A stretch of 64,000 nt of DNA, taken from Candidatus Woesearchaeota archaeon. GTDB taxonomy: Archaea > Nanobdellota > Nanobdellia > Pacearchaeales > GW2011-AR1. This document shows, piece by piece, positions 1 through 64,000 of the stretch. The notes under the pieces were generated by a model. The model saw only the letters and a list, made by a program, of their open reading frames with translations. It searched no databases and was not told where the DNA came from. The DNA lies in contig CAYPFA010000001.1 of assembly GCA_964410025.1 (NCBI GenBank), positions 223,401 through 287,400 on the forward strand. Reading direction: 5' to 3'. The position numbers and the translations under genes are program-made. Every line of letters starts with the position of its first letter. The first letter of the stretch is position 1.

Positions 1-406
1 TCATGTCAAAGATAAATAATCCGTTTTTATTCAGATGGTTTTTAGATTTTGCAAAAACTTCTTCCCAATTTTTATATGGTTTGACTTCATTTATGCATTC
101 ATGGACTGAAAATATGACATCAAATTGTTCGTTTATATTTAATTTATCCATGCTTTGTATATAAAATCTTCCCCTTGGAATTAGTTTTTTTGCAATTTGC
201 ACATATTCTTTTTGTAAATCTAAACCTGATACATCAAATTTTTTAAAGTGAAACAAAACTGCGCCAAGTCCGACTCCTAATTCCAAGACTTTTTTTGCCG
301 ACGGATTATATTTTCTTATTTGTGTCAAAACTTTTTCTGCTCTAACTTTTGCAGCTTTTCTGTTCAAATTCTTTTCCCAAATTCTTGCTTGTTCTGATGT
401 TTTCAT
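1..406 (-). CDS. Class I SAM-dependent methyltransferase, C-terminus cut by window edge
   Basis: Absent from ORF track because no stop lies in the window. Reverse-strand ATG at 404-406. My translation is MKTSEQARIWEKNLNRKAAKV...KKVLELGVGLGAVLFHFKKFDVSGLDLQKEYV, which has the LExGxGxG SAM-binding motif I followed by an acidic motif II. Confidence 0.6.
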   Translation of the reverse strand, partial: MKTSEQARIWEKNLNRKAAKVRAEKVLTQIRKYNPSAKKVLELGVGLGAVLFHFKKFDVSGLDLQKEYVQIAKKLIPRGRFYIQSMDKLNINEQFDVIFSVHECINEVKPYKNWEEVFAKSKNHLNKNGLFIFDM

Positions 407-642
407 TTAAACCACCTTGTTGAAATTAGCCAAGAGCTGGCTATTAAAAATAGCAGTAAGGTAAAGAAGGATGTTGGTTTGTCTATAAAAAGTAAAATAA
501 CTGCTACGGCTAATAAGGCCGGAATTATAAATTTAAAATAAGTTTTGTAGATATCTTTTTCCCAGTTTGTTAGATAAGCTCCAAAAATTCCCATTAGAAT
601 TGCAATTAGGACGAAGAGAATGTTGTTTAATATTTCTAACAT
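403..642 (-). CDS. Small integral membrane protein (2-3 TM helices), unknown function
   Basis: 79-aa ORF made almost entirely of hydrophobic segments. It overlaps the downstream methyltransferase start by 4 nt. Confidence 0.4.
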   Translation of the reverse strand: MLEILNNILFVLIAILMGIFGAYLTNWEKDIYKTYFKFIIPALLAVAVILLFIDKPTSFFTLLLFLIASSWLISTRWFK

Positions 643-675
643 AAGATTTATAATGCTTGGCGGTTTTTAAGCGTT

Positions 676-1488
676 ATGAAGCTTGTAGATGTACATTGCC
701 ATTTGGAAGGAGAAAGGTTCGAGAAAGATATAAACGAGGTTATTAAGAGAGCTGAAGACGCTGGAGTTGTTCTGATTGTGAATTCTGGTGTTAATCCAGA
801 GACAAATAGGCTAGCACTTGAACTTTCTAAAGAAAATAAGATTGTAAAGCCCAGTTTTGGGATTTATCCAATTGATGCGCTTATTCATAAATTTAAGGAT
901 TTAAATGATGATTATCCTCGAAAGATTGAAGCATTTGATTATAAAGAAGAATTGAAATGGATTGAAGAAAATAAGGAAAGTTGTGTTGCGATTGGCGAGG
1001 TTGGTTTGGATTTTAAAGTGATTGAAAAGGCTAAAAATGTTGAAGAAGTTAAGAAAGAGCAGATAAAAATATTCGAAGATATTATTGGGTTTGCAAAGAA
1101 GATTAACAAGCCGCTAGTTGTGCACTCAAGAGGAGCTGAAGTGGAAGTTGTTGAAACACTTGAAAAACATGGAGTAAAAAACGTGATTATTCATTCTTTT
1201 AATGGAAATAAAAAGTTAATCAAAAGAATTGTTGAAAATGGTTGGTATTTTTCTGTTCCTGCAGTTATTACTCGACTTCAACATTTTCAGATGTTAGTTG
1301 AGATGGTTGATTTGAAACAATTATTAACTGAAACAGATGCGCCTTATTTGGCTCCTGTTGCAGGAGAAAGGTCAGAGCCTGCGAATGTTGCAATTACGGT
1401 TAGAGAAATTGCTAGAATAAAAAATTTAACAGAAAATGAGATTGCTGAACAAATATACGAGAATACGAAGAAAATTTTAAATTTATAA
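676..1488 (+). CDS. TatD-family metal-dependent hydrolase/DNase
   Basis: DVHCHLE at the N-terminus, then GEVGLDF, VHSRGA, IHSFNG and TETDAPYL, the canonical TatD metal-ligand series. Confidence 0.85.
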   Translation: MKLVDVHCHLEGERFEKDINEVIKRAEDAGVVLIVNSGVNPETNRLALELSKENKIVKPSFGIYPIDALIHKFKDLNDDYPRKIEAFDYKEELKWIEENKESCVAIGEVGLDFKVIEKAKNVEEVKKEQIKIFEDIIGFAKKINKPLVVHSRGAEVEVVETLEKHGVKNVIIHSFNGNKKLIKRIVENGWYFSVPAVITRLQHFQMLVEMVDLKQLLTETDAPYLAPVAGERSEPANVAITVREIARIKNLTENEIAEQIYENTKKILNL

Positions 1489-2076
1489 TTACTCTTTCTT
1501 AAAAGAATTACGTATCATTTTACCCAGATAGTGTGCCGCTCCAAATACAACCACTCCGGGAAGAAGTGTTATCCCTAGAGTTGGCGCGAGAAGCCCCACA
1601 CTAATTGTTCCAACAGTTCCTACTCCTATTGATTCCAAAATTCCCGCCGCACTAGATATAGATTCCTCCACATGTTTATTCTCAGGATCAATTTGCATCA
1701 CTATTTTTCCACCCTTAAAAATTCTTATCTTCTTATCTTCCTCTGAAACAAGTAAAACAAAATTCTCTTTAGCTTTTGATGCAGTCATCGCCGCGCTATG
1801 TCTTGTTCCAAAATTCTTAAAAGCAGAACTAGTCTTTATTAAAACACCATAGGCTTCAACAAAACCCTTCTTATTTATTATAACTGCACCATCAATAAGA
1901 GCGAGCGACTCCAGAAGCTTAGGATTTTTCATAGCCTCAAATTTTGGCATAGATTGGTCTATTAATTTTGAATATTTTGTTTTTCCAACTACAAACAAAG
2001 CGCCTTCATTTCTTTTTGCAATTTTAATTCCAATCTTTATTAAGAATTCTTGAACGTCTTCTTTTTTCTCTATCAT
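1489..2076 (-). CDS. Diadenylate cyclase (DAC/DisA_N) domain protein with C-terminal transmembrane helices
   Basis: EGALFVVG, LIDGAVII and GTRHSAAMTASK match the DGA and RHR-type DAC motifs. The C-terminal GVGTVGTISVGLLAPTLGITLLPGVVVFGAAHYLG is hydrophobic. Confidence 0.7.
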   Translation of the reverse strand: MIEKKEDVQEFLIKIGIKIAKRNEGALFVVGKTKYSKLIDQSMPKFEAMKNPKLLESLALIDGAVIINKKGFVEAYGVLIKTSSAFKNFGTRHSAAMTASKAKENFVLLVSEEDKKIRIFKGGKIVMQIDPENKHVEESISSAAGILESIGVGTVGTISVGLLAPTLGITLLPGVVVFGAAHYLGKMIRNSFKKE

Positions 2077-2106
2077 AATATTTTTTAGCTAACTGAATTT
2101 AAATAG

Positions 2107-3894
2107 TTATTCTTTAAGATATCCGCCCTTCTGCAGATTCCAAAGTTTTTTGTATTCTCCATCCTGACTAATTAGCTGAGAATGCTTTCCCATCTGAACA
2201 ATTTTTCCATTTTTCATTACTACAATTATATCAGCATGCATTATTGTTGAAAGTCTATGCGCTATAATTATTGAAGTTCTATTCTTCATTAAATTTTCCA
2301 AATCCTTTTTAATTTCATATTCTGTTTCTGAGTCCAATGCAGACGTAGCTTCATCTAAAACAAGTATTTTTTTATCTGCCAAAATTGCCCTTGCTATAGA
2401 AACTCTTTGTTTTTCTCCGCCAGAAAGTTTTACTCCTCTTTCCCCAACAATCGTATTTTCTTTTTCGGGAAATCTTTCTATCACCCTGTCTAGTTGCGCA
2501 AACTTAATTGCCTTAGTCACTTCTTCCTTTGTTGCATGAGGATTTGAAAACTTTATATTTTCAAAAATTGAATCATCAAACAAAATACATTCCTGAGGAA
2601 CCACTGCCATTTCACCTCTTAATGTTTCGCTTTTCACATCTCTAATATCCTTACCGTCTATCAAAATTTTTCCAGAATTTACGTCATAGAGTCTATAAAT
2701 TAATTTTATTAACGAACTTTTTCCACATCCTGAATGTCCTACAAGCGCAACTTTTTTACCTGCAGGAATTTTTAAACTAAAATTTTCAAACAATTTTCTA
2801 TTTCCGTAACTAAATGAAATATCACTAATATCAATTTCTCCTCTTTTTATTTCAATTTTTTTTGCGTTCGGTTTATCTTTTATACTGCTTTCAATTTTAC
2901 CATACTCAAACAAATCTTGAAAATCCGCCATTGACTTAGAAAATCCTCTTAATCCATGAACAAACATAAACATCGGTCCCGTTATGCTCATATAAGTAGT
3001 ATAAATGAATGTCAATGTACCTAATGTCAACTGTCCATTTATGAATTTAACAAACGAAAAATATAATAACAACAAAGTTCCCAATCCGATAATAAAACTT
3101 TGTCCAGCGCTCATAGATCTCCAAGCATGCCAAGCAATCAATGAATTACTTCTCGTTTCCTTTGTTAGTCGCACATATCTAGATTTAATATAATCTTCTT
3201 TACCAAAATATTTAATCGAATCTATATTTGTAAAAATATCTGCCACATAACCCTTCTCTATATCTTCCGATTTATTTTGTTGAACATTTAATGGATCAAT
3301 CTTTTTTTGTGAAATATAACTATACCCTATAAAAACCACGAATATACTACTGATTATGAGTGCCGAAAGCTTGTCCAAATATATAAGTGAACCAACTAAA
3401 ACAATCGACTGAAGAATTAATGGAGAAAACTCAAAAACAATAGAATCATTAATTCTTTCCATTGCACTCGCGCCTCTATTTAATCTTGAAATTAACGAGC
3501 CTGTTTTATTTGTCGTATAAAATTTACTATCTAAAGACATCAGATGCGACATATACTTCTGCTTCAAATCATAAATCATATCTGCATCTAAAATATTTAA
3601 AAAATGAAGTTTAAACCAATTAGAAAAAATACTAGATATGGCAGCAATCACAAAAAAAATTAATAATACCAAAAGTGCACTAATAAAAATTTGCGAAGAT
3701 ATTATTCCTGCCGAAAAATCCGTTGCCCGATCTATTGCCAGCTTAAAAATAAATTTGTCCACTATCTGCTTTCCTTCATGCACGAGAGCTATAAATACAA
3801 TTAAAAAAAATAAAAATTTATATTTACTTAAAAATTCAAGATAAACTTTAAAATTATACTTAAAATCTACCGTCTTCTCTGCCTTTTTTTCCAT
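2107..3894 (-). CDS. ABC exporter, fused permease + ATPase (MsbA/MdlB type)
   Basis: N-terminal six-TM region. Walker A GHSGCGKSS, signature LSGGEKQRVSIARA, Walker B ILVLDEATSALD. Confidence 0.9.
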   Translation of the reverse strand: MEKKAEKTVDFKYNFKVYLEFLSKYKFLFFLIVFIALVHEGKQIVDKFIFKLAIDRATDFSAGIISSQIFISALLVLLIFFVIAAISSIFSNWFKLHFLNILDADMIYDLKQKYMSHLMSLDSKFYTTNKTGSLISRLNRGASAMERINDSIVFEFSPLILQSIVLVGSLIYLDKLSALIISSIFVVFIGYSYISQKKIDPLNVQQNKSEDIEKGYVADIFTNIDSIKYFGKEDYIKSRYVRLTKETRSNSLIAWHAWRSMSAGQSFIIGLGTLLLLYFSFVKFINGQLTLGTLTFIYTTYMSITGPMFMFVHGLRGFSKSMADFQDLFEYGKIESSIKDKPNAKKIEIKRGEIDISDISFSYGNRKLFENFSLKIPAGKKVALVGHSGCGKSSLIKLIYRLYDVNSGKILIDGKDIRDVKSETLRGEMAVVPQECILFDDSIFENIKFSNPHATKEEVTKAIKFAQLDRVIERFPEKENTIVGERGVKLSGGEKQRVSIARAILADKKILVLDEATSALDSETEYEIKKDLENLMKNRTSIIIAHRLSTIMHADIIVVMKNGKIVQMGKHSQLISQDGEYKKLWNLQKGGYLKE

Positions 3895-3944
3895 AATTAA
3901 TAGACGAAAAATCAGTTTTTAATATTAACGTTTAGAAAAATTGT

Positions 3945-4298
3945 TTAAATCAAATCTTCTTCTGGTATATCTTGAAATGATGGCTTCTTTTGAACTGGCT
4001 TATCAATATTTCCTAAACTCTGCTGTGGTTTTTTAGAATTTTTAAAAGCCTCTGCTTTTGCAATAGCTTCCGCACTTGGTTGCAATCCATCCAGAGAAAT
4101 TGAATTAATCATATCTTTAAATTCTTGAAATTGATCAGCTGTTATTCTTGTTCCAGCTTTTGTAAAACCCTTATAACCTGTTTTTTGATCGTTTGTAAAT
4201 TCTCTAATCGTTACTCCAATCTTACCACCGAAATCATCCACTCTTACAATAATATCTGTATTATCATTCTTTTTTATTTTTCCAATATCTTTTTCCAT
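3945..4298 (-). CDS. PC4/YdbC-like ssDNA-binding domain protein
   Basis: IIVRVDDFGGKIGVTIREFTNDQKTGYKGFTKAGTRITADQFQEFKDMINSI follows the PC4 pattern (F-G-K-x-x-V-x-IRE...KG...F..L). The tail is low-complexity. Confidence 0.5.
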   Translation of the reverse strand: MEKDIGKIKKNDNTDIIVRVDDFGGKIGVTIREFTNDQKTGYKGFTKAGTRITADQFQEFKDMINSISLDGLQPSAEAIAKAEAFKNSKKPQQSLGNIDKPVQKKPSFQDIPEEDLI

Positions 4299-4343
4299 AT
4301 TTTATTTTATATTATGTTGTTTATAAATATTTATGTTGTGCAA

Positions 4344-4904
4344 TTAATATTCAGCAAAGTTTATTTCTGCTTTCGACATCTTTTGATAAAAATCAAATTC
4401 TGGTGTTTTTTCTCGTGCAGTTATGAAAATTTTTCCAAGTCCTTCCCAAAAAGAAAACCATCCAGCTGGCTCAAGCATCGTTTTAATAATCTGAATTAAG
4501 AATCCATGAAAAGCCGATTCTTCCAAATAAGTGAATGACATTATAAAAAATGTTCCCAATATAAACCACGAAATCCCCTCACGTTTTATAGATCTGATTT
4601 CTTTGTCTGCAATTTTGCTATGGTGCTCGAAATGGTCCTTTAATCTTTTCTTTATTTTCCACTCTTCTCTTTGATTTCTTAATACCTTCGGAACCAAAAT
4701 TCTCAATTCAAGCGCTTCGTTCTTGCCCCTAGCTGCACGTCTACATTCCTGCAAAAAATCGTCAGAAAGAGCACGCTCTTGAAAGGGTCTCGGATCAAAA
4801 TCTGAAAAAATATCTGTATAACTATTAATTATCAAACTAATATTCGCCTCTTTAATTTTTTCCGTTACCGGATCAATTAACTCTTCTGTCACCTCATTCG
4901 CCAT
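4344..4904 (-). CDS. Hypothetical protein with C-terminal membrane segments
   Basis: 186-aa ORF with a charged N-terminal half and hydrophobic ISWFILGTFFIMSFTYL. No family recognised. Confidence 0.4.
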   Translation of the reverse strand: MANEVTEELIDPVTEKIKEANISLIINSYTDIFSDFDPRPFQERALSDDFLQECRRAARGKNEALELRILVPKVLRNQREEWKIKKRLKDHFEHHSKIADKEIRSIKREGISWFILGTFFIMSFTYLEESAFHGFLIQIIKTMLEPAGWFSFWEGLGKIFITAREKTPEFDFYQKMSKAEINFAEY

Positions 4905-4990
4905 AATATTCTATAGAATGGGGATTTATAAATTTAGGGATTTATTTAAAACAATAGATTTTTAATGGTTAAAATTTGTTAATCTTTATT

Positions 4991-5004
4991 GCCCACATCG
5001 CATA
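4991..5004 (+). repeat. 14-nt copy of the 5' end of tRNA-Ser, followed by a small hairpin
   Basis: gcccacatcgcata at 4991-5004 is identical to tRNA positions 5045-5058. It then diverges into gcata-atgtCCGttcgCGG-tatgc. Confidence 0.6.
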
Positions 5005-5044
5005 ATGTCCGTTCGCGGTATGCTCTGTGAGTATAACAACAAAT

Positions 5045-5125
5045 GCCCACATCGCATAGTGGTATTGCACGGGACTGGAAATCCCGGCCCGCAAGGGCTC
5101 GCCGGTCCGATTCCGGCTGTGGGCG
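5045..5125 (+). tRNA. tRNA-Ser (anticodon GGA), class II with long variable arm
   Basis: Hand fold: acceptor GCCCACA/TGTGGGC; 3-bp D stem GCA/TGC; anticodon stem CGGGA/TCCCG with loop CTGGAAA; 14-nt variable arm GCCCgcaaGGGCtc; T stem GCCGG/CCGGC. The T loop TCCGATT is slightly atypical. Confidence 0.75.
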
Positions 5126-5126
5126 T

Positions 5127-5954
5127 TTATAATTCAAAAACTTCCTTGTCATAATATTCCTTAAAAAGTGTAATTAATCTTTTCGTAACTGGGCCTACGC
5201 CATTTTTACAAACAAAATTATCTATTTGAACCACAGGCATCACATTCATACTTGTACTGGTGATAAAAAATTCATCATATTTATCTAACTCGGAAAGTTT
5301 GACTTTTTCTTCAACAATTTCTATTTCATTTTCTTTCGCGAGTTTCTTTACAATTTTGAGCGTTACACCTTCGAGAACATCTGTTAGTAGAGCTGTATAT
5401 AATTTTCCAGCTTTAACAGCGAAGAAATTTGTTCTAGTTCCCTCCCTAATACACTCTTCAGAATCAACAAGTAGTGCGTCTCTTGCTTGGGCATTCGTAG
5501 CTTCTCTGAATGCTAAAAAACTAAGAAGAAGTTCTTTTGATTTGGCCTGGGGAACTTTTCTTTCGCCATGATATGTTACGACCTTAACGCCCTGATTATA
5601 ATCTCTGCTTGGATAAAATGTTAATCCAACTGAAAAAATGAAAAGTTGTGGTTGTTCGTCAGGTGAGGCTGCTCCTAGCAAAAGAAATCTAAAAAGAGAA
5701 TCTTTTATTTCATTAGCTTTAATTAATTTTTCGATCCAACTTAAAATTTCTTCTTTCGTGAATGGATGTTCAAGCTTTATTATTTTAGCAGAATCAATTA
5801 ATCTCTCAACGTGAAATTCCGGGAAAAAACTTTTTCCTTTCACAACTTTCATAGAATCATATACGGCAAAATTAAAAAACATGGCTTTGTTAAATACTGG
5901 AATATTTGCTTGATTTGAATCTATAAGTTCCCCATTAAGTATTACCTTTGCCAT
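5127..5954 (-). CDS. PLP fold-type IV aminotransferase (branched-chain/D-amino-acid aminotransferase or ADC-lyase family)
   Basis: 275 aa. The overall pattern (EGTRTNFF, ITSTSMNVMPV, GPVTKRL) is typical of class IV aminotransferases. Confidence 0.7.
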   Translation of the reverse strand: MAKVILNGELIDSNQANIPVFNKAMFFNFAVYDSMKVVKGKSFFPEFHVERLIDSAKIIKLEHPFTKEEILSWIEKLIKANEIKDSLFRFLLLGAASPDEQPQLFIFSVGLTFYPSRDYNQGVKVVTYHGERKVPQAKSKELLLSFLAFREATNAQARDALLVDSEECIREGTRTNFFAVKAGKLYTALLTDVLEGVTLKIVKKLAKENEIEIVEEKVKLSELDKYDEFFITSTSMNVMPVVQIDNFVCKNGVGPVTKRLITLFKEYYDKEVFEL

Positions 5955-5986
5955 GATATTTATTAGAAGAGCTTCTTTTTATAGTT

Positions 5987-6931
5987 TTAATTTAATTTAA
6001 CCACAAACTCATTATTCTCATAGAAAAATTCCGGCGTTTGTGTTTTTACCATAAATTTCAAATCATTTGTATTTCTAGATGGAAGCCTAAAATTTTCGAG
6101 AGTAATGGTATTCGACATTCCAGGCTCAAGAGTTCGCATTGAAAAATTTCCTATTTTATTATTATTTGATCTATCATAAATTTCTAGCTCTACATTATTT
6201 GCAGAAATCAATCCCCTATTTTCTATCGTAATCTCAAAATTCAAATAAATTCCGCCCTCCGAAACATTTGCCTTTTTAATCCATAAATCTGATTTTGCTT
6301 CAAATGAATAAAGTCTTTTTAATTCTGAAACTATTCCAGGAATTAATTTCTGTTCGCATGAAACATAGGGATAAAGCACGCTTTCTTTGTCCGCAAGATG
6401 ATCGAATCCAAAAACGTGCATCAATTCATGAGTTTCCACAATAGGAGAATCACACTGATTTTTTCCCTGGGTTCCGTAAAGATAAATTTGCCCAGAATTA
6501 ATTAGCGGATAAAGTGAAAGATTAATTAAACTATCCGGACCACCCTCACCCGCCACGAAACTATTATTTCTCGTTGGTTTTTTAACACCCGAACAATAAA
6601 TTTTTATTTTCGCATTTTCTTCTGACATTACTTCATAAAAAGAAATATCCTGAGATCCACTAGAAACAAGAGAGAAAGCCTCCAAGACCCTAGCCTGTTT
6701 TACAAGCTCACAATCAGAAAAATAATAAGAAATTCTATTTGTATTAAATCTCATATTCGGCATAAACATAACGAGCTCCGAACTTGCATTAGTTGCTGGC
6801 AACTCGGAATTTGTTAAGAAAATATTCAAACCTTGCTTTTCCTGCGGAGAAAGTTCATAAAATTTATAACCGAGAAAACCAACACTGCCAATTAAAATAA
6901 TAATTAGCAGGAAATTCATGATTTTTGCCAT
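5987..6931 (-). CDS. Membrane-anchored metzincin-type zinc metalloprotease with C-terminal CARDB-like beta domain
   Basis: N-terminal TM helix. HELMHVFGFDH matches the HExxHxxGxxH metzincin motif. The C-terminal ~100 aa resemble an adhesion/CARDB-type fold. Confidence 0.7.
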   Translation of the reverse strand: MAKIMNFLLIIILIGSVGFLGYKFYELSPQEKQGLNIFLTNSELPATNASSELVMFMPNMRFNTNRISYYFSDCELVKQARVLEAFSLVSSGSQDISFYEVMSEENAKIKIYCSGVKKPTRNNSFVAGEGGPDSLINLSLYPLINSGQIYLYGTQGKNQCDSPIVETHELMHVFGFDHLADKESVLYPYVSCEQKLIPGIVSELKRLYSFEAKSDLWIKKANVSEGGIYLNFEITIENRGLISANNVELEIYDRSNNNKIGNFSMRTLEPGMSNTITLENFRLPSRNTNDLKFMVKTQTPEFFYENNEFVVKLN

Positions 6932-6987
6932 AAAATTAGATGCCTTCAGTATTTATAAGAGTTGCTAAATCTATCCCAACCGAAACC

Positions 6988-6996
6988 CTTAAAAAT
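6988..6996 (+). promoter_or_regulatory. TATA-like box upstream of the SRP RNA
   Basis: cttaaaaat preceded by purine-rich cgaaa, about 21-29 nt upstream of the first paired base of the RNA terminal helix. Confidence 0.35.
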
Positions 6997-7016
6997 CGTC
7001 GATATCTTCTAAAATT

Positions 7017-7276
7017 GCAAACCAGACCTGCGTGTTAGTCCCACGCATTTTCGCAAACGGACTTTAGGCGAGTCGCAAGGGGGCGCGTGATGCTGAACTT
7101 TAAAAGTCAACTGTTTGACGTTGAGGTTTTGTCCTTCTCGATCTCCTTATGGTGAAACGAGTGAGGCCTTGATCGGAGCAACTCTAAATTATAAGCCAGA
7201 TGCTTGAAGGGTTGCAAAGCTGAGGATAATATTTGACCTCTTTAATGGGATACTGAGCTAGCTCCTGGGTTTGCGC
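7017..7276 (+). ncRNA. Signal recognition particle RNA (archaeal 7S/SRP RNA), boundaries approximate
   Basis: GC-enriched ORF-free island. The 5' gcaaaccag (7017-7025) pairs with 3' ctgggtttgc (7265-7274). Helix-8-like hairpin at 7146-7195: CTTAT-GGTGAAA-CGAGT-GAGGCC-ttgatc-GGAGCA-ACTC-TAAAT-ATAAG, resembling the conserved GGUGAA...GGAGCA...AAA of SRP helix 8. Alu-domain-like hairpins TGCGTG/CACGCA (7029-7047) and TCGC/GCGA (7051-7071) have loops carrying complementary AGTCC and GGACT. Confidence 0.6.
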
Positions 7277-7345
7277 TTAATTTGTTCTTAAATCTCCTGT
7301 GTCAAAATGTAAGGACAAAACGCTTTTATACTAAACTTCAAAAGA

Positions 7346-7443
7346 AAAATTTGATGCCTAATGCCCACTTCATTTCTGTTACACAGAAAAACCCGCCCTT
7401 GTTTTTATTTGAACTGCCAACGTTTTTTACGGCATCAAATTTT
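7346..7443. repeat. 13-bp perfect inverted repeat enclosing 72 nt
   Basis: aaaatttgatgcc (7346-7358) and ggcatcaaatttt (7431-7443), in the non-coding gap between the SRP RNA and the first pilin gene. Confidence 0.5.
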
Positions 7444-7566
7444 TCGAAATCAAACTTAAAGGCATATATTATTAGTGTAATAAGTGGGAGTTCACCGTTC
7501 GTATAACAAAACTTTCATTCCCAATATTTTTGAAACCTTTATAAATAATGAATGGCTTAATAACTT

Positions 7567-8175
7567 ATGAGAGGTTTGGTTGGTTCGCGAAATGCATTTG
7601 TTATGCTTAATAATGAATATTTTAAGGCAAAAGCGTTTCGCTCAAAGCGAGCGCAGTTTTTTATTTTAAGTGCAGTAATTATTGCGGCAATTATTGTAAG
7701 CATGGCATCCATAAAAAATTTTGTTATAACCGGCAACGTCCCAAGCAAAATGTACTATTATGGAGACCAACTAGACTCGGAATCTGGAGCAGTAATTGAT
7801 TACAACCTTTACAACTCGGCATCTGGAAATCTAAAAGACTTTCTACAAAAAGCAATAAATTATTCAAAAAACAATTTTCCAGGACTTGATGTCTATTCTT
7901 GTTACTCTTCATCGCCAAACTCAAATACCCTCTCTTGTCAAAACAACGGCTCTCTTACAATTTCCATAAATTCTCCCGCAACTACAATAAATCCACTAAG
8001 CTCTGCGAACATAGATATAACAAATTTAAACTCGCTCACAATGAACGTAAATGGAAATAACTATCAAGTTCCGCTACTAAATTCTTCAATAGTTCGTGAA
8101 CAATTTTATTTTATAATTAGAGTCAATACAAGCTCTGGAGAATTTATTGATGTCTCCAAAGAAATGAAAAATTAA
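7567..8175 (+). CDS. Archaeal type IV pilin-like protein (class III signal peptide); start may be the ATG at 7603
   Basis: FRSKRAQFFILSAVIIAAIIVSMASI has a basic K-R-A followed by a hydrophobic helix. It is the first of five tandem pilin-like genes. Confidence 0.55.
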   Translation: MRGLVGSRNAFVMLNNEYFKAKAFRSKRAQFFILSAVIIAAIIVSMASIKNFVITGNVPSKMYYYGDQLDSESGAVIDYNLYNSASGNLKDFLQKAINYSKNNFPGLDVYSCYSSSPNSNTLSCQNNGSLTISINSPATTINPLSSANIDITNLNSLTMNVNGNNYQVPLLNSSIVREQFYFIIRVNTSSGEFIDVSKEMKN

Positions 8176-8216
8176 TATATAAGAAAATTTAAATAGCTTA
8201 TTCTCAATATATTAAC

Positions 8217-8690
8217 ATGTTTAATAAAAGAAAAAGAGGTCTTAGCGAAATCGTTGCCTATGTTTTATTAATTTCCATCTCGCTTGCAATAGCTGGATCG
8301 GTTTTTTCCTGGCTAAAATTCTACACCTCTCCATCCAACGAAATCAATTGCGAAGAAGGCGTTTCTCTAACCATAAGAAATTATGTATATAACTGTTCAT
8401 CACAAGGCCTAAATCTAACGATCCAAAACAATGGATTATTTGACATTGATGGTTACATAATTAGAGTAAATAACATCTCCTCAACTTCAAAAATTGGAAT
8501 CCTAACTCTCAACAGAACCGGAGCCCCAATTCAAACAGAAGAAAGCCATTTAGATTCCTACTTAGAAATAAACAGAACAATAAAGGGAACAATTTATTTC
8601 GTAGAAGTTCAACCAATATTAAACCAAAGCAATAGCATAGTTTACTGCAAAGACAAAATTTCTCGACAAAGTCTAAGCTGTTCTCAATAA
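8217..8690 (+). CDS. Archaeal type IV pilin-like protein
   Basis: MFNKRKRGLSEIVAYVLLISISLAIAGSVF, a KRG-L prepilin-type N-terminus. Confidence 0.65.
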   Translation: MFNKRKRGLSEIVAYVLLISISLAIAGSVFSWLKFYTSPSNEINCEEGVSLTIRNYVYNCSSQGLNLTIQNNGLFDIDGYIIRVNNISSTSKIGILTLNRTGAPIQTEESHLDSYLEINRTIKGTIYFVEVQPILNQSNSIVYCKDKISRQSLSCSQ

Positions 8691-8720
8691 GTTTATAAAT
8701 CTAAACAGCATTATGAAAAT

Positions 8721-9173
8721 ATGAAATTATCGAAGAGAGGCGTATCGCCAGTTATTGCCACAGTGCTTCTAGTAGCATTGGTTTTAATTCTTGCATCAAT
8801 CGTATTTATTTGGGCAAAAAGTTTTATCAGCGAACAAATTGTTAAAAACGGAAAGCCAGTAGAGCAAGCCTGTAAAGATGTTTCCTTTGATATTGACTAT
8901 ATAAAATCCTTAGATGCAGTAGAGCTTCAACTAGTAAACACTGGAAATGTGCCAATCTATGATTTAGATATAAAATTTATTGAGGGGGGAAGTTCTTCCA
9001 TGAAAAGATTTGGTGTTGGCGCCGATGTTGGCTCTTCATCTGATCGAAAAATTCTACCAGCAGCAGGAATTACTCAAATAATATTATACCCTATGGTTTT
9101 AGGAAAAGTAAGCAATAAAGAATCCACTAAAGCAATTACCTGCCTAGACGACGGCAAGGTGATAGCTTTATAA
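8721..9173 (+). CDS. Archaeal type IV pilin-like protein (archaeal pilin N-terminal domain)
   Basis: MKLSKRGVSPVIATVLLVALVLILASIVF; RGVSPVIATVLL is the classic archaeal pilin/archaellin-like N-terminus. Confidence 0.75.
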   Translation: MKLSKRGVSPVIATVLLVALVLILASIVFIWAKSFISEQIVKNGKPVEQACKDVSFDIDYIKSLDAVELQLVNTGNVPIYDLDIKFIEGGSSSMKRFGVGADVGSSSDRKILPAAGITQIILYPMVLGKVSNKESTKAITCLDDGKVIAL

Positions 9174-9273
9174 AGTTTAAAATATTTACACAAAAGACAT
9201 AATAAAAGAATCAGACAAAAATTTGTTTGGCTAAATTTTAGTATTTGTCAAAATTTGAAAGGAGGTTAAGAAT

Positions 9274-9828
9274 ATGAACAAAAAAGCAGTAAGTGAAATC
9301 GTTTCTACAGTTTTAATAATTGCTATTACAATTGCAGCAGTCGGTATTATTATGGCATGGATCGTTCCTATGATCAGAACTAGTATTGATAAAGGCTCAG
9401 CATGTTTTGATGCACAAAGTGATATCTCTCTCGTAACAGACGGAGGATATACTTGTATCTCTAATTCTGTTTCAATGTGTCCAGATGGAAATTATGTTCC
9501 ATTCAATAATACTCATTGTAACGGTACAGATAATACTGGATTTAAAACAAACGTAACGGGTGCAATAATATATTTTCAAGTTAAAAAAGGTGCAAACACC
9601 AAAATTAATTTGACAGGTATACAAGCAATTATTTCAATCGCTGGAAACACACAATCAATAGATATTACAACTGGCTTACCCACAACAAACAACGAAAAGA
9701 CATTAAGTCTTAGCGGTGTAAAATACCAAAATGCTACAAGTATAAAAGTGGCACCAATGGTGAAGGTAGGAAAAGTACAATCTCTTTGCGAAACAACACA
9801 AGAAATAGCTTTAGCAAATTGTGCCTAA
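9274..9828 (+). CDS. Archaeal type IV pilin-like protein
   Basis: MNKKAVSEIVSTVLIIAITIAAVGIIMAW. A strong SD (aggaggt) precedes the ATG. Confidence 0.7.
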   Translation: MNKKAVSEIVSTVLIIAITIAAVGIIMAWIVPMIRTSIDKGSACFDAQSDISLVTDGGYTCISNSVSMCPDGNYVPFNNTHCNGTDNTGFKTNVTGAIIYFQVKKGANTKINLTGIQAIISIAGNTQSIDITTGLPTTNNEKTLSLSGVKYQNATSIKVAPMVKVGKVQSLCETTQEIALANCA

Positions 9829-9896
9829 ATAAATTTTAATATTTTTATTTTTATTTTTATTTTTACTATATTCAACAAAAATAACTATTTAGAAAA

Positions 9897-10409
9897 ATGA
9901 AAAAAAGAGGACAAATCTGGGTTGAAACGGTCATATATACACTAATTGGCTTAGCAATAATTGGAATTGTTTTAGCCGCCTCAAAACCAAAAATAGAGGA
10001 AATGAAAGATAAATTAATTATAGAACAAACCATCTCCTCTCTAAATGATCTCTCTAGTCAAATATACGATGCTCAAATGGCTCCTGGCAACAAGAGAATT
10101 ATTGACATGCAAATTTCTAAAGGAACATTTTACATAGACTCAGAAAAAGATGAAATAGGATGGTCTATTGAATCAGGCTATAAATATAGCGAAATTGGGA
10201 AAGCCATCTCTTTAGGAAATCTCAACGTACTCACAACATCCTCAGGCCCTTATGAGATCAAAATCTACAGAAACTTCAGCTCAAACCTAAGCGTTGACGG
10301 AGCACAAAAAAAATTACAACTAGAAAGCGCTCCAAAACCATATAAAATTTCTGTAACAAACAAGGGTTTATCTGGAGGACTAGTTAATATTGATATATCT
10401 GCATTTTAA
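9897..10409 (+). CDS. Archaeal type IV pilin-like protein
   Basis: MKKRGQIWVETVIYTLIGLAIIGIVLA, a KRG-Q class III signal peptide. Confidence 0.7.
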   Translation: MKKRGQIWVETVIYTLIGLAIIGIVLAASKPKIEEMKDKLIIEQTISSLNDLSSQIYDAQMAPGNKRIIDMQISKGTFYIDSEKDEIGWSIESGYKYSEIGKAISLGNLNVLTTSSGPYEIKIYRNFSSNLSVDGAQKKLQLESAPKPYKISVTNKGLSGGLVNIDISAF

Positions 10410-10452
10410 TAAAAATATTTAAAGAGATTTTTTCTAATAATAATGAGATGCC

Positions 10453-11979
10453 ATGGGGGTTACTAAAATAAACACAAATGTAAGAGTTCCAAAGATAGAA
10501 TACTCTGCAGATAAAAAAGCCATTGATGTAAGATATGCCTTAATTTCTCCCTATGCCAATGCCCATGTTTATTGGGATAATAAAATTGGAGAATTAGTTT
10601 ACGATCTAGAAGAACCAATCCTTAGTCTAGCGGAAAAAGAGAATTTAAAAAAATTAAAAAATTCTGTTCAAGAAATAATTAATATAAGTGTAGCTCGTGA
10701 TGAAACTCAAGAGTCTCTAGAGGAATATTTAGATAAACTCGCGAAACTAGTAATTTCAGAAACACAAATAAAAATATCTGAAGACAGTTACTACAAACTT
10801 TTTTATTATTTATACCGAGATTTCTATGGCTTAAATGAAATTGAAGCTCTAATGCACGACTATTTTTTAGAAGACATTCAATGCAACGGCGTCGGCCAAC
10901 CCATCTATCTTGTTCACAGGGTTTTCAGAAATATGCGAACATCTATTCAGTTTCCAGATCTAGATGAATTGGTAAGTTTTGTAGAAAAGCTAGCACAAAA
11001 ATGCGGAAGATATATTTCCTACGCATCACCACTGCTTGACGGAAGCCTGCCGGATGGATCAAGAGTTAACGCTACATATACGAAAGACGTTTCCTCTCGT
11101 GGTCCAACCTTCACAATTAGAAAATTTGCAAAAACACCATTTACGCCACTTAATCTAATTAGTCTAGAAACACTCTCTCCCGAAATGCTTGCCTTTCTCT
11201 GGATGATGATGCAATACAAACTCAATGTTCTTATTGCCGGAGGAACGGGTTCCGGAAAAACAACACTACTAAACGCCATTGCATTTTTTATTCCACCAGA
11301 GGCAAGAGTTGTTTCAATCGAAGATACTCGTGAGTTAAACCTCAGTAGAGAAAATTGGCTACCCTCCGTAGTTAGAACTGGAGTAACTGCCGGAGGAGTT
11401 GGTGACGTTGATATGTTTAGTTTACTTAAAGCGTCTTTTAGACAAATTCCAGACTATGTAATTGTTGGAGAAGTAAGAGGAAAAGAAGCTTCAGTTTTAT
11501 TTCAAGGAATGGCTTCTGGGCACGCATCCATGGGAACCATTCATGCAGACTCAATTGAGACGGTAATTAGAAGACTTGAAACGCCACCCATAGAACTTTC
11601 ACCAACACTAGTTAACGAACTAGATGCAATAGTTGTAATGACTCATGCCGTCATCAACGGAAAAGAAACAAGAAAACTTCGAGAAATTATTGAAGTCATA
11701 AATGTTGATGCAAATGGGACTGCGAAGACCAATACTCCGTTTCTTTGGGATCCATCAAAAGATAAATTCTACTCAAAACGAGATAGTCATGTTTTTGAAA
11801 AAATCCAAAAAGTAAATGGGATTTCCGTTGCAAAACTCCAAGAAGATTTTGACAAAAGAGTGAGATTAATTTACACTCTTTTTAACAAAAAAGTTTTCGA
11901 CTTTGAAGAGTTACAGAGAATAATTAATGACTTCTATAAAAATCCTCAAGAAATATATAAAAAATACGGCATACAATAA
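10453..11979 (+). CDS. Type IV pilus/archaellum assembly ATPase (FlaI/PilB/GspE superfamily)
   Basis: Walker A AGGTGSGKTT, VSIEDTRE, PDYVIVGEVRG, GHASMGTIHA, the secretion-ATPase motif series. Sits directly downstream of the pilin genes. Confidence 0.85.
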   Translation: MGVTKINTNVRVPKIEYSADKKAIDVRYALISPYANAHVYWDNKIGELVYDLEEPILSLAEKENLKKLKNSVQEIINISVARDETQESLEEYLDKLAKLVISETQIKISEDSYYKLFYYLYRDFYGLNEIEALMHDYFLEDIQCNGVGQPIYLVHRVFRNMRTSIQFPDLDELVSFVEKLAQKCGRYISYASPLLDGSLPDGSRVNATYTKDVSSRGPTFTIRKFAKTPFTPLNLISLETLSPEMLAFLWMMMQYKLNVLIAGGTGSGKTTLLNAIAFFIPPEARVVSIEDTRELNLSRENWLPSVVRTGVTAGGVGDVDMFSLLKASFRQIPDYVIVGEVRGKEASVLFQGMASGHASMGTIHADSIETVIRRLETPPIELSPTLVNELDAIVVMTHAVINGKETRKLREIIEVINVDANGTAKTNTPFLWDPSKDKFYSKRDSHVFEKIQKVNGISVAKLQEDFDKRVRLIYTLFNKKVFDFEELQRIINDFYKNPQEIYKKYGIQ

Positions 11980-12066
11980 AAACCACCATATTGTTTTTTA
12001 AAATATTTATACAATCAAAAATATAACGATAACAAGATTTAAATAAAACAGAATGCTTTTTCTTTA

Positions 12067-14517
12067 ATGAAAGAAACATTTGTGCCCATAGATTATTCTT
12101 ATTTTGATTTTGAAGGGAAAAATATTATATGCCTAATTGGAAGAAATAATAAGGGGAAAAGAATATGTGTACTTGACTCCTATGAGCCCAATTTTTACGT
12201 TATTCTCAATGATGGTACAAAAAACAACGAAATAGAAAAAATCAGAGAAAAAATAGAAAAAATAGAAATTTCAAACAATTCCAGAACATCCAATGTTACA
12301 AAAACCACAATTGAGAGAAAAAATTACTTGGGAAAAGAAGTAATTGCCATAAGAATTTTTGTTTCAAATCATAAAGACATGCATGATTTTGCCGATCAAA
12401 TTGATTTTAAAGAAGTTTTCAAAAGAAGAGAATATGATTTGCCCATAATTTCAAAATATATAATTGAAAAAAAAATTGAACCATTCCAATGGTTAGAAGT
12501 TGAAGGAGAGCTACTCAGAGATTCATTGGAATTTGGAAAATTTGATTCTGCACTAGATTTTAATCTTTGCATAAAAGCAGAAAAGATTTCCAAATCAAAT
12601 TATCCAGAAGAATTATCTCCCAACTTTTTAGCCTATGATATTGAAACAGACAATATTGAATTAGGCAAGGGAGAAATATTATCTATCTCTCTATATGGGA
12701 AAAATTTCAAAAAAGTTTTAACACATAAAAAATGCGAATCCAAACAAGAATTTGTTGAAATACTTTCCTCAGAAGAAAAAATGTTAAACGCTTTCGTTAA
12801 GGAAGTTAAAGAATATGATCCTGATTTTTTAGTTGGATATTTTTCTGACGGATTTGATCTACCCTATCTAAAAGCTCGTGCAGAAAAAAATAAAATGAAA
12901 CTTCCTCTTGGTCTAAATGGAAGCCAACCAACTTTTGCAAGAGGAATTTTAACATCTGGAAAAATATTTGGAATAGTTCATATTGACCTATTTAGATTTA
13001 TCAAATCTGTTTATTCCCAATATATGCAATCAGAAACACTTTCACTAGACGATGTTTGCCATGAGTTAATTGGAGAACGAAAAATGGAATTTGATTTTTC
13101 AAAACTTTCTAAATTAAAAGATGGCGATTGGAAAGATTTATTCGAATATAATTTACACGATTCCGTTATAACATACAAACTCGCCGAAAAAATTTGGCCA
13201 GATATTTTTGAGTTTACAAAAATCATGAGAGAACCAGTTTTTGATGTTTCAAGAAATTCCATGTCTGCAAATGTAGAAGATTATATTATCCACAATTTAG
13301 AAAAATTTAACGAAATTGCTGAAAAAAAACCCATGGGTGAAGAAGTTTCCAAAAGAAGAGAAAGAGAAAAATACGAAGGTGCATTTGTTTTCAAACCCTC
13401 TCCAGGACTCTATGAAAATATTGTATTCTTTGATTTTACAAGCTATTGGCCAAGCATAATAGTCAGCTATAATTTATCGCGTTCAACCTATCTGGAGAAA
13501 GAGGAAAACAATTCCCTGGAAGTAGACATCGGAGATAAAAAACTTTATTTTTCAAAAAAGCCAGGATTTTTTCCAAAAATATTAAACGAAATAATAGATA
13601 AAAGAAAACAATACAAACAAGAATATAATAAAGATAAAAGTCCAATAACCAAAGCTAGAAGTAATGCCTACAAGCTACTAGCAAATGCTTCCTATGGCTA
13701 TCAGGGGTTTTTCGGAGCAAGATATTATTGCCCAGAAGCAAGCGCTGCAACGACAGCAATTTCAAGAGATTTTATTAAAAAAATTATTGACAAAATAAAT
13801 ACAAAGGGATGCCAAGTTATTTATTCAGATACAGACTCCATTGCTTTCCTAAGAAATAAAAACACAAAAAAAGAAACACTAGATTTACTAAAAGAATTAA
13901 ATGACGACCTGCCGGGAATAATGGAACTTGACCTAGAAGATTTCTATAATCGTGGCCTATTTGTATCAAAAAGAACCACTCAAGAGGGAGCAAAAAAGAA
14001 ATATGCCCTAATAAACGAAGAAGGAAAATTTAAAATCAGAGGATTTGAAACCGTCAGAAGAGACTGGTGTGAATTAGCAAGAGAGCTACAAAACGAAGTA
14101 TTGGAAAAGGTACTCACCGAAGGAAATGAAAAAAGCGCACTAGAACTTCTTAAAAAAACTGTAGAAAAATTGAAAAATAGGAAAATTGAAAAAAATAAAC
14201 TAACCATAAGAACTCAACTAAAAAAATCAATAGATGAATATATTGCACAAGGGCCTCACGTTATTGCAGCAAAAAAAATGAAAGATGCAAATCTGCCAGT
14301 TTCTTCGGGAATGCTTATTGAATATTTTATTGCAGAAACAAACAAGAAAAAACCACTAATAAGAGAAATGGTTGCTCTACCTGATGAAAAAAAAGAATAT
14401 AATATAGAATATTATCTAAAAAATCAACTATTGCCAGCAGTTGAAAATATATTCGAAGTTTTCAACATAGATGTCAATGAAATAATTGACGGACATAAAC
14501 AGAAAACACTATTCTAA
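12067..14517 (+). CDS. polB: Family B DNA polymerase
   Basis: Exo I FLAYDIETD, motif A FFDFTSYWPSI, motif B KLLANASYGY, motif C VIYSDTDSI. No intein interruption seen. Confidence 0.95.
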   Translation: MKETFVPIDYSYFDFEGKNIICLIGRNNKGKRICVLDSYEPNFYVILNDGTKNNEIEKIREKIEKIEISNNSRTSNVTKTTIERKNYLGKEVIAIRIFVSNHKDMHDFADQIDFKEVFKRREYDLPIISKYIIEKKIEPFQWLEVEGELLRDSLEFGKFDSALDFNLCIKAEKISKSNYPEELSPNFLAYDIETDNIELGKGEILSISLYGKNFKKVLTHKKCESKQEFVEILSSEEKMLNAFVKEVKEYDPDFLVGYFSDGFDLPYLKARAEKNKMKLPLGLNGSQPTFARGILTSGKIFGIVHIDLFRFIKSVYSQYMQSETLSLDDVCHELIGERKMEFDFSKLSKLKDGDWKDLFEYNLHDSVITYKLAEKIWPDIFEFTKIMREPVFDVSRNSMSANVEDYIIHNLEKFNEIAEKKPMGEEVSKRREREKYEGAFVFKPSPGLYENIVFFDFTSYWPSIIVSYNLSRSTYLEKEENNSLEVDIGDKKLYFSKKPGFFPKILNEIIDKRKQYKQEYNKDKSPITKARSNAYKLLANASYGYQGFFGARYYCPEASAATTAISRDFIKKIIDKINTKGCQVIYSDTDSIAFLRNKNTKKETLDLLKELNDDLPGIMELDLEDFYNRGLFVSKRTTQEGAKKKYALINEEGKFKIRGFETVRRDWCELARELQNEVLEKVLTEGNEKSALELLKKTVEKLKNRKIEKNKLTIRTQLKKSIDEYIAQGPHVIAAKKMKDANLPVSSGMLIEYFIAETNKKKPLIREMVALPDEKKEYNIEYYLKNQLLPAVENIFEVFNIDVNEIIDGHKQKTLF

Positions 14518-14678
14518 AAACATCAACAAAATTATAAACTAAATTATTTTTCTTTACAAAATAAAAATTTCTCTAAATCCAAAATGGATGACCTCTAATT
14601 AGGCCTCAAAAAAGAAACATTTTTGGCTTTTCTCATTTCTTTCAAAAAGCTTATTAAACGAGGTTTCTATAGATTGTT

Positions 14679-15989
14679 ATGCCATATGATGTGATAGTCG
14701 GAAGAAATGAGAGTGATAAGAAAGCATTCGGAAAAAAGGGTTTAATTTTTCTTGGAAAGAGTTATGTAACCATGGGTCAATATACTTCACTTTCTAATCC
14801 TGTTTATATGGACGTAGCACGAAGCCACGTCATAATGATTGCCGGAAAAAGAGGCTCTGGTAAATCCTACACTCTTGGCGGAATGGCCGAAGCAATTTCA
14901 GATTTAAATTTTGAAGAAGCGCAAAATGTTTCCTCACTAATTTTTGACACCATGGGAATTTTCTGGACCATGAAATTCAAAAATCACAAAGACAAAGCAT
15001 TACTATTCGAATGGGGCTTAGAAGAAAAAAATATTCCCGTTCGTGTCTATGTTCCCTTTGGTTATTACAATCAATTTAGAGATAAGGGAATACCCATTGA
15101 TGGAGAATTCGCAATAAAACTTTCCGACCTAGAAGCCGACGACTGGATTTCTCTATTTGGACTAAAATTTACACAACCCGAAGGAGTTCTAATTGAAACA
15201 ATCGTATCCAGATTAAAAGAAAAAGGAAATTTTAGTTTTGAGGACATTAGGAATCTTGCAAGACAATCCGAAGAAGTTTCTCAAGATATTAAAAATGCTG
15301 TCATCTCACTTTTCAACGCTGCCGAAACATGGAAATTATTTGACGAAAAAATAGGAACACCTATAAAAGAACTTATTGTTGGCGGGAAAACCACAGTTAT
15401 AGATCTTTCAATGTACGCATCATCTGGAAGTTTCAATGTTAGAGGATTGGTAATTGGTTTGGTGTGTAAAAAATTATTTAATGAAAGAATGTCTGAAAGA
15501 AGAAATGAAGAAATTCAAGCCGTTCAAAGAGGCTACGATATGCAAAGTTTTTCAGTAAAAAGAGAAATGCCACTAGTTTGGATTTTCATTGATGAAGCCC
15601 ATGAATTTCTACCAAGAACCGAAGATGGGAAAACCCCGGCAACCGACGCGCTAATACAACTACTAAGAGAAGGTAGACAGCCAGGAATTTCTTTAGTTTT
15701 AGCAACCCAACAGCCTGGAAAAATTCATACTGATGCCATGACTCAATCCGATATTGTTTTATCTCACAGAGTTACGGCTGAACAAGATGTTAATGCCTTA
15801 AACTCTATCATGCAAACATATCTATACGAAGGCATCAAGGAAAAAATGAATAATCTGCCACACCTAAAAGGTTCCGCAATCTTACTTGACGACAATTCTG
15901 AAAGAATTTATCCAATAAGAGTTAGACCTAGATTTACATGGCACGGAGGCGATGCGCCTAGTGCTGTAAGAGAAGAAAAAATAGAATAA
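14679..15989 (+). CDS. HerA/FtsK-like (DUF87-type) P-loop ATPase
   Basis: Walker A AGKRGSGKSY, Walker B WIFIDEAHEFLP, then LATQQPGKI and SHRV. No NurA partner seen nearby. Confidence 0.7.
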   Translation: MPYDVIVGRNESDKKAFGKKGLIFLGKSYVTMGQYTSLSNPVYMDVARSHVIMIAGKRGSGKSYTLGGMAEAISDLNFEEAQNVSSLIFDTMGIFWTMKFKNHKDKALLFEWGLEEKNIPVRVYVPFGYYNQFRDKGIPIDGEFAIKLSDLEADDWISLFGLKFTQPEGVLIETIVSRLKEKGNFSFEDIRNLARQSEEVSQDIKNAVISLFNAAETWKLFDEKIGTPIKELIVGGKTTVIDLSMYASSGSFNVRGLVIGLVCKKLFNERMSERRNEEIQAVQRGYDMQSFSVKREMPLVWIFIDEAHEFLPRTEDGKTPATDALIQLLREGRQPGISLVLATQQPGKIHTDAMTQSDIVLSHRVTAEQDVNALNSIMQTYLYEGIKEKMNNLPHLKGSAILLDDNSERIYPIRVRPRFTWHGGDAPSAVREEKIE

Positions 15990-16124
15990 AATATCGCCGG
16001 AGTGCCTGGCACGGTGAGCAATTCGCTTTTGCCTTGAAAATTTTAAAATTCAAAACCGCAAATGCAAATTGCGAATAAGAGATGCGCCTAGTGCTGTAAG
16101 AGAAGAAAAAATAGAATAAAATAT
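15951..16124. repeat. Perfect 44-bp direct repeat (15951-15994 and 16081-16124) flanking an 86-bp insert
   Basis: gatgcgcctagtgctgtaagagaagaaaaaatagaataaaatat occurs twice. The first copy is the last 13 codons, the stop and 5 nt after it of the HerA-like gene. Confidence 0.9.
16015..16077. mobile_element. Small hairpin-forming insert, copy 1 of a two-copy family (MITE-like; mobility not proven)
   Basis: Left end tgagcaattcgcttttgc and right end cgcaaatgcaaattgcgaata are identical to 24959-24976 and 25009-25029. The ends are imperfect inverted repeats (ATTCGCtTTTGC / rc ATTCGCaaTTTGC). Confidence 0.5.
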
Positions 16125-16226
16125 ATTATAATAAAATAATATAATCTCACAATTTATTTAATATATATTATTATTCTAAAGTGGTAACAAATACAAAGGT
16201 TTAAATACTTGCTACGACTTATATAA

Positions 16227-16664
16227 TTATACAAAAAGATAGTAAATCAAAGCAAAAAACAAGATTCTCGATGTTGGGATAAATGGAAAGCTTCTGGTGC
16301 AGTAGGCTATGCGCTCGGAGAAGCATACGCATTTTTTAACTGCCAAGCATCTAGTGATAAAATTCAAAACGAGCTACCTTTTGTTCGTGAATTAACTCAA
16401 GCTCCTAATAAACTAGAACTATCTCTATCGGAAGGATTTTCTCCAGAAGATTTTATAGAATATGATTTAAAACAAATTGCAAAAAATGCGGGAATGAAAT
16501 ATGTAATGAAAGTAAAATCCCCAGAACAAAATAACAGACAAGCGGCTACAGAATTAGGCGCAATTTTAAATCAAGCCTATCAATCACCTCTTTATCAATC
16601 CGGCGAACAATTTAATGGTGGAGTTTTTTACAAAGATGCTGGACGATATAATTCTTTAGAATAA
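16227..16664 (+). CDS. Open reading frame of ~145 codons with no ATG/GTG/TTG start before codon ~90 (gene fragment, pseudogene or near-cognate start)
   Basis: The frame opens after TAA at 16224-16226 and ends at TAA 16662-16664. Translation: ...WDKWKASGAVGYALGEAYAFFNCQASSDKIQNELPFVRELTQ...GGVFYKDAGRYNSLE. The only near-cognate candidate is ATA at 16239. A TATA-like cttatataat lies just upstream. Confidence 0.3.
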   Translation, partial: LYKKIVNQSKKQDSRCWDKWKASGAVGYALGEAYAFFNCQASSDKIQNELPFVRELTQAPNKLELSLSEGFSPEDFIEYDLKQIAKNAGMKYVMKVKSPEQNNRQAATELGAILNQAYQSPLYQSGEQFNGGVFYKDAGRYNSLE

Positions 16665-16747
16665 ATATAAATCCGTATAAAAAAGTAATTACAAACTTTT
16701 TTAAATGAATACAATTTGAGTAAATCATAATCTAACCGATTAATCGT

Positions 16748-16822
16748 GGCCTCGTAGCTCAGCCTGGTTAGAGTACCAGACTCTTAATCTGGGTGTCAGG
16801 GGTTCAAATCCCCTCGAGGTCA
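16748..16822 (+). tRNA. tRNA-Lys (anticodon CUU)
   Basis: Acceptor GGCCTCG/CGAGGTC plus discriminator A; D arm GCTCagcctggttaGAGT; anticodon stem CCAGA/TCTGG with loop CTCTTAA; T arm AGGGGttcaaatCCCCT. Confidence 0.9.
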
Positions 16823-16891
16823 TTTAGCTCTAATTGGGCAACAGCGAAATTAGATTTAATGGTTTCTAGTGATTTAAAGTCTATACGAAAA

Positions 16892-16986
16892 TCAGGGGTT
16901 AAAATTTTTGCTTTTTATAACAACTTGCGAAGCAACTAAAACAAAAATCCGAAAAGTGAAAATTTTACAAAATCCCCTCGAGGTCA
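16892..16986 (+). pseudogene. Second, interrupted copy of the tRNA-Lys(CUU) 3' portion
   Basis: tcaggggtt (16892-16900) and aaatcccctcgaggtca (16970-16986) match tRNA positions 16796-16804 and 16806-16822. They are separated by a 69-nt AT-rich insert containing the hairpin TTGCgaaGCAA. Confidence 0.7.
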
Positions 16987-17092
16987 TAAATTTATTGAAT
17001 GAAGTGAAATAAATATCGTTACTTCTAGTAATTTAAAGTCTATATAAAAATTAAAAATAAGACCAACAAATATTATAAAAACAGCTATCTAA

Positions 17093-17380
17093 TTATCCTT
17101 CAACAATTCTTTTTATAGAATCAATATGTTCTGCGATTTCAAGTCCTCTCTTTGTTAATTTGATGATTTTTATTCTTCCTTTCTTTTCAAAAACAACCAA
17201 TCCTAACTCTTCAAGTATCTGTAAAATCTTAACAGCATGAGAATATGTACAATCTACCTCTTTCGCAAGAACAGAACCATATTTTGCCTTATTAACTCTC
17301 TTTAAAGCAAGGAGCATCATTGCCGGTTTCCTTCTAAAAAACAAATCGAAGTTCGCGTGTATGTTTGGTATGTCTGCCAT
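17093..17380 (-). CDS. Small winged-helix DNA-binding protein (ArsR/MarR-like)
   Basis: 95 aa. YGSVLAKEVDCTYSHAVKILQILEELGLVVFEKKGRIKIIKLTKRG is a typical wHTH. Confidence 0.55.
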   Translation of the reverse strand: MADIPNIHANFDLFFRRKPAMMLLALKRVNKAKYGSVLAKEVDCTYSHAVKILQILEELGLVVFEKKGRIKIIKLTKRGLEIAEHIDSIKRIVEG

Positions 17381-17524
17381 TTGAATATATATCTTTTAAT
17401 CTATATATTCGAGTTACAAACCGCTTTTAAAGCTTTCCCTAACTTTTCGTCCATGCGCAGTAGATACAAAAAAATTCAGAAATTTTATAGGAGTAACGAA
17501 AAAAATAAACTTTTTAAAAAACTT

Positions 17525-18598
17525 CTAAAAATATGCATCTCCTTCATGTGAAGAAACTCTTTTTAATGTTTCAACCTTCTTTTTGCCATTTTGCCCCTGA
17601 CTTTTATATCTTAAAAAAAATTCTCCTTCTTTGTCTAAAACTTCCAACCTTTCCTTTCCATCTAAAGTCAAATCAATTGCATTTGCCCGCTTATCATAAG
17701 TCGCCTCACCAAAAACAATAGGATAAAAACTATTTCTCTCTCTGCCCCTAGGTGTACTTTTTAATATTTTAGACTCATCCAAACAAAAACATTCGCCCTC
17801 AGATGGGACAACCCAATATCCAGCAACATCCGAAATGTATGGTGGAGCTATTGCCTCCTCAGCCATAGCCTTTATAGAAACAGTGCCGGCATCATCAAAT
17901 ATAAAATCGCCAATAAAAGCAATCTTAGTTCCTTCCTCGGACGTAGAAAAATTATACTGAAGAGATTTTCTCAATCCCTCGTAGAAAGTTCTAGAGCCGT
18001 AAGAAGAGCTAAAAGATGATTCACGAGCAAGAGGATCATTCCCGTCTAAAAAATAAACACTCAAACCAGAACACGAGAAATCTTTCTTAAAACGAGTATT
18101 TTTTCTTACAGAAGAAATCAGTTCCTTAGATTTTTCATTATCTTTTAACTCAAGACTTTCCGGCCCAATTCTCTCATTTTTTGAAAAAGAATGATATCTT
18201 AAATTATTCAATGGTTTTGAAGAAACAATATATAATTTTGACTGGGAATAATTTAATCTATTCAAACGCTCTCGATCACTACTTTCAAAAATCATCGCAA
18301 CAGAAAATTCACCCGCACTTTCACGAGAATCCCTGGGAATAGACGCGCCCAAAACAAGCTCACTATCTTCAACTAAAACACTAGTCTTTTGGCCAATATC
18401 TAACTTTAATAAATCACTATTCGAACTCTTAAAAAAATTTTTCTCCAAAGATCCAATTTTTGAAGAAACAGTCGATGATTCCTTATAATCTGAATAACCT
18501 GTTAATTTAGATTTAACATCACCGCAACCACTCAATAAAGAAAGCCCAATTAAACCCGAACCCAAAATAGAAACCAATGATTTCGACATCCCTTTCAT
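17525..18598 (-). CDS. Putative lipoprotein/secreted protein, unknown function
   Basis: Signal peptide with lipobox-like LSLLSGCGD. Ser-rich, no recognised domain. Confidence 0.45.
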   Translation of the reverse strand: MKGMSKSLVSILGSGLIGLSLLSGCGDVKSKLTGYSDYKESSTVSSKIGSLEKNFFKSSNSDLLKLDIGQKTSVLVEDSELVLGASIPRDSRESAGEFSVAMIFESSDRERLNRLNYSQSKLYIVSSKPLNNLRYHSFSKNERIGPESLELKDNEKSKELISSVRKNTRFKKDFSCSGLSVYFLDGNDPLARESSFSSSYGSRTFYEGLRKSLQYNFSTSEEGTKIAFIGDFIFDDAGTVSIKAMAEEAIAPPYISDVAGYWVVPSEGECFCLDESKILKSTPRGRERNSFYPIVFGEATYDKRANAIDLTLDGKERLEVLDKEGEFFLRYKSQGQNGKKKVETLKRVSSHEGDAYF

Positions 18599-18687
18599 TA
18601 AAAAAATTATGATTTCCTTATTTATAAATATTATTATATTAAAGTCAATATCAGAAACTTTAAATATCTTCTAAAACTCAAACAACC

Positions 18688-20016
18688 ATGATAGACATTA
18701 AAATACTTAGAGAAAATCCAGAACTAATAAAACGGAATACAAAGGAAAGAGGCTACGAGGTTTCTATCGTAGAAGAACTAACTTCGCTAGATATGGACTG
18801 GAGAAAATACAAGAAAGATGATGACGACTTGAGATGTGAAAAAAATAAAGTTTCCGAAGGGATCAATCAGGCCAAAAAAGCAAAGGATGAAAAAAAAGCT
18901 TCTGAATTCATCATAAGAGGAAAACAAATTTCTGAAAAATTAAAAGAAAATGAAGAAACAGAAAACAAACTTAAAGAAAAAATTGATGACCTAATTTCTA
19001 AAATACCAAATATTCAAAGCGAAGATTCTCCAAGAGGCGATGCTTCTCATAATAAAGAAGTTTCAAAATGGGGTAAAATTCAAACTTTAAAAAATCCAAA
19101 AGGACATCTAGAATTACTAGAAAATTTTGGTTTAATCGATATGAAGCGTGCAACAAAAATTTCAGGAGCTGGATTTTATATCTTAACTGGAAAAGCTGCA
19201 AAACTCCAAAGAGCACTTGTTCAATTCATGTTAAACTTCCATGAAGGAAACGGATTCACAGAAATAAATCCACCTCAAATGGTCAATCGAAAAGCAGCTT
19301 TTGGAACTGGAAATTTACCAAAATTCGACGACCAATTGTACAAAACAAATGACGAATTAATTTTGGTTCCAACAGCAGAAGTTCCCGTAACAAATATTTA
19401 TGCAGACGAAACACTAAACGAAAAAGACTTACCAAAAAAATTCTGCGCATTCACACAATGCTATAGAACAGAAGCTGGAAGAAAAGCTGGCGAAGAAGGT
19501 TTATTCAGATTACACGAATTTGAAAAAGTTGAAATGGTTTACATTTGTAACCAAGAAGATTCTTGGAAATTCCACGAAGAAATGACCGAATATGCAGAAG
19601 AAATTTTAAAACAATTAGAACTTCCATTTAGAAGATTGTTATTATCAACTGAAGATGCAGGATTCTCGTCAGCAAAAACCTACGATTTAGAAGTTTGGGC
19701 TCCAGGAATAAATCGATATCTAGAATGTTCATCCTGTTCAAACTGTACGGATTTCCAAGCAAGAAGAATGAATTCAAGATATTTCGCAAAAGACGGAACG
19801 ATAAAAATCTGCCACACATTAAATGGCTCTGGAATTGCACTTCCAAGACTAATGATCTCTCTAATCGAAAACAATCAACAAGAAGACGGTTCAATAAAAA
19901 TCCCAAAAGTTCTTTGGCCCTACACTGGATTTAAAATTATAGAGGCAGAAAAAAAGATAGACACAAAAAAAGAGACATCAATAGAAGAAGAAGACAAGAA
20001 AATCAAGAAAAAATAA
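18688..20016 (+). CDS. serS: Seryl-tRNA synthetase
   Basis: N-terminal coiled-coil arm. Class II motifs: FRLHEFEKVE, TQCYRTEAG, GSGIALPRL. Confidence 0.95.
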   Translation: MIDIKILRENPELIKRNTKERGYEVSIVEELTSLDMDWRKYKKDDDDLRCEKNKVSEGINQAKKAKDEKKASEFIIRGKQISEKLKENEETENKLKEKIDDLISKIPNIQSEDSPRGDASHNKEVSKWGKIQTLKNPKGHLELLENFGLIDMKRATKISGAGFYILTGKAAKLQRALVQFMLNFHEGNGFTEINPPQMVNRKAAFGTGNLPKFDDQLYKTNDELILVPTAEVPVTNIYADETLNEKDLPKKFCAFTQCYRTEAGRKAGEEGLFRLHEFEKVEMVYICNQEDSWKFHEEMTEYAEEILKQLELPFRRLLLSTEDAGFSSAKTYDLEVWAPGINRYLECSSCSNCTDFQARRMNSRYFAKDGTIKICHTLNGSGIALPRLMISLIENNQQEDGSIKIPKVLWPYTGFKIIEAEKKIDTKKETSIEEEDKKIKKK

Positions 20017-20037
20017 AATAGAAAAAGGAGGTAAAAT

Positions 20038-20238
20038 ATGAATCAAAAACAAGTAGGATTTTGGCAAATAGTCTTCGGAATAATTGCTTTGCTTTATGCA
20101 TTCGTTTCAATAATTTCAATTGAAAGCAATACACTTAGATTTGATCTAGTTGAATCAAATCTAATCTGGTTATATTTCGGACTATTCGCATTAATCACGG
20201 GTTGGTACGACTTAAAATCAAGTCAAAAGAAAAAGTAA
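20038..20238 (+). CDS. Small two-TM membrane protein
   Basis: 66 aa with two hydrophobic helices. A strong SD aaggaggt lies upstream. Confidence 0.4.
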   Translation: MNQKQVGFWQIVFGIIALLYAFVSIISIESNTLRFDLVESNLIWLYFGLFALITGWYDLKSSQKKK

Positions 20239-20760
20239 TTATTTCGTAAAATCTTTCCATATCTGACTAGTTTCCGGACCGACAGAATTTTTATATTTCC
20301 CCTTATATAACGTGATTTTTCCCAGAGGCTTCCAAAATAACATTTGCCCAACCTTCATTCCGGGATAAACTTTTAATCTGTGTATGCTATGTAATTCCAA
20401 AGTCCACTGATTCTTAAAACCAATATCTCCGAGGCCAGAATTAAGATAAATATACAGTCCCAAACGACCAACCGAACTTCTTGCCTGCATAATCGGCGCA
20501 AAAAAATCCGAACCCATTTCCTCAATAGTATGTCCTAAATAAAGTTGATTTGGCTCCAAAACAAAACCATCCTCTGGAATAACAATCTCTTCAAATTCAT
20601 TTTCCTTAGCAGAATCTAAACAATTATTTTTATAAATTTTTAATTTATTTCCTAATCTAAAATTATAACTATTTGGATTAATATTTTCTTCCATAAACGG
20701 GAAAATATGTATTTTACCCAAACCAACCTGCCGCCTAATCTCATTTCCAGTAAGAATCAT
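20239..20760 (-). CDS. dcd: dCTP deaminase-fold protein (Dcd/dUTPase superfamily)
   Basis: MILTGNEIRR...NPNSYNFRLG, ARSSVGRLGLYI, GFKNQWTLELHS and VGQMLF match Dcd motifs. It is the last gene of the overlapping five-gene operon. Confidence 0.75.
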   Translation of the reverse strand: MILTGNEIRRQVGLGKIHIFPFMEENINPNSYNFRLGNKLKIYKNNCLDSAKENEFEEIVIPEDGFVLEPNQLYLGHTIEEMGSDFFAPIMQARSSVGRLGLYIYLNSGLGDIGFKNQWTLELHSIHRLKVYPGMKVGQMLFWKPLGKITLYKGKYKNSVGPETSQIWKDFTK

Positions 20761-21464
20761 ATTTCGTCCCTCCAGCCTCTTCTAACAACTCCGTCGGCAT
20801 GCAAAGTCATTTCCGGAAATTCAAACTCCACATCAAGATTTTTATTTTTATAACAAGGATTTCTGCCAAAAAAAACACAATCTTTAACGCCGAGATTTTT
20901 AAAAAAATCTACAATTGATACATATTGAGAATTTTGATTACCATAATCTAAATTAAACATTTCCCTAACCACAACTTTTTTTGCACCGATCAAATTAGCC
21001 CAGTCAATATATGACTCAAAATTATTGCAATGAAAAATGCCTTTTCCATACAACATTAAAGAAAGTTTTATCGGCACTCTTTTTACCAGCTCACCAATAT
21101 CATAAGAAATTCCCATTATTCTTTCATTTTCTGAATCAATATGATGGGCACGTGAGACAGATAAAGTATTTAGCAACTCCAAATTTTTTACAGAAGAAGC
21201 CAGCGCCCCATTCGTATACATTTGAGTCGGAGCTCTATCACAACAAATTTTTATTATACTCTCAATCTGTGGATGCAAAGTTGGCTCTCCGCCACCGGTA
21301 ATTTCAATTCTACTAACATCATAACTCGCCAAAGATTTTTCCAAATTATCAACACTAAGAAAACCTTCTTTACAAAGAATTCCAGTCCTATCTCTAACTT
21401 TTGTTATACAAAAACCGCAATCAGCATTACAAAACTTTTCAACCGGAAGAACATACAATTTCAT
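20757..21464 (-). CDS. Small radical SAM enzyme (235 aa) with viperin/MoaA-like core
   Basis: CNADCGFC (CxxxCxxC) at residues 12-19, ITGGGEPTLHP, YTNG, LSVSRAHHIDSENERIMG. There is no SPASM or other C-terminal cluster domain. Confidence 0.8.
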   Translation of the reverse strand: MKLYVLPVEKFCNADCGFCITKVRDRTGILCKEGFLSVDNLEKSLASYDVSRIEITGGGEPTLHPQIESIIKICCDRAPTQMYTNGALASSVKNLELLNTLSVSRAHHIDSENERIMGISYDIGELVKRVPIKLSLMLYGKGIFHCNNFESYIDWANLIGAKKVVVREMFNLDYGNQNSQYVSIVDFFKNLGVKDCVFFGRNPCYKNKNLDVEFEFPEMTLHADGVVRRGWRDEI

Positions 21465-21945
21465 TTCTCACCTCCATTATTATTTTATCCAACTCTTCAT
21501 AGTCCTTAGATTGATAATGAATATTACAAATTCCACCCAATTCAGCCAAAAATAATTCACGTGAATATTCCAACTCTTCTAATTTTATTTGCTGAGGATA
21601 ATTCCTACCAAGATATCTTTGCTTAAGAACATCGGCTGATGGACAGACAAGAACAATAAGTGATTTTTGCGAAGAAAGTTTATCTAATATCTCTTTTTCA
21701 TCGAAACTAAAAGGACTACCCCCTCTCCACATTTTAGAATAAACCTCTTCTGAAAAATGACTTCTATCTATTACAGTATTTTCCAAAAACGCGTACTCCT
21801 TCAAGTATCTTTGAAATTGATTTCCAGGCCTATGATGAAGCGACTTAGCGTCCCACTTGAGAGTATTCTTAAGACGCTCCACTAAAGTTGATTTTCCAGA
21901 ACAATCAGGACCATCAACGATTATAGTGCTTATTCTTTTTTCCAT
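21439..21945 (-). CDS. P-loop nucleoside/nucleotide kinase-like protein (Tmk/dNK-like)
   Basis: Walker A VDGPDCSGKST at residues 10-20. Small size (168 aa), with DRS and LVCP segments arranged as in (d)NMP kinases. Confidence 0.55.
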   Translation of the reverse strand: MEKRISTIIVDGPDCSGKSTLVERLKNTLKWDAKSLHHRPGNQFQRYLKEYAFLENTVIDRSHFSEEVYSKMWRGGSPFSFDEKEILDKLSSQKSLIVLVCPSADVLKQRYLGRNYPQQIKLEELEYSRELFLAELGGICNIHYQSKDYEELDKIIMEVRNEIVCSSG

Positions 21946-22636
21946 CTTTTACAATCTGAAGATAACTTCTTCTTTCTCTTGGGAATTTATTTAACTCCAA
22001 ATACTTCAAAACATTTGTAATAACTTCCGGCTTATCCTCTACCTCAATAAATCTTTTTCCGTCTTCCAATACATCTAAAGAAATAGTTGCATGGCCATCC
22101 CAACCATCACCAAAAAGATAATTTGCCCTTCTCTTTGTATACTCTATATCTCTTTTCATTCCCATTCGTGAAAATAACAACTGTAATTTTTCAAAATCGT
22201 CAATCCCATAATCAAATTCAATTTCTTCTCTTGAATTAAATTCTTCAGATTTCTCTCTCTTGCCCTTGTAAGTTACCTTCACGTCTTCTCCAAATTTTCT
22301 CAATCTCAAAAAACCACTAGGAACCTTGTAAAATATATTTTTTTCTTCACAAAATTCCGGCTCACTATTCTCCCAAAGTTTTTTTACAACTCCATCAAAA
22401 ACTTTCAAACTTACAGGAATTTTCACCTCAACTTCAAGATTCTTTTTTTGAACTACTTTTTCAAGAGTCCATATTCCTCTTTCTTCCAAGTCTCTTTTTT
22501 CCAATTTCTTTGCATGTTCTCCATAACAGTCTAAATCCAAACCAGATCTATCATAAACAGGGTTCTCTCCATATCTACCACACAAAGCCAAATACGATTC
22601 CATGTCGTCATGTATTGCTTTCAAGATGTCGCTCAT
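21914..22636 (-). CDS. CYTH-domain (triphosphate tunnel metalloenzyme) protein with ~65-aa N-terminal extension
   Basis: ExExK (LEVEVKIPV), FLRLRK, VTYKGKRE, REEIEFDY, YTKRRANYLF, ISLDVLEDGKRFIEVE, the canonical CYTH strand series. Confidence 0.65.
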   Translation of the reverse strand: MSDILKAIHDDMESYLALCGRYGENPVYDRSGLDLDCYGEHAKKLEKRDLEERGIWTLEKVVQKKNLEVEVKIPVSLKVFDGVVKKLWENSEPEFCEEKNIFYKVPSGFLRLRKFGEDVKVTYKGKREKSEEFNSREEIEFDYGIDDFEKLQLLFSRMGMKRDIEYTKRRANYLFGDGWDGHATISLDVLEDGKRFIEVEDKPEVITNVLKYLELNKFPRERRSYLQIVKDGKKNKHYNR

Positions 22637-23175
22637 TTTAACCTCTCCACAAGTTCAACTACATAATCAGCTCTTTGCTCAGGAGTACCGACTATGGGAA
22701 CTCTAATTGGAAAATACCCATAATCTACGTATGCCTTTTGGATATGATCATGTATCCTCTCTGCCTCAGCATCATTAGATTCTAGCCTAAGTCCATCTTG
22801 AACAAGCGGTAATCTATCTAGTAAAAGAATAACATTATATCGGCCTTTCATCTGATGACAATCAAACACTTTAGGAATTCGATTTAAAGCATGTCTGGAA
22901 TAAGCAATTCCATCCACAACACTCCGATCGAGATATGCCAACTTGTCGGATGAACCTTCAAGAACGTCATCAAGATCTGATTCATTTGCCGATTGCCTTT
23001 CCAAAACTCTTGTCTGAAAATTTTCATAATCAGTTGCAGCCGCAGGTTCTTTTTCAAGAATTTCCCTAGCTGCCTCCCCGCAAATATTATGACCCTTTTT
23101 TCTAAGCTCATTAAGTAAAGTTGTCTTCCCACAGCAAGGTCCTCCTGTTAAAACAATCTTGATTTTGTCTTTCAT
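22633..23175 (-). CDS. AAA_28/COG3911-like P-loop ATPase (NadR-kinase-like)
   Basis: KIVLTGGPCCGKTTLLNELRKKGHNICGEAAREIL. 180 aa. First gene of the operon. Confidence 0.55.
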   Translation of the reverse strand: MKDKIKIVLTGGPCCGKTTLLNELRKKGHNICGEAAREILEKEPAAATDYENFQTRVLERQSANESDLDDVLEGSSDKLAYLDRSVVDGIAYSRHALNRIPKVFDCHQMKGRYNVILLLDRLPLVQDGLRLESNDAEAERIHDHIQKAYVDYGYFPIRVPIVGTPEQRADYVVELVERLK

Positions 23176-23279
23176 ATCTATACATAGACTTGTATTGTTA
23201 TTACATTTTTCTGCTCATAAATTATACACAGTGTTGTATAAAAGAAAAAGCTTAAATATATGATAAAATAGGAAATAGC

Positions 23280-24116
23280 ATGTTAGACAAAGAAATCGTC
23301 ACAAAAATTGAATCGTTTGTATATTCAAAACCTCGTTCAGTTCAAGAAATAGCAGAGTATATTGGCAAAAACTGGAGAACGGCAGACAGGTATATAGACG
23401 AAATAGAAAAAAATTTTGGCACACTATCTACCAGAGTTTTTAGAGAAGGCACAAGAGGCGCCCTAAAAATTGTTTATTTTGCAAGCATAGAAAAAGCATC
23501 AGGAACAATATTCCAAGAAAACCTAGAAAAAGAAATTCTCACACTAAAAAGAAAAGAAGACTTTTCCGCATTTGATATTTTTCAACTAGTTCCAGAAAAA
23601 AACAAAAAAGCAGAAAAAGAAAAAGCTATCGATGAAAATCACACTAATTTAAATAGTTTAAAAGAAATTCTAGAAAGCGCAGAAAAACAAGTATTGTTCT
23701 TTTCTGGAAATTTATCTTTCATCAATTTAAAAAATAAAAACTTCAGCATGCTAAACACAATTGAAAATTTAATCAAAGAAAAAATCCAAATAAAAATAAT
23801 TGCAAGAGTTGATTTTACAGCGAAAGAAAGTCTAGAAAAACTTTTAGCATTAAATTTTAAATACGGAAAAGAAGCAATTGAAATCCACCACAAAGATCAA
23901 CCAGTAAGAGCAATGATAATAGACAATAAAATAATACGACTCAAAGAACAGAAAGAACCAACCGGAAAAATAAACGAACTAGATGATAAAATGTACATCT
24001 TCTATACAATAAAAGACAAAGAATGGGCTGAATGGCTTTCTAAAATATTTTGGAAAATATTTTCTTTCTCAATAGATTCTAAAAAAAGACTAGAGGAATT
24101 AAACAAAATAAAATGA
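23280..24116 (+). CDS. wHTH transcriptional regulator, possibly TrmB-like
   Basis: N-terminal SKPRSVQEIAEYIGKNWRTADRYIDEIE is a wHTH. The C-terminal domain is of uncertain family. Divergent from the five-gene operon. Confidence 0.4.
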   Translation: MLDKEIVTKIESFVYSKPRSVQEIAEYIGKNWRTADRYIDEIEKNFGTLSTRVFREGTRGALKIVYFASIEKASGTIFQENLEKEILTLKRKEDFSAFDIFQLVPEKNKKAEKEKAIDENHTNLNSLKEILESAEKQVLFFSGNLSFINLKNKNFSMLNTIENLIKEKIQIKIIARVDFTAKESLEKLLALNFKYGKEAIEIHHKDQPVRAMIIDNKIIRLKEQKEPTGKINELDDKMYIFYTIKDKEWAEWLSKIFWKIFSFSIDSKKRLEELNKIK

Positions 24117-24739
24117 ATTCTCAACTAGCCATAAAACAACTCAACAACCTAAAGAAACTAGTCGAAAAACACTCTGAAAAACCAAGACTTGCAGCCGAAG
24201 ACTGGAGGGAAGATTGGCAAACTTTAATTGCAATAATTCTTTCGGCTCAAACACGAGACACAAAAACAATTGAAGTTTGCAAAAAACTATTTGCAAAATA
24301 TAATACTCCCAAAAAATTAGGAAATGCTTCTTTCGCAGAAATAAAAAATGCTATCCACGAAGTAAACTACCATAAAACAAAGGCAAAACACATTATAGAA
24401 ACAGCAAAGATAATTTCTAAGAAAGGAATTCCCATAACATTCGAAGGTTTACTAGAACTTCCAGGAGTCGGAAGAAAAACAGCAAACGTATTCTTAGTCG
24501 AAGCAAAAAACGCTCCGGCAATTGGAGTAGATACACATGTAGCTCGTTTATCTATTAAAATGAGCTGGACAACTAAGAAATTCGAGGACAAATTGGGAAT
24601 TGAAAAAGATTTAGAAAAATTATTCCCAAAAAAATATTGGAATTCAATAAATTATATTTTAGTTTCATTCGGACAAATATTCGGAAGAAGTCGAACGCAA
24701 GAAGATAAACTTTTAAAGCAAGTTAGAACTATTAAATAA
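24113..24739 (+). CDS. nth: Endonuclease III-like HhH-GPD DNA glycosylase
   Basis: ILSAQTRD, LPGVGRKTANVFL and GVDTHV motifs. The C-terminal four-Cys FeS loop is not evident. Confidence 0.75.
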   Translation: MNSQLAIKQLNNLKKLVEKHSEKPRLAAEDWREDWQTLIAIILSAQTRDTKTIEVCKKLFAKYNTPKKLGNASFAEIKNAIHEVNYHKTKAKHIIETAKIISKKGIPITFEGLLELPGVGRKTANVFLVEAKNAPAIGVDTHVARLSIKMSWTTKKFEDKLGIEKDLEKLFPKKYWNSINYILVSFGQIFGRSRTQEDKLLKQVRTIK

Positions 24740-24749
24740 ACAGTAACAA

Positions 24750-24780
24750 AGCCCTTTGGTCTAAAACACTGAAGTGAGCC
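24750..24780 (+). pseudogene. Degenerate partial copy of the tRNA-Gln 5' half
   Basis: agccctttggtcta...ctgaag..gcc parallels tRNA agccctttagtcta...ctgaagcc. It ends 20 nt upstream of the intact tRNA. Confidence 0.5.
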
Positions 24781-24800
24781 TAAAGAAATAATAAAAATAC

Positions 24801-24873
24801 AGCCCTTTAGTCTAGTGGTCAAGGATACTGGCCTCTGAAGCCGGTGACCCAGGTTCGAATCCTGGAGGGGCTA
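24801..24873 (+). tRNA. tRNA-Gln (anticodon CUG)
   Basis: Acceptor AGCCCTT/AGGGGCT, with the A1-U72 pair typical of archaeal tRNA-Gln. Anticodon stem CTGGC/GCCGG with loop CTCTGAA. T arm CCAGGttcgaatCCTGG. Confidence 0.85.
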
Positions 24874-24950
24874 TTTTTTGCAGATTGAATAAAATGAAAT
24901 CTGCAATTAAGATTTCTCTACTGTATACTTGTTAAAATATCAATTTTCAT

Positions 24951-25042
24951 TTCGAATCTGAGCAATTCGCTTTTGCATAAAAATTGCATCAGCACAAAAA
25001 TAAAAAATCGCAAATGCAAATTGCGAATATGGAGGGGCTATT
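24951..25042 (+). pseudogene. Second, interrupted copy of the tRNA-Gln 3' portion
   Basis: ttcgaatc (24951-24958) and tggaggggctatt (25030-25042) match tRNA positions 24854-24861 and 24863-24875. They are separated by the 71-nt insert. Confidence 0.7.
24959..25029. mobile_element. Small hairpin-forming insert, copy 2 of the family seen at 16015-16077
   Basis: Same 18-nt left end and 21-nt right end as copy 1, with a different AT-rich centre. Confidence 0.5.
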
Positions 25043-26039
25043 AATATTCCATCTCAATTCTTAATTCCATCAAACAGAATACGAACTTGCTAATCTGCAT
25101 AAAATGTCTTGTAATACTTCTAGCATCTTTATTTGGAGATTCCTTCCAATTAAAATGCTCATTATAAATCTTAAAATCATCTTCGCCAAAATCAATTACT
25201 CCCTTTCTATCAAACTTATAAAATAAATGATAATAATTATCAAAATGCTTTTTTACAGTTTCTGCAAACTCTAAAACATCATCCACCTTCTTCTTAGAAC
25301 GAGCTAAGTGATTTCCGATATATTTGAACTCATCTCCAAGTAATTCTAATAAAAACAAAGTTGAAAACATTACTGGCTTATTTTTATGAAAAGAAGAATC
25401 ATTTATTTTATTATTAATTCTACAACAATAATCAATAAATCTATCAACATTAATGTCCATCGTGTGTAAGTTTTTACACAAAGAAATATCTCCTACTTGA
25501 TTTGTTTTTATAGCATCAATAACCTTATCAAATAATTCCTGAATCAAAAGAAAAATTCTTCTAAGGGAGTTATCAAATTCCTTCGCGCTCGGCTCGCCCA
25601 TTTCTCTAATAATACAACCATCTTTAGAATTATCAATAACTTCTACGCCCACAAATCTATCCACCAGCTCCTGAATTGTCTCTAGGGGCGTTTTCTTAGC
25701 CGGTTTCTCTCCTAGTCTTCTATATTCAAACTGCGAAGAATAATAATTATAGGCTCCCTCGAAATCTTTCTTAGAAGAATCATAAACAATTTTTATCTCA
25801 TCATAACCTTCCCTATATGCTGACTGAAAAAATCTCCAAAGCATAGGAATTCTCAAACCTGTAATATCAATTGTAGTACTTTTAAAACCCGTATGCTGCT
25901 TTCCATTTACCACCAAACTGCCATCACTTTCTACAACATCTACTTCGTCCCCGGCTTGAAGATTAAGTTTCTTAGTCCACTCACTAGGCAAAGTTAAAGT
26001 CATTGTATTATGGCCCTGTTTAATGATTCGCCTTTTCAT
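25041..26039 (-). CDS. AbrB/SpoVT-domain + PhoU-like regulator
   Basis: N-terminal RRIIKQGHNTMTLTLPSEWTKKLNLQAGDEVDV is a swapped-hairpin AbrB fold. The helical C-terminal two thirds resemble archaeal PhoU-domain proteins. Confidence 0.6.
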   Translation of the reverse strand: MKRRIIKQGHNTMTLTLPSEWTKKLNLQAGDEVDVVESDGSLVVNGKQHTGFKSTTIDITGLRIPMLWRFFQSAYREGYDEIKIVYDSSKKDFEGAYNYYSSQFEYRRLGEKPAKKTPLETIQELVDRFVGVEVIDNSKDGCIIREMGEPSAKEFDNSLRRIFLLIQELFDKVIDAIKTNQVGDISLCKNLHTMDINVDRFIDYCCRINNKINDSSFHKNKPVMFSTLFLLELLGDEFKYIGNHLARSKKKVDDVLEFAETVKKHFDNYYHLFYKFDRKGVIDFGEDDFKIYNEHFNWKESPNKDARSITRHFMQISKFVFCLMELRIEMEY

Positions 26040-26227
26040 ACAAGTATAATATTGGCACTATTTTTAAACCTTATCCACTAGTGTGTATATTGTAAATATA
26101 TGCTATTATATTCAATATTCTTGAATATATGTTTAAATTCTTTTAATAAATATTCTTTATATACTCCCTATTGAAACACTCATTCACAATTGATAACCAT
26201 TAAAAGAAAAAATTTGCAATAAATTAT

Positions 26228-27448
26228 ATGGACACGCAAAACGAGCAAGCTCCCATAAGAACAGAAACACCCAATGAATCAGAACAAAGATTTCTGAAAC
26301 TCCTAAGAAGAAACGGCGCTCCTTTTGATTATGAAAGACAACTTTTTAATGATCATTATCAAAATGTATTAGGCGTTAGAAAAGGAGATCGTCCCATACC
26401 CTATGAATTAGAAATACAACCCACTTCTATTTGCAATTTAAAATGCGAACATTGCTTTGGCAAGGCACTTACATGCTCAAGATTAGAGGATAAGATGGAT
26501 ATGCCAGAACTAGAAAAAATTGCTCAAAGAATTTCAGAATTTCATGAAGGAGCATACACTGTTGAAACCGTTAAATTCTGCGGAACAACGGGTGAACCGC
26601 TAGTTAATCCCATAACAATTCCTGGAATAAATTTATTTAAAAAAATCGATAAAAAAGTAATATTATATACAAACGGACTTTGGCTAGACAAAAAAACCAA
26701 CCAAGGAATAACTTATGCAGAGGCAATAACCCAAGCAGATAAAGTAAATATAAGTCTAGATGCTGGAACTCCTCAAACATTTTTTGAAATAAAAAAAGTT
26801 GATGGATTTAATAGAACAATAAAAAATATTGAAAATCTCGTAGCCAGCAGAAATACACATCACTCGCCACTAAGAATAGATGTAAGTTATGTAATTGGAC
26901 CAAAAAATTATTTAGAAGTTGAAACAACTGTAAATCTTATCAGACAATTGGGAGCAGATCATTTAATTTTTAGAGTAGACTTCGCACATCCAAATTTAAT
27001 CAAATCTCTAGCTCCCATTATACTCGCTGAAAAAGCAAGAGCTATCAAATCGCTTTCTCCAGATTTTAAAATTTCTTTTGCCTATTCGGACAGCGAAATT
27101 TTGGACACAGATAAAGATCAAGAAGCGCATGCTCTAACTGCCCAAGGAAAAAAATGCTATAATCACAACTTTTGGGCTTGCATTGGTCCAGATTGCAACC
27201 TATATGTTTGCGGACATAGAACCTATGAAGGAGTCGAACATTTCGGTAACGTCCTAGACACCCCCTTAAACGAACTTTGGAATTCTAAAAAAAGAACAAA
27301 TATCGTAGACAACCTTCCAGACGACAAATGCAAATTTTGCTCTCCTTCGTGCCACAGAAGAGACTGCCTAATGAAAGATTTATCAGAACGTTCGATCGAG
27401 GAGATAGAACAACTACACGAAAAGTATGTTGTAAAAAAAACAAAATAG
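26228..27448 (+). CDS. Radical SAM enzyme with C-terminal Cys-rich (SPASM/twitch-like) domain
   Basis: CNLKCEHC, GTTGEPLVNP. C-terminal cysteines: KKCYNHNFWACIGPDCNLYVCGHR...DKCKFCSPSCHRRDC. Confidence 0.8.
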   Translation: MDTQNEQAPIRTETPNESEQRFLKLLRRNGAPFDYERQLFNDHYQNVLGVRKGDRPIPYELEIQPTSICNLKCEHCFGKALTCSRLEDKMDMPELEKIAQRISEFHEGAYTVETVKFCGTTGEPLVNPITIPGINLFKKIDKKVILYTNGLWLDKKTNQGITYAEAITQADKVNISLDAGTPQTFFEIKKVDGFNRTIKNIENLVASRNTHHSPLRIDVSYVIGPKNYLEVETTVNLIRQLGADHLIFRVDFAHPNLIKSLAPIILAEKARAIKSLSPDFKISFAYSDSEILDTDKDQEAHALTAQGKKCYNHNFWACIGPDCNLYVCGHRTYEGVEHFGNVLDTPLNELWNSKKRTNIVDNLPDDKCKFCSPSCHRRDCLMKDLSERSIEEIEQLHEKYVVKKTK

Positions 27449-27458
27449 TAAAAATAAA

Positions 27459-27920
27459 ATGGAAGACAGAAAAAACGAAACAATTGAACTCAAGTCACTT
27501 TTATTAGTATTTGATATGCACCAAAGAGCGAAAGAAATATGGGCAGAAAAACGAGGAAAAGCTCCTCCAGAAGGTTATGATTGGGACCTTTCATTTGCGG
27601 CAGAAACTTGTGCTTACGACGAACATTGGGATCAATTAGGAGACTGGCAGAGATGGATTTTTAAACAATATGGCGAAAACAGCCGCTTCCAATCGTTTTC
27701 AGAACTATTTGAAAAATATAGATACTGTGAAGAAGAGTTACATGAAATAAGTTATGACAATCGTAGAAGATTATTAGATAAAATTTTAGAAGATAAAGAA
27801 CTAGTGAAAGCCTATACTAACCACCAAGATACTTTTGCAGACTTGATTTTTTATAGAGAAAGAATGGAACTTGAAGATGCTCACGATGAGAGAATGAGGA
27901 AAATTAGAGAGCACATCTAG
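27459..27920 (+). CDS. Hypothetical acidic/Trp-rich protein
   Basis: 153-aa ORF 10 nt after the radical SAM gene. No family recognised. Confidence 0.4.
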   Translation: MEDRKNETIELKSLLLVFDMHQRAKEIWAEKRGKAPPEGYDWDLSFAAETCAYDEHWDQLGDWQRWIFKQYGENSRFQSFSELFEKYRYCEEELHEISYDNRRRLLDKILEDKELVKAYTNHQDTFADLIFYRERMELEDAHDERMRKIREHI

Positions 27921-27988
27921 AACTATAAAACTAAACAAATGATTCTAAAACAAAGCTTTATAAATCGTTTTTTTCTTGGAATAATACT

Positions 27989-28096
27989 ATGAAGAGATCA
28001 TCAAGACGTTGGAAGAAGAAAAATCAAATGCGTTGGAAGTGGCAACGTAAAAGATTGAAGAAAGAAAAACGAAAAAGAAAGCTTAAGCGAGGCTAG
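27989..28096 (+). CDS. 35-aa extremely basic peptide, possible ribosomal protein eL41
   Basis: Not in ORF track because it is too short. MKRSSRRWKKKNQMRWKWQRKRLKKEKRKRKLKRG resembles the W/K/R-only composition of eL41. Confidence 0.4.
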   Translation: MKRSSRRWKKKNQMRWKWQRKRLKKEKRKRKLKRG

Positions 28097-28161
28097 TTAG
28101 ATTTCTAAAATATATATTAACATACATATAATCTTATAAATCAAAACAATGAAATCTTTCC

Positions 28162-28893
28162 ATGAACAAAACCTTTATCTTTGATTTGGACGATACATTA
28201 ATTTATACAGCCTATCATTATTCTCATGCTCAACTAAAATTTGCTAAATTTATCATAGACACACTAGGCCCAAGATCCCCTAATGCGGATACAATTCTCG
28301 ATATGGAAGTTGCCCGAGATATGGAATTAGTAAAAGAAAAAGGACTAACAATAGATCGATTTCCTCGTTCCTTTTCAGACACATATTTAACAATAGCTAA
28401 AAAAATGAAAATAGACACGAGACGTGCTGAAGATGAAGCAAAACAAGCATATAAAATTGGAGAAGAAGTTTTTAATCAAAATTCCTGGGGAAAAGAACTG
28501 ATTCCACATGCTCGCCAAACTCTTGATTTTTTGGTTGCACAAAAAGATGAACTTTATTTACTAACCGCTGGAGATGAATCACTACAAAGAAAAAAAATAG
28601 GATTCTACAACTTACCGAACTGGTTTGGCGATAAAACCTTCGTTACGCCAAATCATAAAAAAGAAAAAATACTTGAAATTTCTTCATCCAGAGATAAGAA
28701 AAATGTCTGGTTTGTGGGAAATTCCATAAGAAGTGACATTAATCCAGCACTGGAATCAGGAATTGGTGCAGTGTATATACCCTTTGAATCTTGGGAATTT
28801 GACCAAGGCAAGTTAGATGAAAATCATAATCGCTTAGTTACATTGGAGAACATTAGAGACTTTCCAAAAATCTATTTTTCCAAATTAAGTTAA
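28162..28893 (+). CDS. HAD-superfamily hydrolase/phosphatase
   Basis: Motif I FIFDLDDTLI, motif II LLTAG, motif IV FVGNSIRSDI. Confidence 0.75.
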   Translation: MNKTFIFDLDDTLIYTAYHYSHAQLKFAKFIIDTLGPRSPNADTILDMEVARDMELVKEKGLTIDRFPRSFSDTYLTIAKKMKIDTRRAEDEAKQAYKIGEEVFNQNSWGKELIPHARQTLDFLVAQKDELYLLTAGDESLQRKKIGFYNLPNWFGDKTFVTPNHKKEKILEISSSRDKKNVWFVGNSIRSDINPALESGIGAVYIPFESWEFDQGKLDENHNRLVTLENIRDFPKIYFSKLS

Positions 28894-29006
28894 TATAAAC
28901 ATTTCAAAACATAAATACTTCCACCGTAGATGGTGACATAACAATGCTGATATTTATGTTGCTTCACAATATAAATACTTATAAACCAAGTTTAATTTTT
29001 CAGTCT

Positions 29007-29999
29007 ATGCAAACGAGTGATGTGTGGACAGAGAAATACCGTCCTAAAAAATTTGAAGAAGTGGTAGGTCAAGAAGAGATAATTAAGCGAGTTAAATCTC
29101 TTGTAAATTCTATGAATATTCCTCACTTACTTTTCGCAGGACCTGCAGGAACAGGAAAAACAACATTAGCACTAATTGTAGTAAAACAACTTTTTGGTGA
29201 AGCCTGGAGAGAAAATTATTTAGAATTAAACGCTTCCGATGAAAGAGGAATTGATGTCGTTAGACAAAAGGTAAAAGATTTCGCAAGAACAAAGGCAATT
29301 GGAGACGTTCCTTTCAAAGTTATATTCTTAGATGAAGCAGATGCTTTAACACGAGAAGCCCAACAAGCACTTAGAAGAACTATGGAAAACTACACCTCAA
29401 CCTGTAGATTTATTTTATCCTGTAACTATTCCTCTAAAATTTTAGACCCCATTCAATCTCGTTGTGTAGTCTTTAGATTTCAACTTTTAGAAAAAAAAGA
29501 TATCAAAAGAAGAGTAGAAATCATTGCACAAAACGAAGGATTAACAATTACTCCGGACGCATTTGATACCATCTACGAAGCCTCTGAAGGCGATTGTAGA
29601 CGAGTAATGAACTTTTTACAAGCAACTGCAGCAATCTCTCCTAACATCACTCCAGACCTTGTAAATACTATAGTTTCAAAAGCAAAACCTTCTGATGTAA
29701 AAATAGTTCTTGACTATGCGCTTGCAGGCGACTTCCAAGGTTCACGAGAAAAACTTCTAGACATAATGCTTAAAGAATCCATCTCTGGTCAAGACGTTAT
29801 AAAAACAATACAAAAAGAAATCTGGAACTTACCCATAGAAAATGAATTGAAAGTCAGACTAACTGAAAAAACAGGCGAAATAGAATTTAGATTAGTCGAG
29901 GGTTCCGACGAGTTTATTCAACTCGAATCACTTTTAGCTAGTTTTGTTTTAGCAGGACAGGGTGGCGGATTAAACGCAGACTCAGTTGGAAAAAAATAG
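29007..29999 (+). CDS. rfcS: Replication factor C small subunit (track ORF starts at 28944; ATG 29007 preferred)
   Basis: WTEKYRPKKFEEVVGQ, GPAGTGKTT, FLDEADALT, SRC motif SRCVVFRF. The upstream 21 codons overlap an AT-rich promoter-like stretch. Confidence 0.9.
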   Translation: MQTSDVWTEKYRPKKFEEVVGQEEIIKRVKSLVNSMNIPHLLFAGPAGTGKTTLALIVVKQLFGEAWRENYLELNASDERGIDVVRQKVKDFARTKAIGDVPFKVIFLDEADALTREAQQALRRTMENYTSTCRFILSCNYSSKILDPIQSRCVVFRFQLLEKKDIKRRVEIIAQNEGLTITPDAFDTIYEASEGDCRRVMNFLQATAAISPNITPDLVNTIVSKAKPSDVKIVLDYALAGDFQGSREKLLDIMLKESISGQDVIKTIQKEIWNLPIENELKVRLTEKTGEIEFRLVEGSDEFIQLESLLASFVLAGQGGGLNADSVGKK

Positions 30000-30009
30000 C
30001 GGAGGCTAA

Positions 30010-31209
30010 ATGATTAATCAAGAAAACATTCCTTGGGCGGAGAAATATAGAGTAGCCTCTTTTTCCGAAGTTCGTGGCCAAGAATTAGCAATTGATAAAG
30101 TAAAAATGTTTCTAAAAAGCTTTCCAAGAAAAAAAGCATTAATTTTACATGGTACACCGGGTATTGGAAAAACCTCTCTAGCCTACGCAACAGCAATAGA
30201 ATATGATACGGAAATTCTAGAAATGAATGCTTCTGATTTAAGAAACAAGGAAAAAGTAGCAGGAATAATTGGTCCAGCATCCCAGCAAAGAAGTTTATTT
30301 AAAAAAAGCAAAATAATACTTGTAGATGAAGTTGACGGAATTTCCACAAGAGACCGAGGCGGACTTACAGAACTCATGGCACTAATAGAAAAATCCTCCT
30401 TCCCAATCATTATAACTGCAAATGATATCTGGCAACAAAAGTTTAATCTATTAAGACAAAAGGCAGAAATGGTTCAGCTAAAAGATATTGAATATAAAAT
30501 AGTCTTAGATATTTTGAAAGATGTGTGTCAAAAAGAAAATATTTTTGTTTCCAACGATGTTCTAACTTCAATTTCCATAAAGGTAAGGGGCGACGTAAGA
30601 GCTGCCCTAAATGATCTACAATCCCTTTCAAAAATGGACGAGAAAACGCTCGTTAAAGAACTGGGAGACAGAAATAAAGAACTTTCAATCTTCAATGCAC
30701 TACAATATGTTTTCAAAAACGCACAAATTGATACAAAAATGTTAACGATCTATGACGAAGTAAACCTAAGCGTAGATGATATCTTTTTATGGATTGAAGA
30801 AAATATTCCCTACGAATATCACGGAATAGAATTATTCAAAGCATTTGATGCCCTTTCAAAAGCAGATGTTTTTAGAGGAAGAATCTATCGACAACAACAT
30901 TGGAGATTTTTAGTTTATGAAAATTTTTTACTTGGAGCAGGAATTGCAGCTGCAAAAAAATATAACCGAACCGGCTGGACAAGTTATAAAAAACCTTCAA
31001 GAATTTTAAAGATTTGGATGCAAAATCAACGAGCAGCAAAAAAGAAAACTATTTGCGAGAAATATGCTAAAGTCTGTCATCTTTCCATAAAAGGTGCAAT
31101 GAAAGACTTTCTTATAATAAAACAAATTCTACAAAATAACAAAATTAGAGAGGAATTAAAACTTTCCGAAGAAGAAACGGATTTTTTAGACAAACCACTC
31201 TCTATATAA
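30010..31209 (+). CDS. rfcL: Replication factor C large subunit
   Basis: WAEKYRVASFSEVRGQ, GTPGIGKTS, ILVDEVDG. Adjacent to rfcS. Confidence 0.85.
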   Translation: MINQENIPWAEKYRVASFSEVRGQELAIDKVKMFLKSFPRKKALILHGTPGIGKTSLAYATAIEYDTEILEMNASDLRNKEKVAGIIGPASQQRSLFKKSKIILVDEVDGISTRDRGGLTELMALIEKSSFPIIITANDIWQQKFNLLRQKAEMVQLKDIEYKIVLDILKDVCQKENIFVSNDVLTSISIKVRGDVRAALNDLQSLSKMDEKTLVKELGDRNKELSIFNALQYVFKNAQIDTKMLTIYDEVNLSVDDIFLWIEENIPYEYHGIELFKAFDALSKADVFRGRIYRQQHWRFLVYENFLLGAGIAAAKKYNRTGWTSYKKPSRILKIWMQNQRAAKKKTICEKYAKVCHLSIKGAMKDFLIIKQILQNNKIREELKLSEEETDFLDKPLSI

Positions 31210-31643
31210 TGAAATCTAAAAACTTTCACATAAATCATGGTAGAAAATCCATGCAACCAATAATGCCCTCAAAAGACCATCCTCACTATCATCAAATAGC
31301 TAAAAAAATTCACGACGACATCGTTGATAGACTTGAGGGAATACTTCTAAAAGAAAATATCCACTGCCTTAAATATGTTCCCTGGTCTAAAAATGGACAT
31401 AACGGAGAAATTGATTTAATAGCAATACATCCCTCTGGAAAACTAGAATTTTATGAAGTAAAATGCACCGAACATGAATCAAAGTTCTTTAAAGCACAAA
31501 GACAATATGCAAACTTCCGAGAAGCCTATAGACAAAAACCTCGAGATTTTCCGGGCTATGTATACTTCGGAAGCGGAACTCAAATACCATTACCAAAAAA
31601 TTTAAAATATTTTAATTATATCTGGCCAAGAAGAAAACGCTAA
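31209..31643 (+). CDS. PD-(D/E)xK nuclease-fold protein
   Basis: GEIDLIAIHPSGKLEFYEVKC gives the D...E-x-K arrangement. The ATG overlaps the rfcL stop. Confidence 0.45.
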   Translation: MKSKNFHINHGRKSMQPIMPSKDHPHYHQIAKKIHDDIVDRLEGILLKENIHCLKYVPWSKNGHNGEIDLIAIHPSGKLEFYEVKCTEHESKFFKAQRQYANFREAYRQKPRDFPGYVYFGSGTQIPLPKNLKYFNYIWPRRKR

Positions 31644-31706
31644 AAACCAAACACAAAAATTCTTAAATCAAATAAAAACATTTTAAAATAAAAAATTAAA
31701 TTCTAT

Positions 31707-32729
31707 TTAGCAATTTCCAGTTGTTGAACCAGCTGCTGTTGATAATGTAGTACCACAAGCTGCAGGAGCAGAATTAAATGCGCTACAAATTTCTGTTTTG
31801 TAAGCATCTGCAGTTCTAGCAGCATTAACAATCACGCCATTTACAACCAATGAAGGTGAGCCAGTAACGCCAAGAGTCTGAGCTCTTTGTGAATCGGCAG
31901 CAATCAAAGAAGCACCTTCGCTTGCTACACAACTGAATATCTTTGTCGAATCAATGCCTAATGATTTCATTATTACAGTAGATTCTGTCTTATCGCAAGC
32001 CGCATCTCCAGAACATTTTGTATATATTTTTGAAGAAAATTGAATTGCATAATCCCAATACTTTGCTTTATCATATTTTTGTATACATGCTTGGATTTTA
32101 TTTTGTTGTGTTTCATGAGCACCATGACCATCATAATATAATACAACCTTAAAATCAGCACTACTTCCTAATAATTTAGCAACTTCAGCGAATGGTGTTA
32201 ATGCAGTAACTCCGTATGGACAATATGACCAAATGAATAATTCAGAAACCGGCTTATCAGTCTTAGAAACAGTTGTTTGAGTTGGAGTATTTGTATTTTT
32301 AGCAGCAGCTGTTGCAGCAACCTTTAATGGCGTTACGGATAATAGATAATCTCCGCCCTTAGAAACATAAATTTGAAATTCTTGACCCTGTATATCTCCA
32401 CTTACTTGATACAATTTACCAAGACTTCCATTATTTACCTCTACAATAGAAGTAATATTAGGAGTTACTCCCATGCTTTCTTGAACAAAACTTGTAATAG
32501 ATTTTCCAATTGCAATATTGCCCGCAGCTCCATCAAAGCTATTAAATATTAAAACGCCAATCAAAACCAAAGCCAAAACAATAGTTGCAATCATCCAATA
32601 ATTATTTGCAAAAAACTTACCCACCTTTCCGTCGTCAGAACTCTTCTCAGAAGCTTCTTCATGATGCTCACCTTTTTTAGCCATAAAATAATTTATTTTC
32701 ATTCCTTTATAAATCTTATGGAATTCCAA
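31707..32729 (-). CDS. Membrane-anchored extracytoplasmic thioredoxin-fold (DsbA-like) protein; start probably at the MAKKGEHHEE methionine (32684)
   Basis: TM anchor IATIVLALVLIGVLIF, WSYCPYG motif, several further cysteines, C-terminal Cys. Confidence 0.45.
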   Translation of the reverse strand: MEFHKIYKGMKINYFMAKKGEHHEEASEKSSDDGKVGKFFANNYWMIATIVLALVLIGVLIFNSFDGAAGNIAIGKSITSFVQESMGVTPNITSIVEVNNGSLGKLYQVSGDIQGQEFQIYVSKGGDYLLSVTPLKVAATAAAKNTNTPTQTTVSKTDKPVSELFIWSYCPYGVTALTPFAEVAKLLGSSADFKVVLYYDGHGAHETQQNKIQACIQKYDKAKYWDYAIQFSSKIYTKCSGDAACDKTESTVIMKSLGIDSTKIFSCVASEGASLIAADSQRAQTLGVTGSPSLVVNGVIVNAARTADAYKTEICSAFNSAPAACGTTLSTAAGSTTGNC

Positions 32730-32838
32730 TCCATATTTTTATCTTTTTGCAGTGAAATGCTTTTTAAAATCAAACACAACTCAAAAATATATTTCAAATG
32801 AAAACTTTATTTAAATAGACATTAAAGTTTTATAAAAT

Positions 32839-34005
32839 ATGGAAGTCGAATTAAAAGGCACAACTGAAAAAATTAAAGATCCTAGCGCAGCTAAGCGATG
32901 GGTTCAAAATCACGCTCGAATTTGTTATACTGAAAAAAGCTGGGACGAATTATTAGACGAGGGATTTAAAGAAGGATTAATCGGAAATTTAATTGGAAGA
33001 GGACACCATAGTCCATTTGATCATTTCTATTTAAATTTTTATTTTGAAGGTCCAGAAAAAGCACTCGCAATGGTTTTCAATAATCAAGGAATGTATACAA
33101 CATCTGAAAAATCCGCAAGATATACTATTATGGAAGGAATACCTGATCATCAAAAAAATCTTTATGACAAATGGGATAATTGGTTCTCCGAAGAAATTAC
33201 AAACCAATTTCCAACAAGCACCTTTCCTAAATTATATCAAAAAGGCGGAGATGGAAAAACGACTGCAGAAAAATTAGCACAAGAGAATGCAAGATATATG
33301 GCAAGTGTTTTCACGCCGACGAAAATGACACATTCTCTAACCTGGAGACAAACAAATATTATCTTTCATCAATTTGAAGATTATATATCAGAAAATAAAA
33401 ATAATCCAGACCACTTTAAGAAAAAATTAGCAGATTCCATGAAAAGTTTTGTCGAATCAAAGGAAATCAAAAACTGGATAATTGACGAAGCACAAGTAAG
33501 AATGAAGGGAAATATACCTCTTAAATTTTTTAGAAATGAACTTGAAGAACATTTTGGAAAAGATATTTATTCTACAAATTATACTGCCAGTTTTGCCTCA
33601 CTTGCTCAACTTCATAGGCACAGACTCGTGAATTATACCGTTTCAGATGGATTTCAATTAAGAGCACCGATGGGAGTTTATGTTCCTAGACTTGTTGAAT
33701 CTCGTGAAAAAACAGACGAATGGTTAAGCGATTTAAAAAGTATTTCTGAATATGATATTCCTCAAGCCCAACTATTAAGAGTGGGCGAAAGAGGATTTCC
33801 AGAAAATCTTCCAGCAAAAACTGAAGAAAGAGAATGTGGACTTGCGCAATTAGAAACTGCTAGAGTTATTGGTGAATTTTTAGATAATTATGGAAAAATT
33901 ATTCCAGAAATAGCAAACCTAAAACAACCAATATGTACTAAAAACGGATGCAAAAGAGGAGGATGCACTTTCGGGACAAAATTATGCCTTGATAGATTAA
34001 TATAA
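32839..34005 (+). CDS. ThyX-like flavin-dependent thymidylate synthase, long and divergent
   Basis: GRGHHSPFDH parallels ThyX GHETPFEH, and SEKSARY parallels ELSGRY. HRHR occurs only much later (LAQLHRHRLVNY). The stop overlaps the tmk start. Confidence 0.5.
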   Translation: MEVELKGTTEKIKDPSAAKRWVQNHARICYTEKSWDELLDEGFKEGLIGNLIGRGHHSPFDHFYLNFYFEGPEKALAMVFNNQGMYTTSEKSARYTIMEGIPDHQKNLYDKWDNWFSEEITNQFPTSTFPKLYQKGGDGKTTAEKLAQENARYMASVFTPTKMTHSLTWRQTNIIFHQFEDYISENKNNPDHFKKKLADSMKSFVESKEIKNWIIDEAQVRMKGNIPLKFFRNELEEHFGKDIYSTNYTASFASLAQLHRHRLVNYTVSDGFQLRAPMGVYVPRLVESREKTDEWLSDLKSISEYDIPQAQLLRVGERGFPENLPAKTEERECGLAQLETARVIGEFLDNYGKIIPEIANLKQPICTKNGCKRGGCTFGTKLCLDRLI

Positions 34006-34619
34006 TGCGTGGAAAATTTATTACATTTGAAGGACCAGAGGGCGGTGGAAAAACTACAATCTCAAAATTATTATATAAAGATTTCTTAGATGGGGGAATG
34101 CAAGCAGTTCTTACTCGAGAACCGGGCGGAGTTATAGAAGGTGAAGCAATAAGAACAATTTTGAAAAGTACAGATTACAAATTAACAAATCTTGCTCAGA
34201 TGTACTTATTTTCAGCAAGCCGAAATATGTTTGTAACGAGATTGGTAAAACCCAACTTAGAAAATGGTGTTCATGTTATTGCCGATAGATTTGCAGATTC
34301 TACACGAGCGTATCAAGGATATGCAGGTGGCGGAGATATGGAGAGAATAGAAAGATTGATTACAGAAAGTACTGAGGGAATTTCGCCAGATTTTACAGTG
34401 ATTATTGACATCGACCCGGAAATTGGCCTAAAGAAAGAAGTAGAGGACAGTAGCTTCTCGAAATTAGGACTTCCTTACCACCAAAGAGTCCGCGCAGGAT
34501 ATTTAGAAATTGCAAAACAAAATCCAGAAAGATGCTTTGTTCTTCCATACCAAAAGGATAAAGTTCTCGAGATGCACAATCAACTAAGAGAAGAAATTAA
34601 GAAAAGATTAATCATCTAA
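34005..34619 (+). CDS. tmk: Thymidylate kinase
   Basis: KFITFEGPEGGGKTT, LTREPGG, DRFADSTRAYQG. Confidence 0.9.
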   Translation: MRGKFITFEGPEGGGKTTISKLLYKDFLDGGMQAVLTREPGGVIEGEAIRTILKSTDYKLTNLAQMYLFSASRNMFVTRLVKPNLENGVHVIADRFADSTRAYQGYAGGGDMERIERLITESTEGISPDFTVIIDIDPEIGLKKEVEDSSFSKLGLPYHQRVRAGYLEIAKQNPERCFVLPYQKDKVLEMHNQLREEIKKRLII

Positions 34620-34700
34620 CAAAATTTCCAAATTTATAATTATAATTCCAAATGTGTTCAAAAAGTGGTAACACATATTTATAAAGAAAAGATTAATCAA

Positions 34701-34748
34701 ATACAATATGTTGTAGTAAAACACTACAAAAAACACAATATATTGTGT
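34701..34748 (+). promoter_or_regulatory. Two NrdR-box-like palindromes 32 bp apart (centre to centre)
   Basis: atacaatatgttgtag (34701-34716) and acacaatatattgtgt (34733-34748) resemble the NrdR box consensus acaCwAtATaTwGtgt. A 7-bp hairpin tcgtcga-gctt-tcgacga follows at 34748-34765. Confidence 0.65.
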
Positions 34749-34788
34749 CGTCGAGCTTTCGACGATTAATAAAAAAGAGGTATAAAAA

Positions 34789-35241
34789 ATGCAATGCCCA
34801 TACTGTCAAAACGAAGAAACAAAAGTTACAGATAAAAGAGACGCAGAAGGCATGACAAAAAGAAGAAGGGAATGTTTGAAGTGTGAAAAAAGATTCACAA
34901 CATACGAACATGTTGAAATGAATTTAAACGTTATAAAAAAAGATGGCAAAAGAGAAAAATTCGACAGAGAAAAACTCAAAAGAGGAATATTTAGGTCCTT
35001 TGAAAAACGTTCACTAAAAACGGAAGAGATTGATGATGTGATAAGTGAAATAGAAGCAAAAATTTACAGAAATTCAAAAGATGAGGAAATTTCAACTTCA
35101 AAAATTGGCGAAATCGTCATGGACAAATTAAAAAAAGTCGACAAGGTTGCATACATTCGATTTGCCTCGGTATATAGAGAATTTGCAGATATTGAAGACT
35201 TTAAACAAGAACTAAAAGATTTAACAACAAATGGTAAATAA
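34789..35241 (+). CDS. nrdR: Transcriptional repressor NrdR (Zn ribbon + ATP-cone)
   Basis: MQCPYCQNEETKVTDKR...CLKCEKRFTTYE, followed by an ATP-cone. Confidence 0.9.
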   Translation: MQCPYCQNEETKVTDKRDAEGMTKRRRECLKCEKRFTTYEHVEMNLNVIKKDGKREKFDREKLKRGIFRSFEKRSLKTEEIDDVISEIEAKIYRNSKDEEISTSKIGEIVMDKLKKVDKVAYIRFASVYREFADIEDFKQELKDLTTNGK

Positions 35242-37267
35242 AGTAAGAAAAAGAGATGGAACGGTGGTTTTATTTGATAAAGAAAAAATTACTGATGCAA
35301 TTTGGAAAGCAGCGAAGGCAGTCGGTGGTCACGACAGAGAAAGAGCAGCAAGAGCAACAGAAATTGTTTGTCAAAAACTAAAAGATAAATATGGAGAAAA
35401 CGGCATACCAGAAGTTGAAGAAGTTCAAAACCTAGTAGAATCTGTTTTAATAAAAGAAGGACACGATCAAACTGCAAAAGCTTATATCTTATACCGAAAA
35501 TCCCACGAAGAACTAAGAAATGTAAAAGGACTTTTTGATACAATTGAAGCAGTTGAAGATTATATTGGCCTGAACGATTGGATGGTTAAAGAAAATTCTA
35601 ACATGGGTTTCTCACTACAAGGATTAAATAATTATATTGCAACAAAAATTATTACAAACTATTGGATGAGAAGAGTTTATCCAGAGTCAATGAGAAACGC
35701 ACATGAGAATGGCGAAATTCATATCCATGACCTGGGAACCCTTGGGGCCTATTGCGTCGGATGGGACCTTAAAGATATACTTACCGTTGGATTTACTGGA
35801 GTAAAGGGAAAAGTTCAATCCAAACCAGCAAAACATTTGAGAACCGCATTGGGACAAATGGTAAATTTCTTCTATACTCTTCAAGGAGAGACGGCAGGCG
35901 CCCAGGCTTTTTCTAACTTTGACACACTACTTGCTCCTTTTGTAAAATATGATAATCTGGACTATAACAGTGTAAAACAGGCTATGCAGGAATTCGTTTT
36001 TAATTTAGCAGTTCCAACTAGGGTAGGTTTCCAAACACCATTTACAAATATTACATTAGATTTGAAAGTTCCAAGCTATATGGCAAACGAACCAGTAATT
36101 ATTGGCGGCTTGCCTCAAAAAGAAACCTACAAAGAATTCCAAACCGAAATGGATATGATAAACAAAGCATTCGCAGAAGTAATGGTTGAAGGCGACGCAT
36201 CTGGAAGAGTTTTTACATTCCCAATTCCAACCTACAACATCACAAAAGATTTTGATTGGAGCAACCCAAACTACGACGCTATTTGGGAAATGACTGCAAA
36301 ATACGGAATACCTTATTTTTCTAATTTTATAAATTCAGATATGAAACCAGAAGATGCAAGAAGTATGTGTTGCCGTCTAAGACTTGATCAAACCGAATTA
36401 AGAAAAAGAGGCGGCGGATTATTCGGGGCAAATCCTCAAACAGGCTCAATCGGCGTAGTAACATTAAATATGCCAAGAATAGGTTTCACGGCACAATCGA
36501 AAGAAGACTATTTTAAAAAAGTTGGTGAACTAATGGAACTATCCAAAGAAAGTTTGGAAATCAAAAGAAGAACAATTGAAAGATTTACCGAAGTTGGCTT
36601 ATATCCCTATTCAAAATTTTATCTAAGACAAGTAAAACAAAGATATGGCCAATATTGGAAAAACCATTTTGCAACAATCGGACTTTTGGGAATGAATGAA
36701 AGCATAATGAATTTTATGCCAGGAGAAAACATAGCAACGGAAAAAGGCAAAGCATTCGCTATTGAGGTTTTAGATTTCATGAGAAAAAAACTTGAAGAAT
36801 ATCAAGCGGAAACAGGTAATATCTATAATCTTGAAGCAACTCCAGGAGAAGGAACAACCTACAGATTTGCGAGAATGGACAAAAAAAGATTTGGAAGAAT
36901 CCTTGTGGCTAATGATGAAGCGGTAAAAAAAGGAGCAAACCCTTATTACACAAACTCAACTCAACTTCCAGTAAACCATACGGATGATTTATTTTTAGCA
37001 ATGGAACTGCAAGATGAACTACAAACAAAATACACAGGAGGAACTGTTTTCCACGCATTCATCGGAGAAAGACTTCAAAAAGAAGGAGTAAAAAAACTTA
37101 TAAAATCCATGGCAGAAAATTTCAAAATGCCCTATTTTACATTAACTCCAACATTTTCCATCTGTCCAGTCCACGGATATATACAAGGGGAGCATGAGTT
37201 TTGTCCTAAATGCGATGATGAATCCAGCTACCAAGAAGGAGAAGAATTCAATCTCAGAACAGTCTAA
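35231..37267 (+). CDS. nrdD: Anaerobic (class III) ribonucleoside-triphosphate reductase, large part lacking the glycyl-radical C-terminus
   Basis: N-terminal ATP-cone (VRKRDGTVVLFDKEKI), central NrdD barrel with catalytic-loop MCCRLRLD. It ends CPKCDDESSYQEGEEFNLRTV without the RxxGY motif. Confidence 0.9.
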   Translation: MVNKVRKRDGTVVLFDKEKITDAIWKAAKAVGGHDRERAARATEIVCQKLKDKYGENGIPEVEEVQNLVESVLIKEGHDQTAKAYILYRKSHEELRNVKGLFDTIEAVEDYIGLNDWMVKENSNMGFSLQGLNNYIATKIITNYWMRRVYPESMRNAHENGEIHIHDLGTLGAYCVGWDLKDILTVGFTGVKGKVQSKPAKHLRTALGQMVNFFYTLQGETAGAQAFSNFDTLLAPFVKYDNLDYNSVKQAMQEFVFNLAVPTRVGFQTPFTNITLDLKVPSYMANEPVIIGGLPQKETYKEFQTEMDMINKAFAEVMVEGDASGRVFTFPIPTYNITKDFDWSNPNYDAIWEMTAKYGIPYFSNFINSDMKPEDARSMCCRLRLDQTELRKRGGGLFGANPQTGSIGVVTLNMPRIGFTAQSKEDYFKKVGELMELSKESLEIKRRTIERFTEVGLYPYSKFYLRQVKQRYGQYWKNHFATIGLLGMNESIMNFMPGENIATEKGKAFAIEVLDFMRKKLEEYQAETGNIYNLEATPGEGTTYRFARMDKKRFGRILVANDEAVKKGANPYYTNSTQLPVNHTDDLFLAMELQDELQTKYTGGTVFHAFIGERLQKEGVKKLIKSMAENFKMPYFTLTPTFSICPVHGYIQGEHEFCPKCDDESSYQEGEEFNLRTV

Positions 37268-37287
37268 AGAGGTAAAAAGGAGGTCCA

Positions 37288-37410
37288 ATGAAACAAAGAA
37301 CTAAATGCGAAGTATACAGTAGAATTTGCGGCTACATTCGTCCAGTAGAGCAATGGAATGAAGGCAAGCGTGCAGAATTTACTGATAGATCAAAATTCAG
37401 AGTTGAATGA
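37288..37410 (+). CDS. Stand-alone 40-aa NrdD glycyl-radical domain
   Basis: Not in ORF track because it is too short. MKQRTKCEVYSRICGYIRPVEQWNEGKRAEFTDRSKFRVE carries the NrdD C-terminal SRIxGY...RPV..WN.GK..EF..R signature. It has its own SD aaaggaggt 6 nt upstream, is in a different frame from nrdD, and its stop overlaps the nrdG ATG. Confidence 0.75.
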   Translation: MKQRTKCEVYSRICGYIRPVEQWNEGKRAEFTDRSKFRVE

Positions 37411-38114
37411 AAATAAAATATTTACAGAAGACAACTCTTGTTGATTACGCAGGCGAAATAGCCTGCACTCTTTTTACTTTTGGTTGTAATTTCCGTTGTG
37501 GTTTTTGCTACAACCCCGAACTAGTGCTCGAAGAAAAAACACCCGATCTTTCTCAAGATGAAATATTAAAATTTCTCGAACAAAGAAAAAAATATCTTTC
37601 CGCTATTTGTATAACTGGCGGAGAACCCCTAATTAACATAGATACAGAATTCCTGCAAAAAATAAAAGATATAGGATACAAAATAAAAATAGACACTAAC
37701 GGAAGTTTTCCGGAAAAACTAAAAGAACTAATTGATAAAAAACTTATTGACTTTGTCTCCATGGACATTAAAACAAAAAAACAAAACTACATAACCCTAA
37801 CAAATTCCCTAATTGAAATTGAAAAAATAGAAGAAAGTATGAAAATTATTTCCAATTTAGAAAATTATGAATTTAGAACTACTATCGTTCCTCTTCTGCA
37901 CAAAAAAAATGACATTATAGAAATGCTTGTTTGGCTAAACGAAGTAATTGGTAAAAAGCCCAAAAAATTCTCACTTCAAGGATTCAAAAACAAAGGAAAG
38001 TTTATAGATGAAAATTTTAAGAAAGAAAAGAACGCAACCGAAGAATTTCTTCAAGAAATTAAAACAGAAATTTTAAATAGTGCACTTGCGGAAATTGTTG
38101 AGGTAAAAATATGA
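37407..38114 (+). CDS. nrdG: Anaerobic RNR activating radical SAM enzyme
   Basis: FGCNFRCGFCYNPE cluster motif, ITGGEPL. Sits directly after nrdD. Confidence 0.85.
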   Translation: MKIKYLQKTTLVDYAGEIACTLFTFGCNFRCGFCYNPELVLEEKTPDLSQDEILKFLEQRKKYLSAICITGGEPLINIDTEFLQKIKDIGYKIKIDTNGSFPEKLKELIDKKLIDFVSMDIKTKKQNYITLTNSLIEIEKIEESMKIISNLENYEFRTTIVPLLHKKNDIIEMLVWLNEVIGKKPKKFSLQGFKNKGKFIDENFKKEKNATEEFLQEIKTEILNSALAEIVEVKI

Positions 38115-39181
38115 TAATTGGACTAACGGGAACAAAGGCATCCGGCAAAGGAATTGTTGCAGAAATACTAAAAGAAAAAGGCTTCTTTTACTTATCAACT
38201 TCCGACCAAGTTAGAAAAGAAGCTCTCTCAAGAGGAATGATAAATTATACCATTTCTGATTTACAAAATATAGGAAATGAAATTAGAGAGAAATTTGGTT
38301 CTGAAGAATTAGTTATACGATGTATAAAGGAAGCAAACGAAAAAGAAAATTTAGTTATTGATGGAATTAGAAATCCTGGAGAGGTAAAAGAAATAAAAAA
38401 AGTTGGTGGAATAATGATTTCTATTGATGCTCCTGTTGCATTAAGATTTGAAAGATTACTTTCCCGAAAAAGAGATAGTGATCCAAAAACACTTGAAGGA
38501 TTTAAACAAATGGAAGCAAGAGACCGTGGAGATAAAGAATCGGACAAGGGTCAACAAGTAGACAAATGCATAGAGATGTCAGACCATTTAATATTAAACG
38601 ATAGTACACTTGAAACATTAAAAACAAAAATAGAATATATTTTACTAAAAGAAAAGTCAAAAGACAATTCATCAATAAATCAGGGAGACGGAATTAATGA
38701 TTATAAAAGACCATCCTGGGATGAATATTTTATGGAAGTTTGTAAAGCCATTGCAAAAAGAGCAACCTGCGACCGAGGAAGAAGCGGATGTGTAATCGCC
38801 AAAAATAAACAACTTTTAGTAACTGGCTACGTTGGTTCTCCCATAGGAATGCCACATTGTGATGAAGTTGGACATTTATTTAAAAAAACAATTCACGAAG
38901 ACGGAACAATTACAAATCATTGCGTCAGAACCGTTCATGCAGAACAAAATGCAATTTGCCAAGCAGCAAAATTAGGAGTTGCACTAGAAAATGCAACACT
39001 TTATTGTAAAATGACTCCATGTAGGGTTTGCGCCATGCTAATAATAAATTCTGGAATTAAAAGAGTTGTTTGTGAAAAAAAATATCAAACAGGAAAAGAA
39101 TCCGAAGAAATGTTCGAAAAAGCTGAAGTAGAATTAAAAATACTTAATCCTGAAATAGAAGATTATTCCAATCAAAAATGA
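38111..39181 (+). CDS. Fusion of a P-loop (nucleotide/dephospho-CoA-kinase-like) domain with dCMP deaminase
   Basis: N-terminal IIGLTGTKASGKG. C-terminal half has HAEQNAI and PCRVCA zinc motifs of ComEB/dCMP deaminase. Confidence 0.8.
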   Translation: MIIGLTGTKASGKGIVAEILKEKGFFYLSTSDQVRKEALSRGMINYTISDLQNIGNEIREKFGSEELVIRCIKEANEKENLVIDGIRNPGEVKEIKKVGGIMISIDAPVALRFERLLSRKRDSDPKTLEGFKQMEARDRGDKESDKGQQVDKCIEMSDHLILNDSTLETLKTKIEYILLKEKSKDNSSINQGDGINDYKRPSWDEYFMEVCKAIAKRATCDRGRSGCVIAKNKQLLVTGYVGSPIGMPHCDEVGHLFKKTIHEDGTITNHCVRTVHAEQNAICQAAKLGVALENATLYCKMTPCRVCAMLIINSGIKRVVCEKKYQTGKESEEMFEKAEVELKILNPEIEDYSNQK

Positions 39182-39603
39182 TTCTCAAAATAAAAAAATT
39201 ACATCCCGATGCAAAAATTCCTAGCTATGGGCATCCCGGAGATTCCGGAATGGATATATTTTCCATAGAAGATAAGCTAATCAAGGCGGGCGAAAGAGAA
39301 ATAATTGGAACCGGAATTTCCATGGAATACCCTGAAGGATTTTGCACTTTAATTTGGGACAAATCTGGTATGTCAGGAAACTTTGGAATAAAAGTAATGG
39401 GCGGAGTTTTTGAACATAGCTATAGGGGAGAATATAAAATTATTTTATTAAACACAACAAAACAAGACTACGGAGTAAAAAAAGGGCAGAAAATCGCTCA
39501 AGTTTTGGTTCAACCAATCATTAATGCTACAATCGAAGAATCTCAAGAACTTTCTGAAACAAAAAGAGGCGAAGGCGGTTTCGGCTCAACAGGATTATTC
39601 TAA
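39178..39603 (+). CDS. dut: Trimeric dUTPase
   Basis: PSYGHPGDSGMD, GLIDSGYRGE-like YRGEYKI, C-terminal RGEGGFGSTG. Confidence 0.9.
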   Translation: MILKIKKLHPDAKIPSYGHPGDSGMDIFSIEDKLIKAGEREIIGTGISMEYPEGFCTLIWDKSGMSGNFGIKVMGGVFEHSYRGEYKIILLNTTKQDYGVKKGQKIAQVLVQPIINATIEESQELSETKRGEGGFGSTGLF

Positions 39604-39676
39604 TCTCTATTTCGCTCCCCAACAATCTTTATAAACGCCCTTAACAAGAAATAGCTAATGTTAGTTACTAAAACAA

Positions 39677-40003
39677 ATGAGCTTTCAAAATCAAATCTGG
39701 GACATAGACGAAACCAACCATCAAGATTTTTTAAAAAATAATTTTTCAATTATGCACTTTTTCTCCGAATGGGAAATGGACTGTCTAATGTTTATGCCAA
39801 TCATTGAAAGTATTGCAGAAGAATTTACAGGTAGGGTTTTATTTGGCAAAGTTAATATAGAAGAAGCCGAAGCAATTGCAAAAAAGCATAAAGTCTTCAA
39901 GTCTCCAAGTATCTTATTTTTCAAACACGGAAGCCTAATTGATCGAATAGACAAATTTGATTGCGAAGATCTTTTGCGAGAAAAAATCAATTGTATGTTG
40001 TAG
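39677..40003 (+). CDS. Thioredoxin-fold protein with a single-Cys active-site position
   Basis: Trx-like length and the pattern FFSEWEMDC...VLFGKVNIEE...KSPSILFFKHG. WEMDC replaces WCxxC. Confidence 0.45.
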   Translation: MSFQNQIWDIDETNHQDFLKNNFSIMHFFSEWEMDCLMFMPIIESIAEEFTGRVLFGKVNIEEAEAIAKKHKVFKSPSILFFKHGSLIDRIDKFDCEDLLREKINCML

Positions 40004-40087
40004 GTTTGTTATACTTCTTTAAAAATATAAGATAAATATTAAAGATTTGACTTTTCATAGAATAACCTACGGATTCAAATCCCTGAG

Positions 40088-40155
40088 AATATACGAATGA
40101 CCTCGAGGAAAAAATTTCGCTTTCGATAACATTTTTACGAAGCAACAAACCCCTC
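40088..40155 (-). pseudogene. Second, interrupted copy of the tRNA-Lys(UUU) 3' portion
   Basis: On the minus strand, gaggggtt (40155-40148) and cctcgaggtcattcgtatatt (40108-40088) match the tRNA T arm, acceptor end and trailer. They are separated by a 39-nt insert with the hairpin GCTTCG...CGAAAGC. Confidence 0.65.
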
Positions 40156-40253
40156 GTTCTTCACGAATACAAAATTTTTTGTGGACTTGACGCCTCAACA
40201 GAGGTGATCCCTTTGGGAAACCCCTTGGGGTGAAAATCCAAAAATATACGAAA

Positions 40254-40328
40254 TGACCTCGAGGGGATTTGAACCCCCGGCACCCGGATTAAAAGTCCGG
40301 TACTCTAACCAGGCTGAGCTACGAGGCC
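40254..40328 (-). tRNA. tRNA-Lys (anticodon UUU)
   Basis: The reverse complement folds as GGCCTCG/CGAGGTC acceptor, anticodon stem CCGGA/TCCGG with loop CTTTTAA, and T arm GGGGGttcaaatCCCCT. The first 30 and last 24 nt are identical to tRNA-Lys(CUU). Confidence 0.9.
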
Positions 40329-40486
40329 ATCGTTTTTGATCTCTACTCGCATTAACAAGTAGAATCAGAGCCTTAACATTAAGACCCCAATCCTGGTGAT
40401 TATCTAGAGAAAAATGCCTTTAAAAAATTAACTTATTTATAAAATAACATCATAAACTATATAACCGAAAATATTCAAAGAACTTT

Positions 40487-40882
40487 ATGTTAAAAACAAA
40501 ATCAATCATCGCCCCAATAGAACCATCAGACGGAATCAGAATATCTGTTATGTCCAGACATACGCTCAACGACGGAATAACTCCTCATCCCAAAATAAAC
40601 GCAGAAAACTATGGCACTTGGGACAAAGCACTAGCACCTCCAGAAACACTAATAGGAGATTACTATAAAAGAAAATTACCATGGGAACAGTTTGAAATAA
40701 AATATCAAGAATATATTAGACAGCCCAATTTAAAAACGCAAGTTCAGGATCTGGCACAAAGAAGCCTAGAAACAAACATTACAATCCCTTGTATTGAAGA
40801 TTCACCAGAACACTGTCACAGAAAATTACTAGCAAAAGAATGTCAAAAATATTATCCGGAACTAATTTTAGAAATTAAATAA
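40487..40882 (+). CDS. DUF488 (YeaO-like) family protein
   Basis: MLKTKSIIAPIEPSDGIRISVMSRH parallels the DUF488 N-terminus (YDP-E-DG-R-LVDR). Confidence 0.55.
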   Translation: MLKTKSIIAPIEPSDGIRISVMSRHTLNDGITPHPKINAENYGTWDKALAPPETLIGDYYKRKLPWEQFEIKYQEYIRQPNLKTQVQDLAQRSLETNITIPCIEDSPEHCHRKLLAKECQKYYPELILEIK

Positions 40883-41086
40883 CTAATACTTTCCCCAACT
40901 CACATCTTTCCATGCTCTTTCATGAATAAAAAACAATATCATTTTAACCGCCGTAAGTACTAAATTAAATTTTATAGCTAAATTAAAATTTCCATATATC
41001 GCATAAATAGCCGCAAGAGTAATTAAAAACGAAAAACCTTCCCAGACAACTCCTTTCACTAAACTCCTTTCGTATGTTGATGGCAT
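40883..41086 (-). CDS. Small membrane protein, DUF2061-like
   Basis: RSLVKGVVWEGFSFLITLAAIYAIYG, then a second helix. Confidence 0.4.
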   Translation of the reverse strand: MPSTYERSLVKGVVWEGFSFLITLAAIYAIYGNFNLAIKFNLVLTAVKMILFFIHERAWKDVSWGKY

Positions 41087-41127
41087 TATAATATCAAGAA
41101 ATAGCTATTTTTAATTGTTTGGAAAAT

Positions 41128-41316
41128 TTACTCTTTAGATTCATCCAAATCATCTAAATCACTTTCTGTTTTTTCTAAATCAAACTCTGCTTTTGCAAAT
41201 TTCTTAATCTTCTCATCGCTATCTGCCTTCTTACCCTCAGTTGCAATTAGGTCTGCCGCAAGATCTATATGCTCTTTAGCTAATTCAAGATTTTCTTTGC
41301 TCGAAGTTTTTGCCAT
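41128..41316 (-). CDS. Small acidic helical protein
   Basis: 62-aa ORF, Lys/Glu/Asp rich. No family recognised. Confidence 0.3.
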   Translation of the reverse strand: MAKTSSKENLELAKEHIDLAADLIATEGKKADSDEKIKKFAKAEFDLEKTESDLDDLDESKE

Positions 41317-41354
41317 AATTATAATTTAAATTAGAAGTTTATAAAAGTTTGGAA

Positions 41355-41705
41355 TTATTCCTTTCTAATTCCAACTAAGTAACCAAAAGAATGCAAACTT
41401 CTGACTTTTCTACCAACCAATCCCAAATCATCCGCCACGCTAAAATCCTTATATAAACTTTTAATCACCTCGGGTAAACCCTCAACTCGTTCACATTCGC
41501 CATCAAAATCCACATTAGACAAAAACAATTTTTTCTCCAAACCATCCTCGCCTTTTATAGAAATAGAAAGCGCTTGGTTTTTTTCATCATACAAAGTTTG
41601 AGTAATCATCGCAGGATATTCAAATATCCTGTCTGTATCAACTGCCATCACTCCGCTTTGCCAATGAACTTCTGCTCTATTTTCAGCTACCATAAAATAA
41701 ATCAA
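41355..41705 (-). CDS. Hypothetical protein
   Basis: 116-aa ORF with normal composition. No family recognised. Confidence 0.35.
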   Translation of the reverse strand: MIYFMVAENRAEVHWQSGVMAVDTDRIFEYPAMITQTLYDEKNQALSISIKGEDGLEKKLFLSNVDFDGECERVEGLPEVIKSLYKDFSVADDLGLVGRKVRSLHSFGYLVGIRKE

Positions 41706-41789
41706 ACACTCAAAGAATATAAATGTTTTACTTTAATAAAATAACCTCCTATAAACAACCTAACAAGACTTTATTAAAAACTCACAACT

Positions 41790-41852
41790 CGCACAACGAA
41801 GTTGTGCGCATAATAAAATTTATTTTGCAACACAAATTCAAAAGCAAAATTA
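41790..41852. ncRNA. Double-hairpin element, copy G of a three-copy family (strand and function unknown)
   Basis: CGCACAAC-gaa-GTTGTGCG, then CATAATAAAA, then ATTTTGC-15 nt-GCAAAAT. Same architecture as 44103-44151 and 52447-52494. Confidence 0.45.
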
Positions 41853-41894
41853 ACAACTTCTTTAAAAGAAAATCTAAATCCTATTATAAAGAAC

Positions 41895-42203
41895 TCACTT
41901 ATACTCACGCCAAGTGTGTTTACACTTAGTGCATCTATAGAATTTCGTTTCAGCTTCATCAGAAGAACGAGTTTGAGAAGTCCAGAAATGAGCTTCGGTA
42001 TGTTTACACTTTTTACAAACCGCTTCAACCGTTGGCATTGTGTCAACTTCTTTTTCTTTCATAACAGCAATTTCTTGTTTCTCTTCAACCTTCTCACTTA
42101 TTTTTAAATTCGGTTTTTCCTTCGTAGAATAGTTACATCTAGGACATCCGTAGTTTTTAGTTTTCTGCACAAGAAGCGCACCACATTTTGGACAAAATTG
42201 CAT
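41895..42203 (-). CDS. tfs: Transcription factor S (TFIIS/RpoM-like)
   Basis: N-terminal CPKCGALL...CPRC ribbon and C-terminal CKKC...QTRSSDEAETKFYRCTKC TFIIS ribbon with the acidic hairpin. Confidence 0.85.
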   Translation of the reverse strand: MQFCPKCGALLVQKTKNYGCPRCNYSTKEKPNLKISEKVEEKQEIAVMKEKEVDTMPTVEAVCKKCKHTEAHFWTSQTRSSDEAETKFYRCTKCKHTWREYK

Positions 42204-42227
42204 TTTCTAAAATAACCTTCACGATAT

Positions 42228-42737
42228 TTAAGCCTTTCTATTGAACTTTTCCGCATCAATTAAACTTTGTAAATCTAAATTTCTAAATCTATAAAGCACC
42301 GCCAATGCTGCCCAACCATAAGGCCTACCTAAAATATTCAACTTCACATCATGATATCTCGAAGCCATCTCTAAGAAGTATTTTGTCTGTAAATATGCAT
42401 CAACAACAAAAAGAGTTGATCCCATCCAATCCTCGTTAGTTTTAGGAGTAAAACTTTGGGAAAGCGCATGTTTAATCAAAATAGTATATCTATCATTCAA
42501 ACTTTTTTTTTCTTTCGGATCCAGCTCTTTCAGTAATTCATAACCGGACGCAGTAAATCTATTTGCCTGAAAAACTTTCTGAGAACCATAAAAATAACAG
42601 TACATAATTTCTTCATAACCCGTTCTTCTTTGGCTAGCACCCTTCAAACAACTATTAATCCTTTTTTTATTATTCTGTATATTTTCCAATAACTTTTTTT
42701 CTAGTCTATTTTGCTCTGTAATATTAACACATTCCAC
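42228..42737 (-). CDS. Hypothetical protein
   Basis: 169-aa ORF that overlaps the upstream signal peptidase gene by 14 nt. No family recognised. Confidence 0.35.
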   Translation of the reverse strand: MECVNITEQNRLEKKLLENIQNNKKRINSCLKGASQRRTGYEEIMYCYFYGSQKVFQANRFTASGYELLKELDPKEKKSLNDRYTILIKHALSQSFTPKTNEDWMGSTLFVVDAYLQTKYFLEMASRYHDVKLNILGRPYGWAALAVLYRFRNLDLQSLIDAEKFNRKA

Positions 42738-43335
42738 GTTGGTCCACCGGCTTCATCCAGTCAAAGAAAATTAATTTTATCCATCCGATTGCCGGAACTC
42801 TAAAAACTGCTTTTCCTACAACAGAATCTTGAGTTATGTTTGTTTCATCAGTTTTCCAACAAACCCCACCAGCACTACAGCCGGGAGTTATTTGTCGTAA
42901 ATTATTATCTCCTTTTGTTCCATAAATAATCTTTCCATTTTCTTCTTTAATACTTATAACTCTATGAATTATTGGATTCGCCTGTCCACCATTAAAAATA
43001 ATTACATCTCCTACATTTACATCTTTAGCACCAACTACAAAAATTATATCTCCCTTCGTAAACCCATTTCTCAAAGACCAATCCGTCGTATTTTCAAAAC
43101 TCAAACCATAATCTGAATAAACTTTATTTTTCATAATTATATCCAAATCTTGCGAATGATACATAGAACAGCTCTCAACAATAACTAGGGGCAATGCAGT
43201 CCCTGTAAAAAAAGTTAATACCGGAAAAATTACAAACTTAATCACTATCAATGCAATCACTAGACTAACAAGAAAACTTGGCCAACTATCTTCTTTCAAA
43301 AAATTCCAAAACTTCACAAAAACATTTTCATTCAT
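42724..43335 (-). CDS. Signal peptidase I, archaeal/eukaryal Sec11 (S26B) type
   Basis: N-terminal TM, then VESCSMYHS (catalytic Ser box), GDIIFV and IIHRVI (His box). Confidence 0.7.
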   Translation of the reverse strand: MNENVFVKFWNFLKEDSWPSFLVSLVIALIVIKFVIFPVLTFFTGTALPLVIVESCSMYHSQDLDIIMKNKVYSDYGLSFENTTDWSLRNGFTKGDIIFVVGAKDVNVGDVIIFNGGQANPIIHRVISIKEENGKIIYGTKGDNNLRQITPGCSAGGVCWKTDETNITQDSVVGKAVFRVPAIGWIKLIFFDWMKPVDQRGMC

Positions 43336-43366
43336 AAAATACAGAAAGCTCAGCAGTTTTTAAAGA

Positions 43367-43891
43367 TTAGCACCGATCTAATCTAATAGAAACAACGTCG
43401 TCACGTTCAATATATTCGCCACTAAATATTTTCATTGGCTGTCTTCTTTGAAAAGCGGCATTTCTTCTAGCAACATTTCTAACTTCTGGAACACCACATC
43501 TTATTCTGTCTGCTAATTTATCAAAAAAACCATCTCGAGGACCAGACAAATAAGGTTCAAATTTTTTATCTGCCAAATCATTTTCTTTATTTAAGTAAAG
43601 AACATCAATTCGACCATAATCATTCATAACAGAACGAAACTCACCACAATATCCGTCAACACCAGGAATAGAAATTCTTTTTGAACCGTCATAATCTCGC
43701 ATTAAAGAAATATTTCCCGCACTATTCATTCTATCTGCTTTTTTTGTCATCTGGCCACCAACAAAAAGCCATTCTCCCAAATGTAAATCAACAGAAAAAC
43801 TAGGATATCTAGGACTAGTTGGAGTAGCCTGCGTTAATGGACCTTCAGATAAATCAACCACATTAAAACTAACTTGATTATGTTTTCTCAT
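43367..43891 (-). CDS. Hypothetical protein
   Basis: 174-aa ORF. No family recognised. Confidence 0.35.
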   Translation of the reverse strand: MRKHNQVSFNVVDLSEGPLTQATPTSPRYPSFSVDLHLGEWLFVGGQMTKKADRMNSAGNISLMRDYDGSKRISIPGVDGYCGEFRSVMNDYGRIDVLYLNKENDLADKKFEPYLSGPRDGFFDKLADRIRCGVPEVRNVARRNAAFQRRQPMKIFSGEYIERDDVVSIRLDRC

Positions 43892-44102
43892 AAAAACTAT
43901 ACAAAAATTCCCTTTAAAAACCTTAGCATTTAACCACTATAAAGTTACACTAAAATAAATTAATAAAACACAAATCTGGGAAGCCCCATAAACTTCCCAA
44001 ATCTGTAATGCATCATCCTCGAGTGATTTTGATATTTTTAATTTATCTTTTATTTTCTTAATTACATCTACCTGTTATCAAGCCTCATCATGCTATCAAA
44101 TC

Positions 44103-44151
44103 GCGTGCGGAGCACGCACATAATCAAATTGATTTTGTGAAACAAAATCAA
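44103..44151. ncRNA. Double-hairpin element, copy E
   Basis: GCGTGC-gga-GCACGC, a, CATAATCAAA, TTGATTTTGT-gaa-ACAAAATCAA. Lies 10 nt beyond the cdc48 stop. Confidence 0.45.
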
Positions 44152-44160
44152 CCATTGCGT

Positions 44161-46516
<2,356 letters not shown>

Positions 46517-46527
<11 letters not shown>

Positions 46528-46858
46528 ATTTTACTCCTGCATATTTTGCGCCAGTTTCTTCCTTAACATGCTGACGACAAAACGGACACCTATGCTCCGC
46601 ATTTTTCTTTAAATATTTTTCAAAATCACTTTTATAGCCCGGCAAACCACGACCATTTCCACGTGCTTTATCTTTTTCATAAGACGGTAAATCATAGCCC
46701 TCGCTAGCTGTTCTCGTTTGACCAAAATTATCTCCGAATAAAGAAGCCAAATCATAACCTGCATCACTATCTCTCTTACCACTATAATTAAGATTAATAG
46801 TTACATTATACTTTGCGCCTGTTTTTGTACTATCTTCCATTGTTTTCCTCGTCCTCAT
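46517..46858 (-). CDS. Hypothetical protein with C-terminal CPFC motif
   Basis: 113-aa ORF overlapping both neighbours (cdc48 by 11 nt, the upstream ORF by 29 nt). Confidence 0.35.
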
Positions 46859-47417
46859 TTAATTTATCATCTCTTAAAATAACTTTCTTATTATTCTGCG
46901 GATTTACTGAATCTGAAACTTGTTTTATATGAAACACCTTTCCGTTCTTTATGATTTTCACTTCCTTTGATTTTAAAATCCTTGCATTTGCCCCCTTAAG
47001 AGCGGGTACACCGAGCGGTGCTGCATTTTCCTCATCAGCACCGGGAGTATTAAATTTTAAACTAATTTTTCCAGCTTCTTCAAAACACATCTTAACCATA
47101 TTGTTCATCATATTTTCCTGGTCCTGCATAAAAGAAACAATTTCTCTTGGAATAGAAACAGCATAAGAATTTCCAACCATTCTCATCTTAACTTCATATT
47201 CTTTATTCTTTAATCTCATAAATTCTTCATACTCTGTCTTATCATTTGGATGAATAATTATCTTAGAACACTTTTCACATTTAACAGCTCTCAAATTAAA
47301 CCCATTCTTAGAAATAAGAACATTTTTCATTTCTTTTCCGCATTCATTACATAAAATCTTGTTGTCGAATATATCCATGTTTTTAGCTACCTTCTGTGTA
47401 TACACATACATATACAC
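46830..47417 (-). CDS. Zn-ribbon + AbrB/SpoVT-like domain protein; start probably at the MDIFDNK methionine (47378)
   Basis: CNECGKEM...CEKCSK ribbon, then MRMVGNSYAVSIPREIVSFM, an AbrB-type swapped hairpin. Confidence 0.5.
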   Translation of the reverse strand: MYMYVYTQKVAKNMDIFDNKILCNECGKEMKNVLISKNGFNLRAVKCEKCSKIIIHPNDKTEYEEFMRLKNKEYEVKMRMVGNSYAVSIPREIVSFMQDQENMMNNMVKMCFEEAGKISLKFNTPGADEENAAPLGVPALKGANARILKSKEVKIIKNGKVFHIKQVSDSVNPQNNKKVILRDDKLNEDEENNGR

Positions 47418-47475
47418 ACCTTTATAAATCTTTTGGTAGAAAAACAGCGATGAAAAATTCGACGAGAAAAATTAT

Positions 47476-47892
47476 CTATCTCTTTTTACCACTTCTTACC
47501 AAATCGTATGTTTGTCTTATGTCTCTAAAAAGTGTTGCAATATCCGTAGGCTTTTGAAATACACGATTACTACCTAATTCTCTAACAATATCAAACCATT
47601 TTTCATGATATCCGCTACATACATAAATTTCCGGCCTTAATATCTCTCCTGCTCCGACCTTCTCTTTTACATTTGCAATAAATTCCAAACCATTCATCAT
47701 TGGCATGTTTAAATCTGTAAGAATCACGGGATACGACTCTCCCAAAACACAATTTACTACAACAAACGCATCTGCGATTAATCCATTTACCGCTAAATCT
47801 GCAGGTATTCCATTCATAGAAGCGCCAATGCCAAACAAACGCCTTATGTTGTTCTCATCTTCTATTATTAGTATTTTATCGCTGTATTTCAT
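47476..47892 (-). CDS. Stand-alone response-regulator receiver domain
   Basis: ILIIEDENNIRRLF, ILTDLNMPMMNGLEF (phospho-acceptor Asp), FQKP. Confidence 0.75.
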   Translation of the reverse strand: MKYSDKILIIEDENNIRRLFGIGASMNGIPADLAVNGLIADAFVVVNCVLGESYPVILTDLNMPMMNGLEFIANVKEKVGAGEILRPEIYVCSGYHEKWFDIVRELGSNRVFQKPTDIATLFRDIRQTYDLVRSGKKR

Positions 47893-47956
47893 ATTTTCAC
47901 AATTTTTTACATATTTAAAAAACTTTCTATTATACGGCTAGATAATTAATAAATTC

Positions 47957-48985
47957 CTACTCCGTCGTCACATACACTTTATCAGCAAAAACAATTGTAT
48001 GTTCTGCCTGAGAAACCGCTTTCTTTTCTTTTTCAACTAAAACTGGAAAATTATAAATAATTCCTTCCTTAACCAAAATACTCAAACAAAAATTTACTTT
48101 GGGAATTGCTGCTTTCTCTAGCCATCTTTTACAAAAAGGTTTTGTCCTATAATTTTCTTTAATATGCGCTAATAAATTTCTGACATCTCTATCTCTCGGC
48201 ATTCTTTCCTGCTGTAAAACATAAATCTCCGAAGGTTTTCCCTCATAAATTTCTCCAGCACCCGTTGTCAAAAACGGCTCAATTGCAACTGCACAATCTT
48301 CAAGCTCAGCATTGTTCTCATTTTTCAAATTACTAATTGTCATACCGGCATGAATATTATCTTCATCAAGTCCATGTCCAGCTAGATTTCTAATAACCTT
48401 ATACCTTCCATCCTTTTGTACAAGCTCACCAATTGTATTTCCAATAATTTTAACAGCACAACCAACTTCCAATTTTTTCAAAGCCTCGCCCAAAACAAAT
48501 TCATTAAATTTGATCATTTCAGAATACTTTTTATCGTCGGTCAAATCAAACGAAAATGCCAAATCAGCAATAAACCCACCAACCTCCACGCCCAAATCAA
48601 CTTTCAAGAGTCCCTCAGCTTTTGTTTCATCTTTCAAGCCAGGAGTGTAATGGGCCGCAATTTCATTCAAAGATAAATTAAGCGGAAATGCAATTTTTCC
48701 CCCAAGCTCAAAAACCTTTCCCTCAATTTTTTCAGCAATATCAATCAATAACATATCTTTCTTAACAAATCCCCTCGCAAACTCTCTAACTTTTTTTCCA
48801 ATCTCTCCAGCTTTCATATAATTCTTCAGAATATCTGCAGAAATTTCCTGCTCATTCTTACTATCAGATATAACTCCCGTAGAGCTAACACTTGGCTTTT
48901 TTAACTCAACAGCACCTTGTTTAATATCAGTAGACTTCCCTTTAAATCCATGCGAACTAGCGCCACCATATTGCTTTTCAGTCAT
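47957..48985 (-). CDS. map: Methionine aminopeptidase, type 2 (archaeal)
   Basis: AAHYTP, VDLGVEVGGFIADLAFS, GHGL, IEPFLTTG, AEHTIVF. N-terminal ~45-aa extension. Confidence 0.9.
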   Translation of the reverse strand: MTEKQYGGASSHGFKGKSTDIKQGAVELKKPSVSSTGVISDSKNEQEISADILKNYMKAGEIGKKVREFARGFVKKDMLLIDIAEKIEGKVFELGGKIAFPLNLSLNEIAAHYTPGLKDETKAEGLLKVDLGVEVGGFIADLAFSFDLTDDKKYSEMIKFNEFVLGEALKKLEVGCAVKIIGNTIGELVQKDGRYKVIRNLAGHGLDEDNIHAGMTISNLKNENNAELEDCAVAIEPFLTTGAGEIYEGKPSEIYVLQQERMPRDRDVRNLLAHIKENYRTKPFCKRWLEKAAIPKVNFCLSILVKEGIIYNFPVLVEKEKKAVSQAEHTIVFADKVYVTTE

Positions 48986-49088
48986 AACCTACCAAATTAA
49001 GTGCCCGTTTTAAATATTGTGATAGAAGAATATGCCCACTATTCAAAATATGGAAAATCATTAAATATTGAAAAAACTAAATTAAATT

Positions 49089-49652
49089 ATGAAAAATAAA
49101 TTAAGCATAATTATCCTCGTATTTTTTTTAATATTATCTATAAATTTCATCTCTGCAAAAACAGCAGTAATCACTAAAAACGGATATGATTTTTCGAGCT
49201 CAACTGGAGCATATGTCAAACCTGGTCAATGCGGAAATATTTGTAGCTGGATCGTACAAAACCAAGTTATCATTGGAGCAGCCGACTCAAACTACACAAA
49301 ATGGGGTGGAACATTAAAATATGATTTTGACCTTTCAAAATATAACAACATTCATAGCGTTAAAGTTTTAGTTGAATGGCCTCATTATCGAGGAAAAGGT
49401 TTACACTCACCTAGCTCAACTGGCGGCGGTTCAATATCTATAAATCAAATAACAAATGTAATTAAAAAATATTCTCTAAACTATCCATGCTCGCCATCCT
49501 CAGACAAGTTCTCAACACAATGTGGAACATGGAGCAGCTCGGTAGACATTCCTAAAGCATCTATAAAAGATAAAACAAAAGTTTTCCTTACGGCAAATTC
49601 TAAATCAGCTTGGGATGTTGCAAAAGTTTCTTTAGTTGTTAATTACGGCTAA
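49089..49652 (+). CDS. Secreted hypothetical protein
   Basis: Signal peptide LSIIILVFFLILSINFISA. No family recognised. Confidence 0.4.
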   Translation: MKNKLSIIILVFFLILSINFISAKTAVITKNGYDFSSSTGAYVKPGQCGNICSWIVQNQVIIGAADSNYTKWGGTLKYDFDLSKYNNIHSVKVLVEWPHYRGKGLHSPSSTGGGSISINQITNVIKKYSLNYPCSPSSDKFSTQCGTWSSSVDIPKASIKDKTKVFLTANSKSAWDVAKVSLVVNYG

Positions 49653-50140
49653 TTTTTAATCCAACGTTCTTTCGGTAAAAAACTAATTATAATTCCTTGG
49701 TTACTTAATTTTCCAGTTCCAACAAAATCATTCTTATGTTTTATAGCACAATAATCTTTTATCTTAGCATATTTCTCTTTCTGTTCTACGGTCAACTCAA
49801 TATTATTTCCTCTAAACCATTTCTGCAACTGCTCATCATCCAATTCAATAATATTTTCTGTAATCAAATCTTTCAATAAATGAATTGCGTCCAAACTTAA
49901 CCTAGCTTCCTTTCTACCGTGTTTATCAATCATTAATTTTCCAAAATAAAGTCCGAATCCCTCCACCGGATAGTGTCTCCAAATTTTCATAATTTCATCA
50001 TACCCTAAATGTCCAGAATAAGCTCTCAATGTTTCTTTTCCAGAAGAAATAAATAAGTAAGGCAACTTAAATTTTCCCAAATACGAAACTTCTTCTAAAA
50101 ACGCTTTCTTCTTTGTGCTGTCGAGAATGTCAATTTTCAT
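49649..50140 (-). CDS. Hypothetical protein, weakly NIP7/pre-PUA-like
   Basis: 163 aa, last gene of a four-gene overlapping operon. The family assignment rests only on general pattern similarity. Confidence 0.3.
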   Translation of the reverse strand: MKIDILDSTKKKAFLEEVSYLGKFKLPYLFISSGKETLRAYSGHLGYDEIMKIWRHYPVEGFGLYFGKLMIDKHGRKEARLSLDAIHLLKDLITENIIELDDEQLQKWFRGNNIELTVEQKEKYAKIKDYCAIKHKNDFVGTGKLSNQGIIISFLPKERWIKN

Positions 50141-50643
50141 TTTGAATGTTTCTTAATAAAAGCCTCCTTTAGTTTTCTATAAATTTTTCCTTCACCCTTA
50201 GCAATAATTATCGCTCTTTTCTTAAGCATGACATAATCACTCAAAAGTTTCGGATTAGATTTTAACTTATCCCTAAATTTTACAGCCTGCTTCCACACAT
50301 CACTTCCAATCAAAGTCAAATGAATATGAAAATGTTTTCTAAATAAAAATCCACGGCTAACCTTAAAAGAAACTCTGTCATCTCCTGATAAATTTGTCAT
50401 AATAATATAATTATTTTTCAACAAAACTTTCTCAGCACTTATCAAATCACCTTTCTTCCTGAAACTAACAAGAATATCAATAATTCCCTTACCGCCAAGA
50501 CCAGGAACAGCCGTACTTCCGACGTGCTCTAGTCCAAAAACTCCCGGCAAAATTCTAATCAAAAAACTCTTTTCTTTCTCAAATAACTCTGGATATTTTC
50601 TATCGTATTCTCTAAAAACATATTTATTCATTTTTTCCTCCAC
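50137..50643 (-). CDS. GrpB-family nucleotidyltransferase-fold protein
   Basis: LEHVGSTAVPGLGGKGIIDILV is the GrpB signature. Confidence 0.65.
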   Translation of the reverse strand: MEEKMNKYVFREYDRKYPELFEKEKSFLIRILPGVFGLEHVGSTAVPGLGGKGIIDILVSFRKKGDLISAEKVLLKNNYIIMTNLSGDDRVSFKVSRGFLFRKHFHIHLTLIGSDVWKQAVKFRDKLKSNPKLLSDYVMLKKRAIIIAKGEGKIYRKLKEAFIKKHSK

Positions 50644-51175
50644 CTATTTCAAATCTTCTATAAACTTCCCACAACCCGCCAACCTTTTTTAACAAACTAA
50701 GATTATCCAATTTCATTTCATATTTTGGAACTGGCAAAGACTGCAAATAATCCCAAATTCCATCAAAACTTTCCTTACTATTTCCATAGGAAATTGTTAA
50801 ATGCGGATGAAATTCCACATCGTGTTCTCCTAAAACAACCTCAGGAAAAACTTTTATTTCTTCAAGAATATCCCTTTGAATTTGCAAAGCTTCTTTAGAA
50901 AAATCCGTATTCAAAAATGCAACATATCTTCTAAAATCTCCAAATCCCTTAACAGAAATTTTTGCTTGCTTTTGTTTTTTAGCAAACTCTTCAATAGCTT
51001 TTTCTAATTTTTCAGGATTATCCATAAAAAATGGAGATTTCAAAGTTGCATGCACCGGGCGAGGCTGTTCAATCATATAATTCTCACCAAATTTCGGTCC
51101 AACTTCACCAACCAATTTAGAAACATATTCATCAACTTCCTTGCTAGGCAAATAAACTAAAACATATCTACCCAT
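50624..51175 (-). CDS. 2H phosphoesterase (LigT / 2'-5' RNA ligase family)
   Basis: Two HxT/S motifs, HATLKSPF and HLTISYG, with appropriate spacing. Confidence 0.7.
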   Translation of the reverse strand: MGRYVLVYLPSKEVDEYVSKLVGEVGPKFGENYMIEQPRPVHATLKSPFFMDNPEKLEKAIEEFAKKQKQAKISVKGFGDFRRYVAFLNTDFSKEALQIQRDILEEIKVFPEVVLGEHDVEFHPHLTISYGNSKESFDGIWDYLQSLPVPKYEMKLDNLSLLKKVGGLWEVYRRFEIGGGKNE

Positions 51176-52334
51176 TATTCACTTCCTCCTCTACTATTTC
51201 TTCTGCATCCGTTTCCATCTCCAGCTCAGCAGCCGCATCAGTATATTTCTGCCCGTCTAGACTAACGCCCGCGTGTGCCTCTTCAAACTTCGCGTACTCA
51301 TCTTTCTCATTCAACAAACATTTCTCACTCAACTTAGTAATCTTCGCCAAAAAAAATCCATCGCTATCGTTATCTTGCGGATAAAGTCTTACACAATTTT
51401 TAAGTTCTTCATCAAACTTTTCTCCTTCCCAATCAATAACTCCACTTCTTGTTTTCAATGGCAATTCCACTTTTTCAATTCTAATATCAAAATTTTGTTT
51501 CAAATAATTAACAACCATCTCATCCTCTTCTGGCCCCAAAGTGCAAGTTGAATAAATCATTTCTCCACCAACTCTCAAAAGTTTTAATGCTTCAGAAGCA
51601 AGCCTCCTCTGAACTCTAGACAAACCTCTGATAAAATTCATATTCCACATCTCAAATGTCTTTGGAGACTTCCTCAGCGTTCCTTCACCAGAGCATGGAG
51701 CATCAACTAAAATTTTATCAAACTGAATTTTAATTTCCCGCGCCCACTTTAAACAAAAAGAAACTCCTTCCATTCTTGTAATCATTGTATTCATAACTCC
51801 AGACTTCTCTAGATTCGCACTCAAAATCCTAATTCTTCCAATATTAATTTCATTCGCAATAATAGTCCCTTTGTTTCCCATTATCGCCGCAGCCTGAGTA
51901 GTTTTACTTCCAGGAGATGCACACAAATCCAAAAACAATTCATTTTCCATTGGTTGCAAAACAAACATTGGCAACATTGATGAAATTTCCTGCACATAAA
52001 AATAACCTAATAAATGTTCAATAGACTTACCAAGCTCTCCGGGTTTCAAATTACTTTCCCTTAGAACAATCATCGCCTCGGGAAATTCCCTATACGGCTG
52101 TCTGATTTTCCAGCCATGCTCCTCAAGTCTTTTCTTTAACTCCTCTGGAGAAATTTTCAAAGTGTTACATCTAATAAAATCAGGTGAAGAAGTATAAGAA
52201 ATCTCAAAAAACTTTTTAGTATCTTCTTTTCCAATTAACTTTTCCATTCTTCCCACAAACTCTGGCTTAGGCTGAAATCTCTCCATCAATTTTTCCTTGT
52301 TTGTTTTCTTCACATAATTCTTATCAAAGTCCAT
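51168..52334 (-). CDS. NOL1/NOP2/Sun-family RNA (cytosine-C5) methyltransferase
   Basis: DLCASPGSKT, DAPCSGEG, YSTCT motifs. Confidence 0.85.
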   Translation of the reverse strand: MDFDKNYVKKTNKEKLMERFQPKPEFVGRMEKLIGKEDTKKFFEISYTSSPDFIRCNTLKISPEELKKRLEEHGWKIRQPYREFPEAMIVLRESNLKPGELGKSIEHLLGYFYVQEISSMLPMFVLQPMENELFLDLCASPGSKTTQAAAIMGNKGTIIANEINIGRIRILSANLEKSGVMNTMITRMEGVSFCLKWAREIKIQFDKILVDAPCSGEGTLRKSPKTFEMWNMNFIRGLSRVQRRLASEALKLLRVGGEMIYSTCTLGPEEDEMVVNYLKQNFDIRIEKVELPLKTRSGVIDWEGEKFDEELKNCVRLYPQDNDSDGFFLAKITKLSEKCLLNEKDEYAKFEEAHAGVSLDGQKYTDAAAELEMETDAEEIVEEEVNNG

Positions 52335-52446
52335 AAAATAGAAACCAAAAAGAGCAATTTAAATCTTGTTATTGGCAAATTCTTAGAAAAATAATTATAA
52401 TTAAAAATTTGTACCCAACTATTAAAAAAACAGATTCTTACTAACT

Positions 52447-52494
52447 CGAGTGCGGGGCACTCGCATAATCAAAAAAAATTTGCGAAGCAAATTT
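52447..52494. ncRNA. Double-hairpin element, copy F
   Basis: CGAGTGC-ggg-GCACTCG, CATAATCAAA, AAATTTGC-gaa-GCAAATTT. A TATA-like actattaaaaaaac sits ~23 nt upstream on the plus strand. Confidence 0.45.
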
Positions 52495-52582
52495 GACAAT
52501 TCCCTTTAAAAAACCCTATCGTCATAATATAAACAAACAATATCACAACAATCCTTTTAAATAATACTATTATAATAATTTT

Positions 52583-52900
52583 ATGACACATACATTTAGA
52601 CTCTACAATTTGCAAGGAAGAACAATGTTGCCCGCACTCCAAATAGACGTGAGAAGATCCGGCTATTCTACACAACACATTGCAAGTGAAGGACTTAGCG
52701 GACTAGTTGATGATTTGAAAAGTTATGTAAATGTTTCTATGAAAGATGCAGTACAAATATCAATCATTCCACAAGCTCATCCGTTCTGGGCAGAAAAAGG
52801 AATGCACTACCTACCAGCAACACTGGCTCAACAATCAGAATTCACAAGATTAGCAAAAGAAAAGGGACTTGAATTAATCTGGACACAAGAAAAAGATTAA
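52583..52900 (+). CDS. Hypothetical protein
   Basis: 105-aa ORF. No family recognised. Confidence 0.35.
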   Translation: MTHTFRLYNLQGRTMLPALQIDVRRSGYSTQHIASEGLSGLVDDLKSYVNVSMKDAVQISIIPQAHPFWAEKGMHYLPATLAQQSEFTRLAKEKGLELIWTQEKD

Positions 52901-52907
52901 TTAAAAC

Positions 52908-53315
52908 TTACTTTTCCCAAACATAAATTCTCACAAGCTTCGGATCATATTTTGTCAAATTAGCACTAATCATTCTTCCTTCCACAAAAACTTCCTTACT
53001 GGAACTAATAGAAATTATGCAATTAGAACTCTGATCTAGATTACAAACAACCACATCTGAATTAAAATTTGACGGAATATTTGCAACTATATAATTTTTC
53101 AAAAAACTAGTATTTGAATCTAAAACCGCAGCTCGTAAACTTTCATTAGAGCCAATATTATCTAATAAATTAATCTCCAAATTTGAAACATAATCAGAAT
53201 AACTTATAGCCACTGGTTTGTTTGTATAAATAACAATCAAAACACTAGCCATAATCAAAACAGCTATAACTGATTCTAAAATCCTCATCCACCCTCTTTT
53301 TGCCATCATTATCAA
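52908..53315 (-). CDS. Archaeal type IV pilin-like protein
   Basis: MIMMAKRGWMRILESVIAVLIMASVLIVIY, a KRG-W class III signal peptide. Confidence 0.6.
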   Translation of the reverse strand: MIMMAKRGWMRILESVIAVLIMASVLIVIYTNKPVAISYSDYVSNLEINLLDNIGSNESLRAAVLDSNTSFLKNYIVANIPSNFNSDVVVCNLDQSSNCIISISSSKEVFVEGRMISANLTKYDPKLVRIYVWEK

Positions 53316-53347
53316 TCAAACCCCTTCTGGTTTATAAAGTTTTCAAA

Positions 53348-54181
53348 CTAAGCAGAAAACAATAACTTCGCGCCAAACGAAACAACCAACGCAATAGTTA
53401 ATAAAATAAACGAATGCTTAATTCCATCCTTAACATTTCCCTCTGCAATTTTTCCTATAACTAATCCGGCAAAAAACGATTGAACCAATAATAAAATAAG
53501 CAATGGCCTACTCAGATCGGCAGTTTCTCTTATCGCAACCGTTTCATTTAAATCTATCCCGCTACTTCCCGCACCACTAACCATTGGTAAAATATAATAT
53601 TGAAGCACTAATATTATCAAAATGAAAACAATAAAAATAATATATCCCTGTACAACGAGATTGTAAACTGCCGATGTCTGTTCTTTTTTTAACTCCTCAA
53701 TTTGATTAACTGAATTAGCAACTGAATTAAGTATTGTGTCAATTTCCCCTCCAGAACGCTCTGCCTCTGCTATTAATCCCACTGCTCTAGAAATAACCCT
53801 ACTCCCCGTATCGTTTGCAAAATTAATCAATCCGCCCGTTAAAGTAATTCCTATATCTAACTGATTAGAAAGTTTTTGTACATGCGGACTAAGTACACCA
53901 TAATCTCTTTTTCTTAAATTATGAATAGCGCTATTTATTGGAGTTCCAGATCTAACACTTTCAACTAAATCACGAGCAAATTCCAAAAATCTGGATTCCT
54001 TTTCTCTTTGTATTTTGGCACCAATTGCAAATTTATAAACAAACGGGGCAGATGCTAAAACAAAAATAAGAATTCCTATAAAATACATCAAATTAGGATT
54101 TTTATAAAATACAATTAAGTCTAACAATAAAAAGAATATTGCTACTCCTGCCACAATCATCTGACCTTTTTCAAATTCCAT
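53348..54181 (-). CDS. Type II secretion system F-domain membrane protein (FlaJ/TadC-like, C-terminal half equivalent)
   Basis: TM helices flank a cytoplasmic helical bundle (SVRSGTPINSAI...GITLTGGL...AERSGGEIDTIL), typical of T2SSF. Confidence 0.7.
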   Translation of the reverse strand: MEFEKGQMIVAGVAIFFLLLDLIVFYKNPNLMYFIGILIFVLASAPFVYKFAIGAKIQREKESRFLEFARDLVESVRSGTPINSAIHNLRKRDYGVLSPHVQKLSNQLDIGITLTGGLINFANDTGSRVISRAVGLIAEAERSGGEIDTILNSVANSVNQIEELKKEQTSAVYNLVVQGYIIFIVFILIILVLQYYILPMVSGAGSSGIDLNETVAIRETADLSRPLLILLLVQSFFAGLVIGKIAEGNVKDGIKHSFILLTIALVVSFGAKLLFSA

Positions 54182-55440
54182 TATATTTTTGGTTGCTTAA
54201 TTTGAAGAAACAATATAAAAAACACATTCAAAAGCGCAACACCTCCTATTGCTAAACCGACGATAGTATTAACTGATAATCCGCCCAAATTCAAATTAGT
54301 AAGTCCCATTATAACAACCAACATAACTAAAATTAACGGAGCGGTAATTAAAATACTAATATAAACATCCATAAAAGTTCCGGCTACCGAATTATATCTC
54401 ATTCTTTCCGCTCGATAATCACTCAGTAAATTTTCCGATTTCTTTTCCAGATAATTTTTCAATGATGAACCAGAAGAAATATTTGTTGCTATTCCGCCAA
54501 GTAATTCTGAAAGTTTTTTGTTTGGCGTAGACTTGGCAATATTTTTCAAAGAAGTTACTAAATCAAAACCATAAATTTCCACCTGATTAATTACCTTTCT
54601 CATCTCAATTCCCACATGAGGATATTCATCTGACTCCGAAATAATTTTAAATATTTTAGTCGGATCCATATTAGATCCGGCAATGGAAGACATATATATT
54701 GTCACAAATGGCAACTCTCCACCCAGACCTTGCTCAAACGAAGATTTTTGCAACGAAGGGAATAAATAAAATCCTACACCTACTACAAAACTAATAAACA
54801 ATGGAGCCCAGATAAATAACAAAGCAGATATATTAAAAATAGCGAATAAAGCCACGACTAATAAAGACAAAATAAAAGAACAAGTTATAAAAAAAAGAGC
54901 AATTGAAAGATAACTCACTAATAAAAATCTAGAATTCGCTCCACGCAAATCTGCCTTTAAATCATCAAAATGTCCTATACTTATTTTCTCAGCCAAACCA
55001 CCAAAAAATCTGTTTGAAACAGCCGCCAATTTACTCGGAGTATTTAATTCTTCACGTTTTTTCTTTTTACTAAACTGCCGCAAACCCAAATCCGAAAGAC
55101 TAAGCTCTTTAAGATATTTTTCCCTATCTTCTTTCTTTAACGTAACCATTCCTTTTTTATTTTCAGCTCCCGTATAACTCACATTAACAAAATCTCCTCT
55201 AGGGATATAGCCTGAATATTCACCCGAAATATCTAATTTTTTAATAGCAGAAATTTTATCCAGCATATCCGGTATAACTCCATTAACCAACTTCATCCTT
55301 TGTGTTAAAGATTTCACAATATTAAAATAAAATTCTCTCTCACTTGAATCAGCGTAAAGAATATTCTCATTAACTTTTTTAAAATCTGCAACTATTTTTT
55401 TCAACTCTTTAATATTATTTTTTAAATCGTCTACGGTCAT
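54181..55440 (-). CDS. Type II secretion system F-domain membrane protein (FlaJ/TadC-like, N-terminal half equivalent)
   Basis: Soluble N-terminal region, then TM helices and the T2SSF repeat (IAGSNMDPTKIF...YGFDLVTSLKNIA...ISSGSSLKNYL). Confidence 0.7.
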   Translation of the reverse strand: MTVDDLKNNIKELKKIVADFKKVNENILYADSSEREFYFNIVKSLTQRMKLVNGVIPDMLDKISAIKKLDISGEYSGYIPRGDFVNVSYTGAENKKGMVTLKKEDREKYLKELSLSDLGLRQFSKKKKREELNTPSKLAAVSNRFFGGLAEKISIGHFDDLKADLRGANSRFLLVSYLSIALFFITCSFILSLLVVALFAIFNISALLFIWAPLFISFVVGVGFYLFPSLQKSSFEQGLGGELPFVTIYMSSIAGSNMDPTKIFKIISESDEYPHVGIEMRKVINQVEIYGFDLVTSLKNIAKSTPNKKLSELLGGIATNISSGSSLKNYLEKKSENLLSDYRAERMRYNSVAGTFMDVYISILITAPLILVMLVVIMGLTNLNLGGLSVNTIVGLAIGGVALLNVFFILFLQIKQPKI

Positions 55441-55673
55441 TTTAATTCCTCAGAAAATTTATTTGATAAATCCAAAATAATTTTTTTAATTTTGGCCGTA
55501 TCGTCCCTATTATTAACCGTAACAGCCTTATCCAACTTATCGCAAGCTTCACTCATTGCATTAAGAATATAATTCATCACCTCTACATCACTACTCATAT
55601 AATACAAAGCAATAAATCGTTTATTAATCTTGCGAAGACGAAAAGTAATCCTCCGAGGATCAAAACATCTCAA
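55437..55673 (-). CDS. Small hypothetical protein upstream of the platform genes
   Basis: 78-aa ORF with a 4-nt overlap to the next gene. Confidence 0.3.
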   Translation of the reverse strand: MRCFDPRRITFRLRKINKRFIALYYMSSDVEVMNYILNAMSEACDKLDKAVTVNNRDDTAKIKKIILDLSNKFSEELK

Positions 55674-55716
55674 AAATAATATAATATCTTAAATTTATTT
55701 AATTTAAACTTTTCAC

Positions 55717-57156
55717 CTAATCAGCATTTTCTCTATCCCACTTAGCAACATAATCTGCATATCTTTTTTCCAAATCACCAAAAACTCCTTCTATCCTACC
55801 AATTGCTACCCTGGATTCTGGAGTCATTTCTCTCCCATCAAAACTCTTAACAAGTCTATTCAGCTCTTCCTTTCTTAAGGTTTGCAAAAGATCTACTGGT
55901 CCTATCCCTTCATACGGAGAAAATTTAAAACCCCCCGTTGGTCCGTAATTAAACAAAATAGTCTTAAGACGTCCATCCCAAATTGTCTCTAGGGCACCGC
56001 TAGGAAGATTTATATGCGTTCCACATTTTATTCCCAAAGATTTTGCTAATGCTCCAAGCTTTTCATCAGCCAGATGATCATCTCCACGAGCATCTTCCCA
56101 ATGATGCGGACCCTGAGGCTTATAACTATATCCTCTTTCTCCAATTCTTCTTATAACACTGTTCGGCAAAGATTCTCCCTCCTTACCAATACTCACAATT
56201 CCGGCTCCCGACCCTCTCTTGATAATATCACATACACTTGGACTTAAAAGATGCGCAAATCTAGAAGCCACGATAATCTCCGAAGCTGCACTCATAGGAA
56301 CAGCTCCAAGTGTATAACTATCAGTTGGATAAATTGCAGCCAATCTATTTTTTAATAATTCCATCGGCTGAAGAATCGCAAACTTTTTATTACTCCACAC
56401 ATTTGCCTCATTTCCTCCATCCCTATGATCGTTAACCATAGAATTCAAAGAAAAGTGAACTGTTTGCCTTGGACTTTTCCCGGCGAACATAATTCCATCC
56501 TTCCCCTCTACACGAATCCTCTCCGAATCACCATTACATCCGATTTTACCACGAGGCAAATAATTAGTTGCATGTACTCCTATTAGTTGTTCAAGTTTCA
56601 AATTTTCAAAATCCAATTTTCTTTTTTCACAAACTATTTCTCTAGGAGAAAGCCCTTCTTTAAAATCGGGAACTCTCTCTAAAACATACTGTCTATCTTC
56701 TTGAGATAATCCATTCAATCCGTCATAAAAAGTATTTGCTCCATACAAACAACTGCCAACAGCAGCTCTTTTGTCGCCACCTTCGTCTTTAGATTCACTA
56801 GCAGTCCTAAGTAAATATTTTATAATTGGGTCATCACTAGAAACCACCGAATTATGTATAGAATCGACCAATTTTCCAGTCAACTCTGAATGCGCCTCCA
56901 ATCTTTTTTGAGCTGTTGCCTTTGCAGAATTAAGTTTTGTATTTTGTTTTAAAAATTTCGAATAATCATTACTGACTCCGTGCTCAACGCCCACTTTTCT
57001 AATATACCTTCCAATAGCGCTATGAGAATTCATATAATCTTCTTTATTTTCTTTGATAGAATCATCTAATCTATTTAAATAATACAAATATTTTCCTCGA
57101 GAGTTATCTGCATTATTCAATCTTTCAAAAACTTTTGTTTGTTCTTGTATCCCCAT
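55717..57156 (-). CDS. Large hypothetical protein (479 aa), no recognisable domain
   Basis: Long uninterrupted ORF with normal composition. No motif I can assign. Confidence 0.45.
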   Translation of the reverse strand: MGIQEQTKVFERLNNADNSRGKYLYYLNRLDDSIKENKEDYMNSHSAIGRYIRKVGVEHGVSNDYSKFLKQNTKLNSAKATAQKRLEAHSELTGKLVDSIHNSVVSSDDPIIKYLLRTASESKDEGGDKRAAVGSCLYGANTFYDGLNGLSQEDRQYVLERVPDFKEGLSPREIVCEKRKLDFENLKLEQLIGVHATNYLPRGKIGCNGDSERIRVEGKDGIMFAGKSPRQTVHFSLNSMVNDHRDGGNEANVWSNKKFAILQPMELLKNRLAAIYPTDSYTLGAVPMSAASEIIVASRFAHLLSPSVCDIIKRGSGAGIVSIGKEGESLPNSVIRRIGERGYSYKPQGPHHWEDARGDDHLADEKLGALAKSLGIKCGTHINLPSGALETIWDGRLKTILFNYGPTGGFKFSPYEGIGPVDLLQTLRKEELNRLVKSFDGREMTPESRVAIGRIEGVFGDLEKRYADYVAKWDRENAD

Positions 57157-57435
57157 TTTTCTATAATTTTACTATAACTCTAAACCTTATAAACCTTTCC
57201 ATTTGTAACTACTATATAGTTACTAACACAATGCAGAATAATCCTCCATTTTCCCCAAACCCCAAACTTTATTAATTCTCACGTCATTAAAATATTGACC
57301 AAGGGTTTAGCGTAAATCCAAATTGCAGAGTGGCAAGATTACTTGCTATATAATATAATCATGAACAAAGTGAATAAACCTACCTTCTGCAATTTAATTA
57401 TAGACAGCTTGCTGGTAACTAGGAGAGTTGTTAGC

Positions 57436-57455
57436 AAGAGAACCTAGGTTCTCTT
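57436..57455. promoter_or_regulatory. Perfect 20-bp palindrome immediately 5' of the FEN1 coding start
   Basis: aagagaacctaggttctctt is its own reverse complement. It ends 3 nt before the ATC aligned with the FEN1 initiator. Confidence 0.5.
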
Positions 57456-57458
57456 ACA

Positions 57459-58493
57459 ATCGGCGTACAAATATCCGACATCATTCCAAGAAAGCCCATA
57501 GAACTCTCAGATCTAAAAGGAAAGGTTATTGCCATAGATGCTTTCAATACTCTCTATCAATTTCTCACAACCGTACGACAAGCCGACGGCACACCACTAA
57601 TGGATTCCAAAGGAGGAATAACTTCTCATCTGTCTGGCTTATTTTACAGAAACGTAAATTTACTCATTGAGGGAATAATCCCTATCTATGTATTCGACGG
57701 AAAACCACCTGAATTGAAACAAAGAGAAATTGAAGAAAGAAAAAAAGCAAAAGAAATTGCCGCTCAATTTTATGAGAAAGCAAAATCTGAAGGCAATGAA
57801 GCCGAAATGAAAAAATATTCTTCACAAACAGTAAAGATGACCGATGAAATAATTCAAGAAAGTAAAAGACTTTTAACAGCCATGGGAATTCCAGTTATTC
57901 AGGCAGAAGGCGAAGGGGAGGCAGAAGCTGCACTAATGGCATCCGAAGGCCTTTGCTGGGCCTCCGCATCCCAAGATTATGACTCTTTGTTATATGGAAC
58001 ACCCATATTAATAAGAAATCTGACGCTTGCAAGAAAAAGAAAAACATCCTCCGGAGCAATGGTTGACACTCAAATTGAAATGATTGAATTTCAAGAAGTT
58101 TTAAACAAATTACAAATCAACAAAGATCAACTTATCTGCCTCGCAATTCTCGTCGGTACAGACTACAATCCTGGCGGAGTTAAAGGCATAGGACAAAAAA
58201 GAGCACTTGAAATTGTACAAAAATATCAATACCCTGTAACAATTTTTGATTACATAAAACAATCAGAAAAATATGAAATGGTTTTTGACTGGCAAGAAAT
58301 ATTTAAACAATTCAAAGAATTAAAAGCGACAACTTTAGAAAAACAAAATTTAAAAAAACCTGACCGACAAGAAATAAAAAAAATCCTCGTTGAAGATCAC
58401 GAATTTTCAGAAGAAAGAATTGACAATACGCTCGATAAACTAAAAGTTTTAGACGAAGCAAAAAAACAAAAAGGCCTAAAGGATTTTTTTTAA
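57459..58493 (+). CDS. fen1: Flap endonuclease 1; conserved N-terminus begins at ATC 57459, whereas the track ORF starts at internal ATG 57600
   Basis: The in-frame upstream translation (I)GVQISDIIPRKPIELSDLKGKVIAIDAFNTLYQFLTTVRQADGTPLMDSKGG matches the archaeal FEN1 N-terminus [36 protein letters not shown]. An in-frame TAG lies at 57432-57434, and there is no ATG/GTG/TTG between it and 57600. Confidence 0.8.
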   Translation: MGVQISDIIPRKPIELSDLKGKVIAIDAFNTLYQFLTTVRQADGTPLMDSKGGITSHLSGLFYRNVNLLIEGIIPIYVFDGKPPELKQREIEERKKAKEIAAQFYEKAKSEGNEAEMKKYSSQTVKMTDEIIQESKRLLTAMGIPVIQAEGEGEAEAALMASEGLCWASASQDYDSLLYGTPILIRNLTLARKRKTSSGAMVDTQIEMIEFQEVLNKLQINKDQLICLAILVGTDYNPGGVKGIGQKRALEIVQKYQYPVTIFDYIKQSEKYEMVFDWQEIFKQFKELKATTLEKQNLKKPDRQEIKKILVEDHEFSEERIDNTLDKLKVLDEAKKQKGLKDFF

Positions 58494-58909
58494 TGAAACA
58501 GCCCATTCTCCAAAGCAGATATAACGAAAGATATGATGAATTAATTGGTGCCATAAAAGATATTGGATTTAAATTTGATAAATCAGACATCATGCGAGGA
58601 ATTTTCGAAGGATCTATAAGTATTCATGACGAAATGAAAAAAAGAGAAGATGTCCCCAGAGAAATTAAAGAAAGAATAAATCACCCTTCCTATCTTCTAA
58701 ATATAATGGAAGCTGAACTTGAAGATTTATATGTCACCTGTGCAGAATTACTAAAAGAGGTTCCAAAGGGAGCAATCCCATCAGTAGATTTCAAAAATCA
58801 CCCTGTAAAACCTGGCTATGTAGAATATAAAACAAAAAGAAATTTTATAGATTTAGCCATAGAGCAAATGGAATTTGAAGCTCAATATAAAGAATCGAAC
58901 AAAATTTAA
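58493..58909 (+). CDS. Hypothetical protein
   Basis: 138-aa ORF whose start overlaps the fen1 stop. No family recognised. Confidence 0.35.
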   Translation: MKQPILQSRYNERYDELIGAIKDIGFKFDKSDIMRGIFEGSISIHDEMKKREDVPREIKERINHPSYLLNIMEAELEDLYVTCAELLKEVPKGAIPSVDFKNHPVKPGYVEYKTKRNFIDLAIEQMEFEAQYKESNKI

Positions 58910-59385
58910 TTTTTCTCAAGTACTCTCATTAGTGTTTCATACACATGATTATTCGGACCAGCATCGTGTCTATGTTTCAAATCTTCTTTATCATATTCTA
59001 ATCTATAATGTTCTCCCAATGCAATTCCAACCGCAGTACTTCTACTTAAACCAGCGTCACAATGCACCATAATATCTTCAAATTTTCCCCTATTTGCCTC
59101 AACAAATCTCTTTATTTTTTTTGCAGTTGACTCCCTAAATATGACATATTTCGGATCATCCTCGTCAGGATTCCTAATATCATCAAAAACTAAGGGTAAA
59201 ACAGCAACATAAGAACCTCTCAAATAATCATATTTTGGCACCGTTATATTTAACCTCGGCGCTCTTCTCGCATAAGCTTCCAGTCTCATTAAATTATATT
59301 TAGAGCTCAAACATCTAATTGCAATCGTATCCTTATCAGGAAACCAATCATCCTGCACCTTCCTATGATCAAACACATATATCAT
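58906..59385 (-). CDS. Cys-based protein/dual-specificity phosphatase-like protein (CX5R)
   Basis: VHCDAGLSRSTAVG is the HCxxGxxRS P-loop of PTP/DSP enzymes. Confidence 0.65.
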   Translation of the reverse strand: MIYVFDHRKVQDDWFPDKDTIAIRCLSSKYNLMRLEAYARRAPRLNITVPKYDYLRGSYVAVLPLVFDDIRNPDEDDPKYVIFRESTAKKIKRFVEANRGKFEDIMVHCDAGLSRSTAVGIALGEHYRLEYDKEDLKHRHDAGPNNHVYETLMRVLEKN

Positions 59386-59702
59386 TTGAAATTAGGATAA
59401 AAATCTGTCTCCGTTGTAATCCCTCTATACAATTGTCCCACAAGATCTCTTGCGCCCTCTACATCTTCAACTCTCACCTTCATTTTAGAGCCTAATCCTG
59501 CTTCCAAGGTCATTATACCCATTATAGATTTACCATCGACCTCATTTCCACTCTTCTCAATAAAAACCTTCCCAGGAAACATACTGCAGGCCCTCGCAAG
59601 AAGAGCAGACGGACGAGCACAGAATCCATATTTTACTTTTAATTCTATTCCATCTACAACTAGATATCCATTCTCTTTGCGCACGTTATAGGCATTTTCC
59701 AT
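59382..59702 (-). CDS. HPr-like phosphocarrier-fold protein with Cys at the His15 position
   Basis: YGFCARPSALLARACSMF...GNEVDGKSIMGIMTLEAGLGSKMKVRVEDVEG aligns with HPr GIHARPATVLV...[32 protein letters not shown]. The Ser46 context KSIMG is retained. Confidence 0.65.
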   Translation of the reverse strand: MENAYNVRKENGYLVVDGIELKVKYGFCARPSALLARACSMFPGKVFIEKSGNEVDGKSIMGIMTLEAGLGSKMKVRVEDVEGARDLVGQLYRGITTETDFYPNFK

Positions 59703-59756
59703 AGTTCATAAAAATCAAAACAGTTTAATTAGTTAATCAATATAAAAAATATACTA

Positions 59757-61061
59757 TTACTTTTTAGCTTTCTTAATAGGCTTAGAACTTCTTCTTTTCA
59801 TTACAGTTACAATAATCCATAATAATGCAAGAGCTACAATAAATATAACTAAAACAATACTTCCAGTTGTACCCAAAGCACCAATAACCGCACCAGTGAA
59901 TGCAGAGAAGAATGTTTTATCTTGAGTATTATCGCCTATTGTGATTCCCTCGTCAGGTGTTGATTCCACTGAAGTGCTACAACTCTTTATCTCTTCTGGT
60001 CTAGCTGATGCCTTACAACTTGAAACTGGTAAAGAACATTCTCTTGTTTGAAGTCCATTAGATGAACATTCAGACCATTGTGTACATGTCCAATCAACAT
60101 AACAAGTGCCGGAACCACTGCCAGAAACAGTAGCTTCATTTCCAAACATTCCCCAAGATGAGAAGTGATTTGTTTTAGCCCATACATAATTTTCAGCAGT
60201 ATTTACTCCAGAAGATAATGGTAAAACCCAAGTGCTTCCGTTCCAATAATATAATTTCAAAGTGTTTTCATTTATTCCAGCAGCTTCAACTTCTGCATCA
60301 CTATAATAGAATCTAAGTTCTGTATCGTTGGATAATGTTCCACTACCGCTAAAATCAATTACAAAGAATTTATCCAAACCAGGTAATGAGAATGAGCCAA
60401 CATCAGCTGGAGCTTCAGAATATTCTTCAATAACTATTGTACCGCTTCCGCCATCTTCAAATACTAAACTAATTGTAGCATTAAATTCGTCGCTTGTAAT
60501 ATTAGTATCACCTTCAAAGTCAATTTCATAAACAGCGTCTGCTTCACCCTGAGAGCTAATAACTAGTGTTTGATTAGCAGAAGATGCAACAATTTTATCA
60601 GTTGTAACAATCATTTGAACAACATAACTTCCTAAGTCAAAATCTGTAGTGTCGAATGTAATATTATAAGATAATTTTGAAGAAGCTCCATCGTAGCCAT
60701 AACCATATCCATATCCGTAGCCATAACCATATCCAGCAGTTGAAGAAGACAACTTATCAATTGAAATTCCTTCACAAGCAGTTAGCTTGTTTCCAGCAGC
60801 ATCAAAGTCGCACGTATCAACACCATTTAATAAGATTGAAATTGAAGAAATATCCGCTCTTTCATTTGAACTCATATCTACATCAAAAACTGTACTAACT
60901 GAACTTCCTTGTTTTGGAGAATCATTAGAGAAATTTCCAAGTGAAACCACAAACGCGTTTGCAGGTCCAGCCCAGATTAAAAGTGTTAAAACAGCGATGG
61001 TGATAAAACTAGCAAAAACTTTTGTTGAATGTTTGCCGTATTTGTCGTTTAGTGATATCAT
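59757..61061 (-). CDS. Cell-surface protein with signal peptide, (GY)7 repeat, Cys-rich stalk and C-terminal TM anchor
   Basis: N-terminal FASFITIAVLTLLIWAGPANA. GYGYGYGYGYGYGY is encoded at 60693-60734. C-terminal TM helix followed by a KRRSSKPIKKAKK tail. Confidence 0.6.
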   Translation of the reverse strand: MISLNDKYGKHSTKVFASFITIAVLTLLIWAGPANAFVVSLGNFSNDSPKQGSSVSTVFDVDMSSNERADISSISILLNGVDTCDFDAAGNKLTACEGISIDKLSSSTAGYGYGYGYGYGYGYDGASSKLSYNITFDTTDFDLGSYVVQMIVTTDKIVASSANQTLVISSQGEADAVYEIDFEGDTNITSDEFNATISLVFEDGGSGTIVIEEYSEAPADVGSFSLPGLDKFFVIDFSGSGTLSNDTELRFYYSDAEVEAAGINENTLKLYYWNGSTWVLPLSSGVNTAENYVWAKTNHFSSWGMFGNEATVSGSGSGTCYVDWTCTQWSECSSNGLQTRECSLPVSSCKASARPEEIKSCSTSVESTPDEGITIGDNTQDKTFFSAFTGAVIGALGTTGSIVLVIFIVALALLWIIVTVMKRRSSKPIKKAKK

Positions 61062-61264
61062 TTTACGTCCTTTTTAGAGTAAAAATCGCTTTAAAAACGT
61101 TTCCATTATTGTCACTAAAATGTCAGTACATACTGGTAGAGAATTTTAGACTACCTTTTACACAAATATATCTTATTTATTAAATTAAGGTTTAAAGTTC
61201 TTTTAGCCACCCCCCAATAACTACTTTTAGCAAAGTTTAAAAGAGGAATGTTTGTGGGAATTAT

Positions 61265-62206
61265 ATGAAGCTTGTAATACAAATACCATGTTATAATGAA
61301 GAAAAAACTCTTCCTCTAGTTTTGAAAGAATTACCTAAAAAAGTCCCCGGAATTGACCAAATAGAAGTTCAAATAATTGATGACGGTTCTAAAGATAATA
61401 CGATTGAAGTTGCTAAAAAATTCGGCGTTACTAGAATTATCAGACACAAAAGAAACCTCGGCCTTGGAACTTCATTTAAAGACGGAGTTGACGCAGCTTT
61501 GGCAGCTGGCGCAGATATTCTAATTAATACAGATGGAGACAATCAATATCCTTCAAGATACATTCCAGAACTAGTAAAACCAATTCTTAACGGGAAAGCA
61601 GACATAGTAATAGGAAACAGACAACCTTGGAAAGTTCAGCACTTCTCTCCTTTCAAAAGAATACTTCAATGGTTTGGAAACGGACTTGTAAGAAGAATCG
61701 CAGGTTCAAACGTTCCGGACACAGTTTCGGGTTTTAGAGCCTATAACAAAGAATCAATGCTTAGAATAAACGTAACAACAAAATTCTCCTACGTTCTTGA
61801 TACAATAGTTCAGGCAACAAACAAAGGACTTACAATAACTTCAATTCCTATTGATACAAACGCACCAACAAGAAAATCTCGGCTTTTCAAAAACATCTTC
61901 CAGCACATGAGAAAATCCGGCTCAAATATCATAAGATGCTTTATTGTGTATCAACCATTCCAAACATTCGGTATTCTTGCCTGGCTTTTTGCAACTCCCG
62001 CAATTATTCTTCTAGCTAGATTTTTAATAAACTACTTCCTTAACACAGGCGCAGGACTTATCCAATCTCTTATAGTCGCAGCAATCCTATTCTTCTTTTC
62101 TGGTTCAATGCTCGTACTTGGAATTCTTGCAGAACTTTTAGGAACAAATAGAAAACTCGTAGAAGAACAAATCTATCTAAAGAAAAAAGAGATGTTTGAG
62201 AAATGA
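61265..62206 (+). CDS. Family 2 glycosyltransferase, dolichyl/polyprenyl-phosphate sugar synthase-like with C-terminal TM helices
   Basis: IQIPCYNEE, QIIDDGSKDNT, NTDGDNQY, two C-terminal TM helices. Confidence 0.8.
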   Translation: MKLVIQIPCYNEEKTLPLVLKELPKKVPGIDQIEVQIIDDGSKDNTIEVAKKFGVTRIIRHKRNLGLGTSFKDGVDAALAAGADILINTDGDNQYPSRYIPELVKPILNGKADIVIGNRQPWKVQHFSPFKRILQWFGNGLVRRIAGSNVPDTVSGFRAYNKESMLRINVTTKFSYVLDTIVQATNKGLTITSIPIDTNAPTRKSRLFKNIFQHMRKSGSNIIRCFIVYQPFQTFGILAWLFATPAIILLARFLINYFLNTGAGLIQSLIVAAILFFFSGSMLVLGILAELLGTNRKLVEEQIYLKKKEMFEK

Positions 62207-63057
62207 ACAAGGTTTCTGTAATAATTCCCACACTAGGCAGAGAATCTCTTTATCCGCTAGTTGATGATTTACTAAAACAGAAAGTTAATTTCGGCTTTGA
62301 AATAATTCTTATTCCACAAGTTCCACTTAAAGAAAATCTTCTAAAAAATAAAAAAATAAAAATCCATTATGCATCTCCCGGAAAAGGATTTGCCTATTAT
62401 AGAAATACTGGGATAAAACTCTCTAAATCAGAAATTATTGTATTTATAGACGACGATGAACTACCAATGAACTCAAGCTGGCTTAGGCAAATTACCGAGC
62501 CGGTAATTAGTGGAAATGAAGATGTCGTAACATCTGGATGTGACATTAAACTTAATCAAGGCTATTTAACAAACTCTGTTTCACTATTAGGATTTCCAGG
62601 TGGTGGGGCAATCGGATTTGAAACCATGTGGCCACTAAAAAATCCACCCTATACAGACCACCTATGCTCTGGAAACCTAGCAATTACAAAGAAGATACTT
62701 TCTAGGGTAAAAAACTTTTCAAATGAAATGAAAAACGGAAATGAAGATGTTAACCTGGCGGAAAAACTCGTGGAAAATAATATCAACATTTTTTATCAAA
62801 AAAATGCTACTGTTTATCATGTTGCAAGAAAAGGATTTTTTAATTTTATAAAATGGAACATCATGAGAGGAAAATCTGCAGCAGAATTTTTAAAGCAGAA
62901 AAAAAATTCTGGAAAAGTTGGAGGAAGACTCTCTTCTTCAAAAAGAATTTTAACAAAAACTATCAAAACTAGATATTTTATAGGAGTTTTATTTATGATG
63001 TTAAATCAATACATTTGGCAGACGGGAGGATATTTATGGAAAAAGTTAAAAAGTTAA
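62203..63057 (+). CDS. Family 2 glycosyltransferase
   Basis: VSVIIPTLGRE, VFIDDDE. Confidence 0.7.
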   Translation: MNKVSVIIPTLGRESLYPLVDDLLKQKVNFGFEIILIPQVPLKENLLKNKKIKIHYASPGKGFAYYRNTGIKLSKSEIIVFIDDDELPMNSSWLRQITEPVISGNEDVVTSGCDIKLNQGYLTNSVSLLGFPGGGAIGFETMWPLKNPPYTDHLCSGNLAITKKILSRVKNFSNEMKNGNEDVNLAEKLVENNINIFYQKNATVYHVARKGFFNFIKWNIMRGKSAAEFLKQKKNSGKVGGRLSSSKRILTKTIKTRYFIGVLFMMLNQYIWQTGGYLWKKLKS

Positions 63058-63893
63058 AATCTTGTACGATTGTAGTTACCCGGTATGGAGAAACAAATAA
63101 GTTACTTAACCCATGTCTAAATGCACTATCCAAACAAGAAAAATGCGAATGTACGATTTTATTTCTAGATCAAAAAATAGATAAAGAAACAGAAAAAATA
63201 TGCAAAGAACTATCGACAGAAAAGATAACTTTCATATATAAAAATATTCCGGCAATTTCTTTAGTTTATGCTAGAAATTTTGGTATAAACATAGCTAAAA
63301 CAAATCTTATTTTTTTCATTGATGCGGATGCAATCCCAAATAAAGATTGGGCCTATGAGCTATGTAAAACATTTGAAATTGACCCAAAAATAGGGATTGT
63401 GGGTGGAAAATCTGACCCTTTATGGCTAAGCAAACCGAAATGGTATAATAAATCAAACATAGCGAGGGATGTTTATTCCTTATTGGACCTTGGAAACAAA
63501 ACGAAAGAAACAGAGAAAGTAATTGGAGTATGCTTTGCCATTGATAAAAAAAGATTGGGTAACCTTGCTAAATTTGATGAGAAGTTTTCAAGGAAGAAGG
63601 GTATTTTAATAAGCGGAGACGACACTGCATTATGCAGAAAAATAAGAAAACAAGGACTCTTAGTTTATTACACGCCCTTTGCTAAGGTTATGCATCAAAT
63701 ACAGAAAGAAAGAATAAGCTTAAAGTGGTTAATAAAAAGATTCTTTTACGGAGGATATAGTAAAGCGATTCTCGGAGGACTACCAAAAACATATTCTACA
63801 AAGAGAAATGTCTTCGATTGGTTGATTATACCTATAATAGCCATACCTTATATCTTGGGAAATTTAAAAGCGAGAATTGAAAATGAAAAATAA
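63036..63893 (+). CDS. Family 2 glycosyltransferase (ATG 63036 preferred over the TTG 63015 of the track)
   Basis: CTIVVTRYGE, FFIDADA, GDDTALC. SD gggagga lies before ATG 63036. Confidence 0.7.
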   Translation: MEKVKKLKSCTIVVTRYGETNKLLNPCLNALSKQEKCECTILFLDQKIDKETEKICKELSTEKITFIYKNIPAISLVYARNFGINIAKTNLIFFIDADAIPNKDWAYELCKTFEIDPKIGIVGGKSDPLWLSKPKWYNKSNIARDVYSLLDLGNKTKETEKVIGVCFAIDKKRLGNLAKFDEKFSRKKGILISGDDTALCRKIRKQGLLVYYTPFAKVMHQIQKERISLKWLIKRFFYGGYSKAILGGLPKTYSTKRNVFDWLIIPIIAIPYILGNLKARIENEK

Positions 63894-64000
63894 AACTAAA
63901 ACAATAATATATTATTTTGCATTTATACTTATAATTATTTTACTTATATCTCTTTTTTTAAAATATAGAGGATCCGTAGTTGAAGGAGATGGAATAAGTC
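63883..64000 (+). CDS. Membrane protein, N-terminal fragment cut by window edge
   Basis: The ATG at 63883 overlaps the previous stop. MKNKTKTIIYYFAFILIIILLISLFLKYRGS... is a signal anchor. Confidence 0.35.
   Translation, partial: MKNKTKTIIYYFAFILIIILLISLFLKYRGSVVEGDGIS

Follow-up and report, generated by a model that had tools for sequence, protein, structure and literature searches.

A probable two-gene class III ribonucleotide reductase in archaea, with the predicted glycyl-radical loop on a separate 40-residue peptide

Is an nrdD gene that ends before its glycyl-radical loop a damaged gene, or part of an enzyme that evolution keeps in two pieces? The question is posed by a window of 64,000 nt from an archaeal contig, the whole stretch of DNA analysed here, in which nrdD (35231-37267, plus strand; 678 aa) runs to a TAA stop at 37265-37267 while the loop is encoded by a 40-codon open reading frame (37288-37410, plus strand; MKQRTKCEVYSRICGYIRPVEQWNEGKRAEFTDRSKFRVE) in frame +2 relative to nrdD. 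The gene structure, conservation, purifying selection and distribution computed here make it very probable that the locus encodes a genuine two-gene class III ribonucleotide reductase (RNR) maintained by evolution, most likely an obligate two-subunit enzyme that would carry its radical on the small, possibly exchangeable subunit. From these data we infer the formation of a core-peptide complex, its activation by NrdG, its catalysis and its exchangeability.

The two genes are separated by a 20-nt spacer (37268-37287, plus strand), and reading of the sequence places within it a Shine-Dalgarno (SD) motif, AAGGAGGT, at 37277-37284, which sits 4 nt before the ATG of the small ORF and is complementary to the 16S 3' end of the same genome, GGATCACCTCCT. 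The TGA of the peptide gene (37408-37410) overlaps the ATG of nrdG (37407-37409) as ATGA, and such tight packing suggests that translation of these genes may be coupled. An earlier sequence-only reading had described the stop at 37267, the separate ORF 20 nt downstream in another frame, its own SD and its overlap with nrdG, all of which the sequence bears out. The nrdG gene (37407-38114, plus strand) encodes the radical-SAM activase (TIGR02495, NrdG2; 177 bits against a cut-off of 131) with CNFRCGFC as its CxxxCxxC motif. On the other side, the 3' end of nrdR (34789-35241, plus strand; Pfam Zn_ribbon_NrdR, 6.8e-16, and ATP-cone, 1.2e-22), the gene for a repressor of RNR operons, overlaps the start of nrdD. 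Upstream of nrdR, two palindromes were read from the sequence (34702-34748, unstranded), TACAATATGTTGTA at 34702-34715 and the perfect 16-mer ACACAATATATTGTGT at 34733-34748; they lie 32 bp apart from centre to centre and presumably represent NrdR boxes, the consensus and spacing of which they fit. The RNR genes are flanked by tmk (34005-34619; Pfam Thymidylate_kin, 2.7e-35) and by a gene for a P-loop kinase/dCMP deaminase fusion (38111-39181, plus strand; Pfam dCMP_cyt_deam_1, 2.7e-24, and AAA_18), and the whole is a complete dNTP-supply cluster.

The core protein bears an ATP-cone (residues 4-94), an NxN flap in the form NSN (residues 122-124), the alpha/beta barrel and, at residues 379-382, the finger-loop motif MCCR (defined as MGCR or MCCR; for this motif and the MCCR lineage see PMC9669993). 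It matches Pfam NRDD (PF13597) over positions 1-531 of 562 (604 bits, cut-off 26) and NF006126 over positions 2-651 of 684 (1038 bits, cut-off 548), and the 40-aa ORF matches the same two profiles over positions 530-562 (E 4.7e-11) and 649-683, respectively; complementarity this exact is far beyond chance. The core polypeptide lacks a C-terminal RxxGY loop, its NRDD match ending at position 531 before the TAA is reached. The predicted radical site in the peptide is Gly15 of RICGY (within SRICGY; codon 37330-37332). The sequence-only reading was imprecise in letting nrdD stop after the first CxxC of the zinc site, since C645, H648, C658 and C661 all lie on the core, where they make up a complete Zn ribbon (C645-x2-H648-x9-C658-x2-C661, or CxxH-x9-CxxC) followed by a 17-residue acidic tail. 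This motif aligns with the zinc ligands of Thermotoga maritima NrdD, arranged as CxxxH-x6-CxxC (PMC4493059), between the last barrel strand and the position of the Gly loop. Calling the small ORF a glycyl-radical domain is apt for the buried Gly loop and the C-terminal tail, which are all that its 4.7-kDa product holds, but not for the Zn ribbon, which stays on the core. In Pfam and NCBIfam the ORF matched NrdD families only, with no match to the Gly_radical family of the pyruvate formate-lyase (PFL) type, and a search of the PDB with the peptide alone returned no match, the link to known structures being made via the C-terminus of a fused relative. The catalytic and activation partners are intact (NxN flap, MCCR, Zn ribbon and ATP-cone, with NrdG above its equivalog cut-off), and NTP reduction dependent on a glycyl radical is predicted for the split NrdD.

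The layout recurs well beyond the window. Three assemblies of a sister strain that were aligned here (ENA ERZ27250602, ENA ERZ27250635 and Logan SRR8536341) match the window across the junction, from the TAA through the 20-nt spacer and its SD to the ATG, without any indel, while differing at approximately 10% of peptide-gene positions and at more in the core tail; a fourth assembly of that strain, JGI 3300059473, compared at the level of gene layout only, keeps this gene order, with a gap of 25 nt. NrdD is likewise split in ten genomes of the same genus and family, with 75-81% identity. Across the archaeal class, where about half of the NrdD-bearing genomes sampled have a split NrdD, 30 loci are cut at the same place, each with a stop (TAA, TAG or TGA), an SD, an ATG and an ORF of 39-75 aa; the SD lies 5-10 nt before the ATG in all 30, whereas the distance from core to peptide varies between -74 and +58 nt and each of the three relative frames is represented. 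The comparison of termini and the check on SD conservation that the sequence-only reading had proposed therefore favour its alternative of a natural two-piece NrdD, a contiguous enzyme not being universal among relatives. The peptide is under purifying selection (median dN/dS about 0.11, with synonymous sites near saturation), and 11 positions are invariant in 26 stand-alone peptides, namely R12, G15, Y16, R18, P19, W23, N24, G26, K27, E30 and R34. The core tree was built by a quick method, and two of its loci, L014 and L047, are placed unreliably on account of the inteins they contain. The core of genome G007 also has an intein, at about residue 269, away from the split.

It is exceedingly improbable that the gene is an ordinary one-chain nrdD broken by an error of sequencing or assembly or by a very recent frameshift. 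The two frames do differ, so that one indel could in principle have separated them, and a few bacterial MAG loci that had appeared split (L136, L137) have several frame breaks in the cores themselves and look like assembly errors or pseudogenes. To fuse the two frames in the window, however, the stop would have to be lost and the frame changed inside 20 nt of spacer in which a canonical SD and ATG also lie, and the same junction stands free of indels in three other assemblies, with the gene order repeated in a fourth. Neither the 30 related loci, split in three relative frames and by three stop codons, nor a dN/dS of 0.11 for the small ORF would be expected of an error. The variation in frame (0, +1 or +2), distance and stop codon among close relatives argues against programmed recoding, by which frameshifting, stop read-through or bypass would yield a single fused NrdD and the separate ORF would be only apparent. 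Such recoding is very improbable: core and small ORF share a frame in eight of the 30 loci, and at L032 and L035 the ATG directly follows the stop, where read-through would give a fused protein, but the feature conserved across the 30 loci is the SD with its ATG rather than any slippery or bypass signal, and viruses and some genomes have the peptide gene with no core upstream. Splicing at the protein level was rejected as well, the core tail (17 aa) and peptide N-terminus (4-6 aa) being far too short for a split intein or trans-splicing and bearing no intein motif. No trace of a homing-endonuclease origin was seen at any of the 30 junctions, where no mobile element or extra ORF was found either.

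DPANN archaea have reduced genomes and are often host-dependent, and the RNR could accordingly be a decaying or non-functional one in a symbiont supplied with deoxynucleotides from outside, the small ORF having another role or none. This is given a small chance of being right. Against it stand a core that keeps every catalytic motif and 75-81% identity from genus to genus, the strong purifying selection on the peptide, and the retention of nrdG and nrdR in an operon with NrdR boxes. Moreover, no class I/II RNR (PF02867) was found in the genome of the window or in nine other split-bearing relatives, searched at 52-90% completeness, and the sole congener that lacks NrdD (G005) has PF02867 in its place, so that an RNR appears to be needed; given that completeness and the possible import of deoxynucleotides by host-dependent DPANN, being the only RNR found is not proof of essentiality. 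It is scarcely credible that the peptide is an optional spare part of the GrcA/YfiD type, which would rescue a self-sufficient core only after oxygen damage. There is a known precedent in PFL (PMC8683613), and one genome (G247), with two fused NrdDs and two orphan peptide ORFs, fits this description for itself. In the window, in contrast, the core itself lacks a Gly loop, the profile match ending at 531 of 562, and the genome has one core and one peptide gene, from which it follows that the peptide is obligatory here rather than optional.

The two-gene enzyme would work as follows. The core has the ATP-cone for allosteric control, a catalytic barrel with a double-cysteine finger loop, and the Zn ribbon. 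The peptide, which has an SD and ATG for separate translation within a single nrdR-nrdD-peptide-nrdG operon, would act in trans, providing the loop that reaches into the barrel and bears the glycyl radical on Gly15. NrdG would abstract the hydrogen of this glycine either on the free peptide or, as for YfiD and cleaved PFL, on the core-bound peptide; the charged peptide would then lie against the finger-loop cysteines, each turnover beginning as in a one-chain NrdD. Glycyl radicals are destroyed by oxygen, which cleaves the chain at the glycine. In a split enzyme such damage would cost only the 4.7-kDa peptide, leaving the large core to be reloaded. Delivery of the loop in trans is made structurally plausible by Prevotella copri NrdD, whose highly mobile glycyl-radical domain is able to move out of the core altogether (PMC11226230), and by YfiD, which shows that a glycyl-radical enzyme can be restored by a glycyl loop on another polypeptide (PMC8683613). 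In the PFL system, the binding of a truncated YfiD was below what could be measured (PMC8683613), and by analogy a 40-residue peptide may bind weakly. A bolder proposal, tentatively held and somewhat less probable than an even chance, is that the peptide is a diffusible, consumable protein cofactor that is charged by NrdG, docks reversibly and is replaced after cleavage by oxygen, such that extra or viral copies could charge or take over a host core. Indirect support for the idea of a replaceable peptide comes from the additional orphan peptide genes that some genomes, and also viruses, carry.

Compared with the one-chain NrdD of the MCCR lineage (structural references: T. maritima, 4COI/4U3E; P. 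copri, 8P23; phage T4, 1H78), the split system shares the ATP-cone, NxN flap, barrel, MCCR, Zn ribbon, RxxGY loop with C-terminal tail, and adjacent NrdG, and accounts for all positions of the NF006126 profile; it differs in that the chain is cut between Zn ribbon and Gly loop, with the last ~35 profile positions encoded separately behind their own ribosome-binding site. GrcA/YfiD of E. coli and Y06I of phage T4, spare parts for PFL, are likewise small stand-alone carriers of a glycyl loop that is inserted in trans into a large enzyme and activated by the activase of that enzyme, as is predicted for the peptide of the window, and phage- or virus-encoded versions of both kinds exist. The comparison with GrcA/YfiD drawn in the sequence-only reading holds as analogy and not as homology: the peptide matches NRDD rather than the PFL-type Gly_radical family, has 40 aa without the long disordered N-terminus of the 127-aa GrcA/YfiD, and serves an RNR as an obligatory partner of a body devoid of its own loop, whereas GrcA/YfiD coexists with the full-length enzyme. 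RNR genes split in phages include nrdA-a/nrdA-b of Aeh1 (a mobE insertion), nrdJ-a/nrdJ-b of Thermus phage phiYS40 (a 12-nt gap) and the fragmented nrdD of phiAS4 (PMC3653736). There too the catalytic subunit is spread over consecutive ORFs, and the Aeh1 enzyme is known to work in pieces, but these splits are isolated, arise mostly from introns, inteins or homing endonucleases, and cut the enzyme body. The split in the window involves no mobile element and cuts off precisely the radical-bearing loop, and it is conserved in many lineages of both archaea and bacteria. Storage of the radical on a non-catalytic polypeptide is also the arrangement of class I RNR (NrdA/NrdB), where, in the E. coli class Ia enzyme, the partner inserts a segment of its C-terminus at the face of the active site (PMC11226230), although the small subunit is not homologous to the peptide.

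A literature search found no published description of a conserved, widespread two-piece NrdD. A 2026 review regards formate lyases as the only glycyl-radical enzymes with known spare parts (PMC13450708), and the question of whether others have them has been raised explicitly (PMC8683613; PMC13450708). Should the peptide prove to be a diffusible cofactor, the enzyme would be the first ribonucleotide reductase with a spare-part or cofactor-peptide system; even a loop that is simply always separate would show that delivery in trans to an RNR is possible. The split enzyme could further offer a simple natural system for studying how an activase gains access to a buried glycine and how the ATP-cone controls the dynamics of the glycyl-radical domain, together with a means to label or exchange the radical-bearing part. 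As 40-aa genes are easily missed or mis-annotated, NrdD may have been wrongly called truncated in many genomes of DPANN and candidate phyla.

A scan of 400 genomes from the phylum gave 42 strong matches to the peptide in open frames of <150 aa and 43 inside long NrdD frames. Stand-alone proteins of 39-65 aa form 18 clusters. Of the 150 best representatives at 50% identity, 149 are 41-174 aa long, and at least 118 distinct clusters at this identity consist of Met-initiated short proteins without the Zn motif. Several bacterial candidate phyla likewise have split loci in which the core is intact. Some genomes combine one truncated core with two or three peptide genes, in one lineage the peptide is fused to glutaredoxin, and in ten virus records, of which seven are at least 94% complete, NRDD is represented by its peptide part alone, with no core; in these respects the peptide behaves as an independent module. 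Terminase_6N matches were obtained in three of the ten virus records, two of them above the cut-off, and the viral nature of the remainder rests on IMG/VR classification and terminal repeats. NrdG gave no match above the cut-off in the five virus records searched for it, and the genes around one viral peptide gene (L055) had no match in PHROGs. Peptide-only genes in near-complete viruses suggest an unrecognised route to manipulate dNTP synthesis of the host and, if they do act in this way, would represent a new kind of viral auxiliary gene, a protein of ~40-100 residues that boosts dNTP supply. Among the loci considered, only a distant gammaproteobacterial MAG (L210) offers a candidate for natural in-frame read-through. 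The break lies elsewhere, between the two Zn knuckles, in a second NrdD subfamily, a sign of convergence.

The two-piece class III ribonucleotide reductase (RNR) encoded in the window is real and conserved, and belongs to a small archaeon with an 830-kb genome (6 contigs; 88% complete), whose SSU rRNA scores 1313 bits against the archaeal model versus 1022 against the bacterial model and which, among named genomes, is closest to Candidatus Pacearchaeota MAGs. The nrdD core (35231-37267; 678 aa) ends in a TAA stop and is followed by a 20-nt spacer bearing a Shine-Dalgarno (SD) sequence, AAGGAGGT, 4 nt ahead of the ATG of the peptide gene (37288-37410), which comprises 40 codons in a frame different from that of the core and whose TGA stop shares an ATGA (37407-37410) with the start codon of the gene that follows. 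This arrangement of an nrdD stop, an SD and a small out-of-frame ORF with a stop overlapping the nrdG start, as described in the sequence-only reading, is indeed present in the window, and the 3' end of the genome's own 16S rRNA, GGATCACCTCCT, carries an anti-SD matching the SD of the peptide gene. Profile searches identified the downstream gene as nrdG (TIGR02495; 177 bits, cut-off 131) and the upstream gene as nrdR. The core matches positions 1-531 of 562 of Pfam NRDD and 2-651 of 684 of NCBIfam NF006126, while the peptide matches positions 530-562 (E 4.7e-11) and 649-683, respectively; the two ORFs complement each other as parts of a single family.

The Zn ligands of the Thermotoga maritima NrdD are presented by a CxxxH-x6-CxxC motif (PMC4493059), and the site was placed here by alignment of a fused (one-chain) relative to 4COI followed by location of the motif in the window protein. 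The Zn ribbon is complete on the core (C645, H648, C658 and C661), and the cut lies between it and the Gly loop. Thus, the proposal that the Gly loop resides on a separate ORF holds, but not that nrdD stops after the first CxxC of the Zn site, since all four ligands are on the core, nor that the separate ORF is a glycyl-radical domain, since the peptide contains only the buried loop (SRICGY, with the predicted radical Gly15) and a surface tail. The glycyl-radical domain as defined for the Prevotella copri enzyme (PMC11226230) exceeds what the peptide carries. Also preserved on the core, along with the Zn ribbon, are the ATP-cone, the finger loop (MCCR) and an NxN flap (NSN, 122-124) that aligns with the P. 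copri flap.

A peptide 93% identical to that of the window is encoded in two ENA metagenome assemblies and in one Logan assembly of an SRA run, each with the identical TAA, SD and ATG at the junction and a 20-nt spacer bearing 2 substitutions and no indel; these assemblies diverge from the window at about 10% of peptide-gene positions and at far more in the tail of the core. A JGI contig encoding a 98%-identical peptide, compared by gene order, matches the window. Among 40 relatives, all same-genus genomes with NrdD are split, as are three more genera of the family. A survey of the junction at 30 split loci across the class found TAA, TAG or TGA as the stop of the core in all 30. The peptide starts -74 to +58 nt from that stop, in any of the three relative frames, and every one of its ATGs is preceded at 5-10 nt by an SD-like motif (GGAGG or GAGGTG), so that the SD, whose retention in relatives the sequence-only reading proposed to check, is present at each of these split loci. 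Variable stops, frames and distances together with a constant SD and ATG fit separate initiation; the same variation fits neither a frameshift error nor programmed recoding. The split is neither an error nor recent.

Selection on the peptide is evident from a median dN/dS of 0.11 (33 codons, ten orthologues), with synonymous sites near saturation, and eleven positions are invariant among 26 stand-alone peptides. The two genes are conserved and under selection, and are co-located with that of the activase. A class I/II RNR (PF02867) was found neither in the source genome nor in nine further relatives with the split, these genomes being 52-90% complete, and the sole congener without NrdD (G005) has a PF02867 protein instead.

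A search of 400 high-quality genomes of the phylum with the peptide returned 42 strong matches in open frames of less than 150 aa and 43 within long NrdD frames, and hence about half of the sampled NrdD-bearing genomes are split. On a tree of 44 cores, the split and fused states require at least 7 changes, 3 of them forced by well-supported branches, compared with a shuffled mean of 12.1 (0 of 500 shuffles as low as observed); the state is clustered, yet has changed several times, with gains and losses indistinguishable because the tree is unrooted. Some fused forms with long linkers, such as CPKCDALIDNLQENLKKRTRCE, could be re-fusions. Among 1.84 billion 50%-identity representatives, 2944 peptide hits were obtained; 149 of the best 150 are 41-174 aa in length and at least 118 of these 150 have a Met start and no Zn motif, a result that speaks to diversity and not proportion, as HMMER scoring somewhat favours short targets. 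An intact core accompanies the split in genomes named, among others, as Woesearchaeota, Falkowbacteria, Beckwithbacteria, Dojkabacteria and Acetothermia, and in a gammaproteobacterial MAG. Two further "splits", in a Saccharibacteria MAG (L136) and a Saccharicrinis MAG (L137), have additional frame breaks within the core and look like assembly indels or pseudogenes, not to be counted as natural splits; unlike the latter MAG, a congeneric Saccharicrinis genome (L142) is fused.

In genus g67, the cut falls between the two Zn knuckles of another NrdD subfamily (24% identical; CxxC...CxxC type), as seen at L213 (G057:C11, 420-3130) and L214 (G180:C14). Its core ends in ...FTVCMDCNQVGRGYDRD, after the first CxxC of the ribbon, while a peptide of about 50 aa, MAKCEHCGSTNVYGISRVVGY..., opens with the second CxxC and has its own SD, such that the Zn site would need both chains. 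This cut is a second, independent route to a Gly loop on its own gene. Four genomes (G425, G380, G382 and G273) pair one truncated core and its adjoining peptide gene with one or two peptide genes elsewhere, so that up to three peptide genes accompany one truncated core. G247 encodes two fused NrdDs and two tandem orphan peptide ORFs, an arrangement that would be expected of true spare parts. In L046 (G367:C9), a 147-aa open frame, the peptide is fused at its C-terminal end to a domain resembling glutaredoxin (Pfam Glutaredoxin, 2.6e-6; CPNC motif), which joins the radical-bearing piece physically to a likely reductant of this double-cysteine NrdD type.

Relatives of the peptide are also encoded on 538 IMG/VR stretches. 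Small open frames (41-193 aa) without an NrdD core within 4 kb account for 54 of the 62 top loci with a recognised motif, and fused forms for the other 8. In ten records searched in full, seven of them with an estimated completeness of at least 94% and five bearing terminal repeats, NRDD is represented by its C-terminal piece only; NrdG gave no match above the family cut-off in any of the five records searched for it, and Terminase_6N matched in 3 of the ten, 2 above cut-off. The viral orphan peptides (L053-L132) take three forms, namely a short one (M..RTKCEVYSR...), one with an N-terminal extension (...ELENGDLVLDNGVIIPAEKR...) and one whose extension has its own CxxC (..KCxxCHxxDPxLRNxxxCEVYSR..), the last two of which also adjoin truncated cores in Acetothermia, Parcubacteria, Moranbacteria and Bdellovibrionales MAGs.

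The peptide would plausibly dock in the barrel like the C-terminal loop of one-chain enzymes, whereupon NrdG would place the radical on Gly15 and the usual catalysis would follow. At the 30 split loci, the tail of the core past the Zn ribbon is 3-75 aa and widely variable in sequence, with a net acidic charge in 29, while the peptide N-terminus is net basic in 28; these charges may aid docking, or could instead reflect inherited linker composition. Glycyl-radical enzymes are cut by oxygen at the glycine (PMC8683613), and with a separate peptide only 40 residues would be lost. A consumable and exchangeable part is consistent with, though not proven by, the multiple peptide genes and the viral copies.

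The closest family is the one-chain NrdD of the MCCR lineage, whose defining sequence features the window genes share, except that the Gly loop lies off the chain. In function, the nearest analogue is GrcA/YfiD, the stand-alone glycyl-radical spare part of pyruvate formate-lyase, which is not homologous to the window peptide and is optional for its enzyme, whereas the window peptide would be obligatory. In phages, RNR genes are split by introns, inteins or endonucleases, and at other places (PMC3653736). No account of a split NrdD turned up in full-text literature searches, and the system is apparently an undescribed variant of a known enzyme that bears on the open question of spare parts for glycyl-radical enzymes.

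Many stand-alone peptides (L003, L005, L006, L008, L009, L014, L044, L050 and L052; P0011, P0012, P0014 and P0016) end in cysteine-rich tails (...FSC, ...GCGC, ...CFNCSCEC, ...ECVQCIETAAHCCK), absent from the fused relatives examined and from the window's peptide, that could serve in metal binding or as a redox tail. The NrdD core of a congener (L014; G007:C50, minus strand) bears a 316-aa in-frame insert (2725-3672) at about residue 269, which is probably an intein that includes a LAGLIDADG endonuclease (LAGLIDADG_3, 7.8e-6; Intein_splicing under cut-off), and similar inserts are probably present in several cellular and viral fused NrdDs of about 1030-1080 aa.

The window genes lie in a compact, single-strand dNTP-supply cluster (34005-39181) of tmk, nrdR, the nrdD core, the radical peptide, nrdG and a P-loop kinase-dCMP deaminase fusion, followed on the related JGI contig by dUTPase and thioredoxin. 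Upstream of nrdR (34702-34748) are two palindromes with centres 32 bp apart, TACAATATGTTGTA, which differs from its reverse complement at 2 of 14 positions, and ACACAATATATTGTGT, a perfect 16-mer; both resemble the NrdR box in consensus and spacing. A hairpin with a 7-bp stem (about 34750-34767) lies between these palindromes and the nrdR SD.

Follow-up and report, generated by a model that had tools for sequence, protein, structure and literature searches.

Three intergenic double hairpins that differ in the sequence of their stems and keep the pairing raise the question of what such a family is: a structured RNA, a DNA hairpin recognised by a protein or nuclease, or a repeat of some other kind. 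The window, a stretch of 64,000 nucleotides (C1:223401-287400), belongs to an archaeal genome assembly (G000) of 830 kb in 6 contigs, with 33% G+C and 88% completeness. An earlier note on it had described three copies, G, E and F, and on re-reading of the sequence their hairpins and CATAAT motifs were found where they had been placed, all in the same orientation, on the plus strand (Table 1). Plus-strand folding reproduced hairpin 1 in all folds, with z-scores of -2.2 to -3.6, and hairpin 2 as claimed in G, E and F; a further copy, H, adopted an alternative 3' fold. The spacer CATAAT(C/A)AAA, held to be nearly invariant, is so among G, E, F and one more copy, but not family-wide, where the consensus is AATAATCAAA with variants such as AAGTTAAAA. 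The hairpin at 15998-16012 (GAGTGC-ctg-GCAC), which had been called related, lacks the conserved flanks and spacer and is matched neither by the covariance model nor by the nhmmer profile described below; it is evidently a different element.

The neighbouring genes are those named in the note (tfs at G, cdc48 at E and divergent gene starts at F), as judged by Pfam and the ORF list. Copy G has its core 34 nt to the left of the TFS stop codon, and the stop codon of cdc48 abuts copy E, 2 nt away. Copy E lacks boxes A and B, as it is directly followed by that stop codon (44161-44163, minus strand). Copy F is located between the divergent RsmB/F-type methyltransferase gene and a 105-aa ORF. Genes in this organism are almost all leaderless, with a BRE/TATA consensus ccGAAAccTTTAAAAA at -36 to -22 from the ATG, and a matrix made from this consensus predicts flanking start codons with single-base accuracy; real promoters have a median score of 9.7. 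By this matrix the methyltransferase has its own promoter between the gene and copy F, with a minus-strand score of 8.2 and a correctly predicted start codon. The TATA-like box reported upstream of F on the plus strand is also present, at a score of 8.6, and its predicted start falls 9 nt into the core match, at the first bases of hairpin 1.

Table 1. Copies G, E and F in the window and their neighbouring features (positions are those of the window; "model" denotes the covariance model built from four copies)
Feature	Position	Strand	Basis
Copy G, full unit	41779..41893	+	model core match C1:265184-265260 (window 41784-41860), 69.8 bits; nhmmer envelope C1:265179-265293
Copy G, 5' flank actcACAACTC	41780-41790	+	sequence
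Copy G, hairpin 1, CGCACAAC-gaa-GTTGTGCG	41790-41808	+	sequence
Copy G, spacer CATAATAAAA, starting with CATAAT	from 41809	+	sequence
Copy G, hairpin 2, long-loop variant	41822-41850	+	sequence
Copy G, AACAACTTC	41852-41860	+	sequence
Copy G, box A, A-rich	41861-41868	+	sequence
Copy G, box B, TATA-like, cctattataaa	41880-41890	+	sequence
TFS gene, 102 aa	41895..42203	-	Pfam Zn_ribbon_TFIIS, E = 2.4e-17; ORF list
Copy E, right side truncated	44092..44172	+	model match C1:267496-267558 (window 44096-44158), 77.8 bits; nhmmer envelope C1:267492-267572
Copy E, 5' flank TCAAATC, degenerate		+	sequence
Copy E, hairpin 1	44103-44117	+	sequence
Copy E, spacer CATAATCAAA, CATAAT at 44119	44119-44128	+	sequence
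Copy E, hairpin 2	44129-44151	+	sequence
Copy E, AACCATTGC	ends 44158	+	sequence
cdc48 gene, 788 aa	44161..46527	-	Pfam CDC48_N and two AAA domains
RsmB/F-type methyltransferase gene, left divergent neighbour of F	51168..52334	-	Pfam Methyltr_RsmB-F, E = 1.6e-44
TATA-like box upstream of copy F, ctattaaaaaaaca	52418..52431	+	organism-specific promoter matrix, score 8.6
Copy F, full unit	52438..52536	+	model match C1:275841-275903 (window 52441-52503), 79.7 bits; nhmmer envelope
Copy F, 5' flank CTAACTC		+	sequence
Copy F, hairpin 1	52447-52463	+	sequence
Copy F, spacer CATAATCAAA, CATAAT at 52464	52464-52473	+	sequence
Copy F, hairpin 2	52476-52494	+	sequence
Copy F, GACAATTCC	52495-52503	+	sequence
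Copy F, box A, ctttaaaaaa	52504-52513	+	sequence

The covariance-model search that the note had proposed was run with a model from four copies, the long hairpin-2 loop of G being trimmed for alignment only; the fourth seed, on contig C2, came from a simple genome scan for CATAAT plus a hairpin. Twenty-six matches were obtained in the genome at E<0.02, every one on the plus strand. An nhmmer profile of the extended copies added one full copy, for a total of 27, and three fragments, again all on the plus strand. The copies are confined to C1:83-351k and C2:11-55k, on two adjoining contigs, and neither search found any on C3-C6 or on the remainder of C2. All are intergenic or touch stop codons, and two pairs are adjacent on the same strand (C2:10973/11118 and C2:36397/36696). 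Immediately before the copy at C1:332949 there is a run of N, a scaffold gap (C1:~332,900), and further copies may hide in gaps. The CATAAT-plus-hairpin scan also picked up a second small repeat family, consisting of TCGGATTTGAAA, a hairpin and TTCATAATA, at C3:104324(-), C3:104716(-) and C1:170462(-).

The full unit is about 110 nt long and non-coding. In most copies it opens with a 5' flank (G)TnACTC-ACAACTC, also written GTnACTC-ACAACTC, followed by the GC-rich hairpin 1 of 6-8 bp, the inter-hairpin spacer and the AT-rich hairpin 2 of 7-11 bp, whose loop is either 3 nt or, as in G, 15-17 nt of the GAAAACAAAATTCAAAA type. After hairpin 2 come (G)ACAATTCC and box A CTTAAAAAAA; in the consensus this part reads GACAATTCC followed by an A-rich, promoter-like tail. 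Next comes GGTTRCC or, in its place, a TATA-like CCTATTATAAA, 17-20 nt downstream of TTCC. The hairpins are thus framed by fixed segments of single-stranded type, GTnACTC-ACAACTC, the spacer consensus and TTGACAATTCC, and TTGACAAT is nearly invariant among copies. Hairpin-1 and hairpin-2 types are re-assorted among the copies as a mosaic, and no solo hairpin-1 module was found in the genome beyond the known copies. In the partial copy at C2:31741-31793, hairpin 2 is collapsed to CAAATTTG, a typical palindrome deletion, and C1:182026-182062 and C1:322904-322945 are solo 3' modules (TTTGACAATTTCC...), one of them right behind a full copy. Such partial copies show what appears to be modular decay and tandem accretion.

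To what extent the stems are constrained was assessed in 33 aligned copies, 28 from this genome (one a truncated duplicate row) and 5 from its sister species (G005). The alignment was fitted to the covariance model, which favours structure, but the difference from the controls is very large: pairing is seen in 94.4% of stem cells, versus 69.7% in shuffles, and 0 of 500 shuffles reached as high a value. Sixteen of the 17 pairs are changed on both sides, in 125 cells, and a one-sided change occurs in 4 cells only. The covariation score is 0.556, compared with 0.177 for shuffled alignments and at most 0.081 with the partners slid. The compensatory stem changes with pairing kept that the note had seen in three copies are therefore strongly supported. 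Between copies, hairpin-1 stems have only ~45% identity and the unpaired segments 68%, so that sequence is constrained in the flanks and nothing but pairing in the stems.

Pairing of this kind would suit an RNA. The units could be small structured RNAs or cis-acting RNA modules, read from the plus strand as hairpin 1, AAUAAUCAAA, hairpin 2 and ACAAUUCC, and acting through the hairpins and the CA-rich single-stranded segments. Besides the very strong covariation, the loops of this genome point that way: on the plus strand they are mostly of a G...A form (GAA, GGA, GAAA, GAGCA), reminiscent of GNRA-type loops. Direct hairpin calls gave 422 Watson-Crick pairs, 4 G-T, 1 A-C and 3 others; on the plus strand G-T thus outnumbers A-C by 4 to 1. 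A promoter-like box also stands just upstream of about half of the copies, that of F scoring best, with a start predicted within a few bases of the 5' end. The distance of these boxes is, however, not fixed, no plus-strand terminator follows the unit, and wobble amounts to ~1% of cells. In the sister species, five copies share an identical 11-bp stem CAAATTTTTTC with the loops GAA, GAA, TTC, TTC and TCC, and hairpin-1 loops are AAA or TTT. The flipped loops are exact reverse complements, which indicates that the loop was inverted between the palindrome arms, a DNA recombination event; a loop-dependent RNA should not tolerate TTC, TCC or TTT on identical stems. The G...A loops and the excess of G-T favour the plus strand as the active one, as RNA or as a single DNA strand, and the flipped loops weaken this argument; for the same reason GNA triloops were dropped as proof of a plus-strand DNA hairpin function.

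The note could not assign the hairpins to a known RNA family, and Rfam 15 does no better: at gathering scores the whole window yields 4 tRNAs only, and over G, E and F there is no match even at E<=1. A C/D-box or H/ACA guide RNA was rejected, as there are no C/D boxes, the stems are simple and perfect without a pocket, and Rfam gives no match. Minus-strand mini-ORFs from the ATG in the reverse complement of CATAAT (peptides MRTTSLCEL, MCVLRTRF..., MRVPRTRV... and MHATPLREF...) were discarded too, their conservation not going beyond that imposed by the hairpins. The uniform chromosomal orientation is likewise unexpected for independent small RNA genes, and most genomes of the genus, as well as 149 other genera, lack the family. 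An RNA function is for these reasons unlikely. Of the two possibilities left by the note, a structured RNA or a recognised DNA hairpin, the preserved pairing agrees with both, and the scarcity of wobble, the loop flip-flop, the co-orientation, the patchy distribution and the silence of Rfam lean to the DNA option. Near-absent wobble and flip/flop loops point to stems that probably behave as DNA palindromes rather than as selected RNA.

Parts of the unit nevertheless resemble signals that the host can read. Box A (GACAATTCC-CTTAAAAA) passes the plus-strand promoter matrix in 11 of 26 copies, versus ~2 by chance. On the minus strand it reads T7, and 18 of the 27 copies lie behind a minus-strand gene, at 2-50 nt from its stop codon. 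Hairpin 2 contributes T4-T6 runs in either direction, although T-runs of >=5 occur in only ~10 of 26 hairpin-2 arms. A minus-strand small RNA starting at box B (TTTATAATAGG) and ended by the T-runs was considered and rejected, the promoter matrix being passed in 4 of 26 copies, versus 4.1 by chance. As far as such signals can be read from its letters, the unit can terminate transcription that arrives from genes on both sides and act as a weak promoter directed outwards. As to whether copies mark operon ends, a check suggested in the note, 18 of 27 follow minus-strand stop codons and 3 lie between divergent starts.

These signals could mean that the unit is primarily a cis-regulatory device of the host, in which a promoter is joined to a transcription terminator or insulator, and that it was selected at the borders of genes and is not selfish in origin. 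The T7 of box A followed by a T-rich hairpin 2 behind so many minus-strand genes would suit such a cassette, as would the promoter scores of box A, the retention of the 3' module by an orthologous copy described below, and the occupation of junctions, which is highest where genes converge (6/48, versus 5-6% in other types). Its orientation is, however, independent of gene direction, and between divergent starts there is nothing to terminate. A copy is present at only ~7% of the junctions of its domain and at none in the other 380 kb. Flanking genes have canonical promoters of their own outside the core, relatives with 81-83% identical cdc48 do without the element, and T-runs are as infrequent as noted above. 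A primarily regulatory cassette of the host is quite unlikely; terminator and promoter use may explain the retention of copies, not their uniform orientation.

That orientation is the most regular feature of the family. All 27 copies are on the plus strand (two-sided binomial ~1.5e-8), and they occupy all four configurations of flanking genes: 10 of 161 junctions of the type <- <-, 4 of 76 of the type -> ->, 6 of 48 convergent and 3 of 47 divergent ones. Gene direction therefore does not set the orientation of the element. For the same reason it does not suffice to regard the copies as plain 3'-end hairpins of the minus-strand mRNAs next to them, as copies are seen in all four contexts, divergent starts included.

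The orientation matches the strand skew of the chromosome. GC3 skew, taken at third codon positions and corrected for the coding-strand effect, is -0.4 to -0.5 strand-wide along C1 and C2:0-60k and ~0 from C2:60k. The sole clear Orc1/Cdc6 gene of the genome is at C2:62911-63204. Synteny with a 317-kb contig of the sister species (C5) indicates that C1 continues into C2, and the copies thus fill one continuous, strongly skewed domain beginning at orc1. Their density is highest beside orc1, with 13 copies in 45 kb (C2:11-55k), and all are on the C-rich strand. The copies of the sister species, in regions of negative skew, are likewise all on the plus, C-rich strand, even those at 95971 and 100391, whose segment has the opposite orientation in this genome. 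The leading strand is usually G-rich. With this rule and forks moving leftward from orc1, the written strand of the element would be the nascent lagging strand, or the leading-strand template. No mirror-oriented copies were found in the remaining ~380 kb with the four-copy model and nhmmer, and a model of replication-coupled insertion does not explain their lack.

At the orc1 locus (C2:~60,000) the skew drops abruptly from ~-0.5 to ~0, without a change of sign; C2:60-198k, C3 and C5 are not skewed, and C4 and C6 are at ~+0.2. A giant minus-strand ORF of ~3980 aa lies at C2:12971-24913, and the ~30-kb stretch that holds it (the end of C1 and C2:1-26k) measures only 2.7 kb in the sister species.

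A polar element of chromosome architecture, such as a site of strand-specific priming or loading, or a polar signal to the fork, in the replication of the skewed half, with function selecting the orientation, would agree with the strict co-orientation on the C-rich strand in two species, with the confinement to the domain starting at orc1 and the crowding beside that gene, and with the near-invariance of the TTGACAAT segment, but is very unlikely, since absence from most of the genus and from all other genera searched means that it cannot be essential, no other region holds mirror copies, and the spacing is irregular and clustered.

How the family is distributed among relatives was examined at several depths. 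It was found in this genus only, in this genome, in the sister species with 5-6 copies and as one fragment in a third genome (G006). The search of related genomes proposed in the note thus did yield further copies, in these two relatives and in no other genome searched; the four-copy model had no match in five other genomes of the genus. A second covariance model, built from the 33 copies and run against one genome for each of the 150 genera of the family, matched this genome and the sister species, and gave nothing in the 149 other genera. Among 160 cdc48 loci from metagenomes and species representatives, with a best cdc48 identity of 81-83%, no family member was found. Conservation downstream of cdc48 was rejected as a candidate, having produced weak matches (E = 0.35) in the opposite orientation. 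Viral contigs held no match to the conserved 22-mer, and a search of the literature found no description of such repeats in Pacearchaeota.

The two species are well separated, with 59% mean protein identity, and copies differ between them in both directions. Three junctions occupied here, at 83046, 147545 and 265184 (copy G), have no element in the sister species, whose copies at 95971 and 100391 have no counterpart in this genome. At C1:147545 the copy is flanked on each side by a complete promoter that was predicted correctly; in the sister species the orthologous spacer, 125 nt long, is element-free. One orthologous pair, C1:190582 here and C5:190806 there, stands behind an 89%-identical 733-aa gene, and its 3' module and adjoining flank are almost identical; a second pair (350163/304317) is possibly orthologous. 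There is, as the comparison of these loci suggests, both gain and loss and long-term retention of copies between the sister species. The unpaired parts are 68% identical within the genome and 64% between species; the family is apparently not the product of a recent burst, as the copies have diverged.

A mobilising enzyme was sought in this genome, which is 88% complete. Six-frame family searches found no Y1 HUH transposase (PF01797), TnpB, IS110, DDE_Tnp_1 or reverse transcriptase, and tblastn with the TnpA of the sister species gave no match below E = 2.9. Tyrosine recombinases are present throughout the genus, three such genes being found here, and reverse transcriptase and DDE genes occur in genomes without the repeat. 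The marks of classic transposition were not seen either: there is no target-site duplication, the longest flank repeats averaging 6.3 nt versus 6.1 nt in mismatched controls, and there are no terminal inverted repeats, the ends ACTCACAACTC and GACAATTCC not being complementary.

The sister species carries an intact IS200/IS605-type element (C1:18200-18900; locus L219:5230-5900) with a TnpA of 142 aa and the HUH motif HVHLF, the only Y1 transposase in the genus. Both of its ends read GGATACCTC and are followed by hairpins of different sequence; its contig, of 22.8 kb, also encodes an integrase as well as a Cas4-like nuclease and has the look of a mobile element. A link to this insertion sequence was rejected, as its ends have no similarity to the repeat (nhmmer, blastn) and this genome has no copy of it.

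On balance, G, E and F are somewhat more probably than otherwise copies of a genus-specific, strand-polarised, modular DNA repeat that is REP/BIME-like (or MITE-like without a transposase) and has in part been co-opted for gene-end and gene-start signals. Such a repeat would spread, or would once have spread, through a strand-specific step coupled to replication, possibly by way of a single-stranded intermediate handled by a putative trans-acting protein that reads the fixed segments and the shape of the hairpins. Parts of it may later have been taken into use by host genes. The T-tracts of the minus strand would act as terminators right after stop codons, and on the plus strand box A, which resembles the BRE/TATA promoter of the organism, could provide starts; this use would explain the long keeping of some copies. 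Against the repeat reading stand the missing mobilising enzyme and classic transposon marks, the divergence of the copies and the lack of mirror copies. A function selected by the host would likewise agree with a consensus that is conserved between species whose proteins are 59% identical, and with the conservation of one orthologous copy.

A bolder form of the repeat reading, which we regard as doubtful, is that the units are copied by a strand-specific, replication-coupled mechanism without any known transposase class, in which an enzyme of the host, or one not yet recognised, would act at the fork on single-stranded DNA that has folded, and that they are markers of the extreme strand asymmetry in one chromosome half and perhaps help to shape it. 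If true, the units would represent a new type of mobile or architectural DNA in archaea. The family in any case deserves attention. DPANN genomes are very small, with little non-coding DNA, and this one nevertheless keeps a structured repeat in 27 copies. Strict chromosomal polarity, restriction to the skewed domain from orc1 and the lack of a recognisable transposase set it apart from described prokaryotic repeats. It offers a handle on replication and strand asymmetry in uncultured archaea, and on the spread of repeats without a known enzyme, and its terminator- and promoter-like signals matter for the annotation of gene ends and starts in these leaderless genomes.

Several known systems share features with the family. 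Integron attC sites conserve structure and not sequence between fixed short boxes and are co-oriented, and for both kinds of unit recognition of a folded single strand is plausible. An attC site, however, follows promoterless cassettes and consists of one imperfect hairpin with extrahelical bases, whereas the present unit has two separate perfect hairpins and adjoins housekeeping genes in both orientations with their own promoters. DDE-type MITEs differ in that the unit has no target duplication, its ends are not inverted repeats, and neither DDE_Tnp_1 nor IS110 is found in the genome. The flip/flop inversions of chloroplast non-coding hairpins and parvovirus terminal repeats provide a parallel for loops read both ways on an unchanged stem (GAA/TTC, GGA/TCC, AAA/TTT). 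Those hairpins stay at one fixed locus or at the ends of a genome and do not form a family of dispersed repeats.

Elements of the IS200/IS605 group and the related PATEs of haloarchaea come nearer. They too lack terminal inverted repeats and target duplications and have hairpins near their ends. In IS608 and ISDra2 the orientation is tied to the replication strand, and here the polarity matches the skew in both species, with all copies of this genome in one skewed domain. They differ in relying on a TnpA supplied in trans and on hairpins that match the ends of its insertion sequence; this genome has neither TnpA nor TnpB, and the insertion sequence of the sister species has unrelated ends; moreover, the two hairpins of the present unit are unlike each other and vary between copies, and no mirror-oriented copies occupy the other replichore.

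REP elements and the BIMEs or REPINs built from them are, like this family, short extragenic palindromes with a fixed short flank beside the hairpin, here GTnACTC-ACAACTC. They also share mosaic, modular combinations, tens of copies per genome and a lineage-specific distribution. REP elements serve secondarily as transcript-end signals. The differences are that no RAYT or Y1 gene was detected here in the six-frame PF01797 search; that inverted doublets never occur, all 27 full and the partial copies being on the plus strand; and that the stems are perfect and very diverse, where REP stems are imperfect and conserved within subfamilies, and the host is an archaeon. The family thus departs from each of REP/RAYT, PATE, MITE and attC at a defining feature, and in its behaviour it is closest to REP/BIME.

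Follow-up and report, generated by a model that had tools for sequence, protein, structure and literature searches.

An HPr-like protein with cysteine at the active-site histidine position and an overlapping gene for a divergent predicted cysteine phosphatase in a DPANN archaeon

HPr is the textbook bacterial phosphocarrier; among archaea, to our knowledge, it has hardly been recorded outside a few lineages that acquired a complete phosphotransferase system (PTS). The canonical protein (PtsH) has His15 and works with EI and EII partners. Closest among described proteins to the one reported here is Crh of Bacillus and relatives, a paralogue of HPr fold in which Arg17 and Ser46 are kept but His15 is gone, and which acts as a regulator, not as a phosphocarrier; it has glutamine at position 15 and needs HprK/P and CcpA. 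HPr(Ser-P) is dephosphorylated in Firmicutes and Mycoplasma by PrpC or HprK/P, that is, by a PP2C or a bifunctional HprK/P enzyme and not by a Cys-based protein tyrosine phosphatase (PTP), and neither is translationally coupled to ptsH. Small dual-specificity-type phosphatases (DSPs) are in turn represented by Tk-PTP of Thermococcus, the SsoPTP-type ShufPTP, poxvirus VH1 and the human atypical DUSPs, all single-domain proteins of about 150 aa in which a beta-strand leads into the P-loop H-C-x2-G-x2-R-S/T and an acidic loop lies upstream.

The window, by which we mean the whole stretch of 64,000 nucleotides analysed here from a Woesearchaeota-type DPANN archaeon, holds genes of both kinds side by side. 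The features of the locus are as follows, in window coordinates:

59757..61061, minus strand: gene for a surface protein of 434 aa that has a TM anchor and, at the C-terminus, a Cys-rich motif (context)
59717..59752, minus strand: conserved upstream element ATATTTTTTATATTGATTAACTAATTAAACTGTTTT, 36 nt, with 35/36 identity to the sequence upstream of a second pair (L126, below)
59382..59702, minus strand: gene for an HPr-fold protein of 106 aa (ORF call, Pfam/NCBIfam scores, AF2 model)
59382..59385, minus strand: ATGA stop/start overlap of the HPr-like gene and the phosphatase gene (ORF coordinates)
58906..59385, minus strand: gene for a predicted phosphatase of 159 aa, divergent in sequence, with a CX5R loop and a DSP/PTP fold (family alignments, AF2, Foldseek, profile search)
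ends at 58493, plus strand: FEN1 gene (XPG_N/XPG_I), convergent with the HPr-like/phosphatase pair (context)

Both open reading frames lie on the minus strand where the initial annotation had placed them, and four bases (ATGA) are common to the stop of the HPr-like gene and the start of the phosphatase gene. Judged from the sequence, this overlap joins the two genes by translational coupling, and it implies a 1:1 co-translation of the HPr-like protein and the phosphatase. The pair is a real, lineage-restricted operon. The FEN1 neighbourhood is kept in relatives, and in those relatives that have no HPr the phosphatase gene stands directly 3' of the stop of the surface-protein gene.

The reading of the 106-aa product as an HPr-like protein with an intact Ser46 context and with cysteine in place of His15 holds throughout. 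It scores above the cut-offs of Pfam PTS-HPr (PF00381; 51.6 bits, cut-off 23) and of TIGR01003 (51.1 against 47.9), and its best solved relatives, in sequence and in structure, are HPr/Crh chains (E 9e-12). The segment G-F-C28-A-R-P-S aligns to G-L-Q15-A-R-P-A of Crh, so that Cys28 falls in the column of His15, the phosphate acceptor from EI; GKS59IMGIM aligns with the Ser46 motif, and Ser59 and Arg30 correspond to Ser46 and Arg17. Structure prediction, suggested at the outset as a check of the fold, returned an AF2 model with a pLDDT of 94.2 and a pTM of 0.86, for which the best 40 Foldseek matches are all HPr, Crh or NPr (top match 3ihs, TM 0.90, rmsd 1.1 Å); among the fold matches are PDB complexes of HPr with glycogen phosphorylase, Rsd, FruR and CcpA. 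The predicted fold is the open-faced beta-sandwich of HPr (beta-alpha-beta-beta-alpha-beta-alpha) with one extra beta-strand at the N-terminus, and in the model Cys28 occupies the N-cap position of helix 29-40, adjoining the conserved Arg30. Profile scores and model thus agree in marking the protein as a genuine member of the HPr family. It shares with canonical HPr the fold, the length, the G-x-x-A-R-P signature except for the histidine and the Ser46 motif GKSIMG. From Crh it differs by its Cys at position 15, by the N-terminal strand, by a C-terminal tail that Crh has not (of the form 'LYSGLTT..FDRF'; 'LYrGiTT..DFYPnF' in the 106-aa protein, typical of the DPANN His-less clade described below), by its phosphatase partner gene and by its placement in a separate clade.

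The partners of a PTS are missing at every scale that was searched. No PTS component had been noticed in the window and none was found in its 64 kb; the absence extends to the 830-kb assembly (88% complete), where the profiles Hpr_kinase_C, PEP-utilisers_N, PTS_EIIA_1, PTS_EIIA_2, EIIA-man, PTS_EIIC and Dak2 gave no match, and to the phylum, in which neither EI nor an HprK above cut-off occurred in any of 400 sampled genomes. CcpA, on which Crh also depends, is likewise missing here. The PEP-utilizer proteins of the genome are confined to frames of the length of PPDK or PEP synthase, and a single gene of Pkinase fold is a generic kinase candidate. Since EI, EII and HprK/P are absent from organism and phylum, the 106-aa protein cannot be a PTS carrier, and without His15 and these enzymes a PEP-dependent phosphotransfer by this protein is excluded. 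The use of the HPr fold outside a PTS, as initially suggested, is thus borne out.

The partner gene encodes, as had been proposed, a protein with a CX5R phosphatase loop; its predicted fold is DSP/PTP-like. The P-loop HCDAGLSRS covers residues 108-116 (H108-C109-D-A-G112-L-S-R115-S116). Its Cys109, Gly112, Arg115 and Ser116 are invariant among 12 diverse members of the family; in a wider set the cysteine and the glycine are present in 33/33 and the arginine and the serine in 32/33 each (the exceptions being L209, with SIS, and L224, with RA). F67-D68-D69, where strand 59-66 ends, is the candidate general-acid loop; it shows no variation among the 12 members either and is found in 29/33 of the wider set (variants FAD in L219, FND in L220, FRD in L225 and IDD in L216). 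In sequence the protein has diverged far: Pfam DSPc (PF00782) reaches 25.9 bits, below its cut-off of 33.5, with the match limited to the P-loop region (residues 89-122). The AF2 model (pLDDT 85.7) finds as top Foldseek matches only PTPs and DSPs (Tk-PTP, ShufPTP, MKP5, DUSPs) with a probability of 0.9-1.0, a TM of 0.45-0.55 and E about 1e-3, and a profile of the family retrieves poxvirus VH1 (E 8.6e-6) and DUSPs from the PDB. The protein shares with the small DSPs the features listed above, with the acidic loop as a candidate; what sets it apart, beside its divergence, is an extra acidic loop of 10 residues after FDD and its membership of a DPANN-specific family, found in 20/401 genomes of the phylum. 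From motif and model we infer a catalytically plausible and apparently active dual-specificity-type Cys phosphatase.

The cysteine of the HPr-like protein is no peculiarity of this genome. About 46 clusters, archaeal (DPANN) wherever checked, make up the clade in which the protein falls, and its members were recovered by exhaustive search of representatives; a word-indexed homologue search returned the query alone. In the tree (short alignment, support 84) the Crh sequences, with Q15, form their own clade inside the bacterial His-type HPr, and the 106-aa protein lies in the separate clade of 46 rows. In the alignment of these rows the His15 column holds cysteine in 25, Y/V/N/F/T/A/I/G/P in 15 and histidine in 6, so that Cys at the His15 site, as aligned, is recurrent across the clade and not a one-off, which is new here; it is invariant in the closest subclade. 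The closest relative of the HPr-like protein, P0009, is encoded on a 17-kb contig, is 57% identical and likewise reads GFCARPS. Arg17 and Ser46 are retained in most members, with Asp, Glu, Lys, Asn, Arg or Gly in the Ser46 column of some. A pattern on the Ser46 motif, run against genome contigs, brought up 78 bacterial His-HPr loci (mostly PVC-group), one Crh (Gln15) and one clade member (Woesearchaeota L051), loci that are uninformative on the pairing; metagenome contigs gave mostly bacterial His-HPr, with L126 and L128 as the only clade members. One contig (P0159), labelled 'Candidatus Paceibacterota' at NCBI, raised the question of whether the clade reaches CPR bacteria, which we rejected: the contig is archaeal, because it also encodes an archaeal-type S10. 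A sizeable HPr-fold clade thus exists in genomes without EI, EII or HprK/P, mostly with His replaced by Cys and with Arg17 and Ser46 kept, and it suggests that organisms of minimal genome use the HPr fold for regulation without a PTS, in a way not recognised before.

The pairing with a phosphatase is documented twice in total, in the window and on a metagenome contig (L126) that has the identical 4-nt ATGA overlap, at 4366-4369, and the same promoter-region element. The pair is therefore kept in one further lineage at least and, because an HPr fold is predicted as well, the initial proposal survives on both counts. The paired proteins of window and L126 are 57% / 37% identical and the two coding sequences 64-66%, and the flanking genes differ; the L126 phosphatase has asparagine instead of histidine before the catalytic Cys, so that the pattern HCxxGxxR[ST] misses it and an HMM search finds it. 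What did not stand is the notion of a general two-gene module. Among the 400 sampled genomes of the phylum the HPr clade occurs in 14, the phosphatase family in 19 and both in none; at about 29 further loci of the phosphatase family no HPr gene stands alongside, and at about 30 further loci of the HPr clade the phosphatase gene is lacking; HPr is found in 0/7 genomes of the same genus; and the closest homologue of the phosphatase (L008; 66% identity, sister, support 95/88) directly follows a surface-protein gene, with no HPr. Another phosphatase gene of the family (on the P0004 contig, 53-54% identical) is overlapped by 4 nt by an upstream gene. Because most loci of either family are without the partner, the pairing is facultative: the protein type is widespread in DPANN archaea that have no PTS, and its pairing with a phosphatase is rare, the exception. 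As the initial annotation had supposed, no description of the pair was found in the searchable literature.

The two pairs also share what precedes them. In the 36-nt element a T/A run resembling a TATA box precedes a block of 22 nt, and 14 nt separate the end of the element from the ATG of the HPr-like gene; it is 35/36 identical between window and L126, where the flanks are unrelated and the coding DNA only about 65% identical. With up to 3 mismatches allowed, the 830-kb genome has a single copy of it, and it was not found in 1.46 Mb of other retrieved loci; a match of its 20-nt core on a viral contig was judged to be chance, being a single match in a phage-like coding region with neither HPr nor phosphatase. 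A scan for sigma-70 promoters, uninformative for an archaeon, did not exceed the shuffled expectation. The element is probably the operon's own promoter together with an operator or transcription-start region.

By analogy with Crh or with bacterial orphan HPr, the HPr-like protein is most likely a small regulator or adaptor, its state governed by a covalent modification, and it is probably the substrate of the phosphatase. Our best explanation overall, favoured tentatively and given somewhat less than an even chance, is that this self-promoted, translationally coupled two-gene operon encodes a PTS-independent HPr-like regulator switched by its co-translated phosphatase. A kinase other than HprK would phosphorylate Ser59, the Ser46 equivalent, or, less likely, a thiophosphate would form on Cys28; the phosphatase would then take the phosphate off, and dephosphorylation would toggle the HPr-like protein from one binding state to another. 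With PrpC and HprK/P this scheme would share the idea of an enzyme dedicated to clearing phosphate from Ser46 of an HPr-type regulator. The HPr fold and motif placement, the missing PTS, the recurrence of the pair with the same overlap, the promoter-region element, the kept Arg17 and Ser46, the invariant residues and DSP-like model of the phosphatase, the 4-nt overlap on the P0004 contig and the candidate kinase of Pkinase fold count for this explanation; the facultative pairing, known from two instances, the zero co-occurrence in 400 genomes, the variability of position 15 and the Ser46 replacements in some clade members count against it. A rather unlikely alternative has the genes co-transcribed yet functionally independent, with a phosphatase substrate other than HPr and the HPr-like gene a dispensable passenger that landed upstream, the overlap merely persisting. 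The many unpaired loci of both families, the nil co-occurrence, the HPr-less sister phosphatase and the very diverse genomic contexts of the HPr-clade genes would all fit such a history, but it leaves unexplained why order, 4-nt overlap and promoter element were kept in two lineages that have diverged as far as the protein identities indicate and whose flanks differ, and where gene order outlives the synteny around it, the genes are usually coupled in function.

Two further readings concern Cys28 itself. It may just fill the former active-site surface, the HPr-like protein staying unphosphorylated and binding the phosphatase non-covalently as a regulatory or targeting subunit; HPr is a promiscuous binding module, as the complexes among the fold matches illustrate, many residues are tolerated at position 15 and the overlap would supply the subunits in equal number, but the retention of the phosphorylation-related Ser46 and Arg17 in most of the clade counts against this reading, which we consider improbable. 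Alternatively, Cys28 may be chemically active, either as a phospho-Cys carrier that exchanges with the phospho-Cys of the PTP or as a redox thiol, detecting or reversing oxidation of the catalytic Cys. EIIB domains are phospho-cysteine carriers, and in PTP, EIIB and thioredoxin chemistry a helix N-cap setting lowers the pKa of the thiol; the modelled position of Cys28 beside Arg30 is of that geometry, which would also stabilise the anion, and cysteine is the majority state of the clade and invariant in the closest subclade. Yet 15 of the 46 members have other residues there, the non-nucleophilic V, F, I, A, G and P among them, we know of no precedent for phosphotransfer from a PTP to a protein, and an obligatory phospho-Cys, as allowed for initially, is weakened by the same variability; this reading seems to us a long shot. 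So does its wider form, in which the DPANN HPr fold would be a PTS-independent signalling family with a reactive Cys at the His15 site and, in the lineage of window and L126, a relay, by thiophosphate or by thiol redox chemistry, to an enzyme of PTP fold; if true, a Cys-to-Cys phosphoryl or redox switch would be unprecedented among HPr proteins. Should the phosphatase reverse a modification of the HPr-like protein at Ser59 or Cys28, the HPr-like protein would be the first substrate assigned to this DPANN-specific group of small phosphatases. The operon of the window, which combines the coupled phosphatase gene with a conserved promoter element and encodes two small soluble proteins, is the most tractable entry point. 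The same genome has a second HPr-like gene, located 15 kb outside the window, which has kept its histidine; a recent duplication of this gene as the source of the 106-aa protein was rejected, the two paralogues being 25% identical.

The initial annotation had aligned the 106-aa ORF over its length with PTS HPr, with His15 changed to Cys and the Ser46 context intact, and had noted that its stop overlaps by 4 nt the start of a phosphatase gene. Both ORFs were recovered with unchanged coordinates, as was the overlap, the sequence ATGA being common to the HPr-like stop and the phosphatase start. The locus is arranged as follows.

58906..59385, minus strand: phosphatase ORF, 159 aa
59382..59702, minus strand: HPr-like ORF, 106 aa
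59717-59752: 36-nt block upstream of the HPr start, ATATTTTTTATATTGATTA(A/G)CTAATTAAACTGTTTT, 35/36 identical between the window and L126, a metagenome contig with a second case of the pair
59757..61061, minus strand: surface protein, 434 aa, with a C-terminal TM anchor, upstream of the pair

Downstream and convergent lie a 138-aa ORF (58493-58909, plus strand), for which we found no Pfam or NCBIfam match, and FEN1; the start of this ORF shares one base with the FEN1 stop, and its stop overlaps that of the phosphatase tail-to-tail by 4 nt. The ORF is absent in relatives, where the phosphatase gene is abutted by FEN1 or by a Fic-domain gene. In the same-genus genome G007 (L003/L014 5582-6817), a 411-aa Fic-domain protein is encoded between phosphatase and FEN1, again with a 4-nt tail-to-tail overlap at the phosphatase stop.

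The HPr identity of the 106-aa protein is borne out by scores above both curated cut-offs (Pfam PTS-HPr, 51.6 bits against 23; NCBIfam TIGR01003, 51.1 against 47.9) and by best PDB sequence matches that are HPr or Crh chains (E 9e-12 to 1e-10). Alignment with Crh sets G-F-C28-A-R-P-S on G-L-Q15-A-R-P-A and GKS59IMGIM on the Ser46 motif, which confirms the exchange of His15 for Cys (Cys28) and the intact Ser46 context (Ser59). Structure prediction also came out in favor of the HPr fold, because the AlphaFold2 model, built from 14 clade sequences (pLDDT 94.2, pTM 0.86), has the HPr element order plus one additional N-terminal beta-strand (residues 7-10), and its 40 top-ranked PDB structures in Foldseek belong without exception to HPr, Crh or NPr, with 3ihs first (target TM 0.90, rmsd 1.1 Å). 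In this model, Cys28 directly precedes helix 29-40 and Ser59 helix 60-64.

Searched exhaustively with HMMER, 1.84 billion representative sequences gave 625 matches, and among the best 150 the His15 column holds His in 107, Cys in 23 and V, Y, Q, N, F, T, A, I, E or G in the others. The sequences that align over the full length have in common an N-terminal extension and a C-terminal tail, RLYSGLTT..DFYPxFDRFE, and form a 46-row group (SH-aLRT 84) in a 160-sequence tree whose resolution is limited by the short alignment. Position 15 is Cys in 25 rows of this group, His in six and another residue in 15; outside it, His occupies the position in 106 of 114 rows, and the bacterial Crh-like Q15 sequences form a clade of their own inside the His group. 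Arg17 and Ser46 are kept by most of the 46 rows, position 46 being D, E, K, N, R or G in a few. The window protein clusters (support 92) with the L126 protein and with P0009, its closest relative (57% identical, also GFCARPS). Judged from these alignments, Cys at the His15 site is a clade character rather than an accident. All members of assignable taxonomy are DPANN archaea; one of them, L051, is a Candidatus Woesearchaeota sequence identical to the family-level match L226. Of 400 high-quality genomes in the phylum, 14 have the clade, and of 250 in the family, 13. The contig of one member, P0159 (L122, JGI contig Ga0209202_1000037), is labeled "Candidatus Paceibacterota bacterium", a CPR bacterium, at NCBI; this label is probably wrong, because the S10 gene 277 nt downstream of the HPr-clade gene is of archaeal/eukaryotic type (129.6 versus 73 bits).

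The absence of EI, EII and HprK, at first noted for the window, extends to the whole 830-kb assembly (6 contigs, 88% complete), in which Hpr_kinase_C, PEP-utilisers_N, PTS_EIIA_1, PTS_EIIA_2, EIIA-man, PTS_EIIC and Dak2 found no match, while control genomes gave the expected responses. Two PEP-utilizers_C proteins occur in frames of 1029 and 762 aa, which match PPDK and PEP synthase in length, and neither has the EI N-terminal domain, since the genome has no PEP-utilisers_N match. Across the 400 genomes of the phylum, neither EI-N nor HprK_C above cut-off was found; ten weak HprK_C matches cover the P-loop only, none in an HPr-bearing genome. As gene content indicates, the HPr fold is used here outside any PTS, because the genome yields no PTS or HprK match and the phylum sample neither EI-N nor HprK_C above cut-off. 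A 2008 survey reported that Archaea lack PTS proteins, a single haloarchaeal plasmid excepted (PMC2405797), and our full-text search for HPr in DPANN or Woesearchaeota, HPr-like proteins in archaea and H15C HPr found no description of such proteins.

The partner reaches 25.9 bits against Pfam DSPc, below the cut-off of 33.5 and over the P-loop region only. Nevertheless, the claimed PTP/dual-specificity loop stood up: R24, F67-D68-D69, C109, G112, R115, S116, N145 and Y149 are invariant across 12 diverse members, and a wider set of 33 retains the P-loop Cys and Gly throughout, with the Arg, the next Ser and the FDD motif each missing in only one to four. In the AlphaFold2 model (pLDDT 85.7), strands and helices alternate in the order seen in PTPs, Cys109 ending strand 104-109 and FDD strand 59-66. 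The model's top Foldseek matches are all PTPs or DSPs (Tk-PTP, ShufPTP, MKP5, DUSPs, VH1), with probabilities near 1 yet TM of only 0.45-0.55 and E of about 1e-3; the family profile matches poxvirus VH1 (E 8.6e-6) and many DUSPs. Given the P-loop conservation, the PTP-like model and these matches, the protein belongs, on sequence and prediction, to the Cys-based PTP/DSP superfamily as a divergent member; it is probably active, and FDD is a candidate general acid. Homologues occur in four of seven same-genus genomes and, more distantly, in 19 others of the 400.

Conservation of the pair proved to be far more limited. On L126 (35 kb), the HPr-like protein has 122 aa (FGLCSRPSA; 57% identity to the window's); a phosphatase-family protein of 180 aa (VNCESGESRS; 37% identity; E 3e-31 in hmmsearch) comes next, again with a 4-nt overlap, and the flanking genes differ. 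These two loci are the only documented cases: an HPr-clade neighbor occurs at two of about 31 distinct phosphatase loci and a phosphatase neighbor at the same two of about 32 HPr-clade loci, leaving some 29 and 30 without the partner, and among the 400 genomes, which are species representatives, 14 hold the HPr clade, 19 the phosphatase family and none both. The order and overlap recur once, and the proposed two-gene module does not hold as a general one. In the phosphatase relatives compared for context (36-66% identical), the gene lies directly behind the surface-protein gene with no HPr gene between (L003, L006, L008, L009, L011, L012) or follows another gene (L013); on the contig of P0004 (53-54% identical), outside the two documented pairs, it has a 4-nt overlap with an upstream gene. 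None of the seven same-genus genomes has a PF00381 match. The 36-nt block is 35/36 identical, as opposed to 64-66% DNA identity in the coding regions of window and L126, and the intergenic sequence next to it is unrelated. It occurs once in the genome with 3 mismatches allowed and was not found in 1.46 Mb of other loci; it opens on a run resembling a TATA box, its end lies 14 nt from the ATG, and it is probably the operon's own promoter with an operator or transcription-start region. In trees resting on short alignments, the 11 members of the phosphatase subfamily are well supported as a group (100/99); L126 is the most divergent of them, and the window phosphatase is nested beside HPr-less members, as sister to its closest relative L008 (95/88). 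The simplest history would thus start from an ancestral cassette of promoter, HPr gene and phosphatase gene, followed by several losses of the HPr gene; such losses would mean that the phosphatase can work without the HPr-like protein. This subfamily nearly always adjoins a large variable surface protein (the window, L003, L009, L011, L012, L126), whose C-terminus carries a Cys-rich motif (CxxxWxCxxWSxCxxGxQxRxC), an "ITGAVIG" segment, a TM helix and a Lys-rich tail; the adjacency may be plain synteny or a hint at the usual phosphatase role.

It is tempting to regard the HPr-like protein as a PTS-independent regulator with a covalent state that the co-translated phosphatase would reset, the likeliest target being phospho-Ser59 and the less probable one a thiophosphate on Cys28; we advance this best-supported reading only tentatively. 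The genome encodes one Pkinase-fold protein, a generic candidate for the kinase. The logic would be analogous to that of Crh, the nearest known concept and likewise a His-less HPr paralogue with Ser46 kept; however, Crh has Gln at position 15, the HprK/P and CcpA logic is absent here, and the window protein sits elsewhere in the tree and has additional terminal elements. The poor co-occurrence of the two families speaks for co-transcription without any functional interaction, which we hold to be rather unlikely but worth keeping in view. That the HPr-like protein binds the phosphatase non-covalently, as a subunit or adaptor, seems improbable. A chemically active Cys28, serving in a phospho-Cys relay or as a redox partner, would suit its helix-N-cap position beside Arg30, but the many non-nucleophilic substitutions at position 15 in the clade make this quite improbable.

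The genome holds a second HPr-clade gene, 15 kb beyond the window, coding for 130 aa, with His15 kept and 25% identity to the window protein.

G000 (the window's own assembly) contig 1, 297983-298186 (L001 1408-1800), minus strand: second HPr-clade gene, GGFHGRPTA, outside the window

It is the first of four genes that overlap or abut in a row, the others encoding two paralogous small 4-Cys proteins of 129 and 81 aa (C-x2-C ... (D/E)W(F/Y)xP ... SHG(I/V)C-x2-C) and a 121-aa protein, none of the three with a Pfam or NCBIfam match. On an NCBI MAG contig (L123 2532-4345, GCA_964551115.1), HPr-clade genes with N15, C15 and C15 alternate with three genes for paralogous proteins of 82-87 aa, all in one run of co-directional, overlapping genes, which suggests repeated modules of an HPr-like protein and a small partner. 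Elsewhere (L125 2688-4354; L019 1435-3012), a Cys15 form lies 5 nt behind a class-II fructose-bisphosphate aldolase gene and a His form with Arg at position 46 lies 12 nt behind a phosphofructokinase gene, which points to a possible connection with sugar-phosphate metabolism even though no PTS is present. Finally, fusions of 235-333 aa, with an unassigned N-terminal region of about 150-230 aa and a C-terminal HPr domain with His, occur in the window's order or class (L017/L111, L018, L020, L021, L022, L110, L114, L116) and in all four sampled genomes of one family (f9) of the order; they belong to the same broader theme as the window protein and are separate from the HPr-phosphatase pair.
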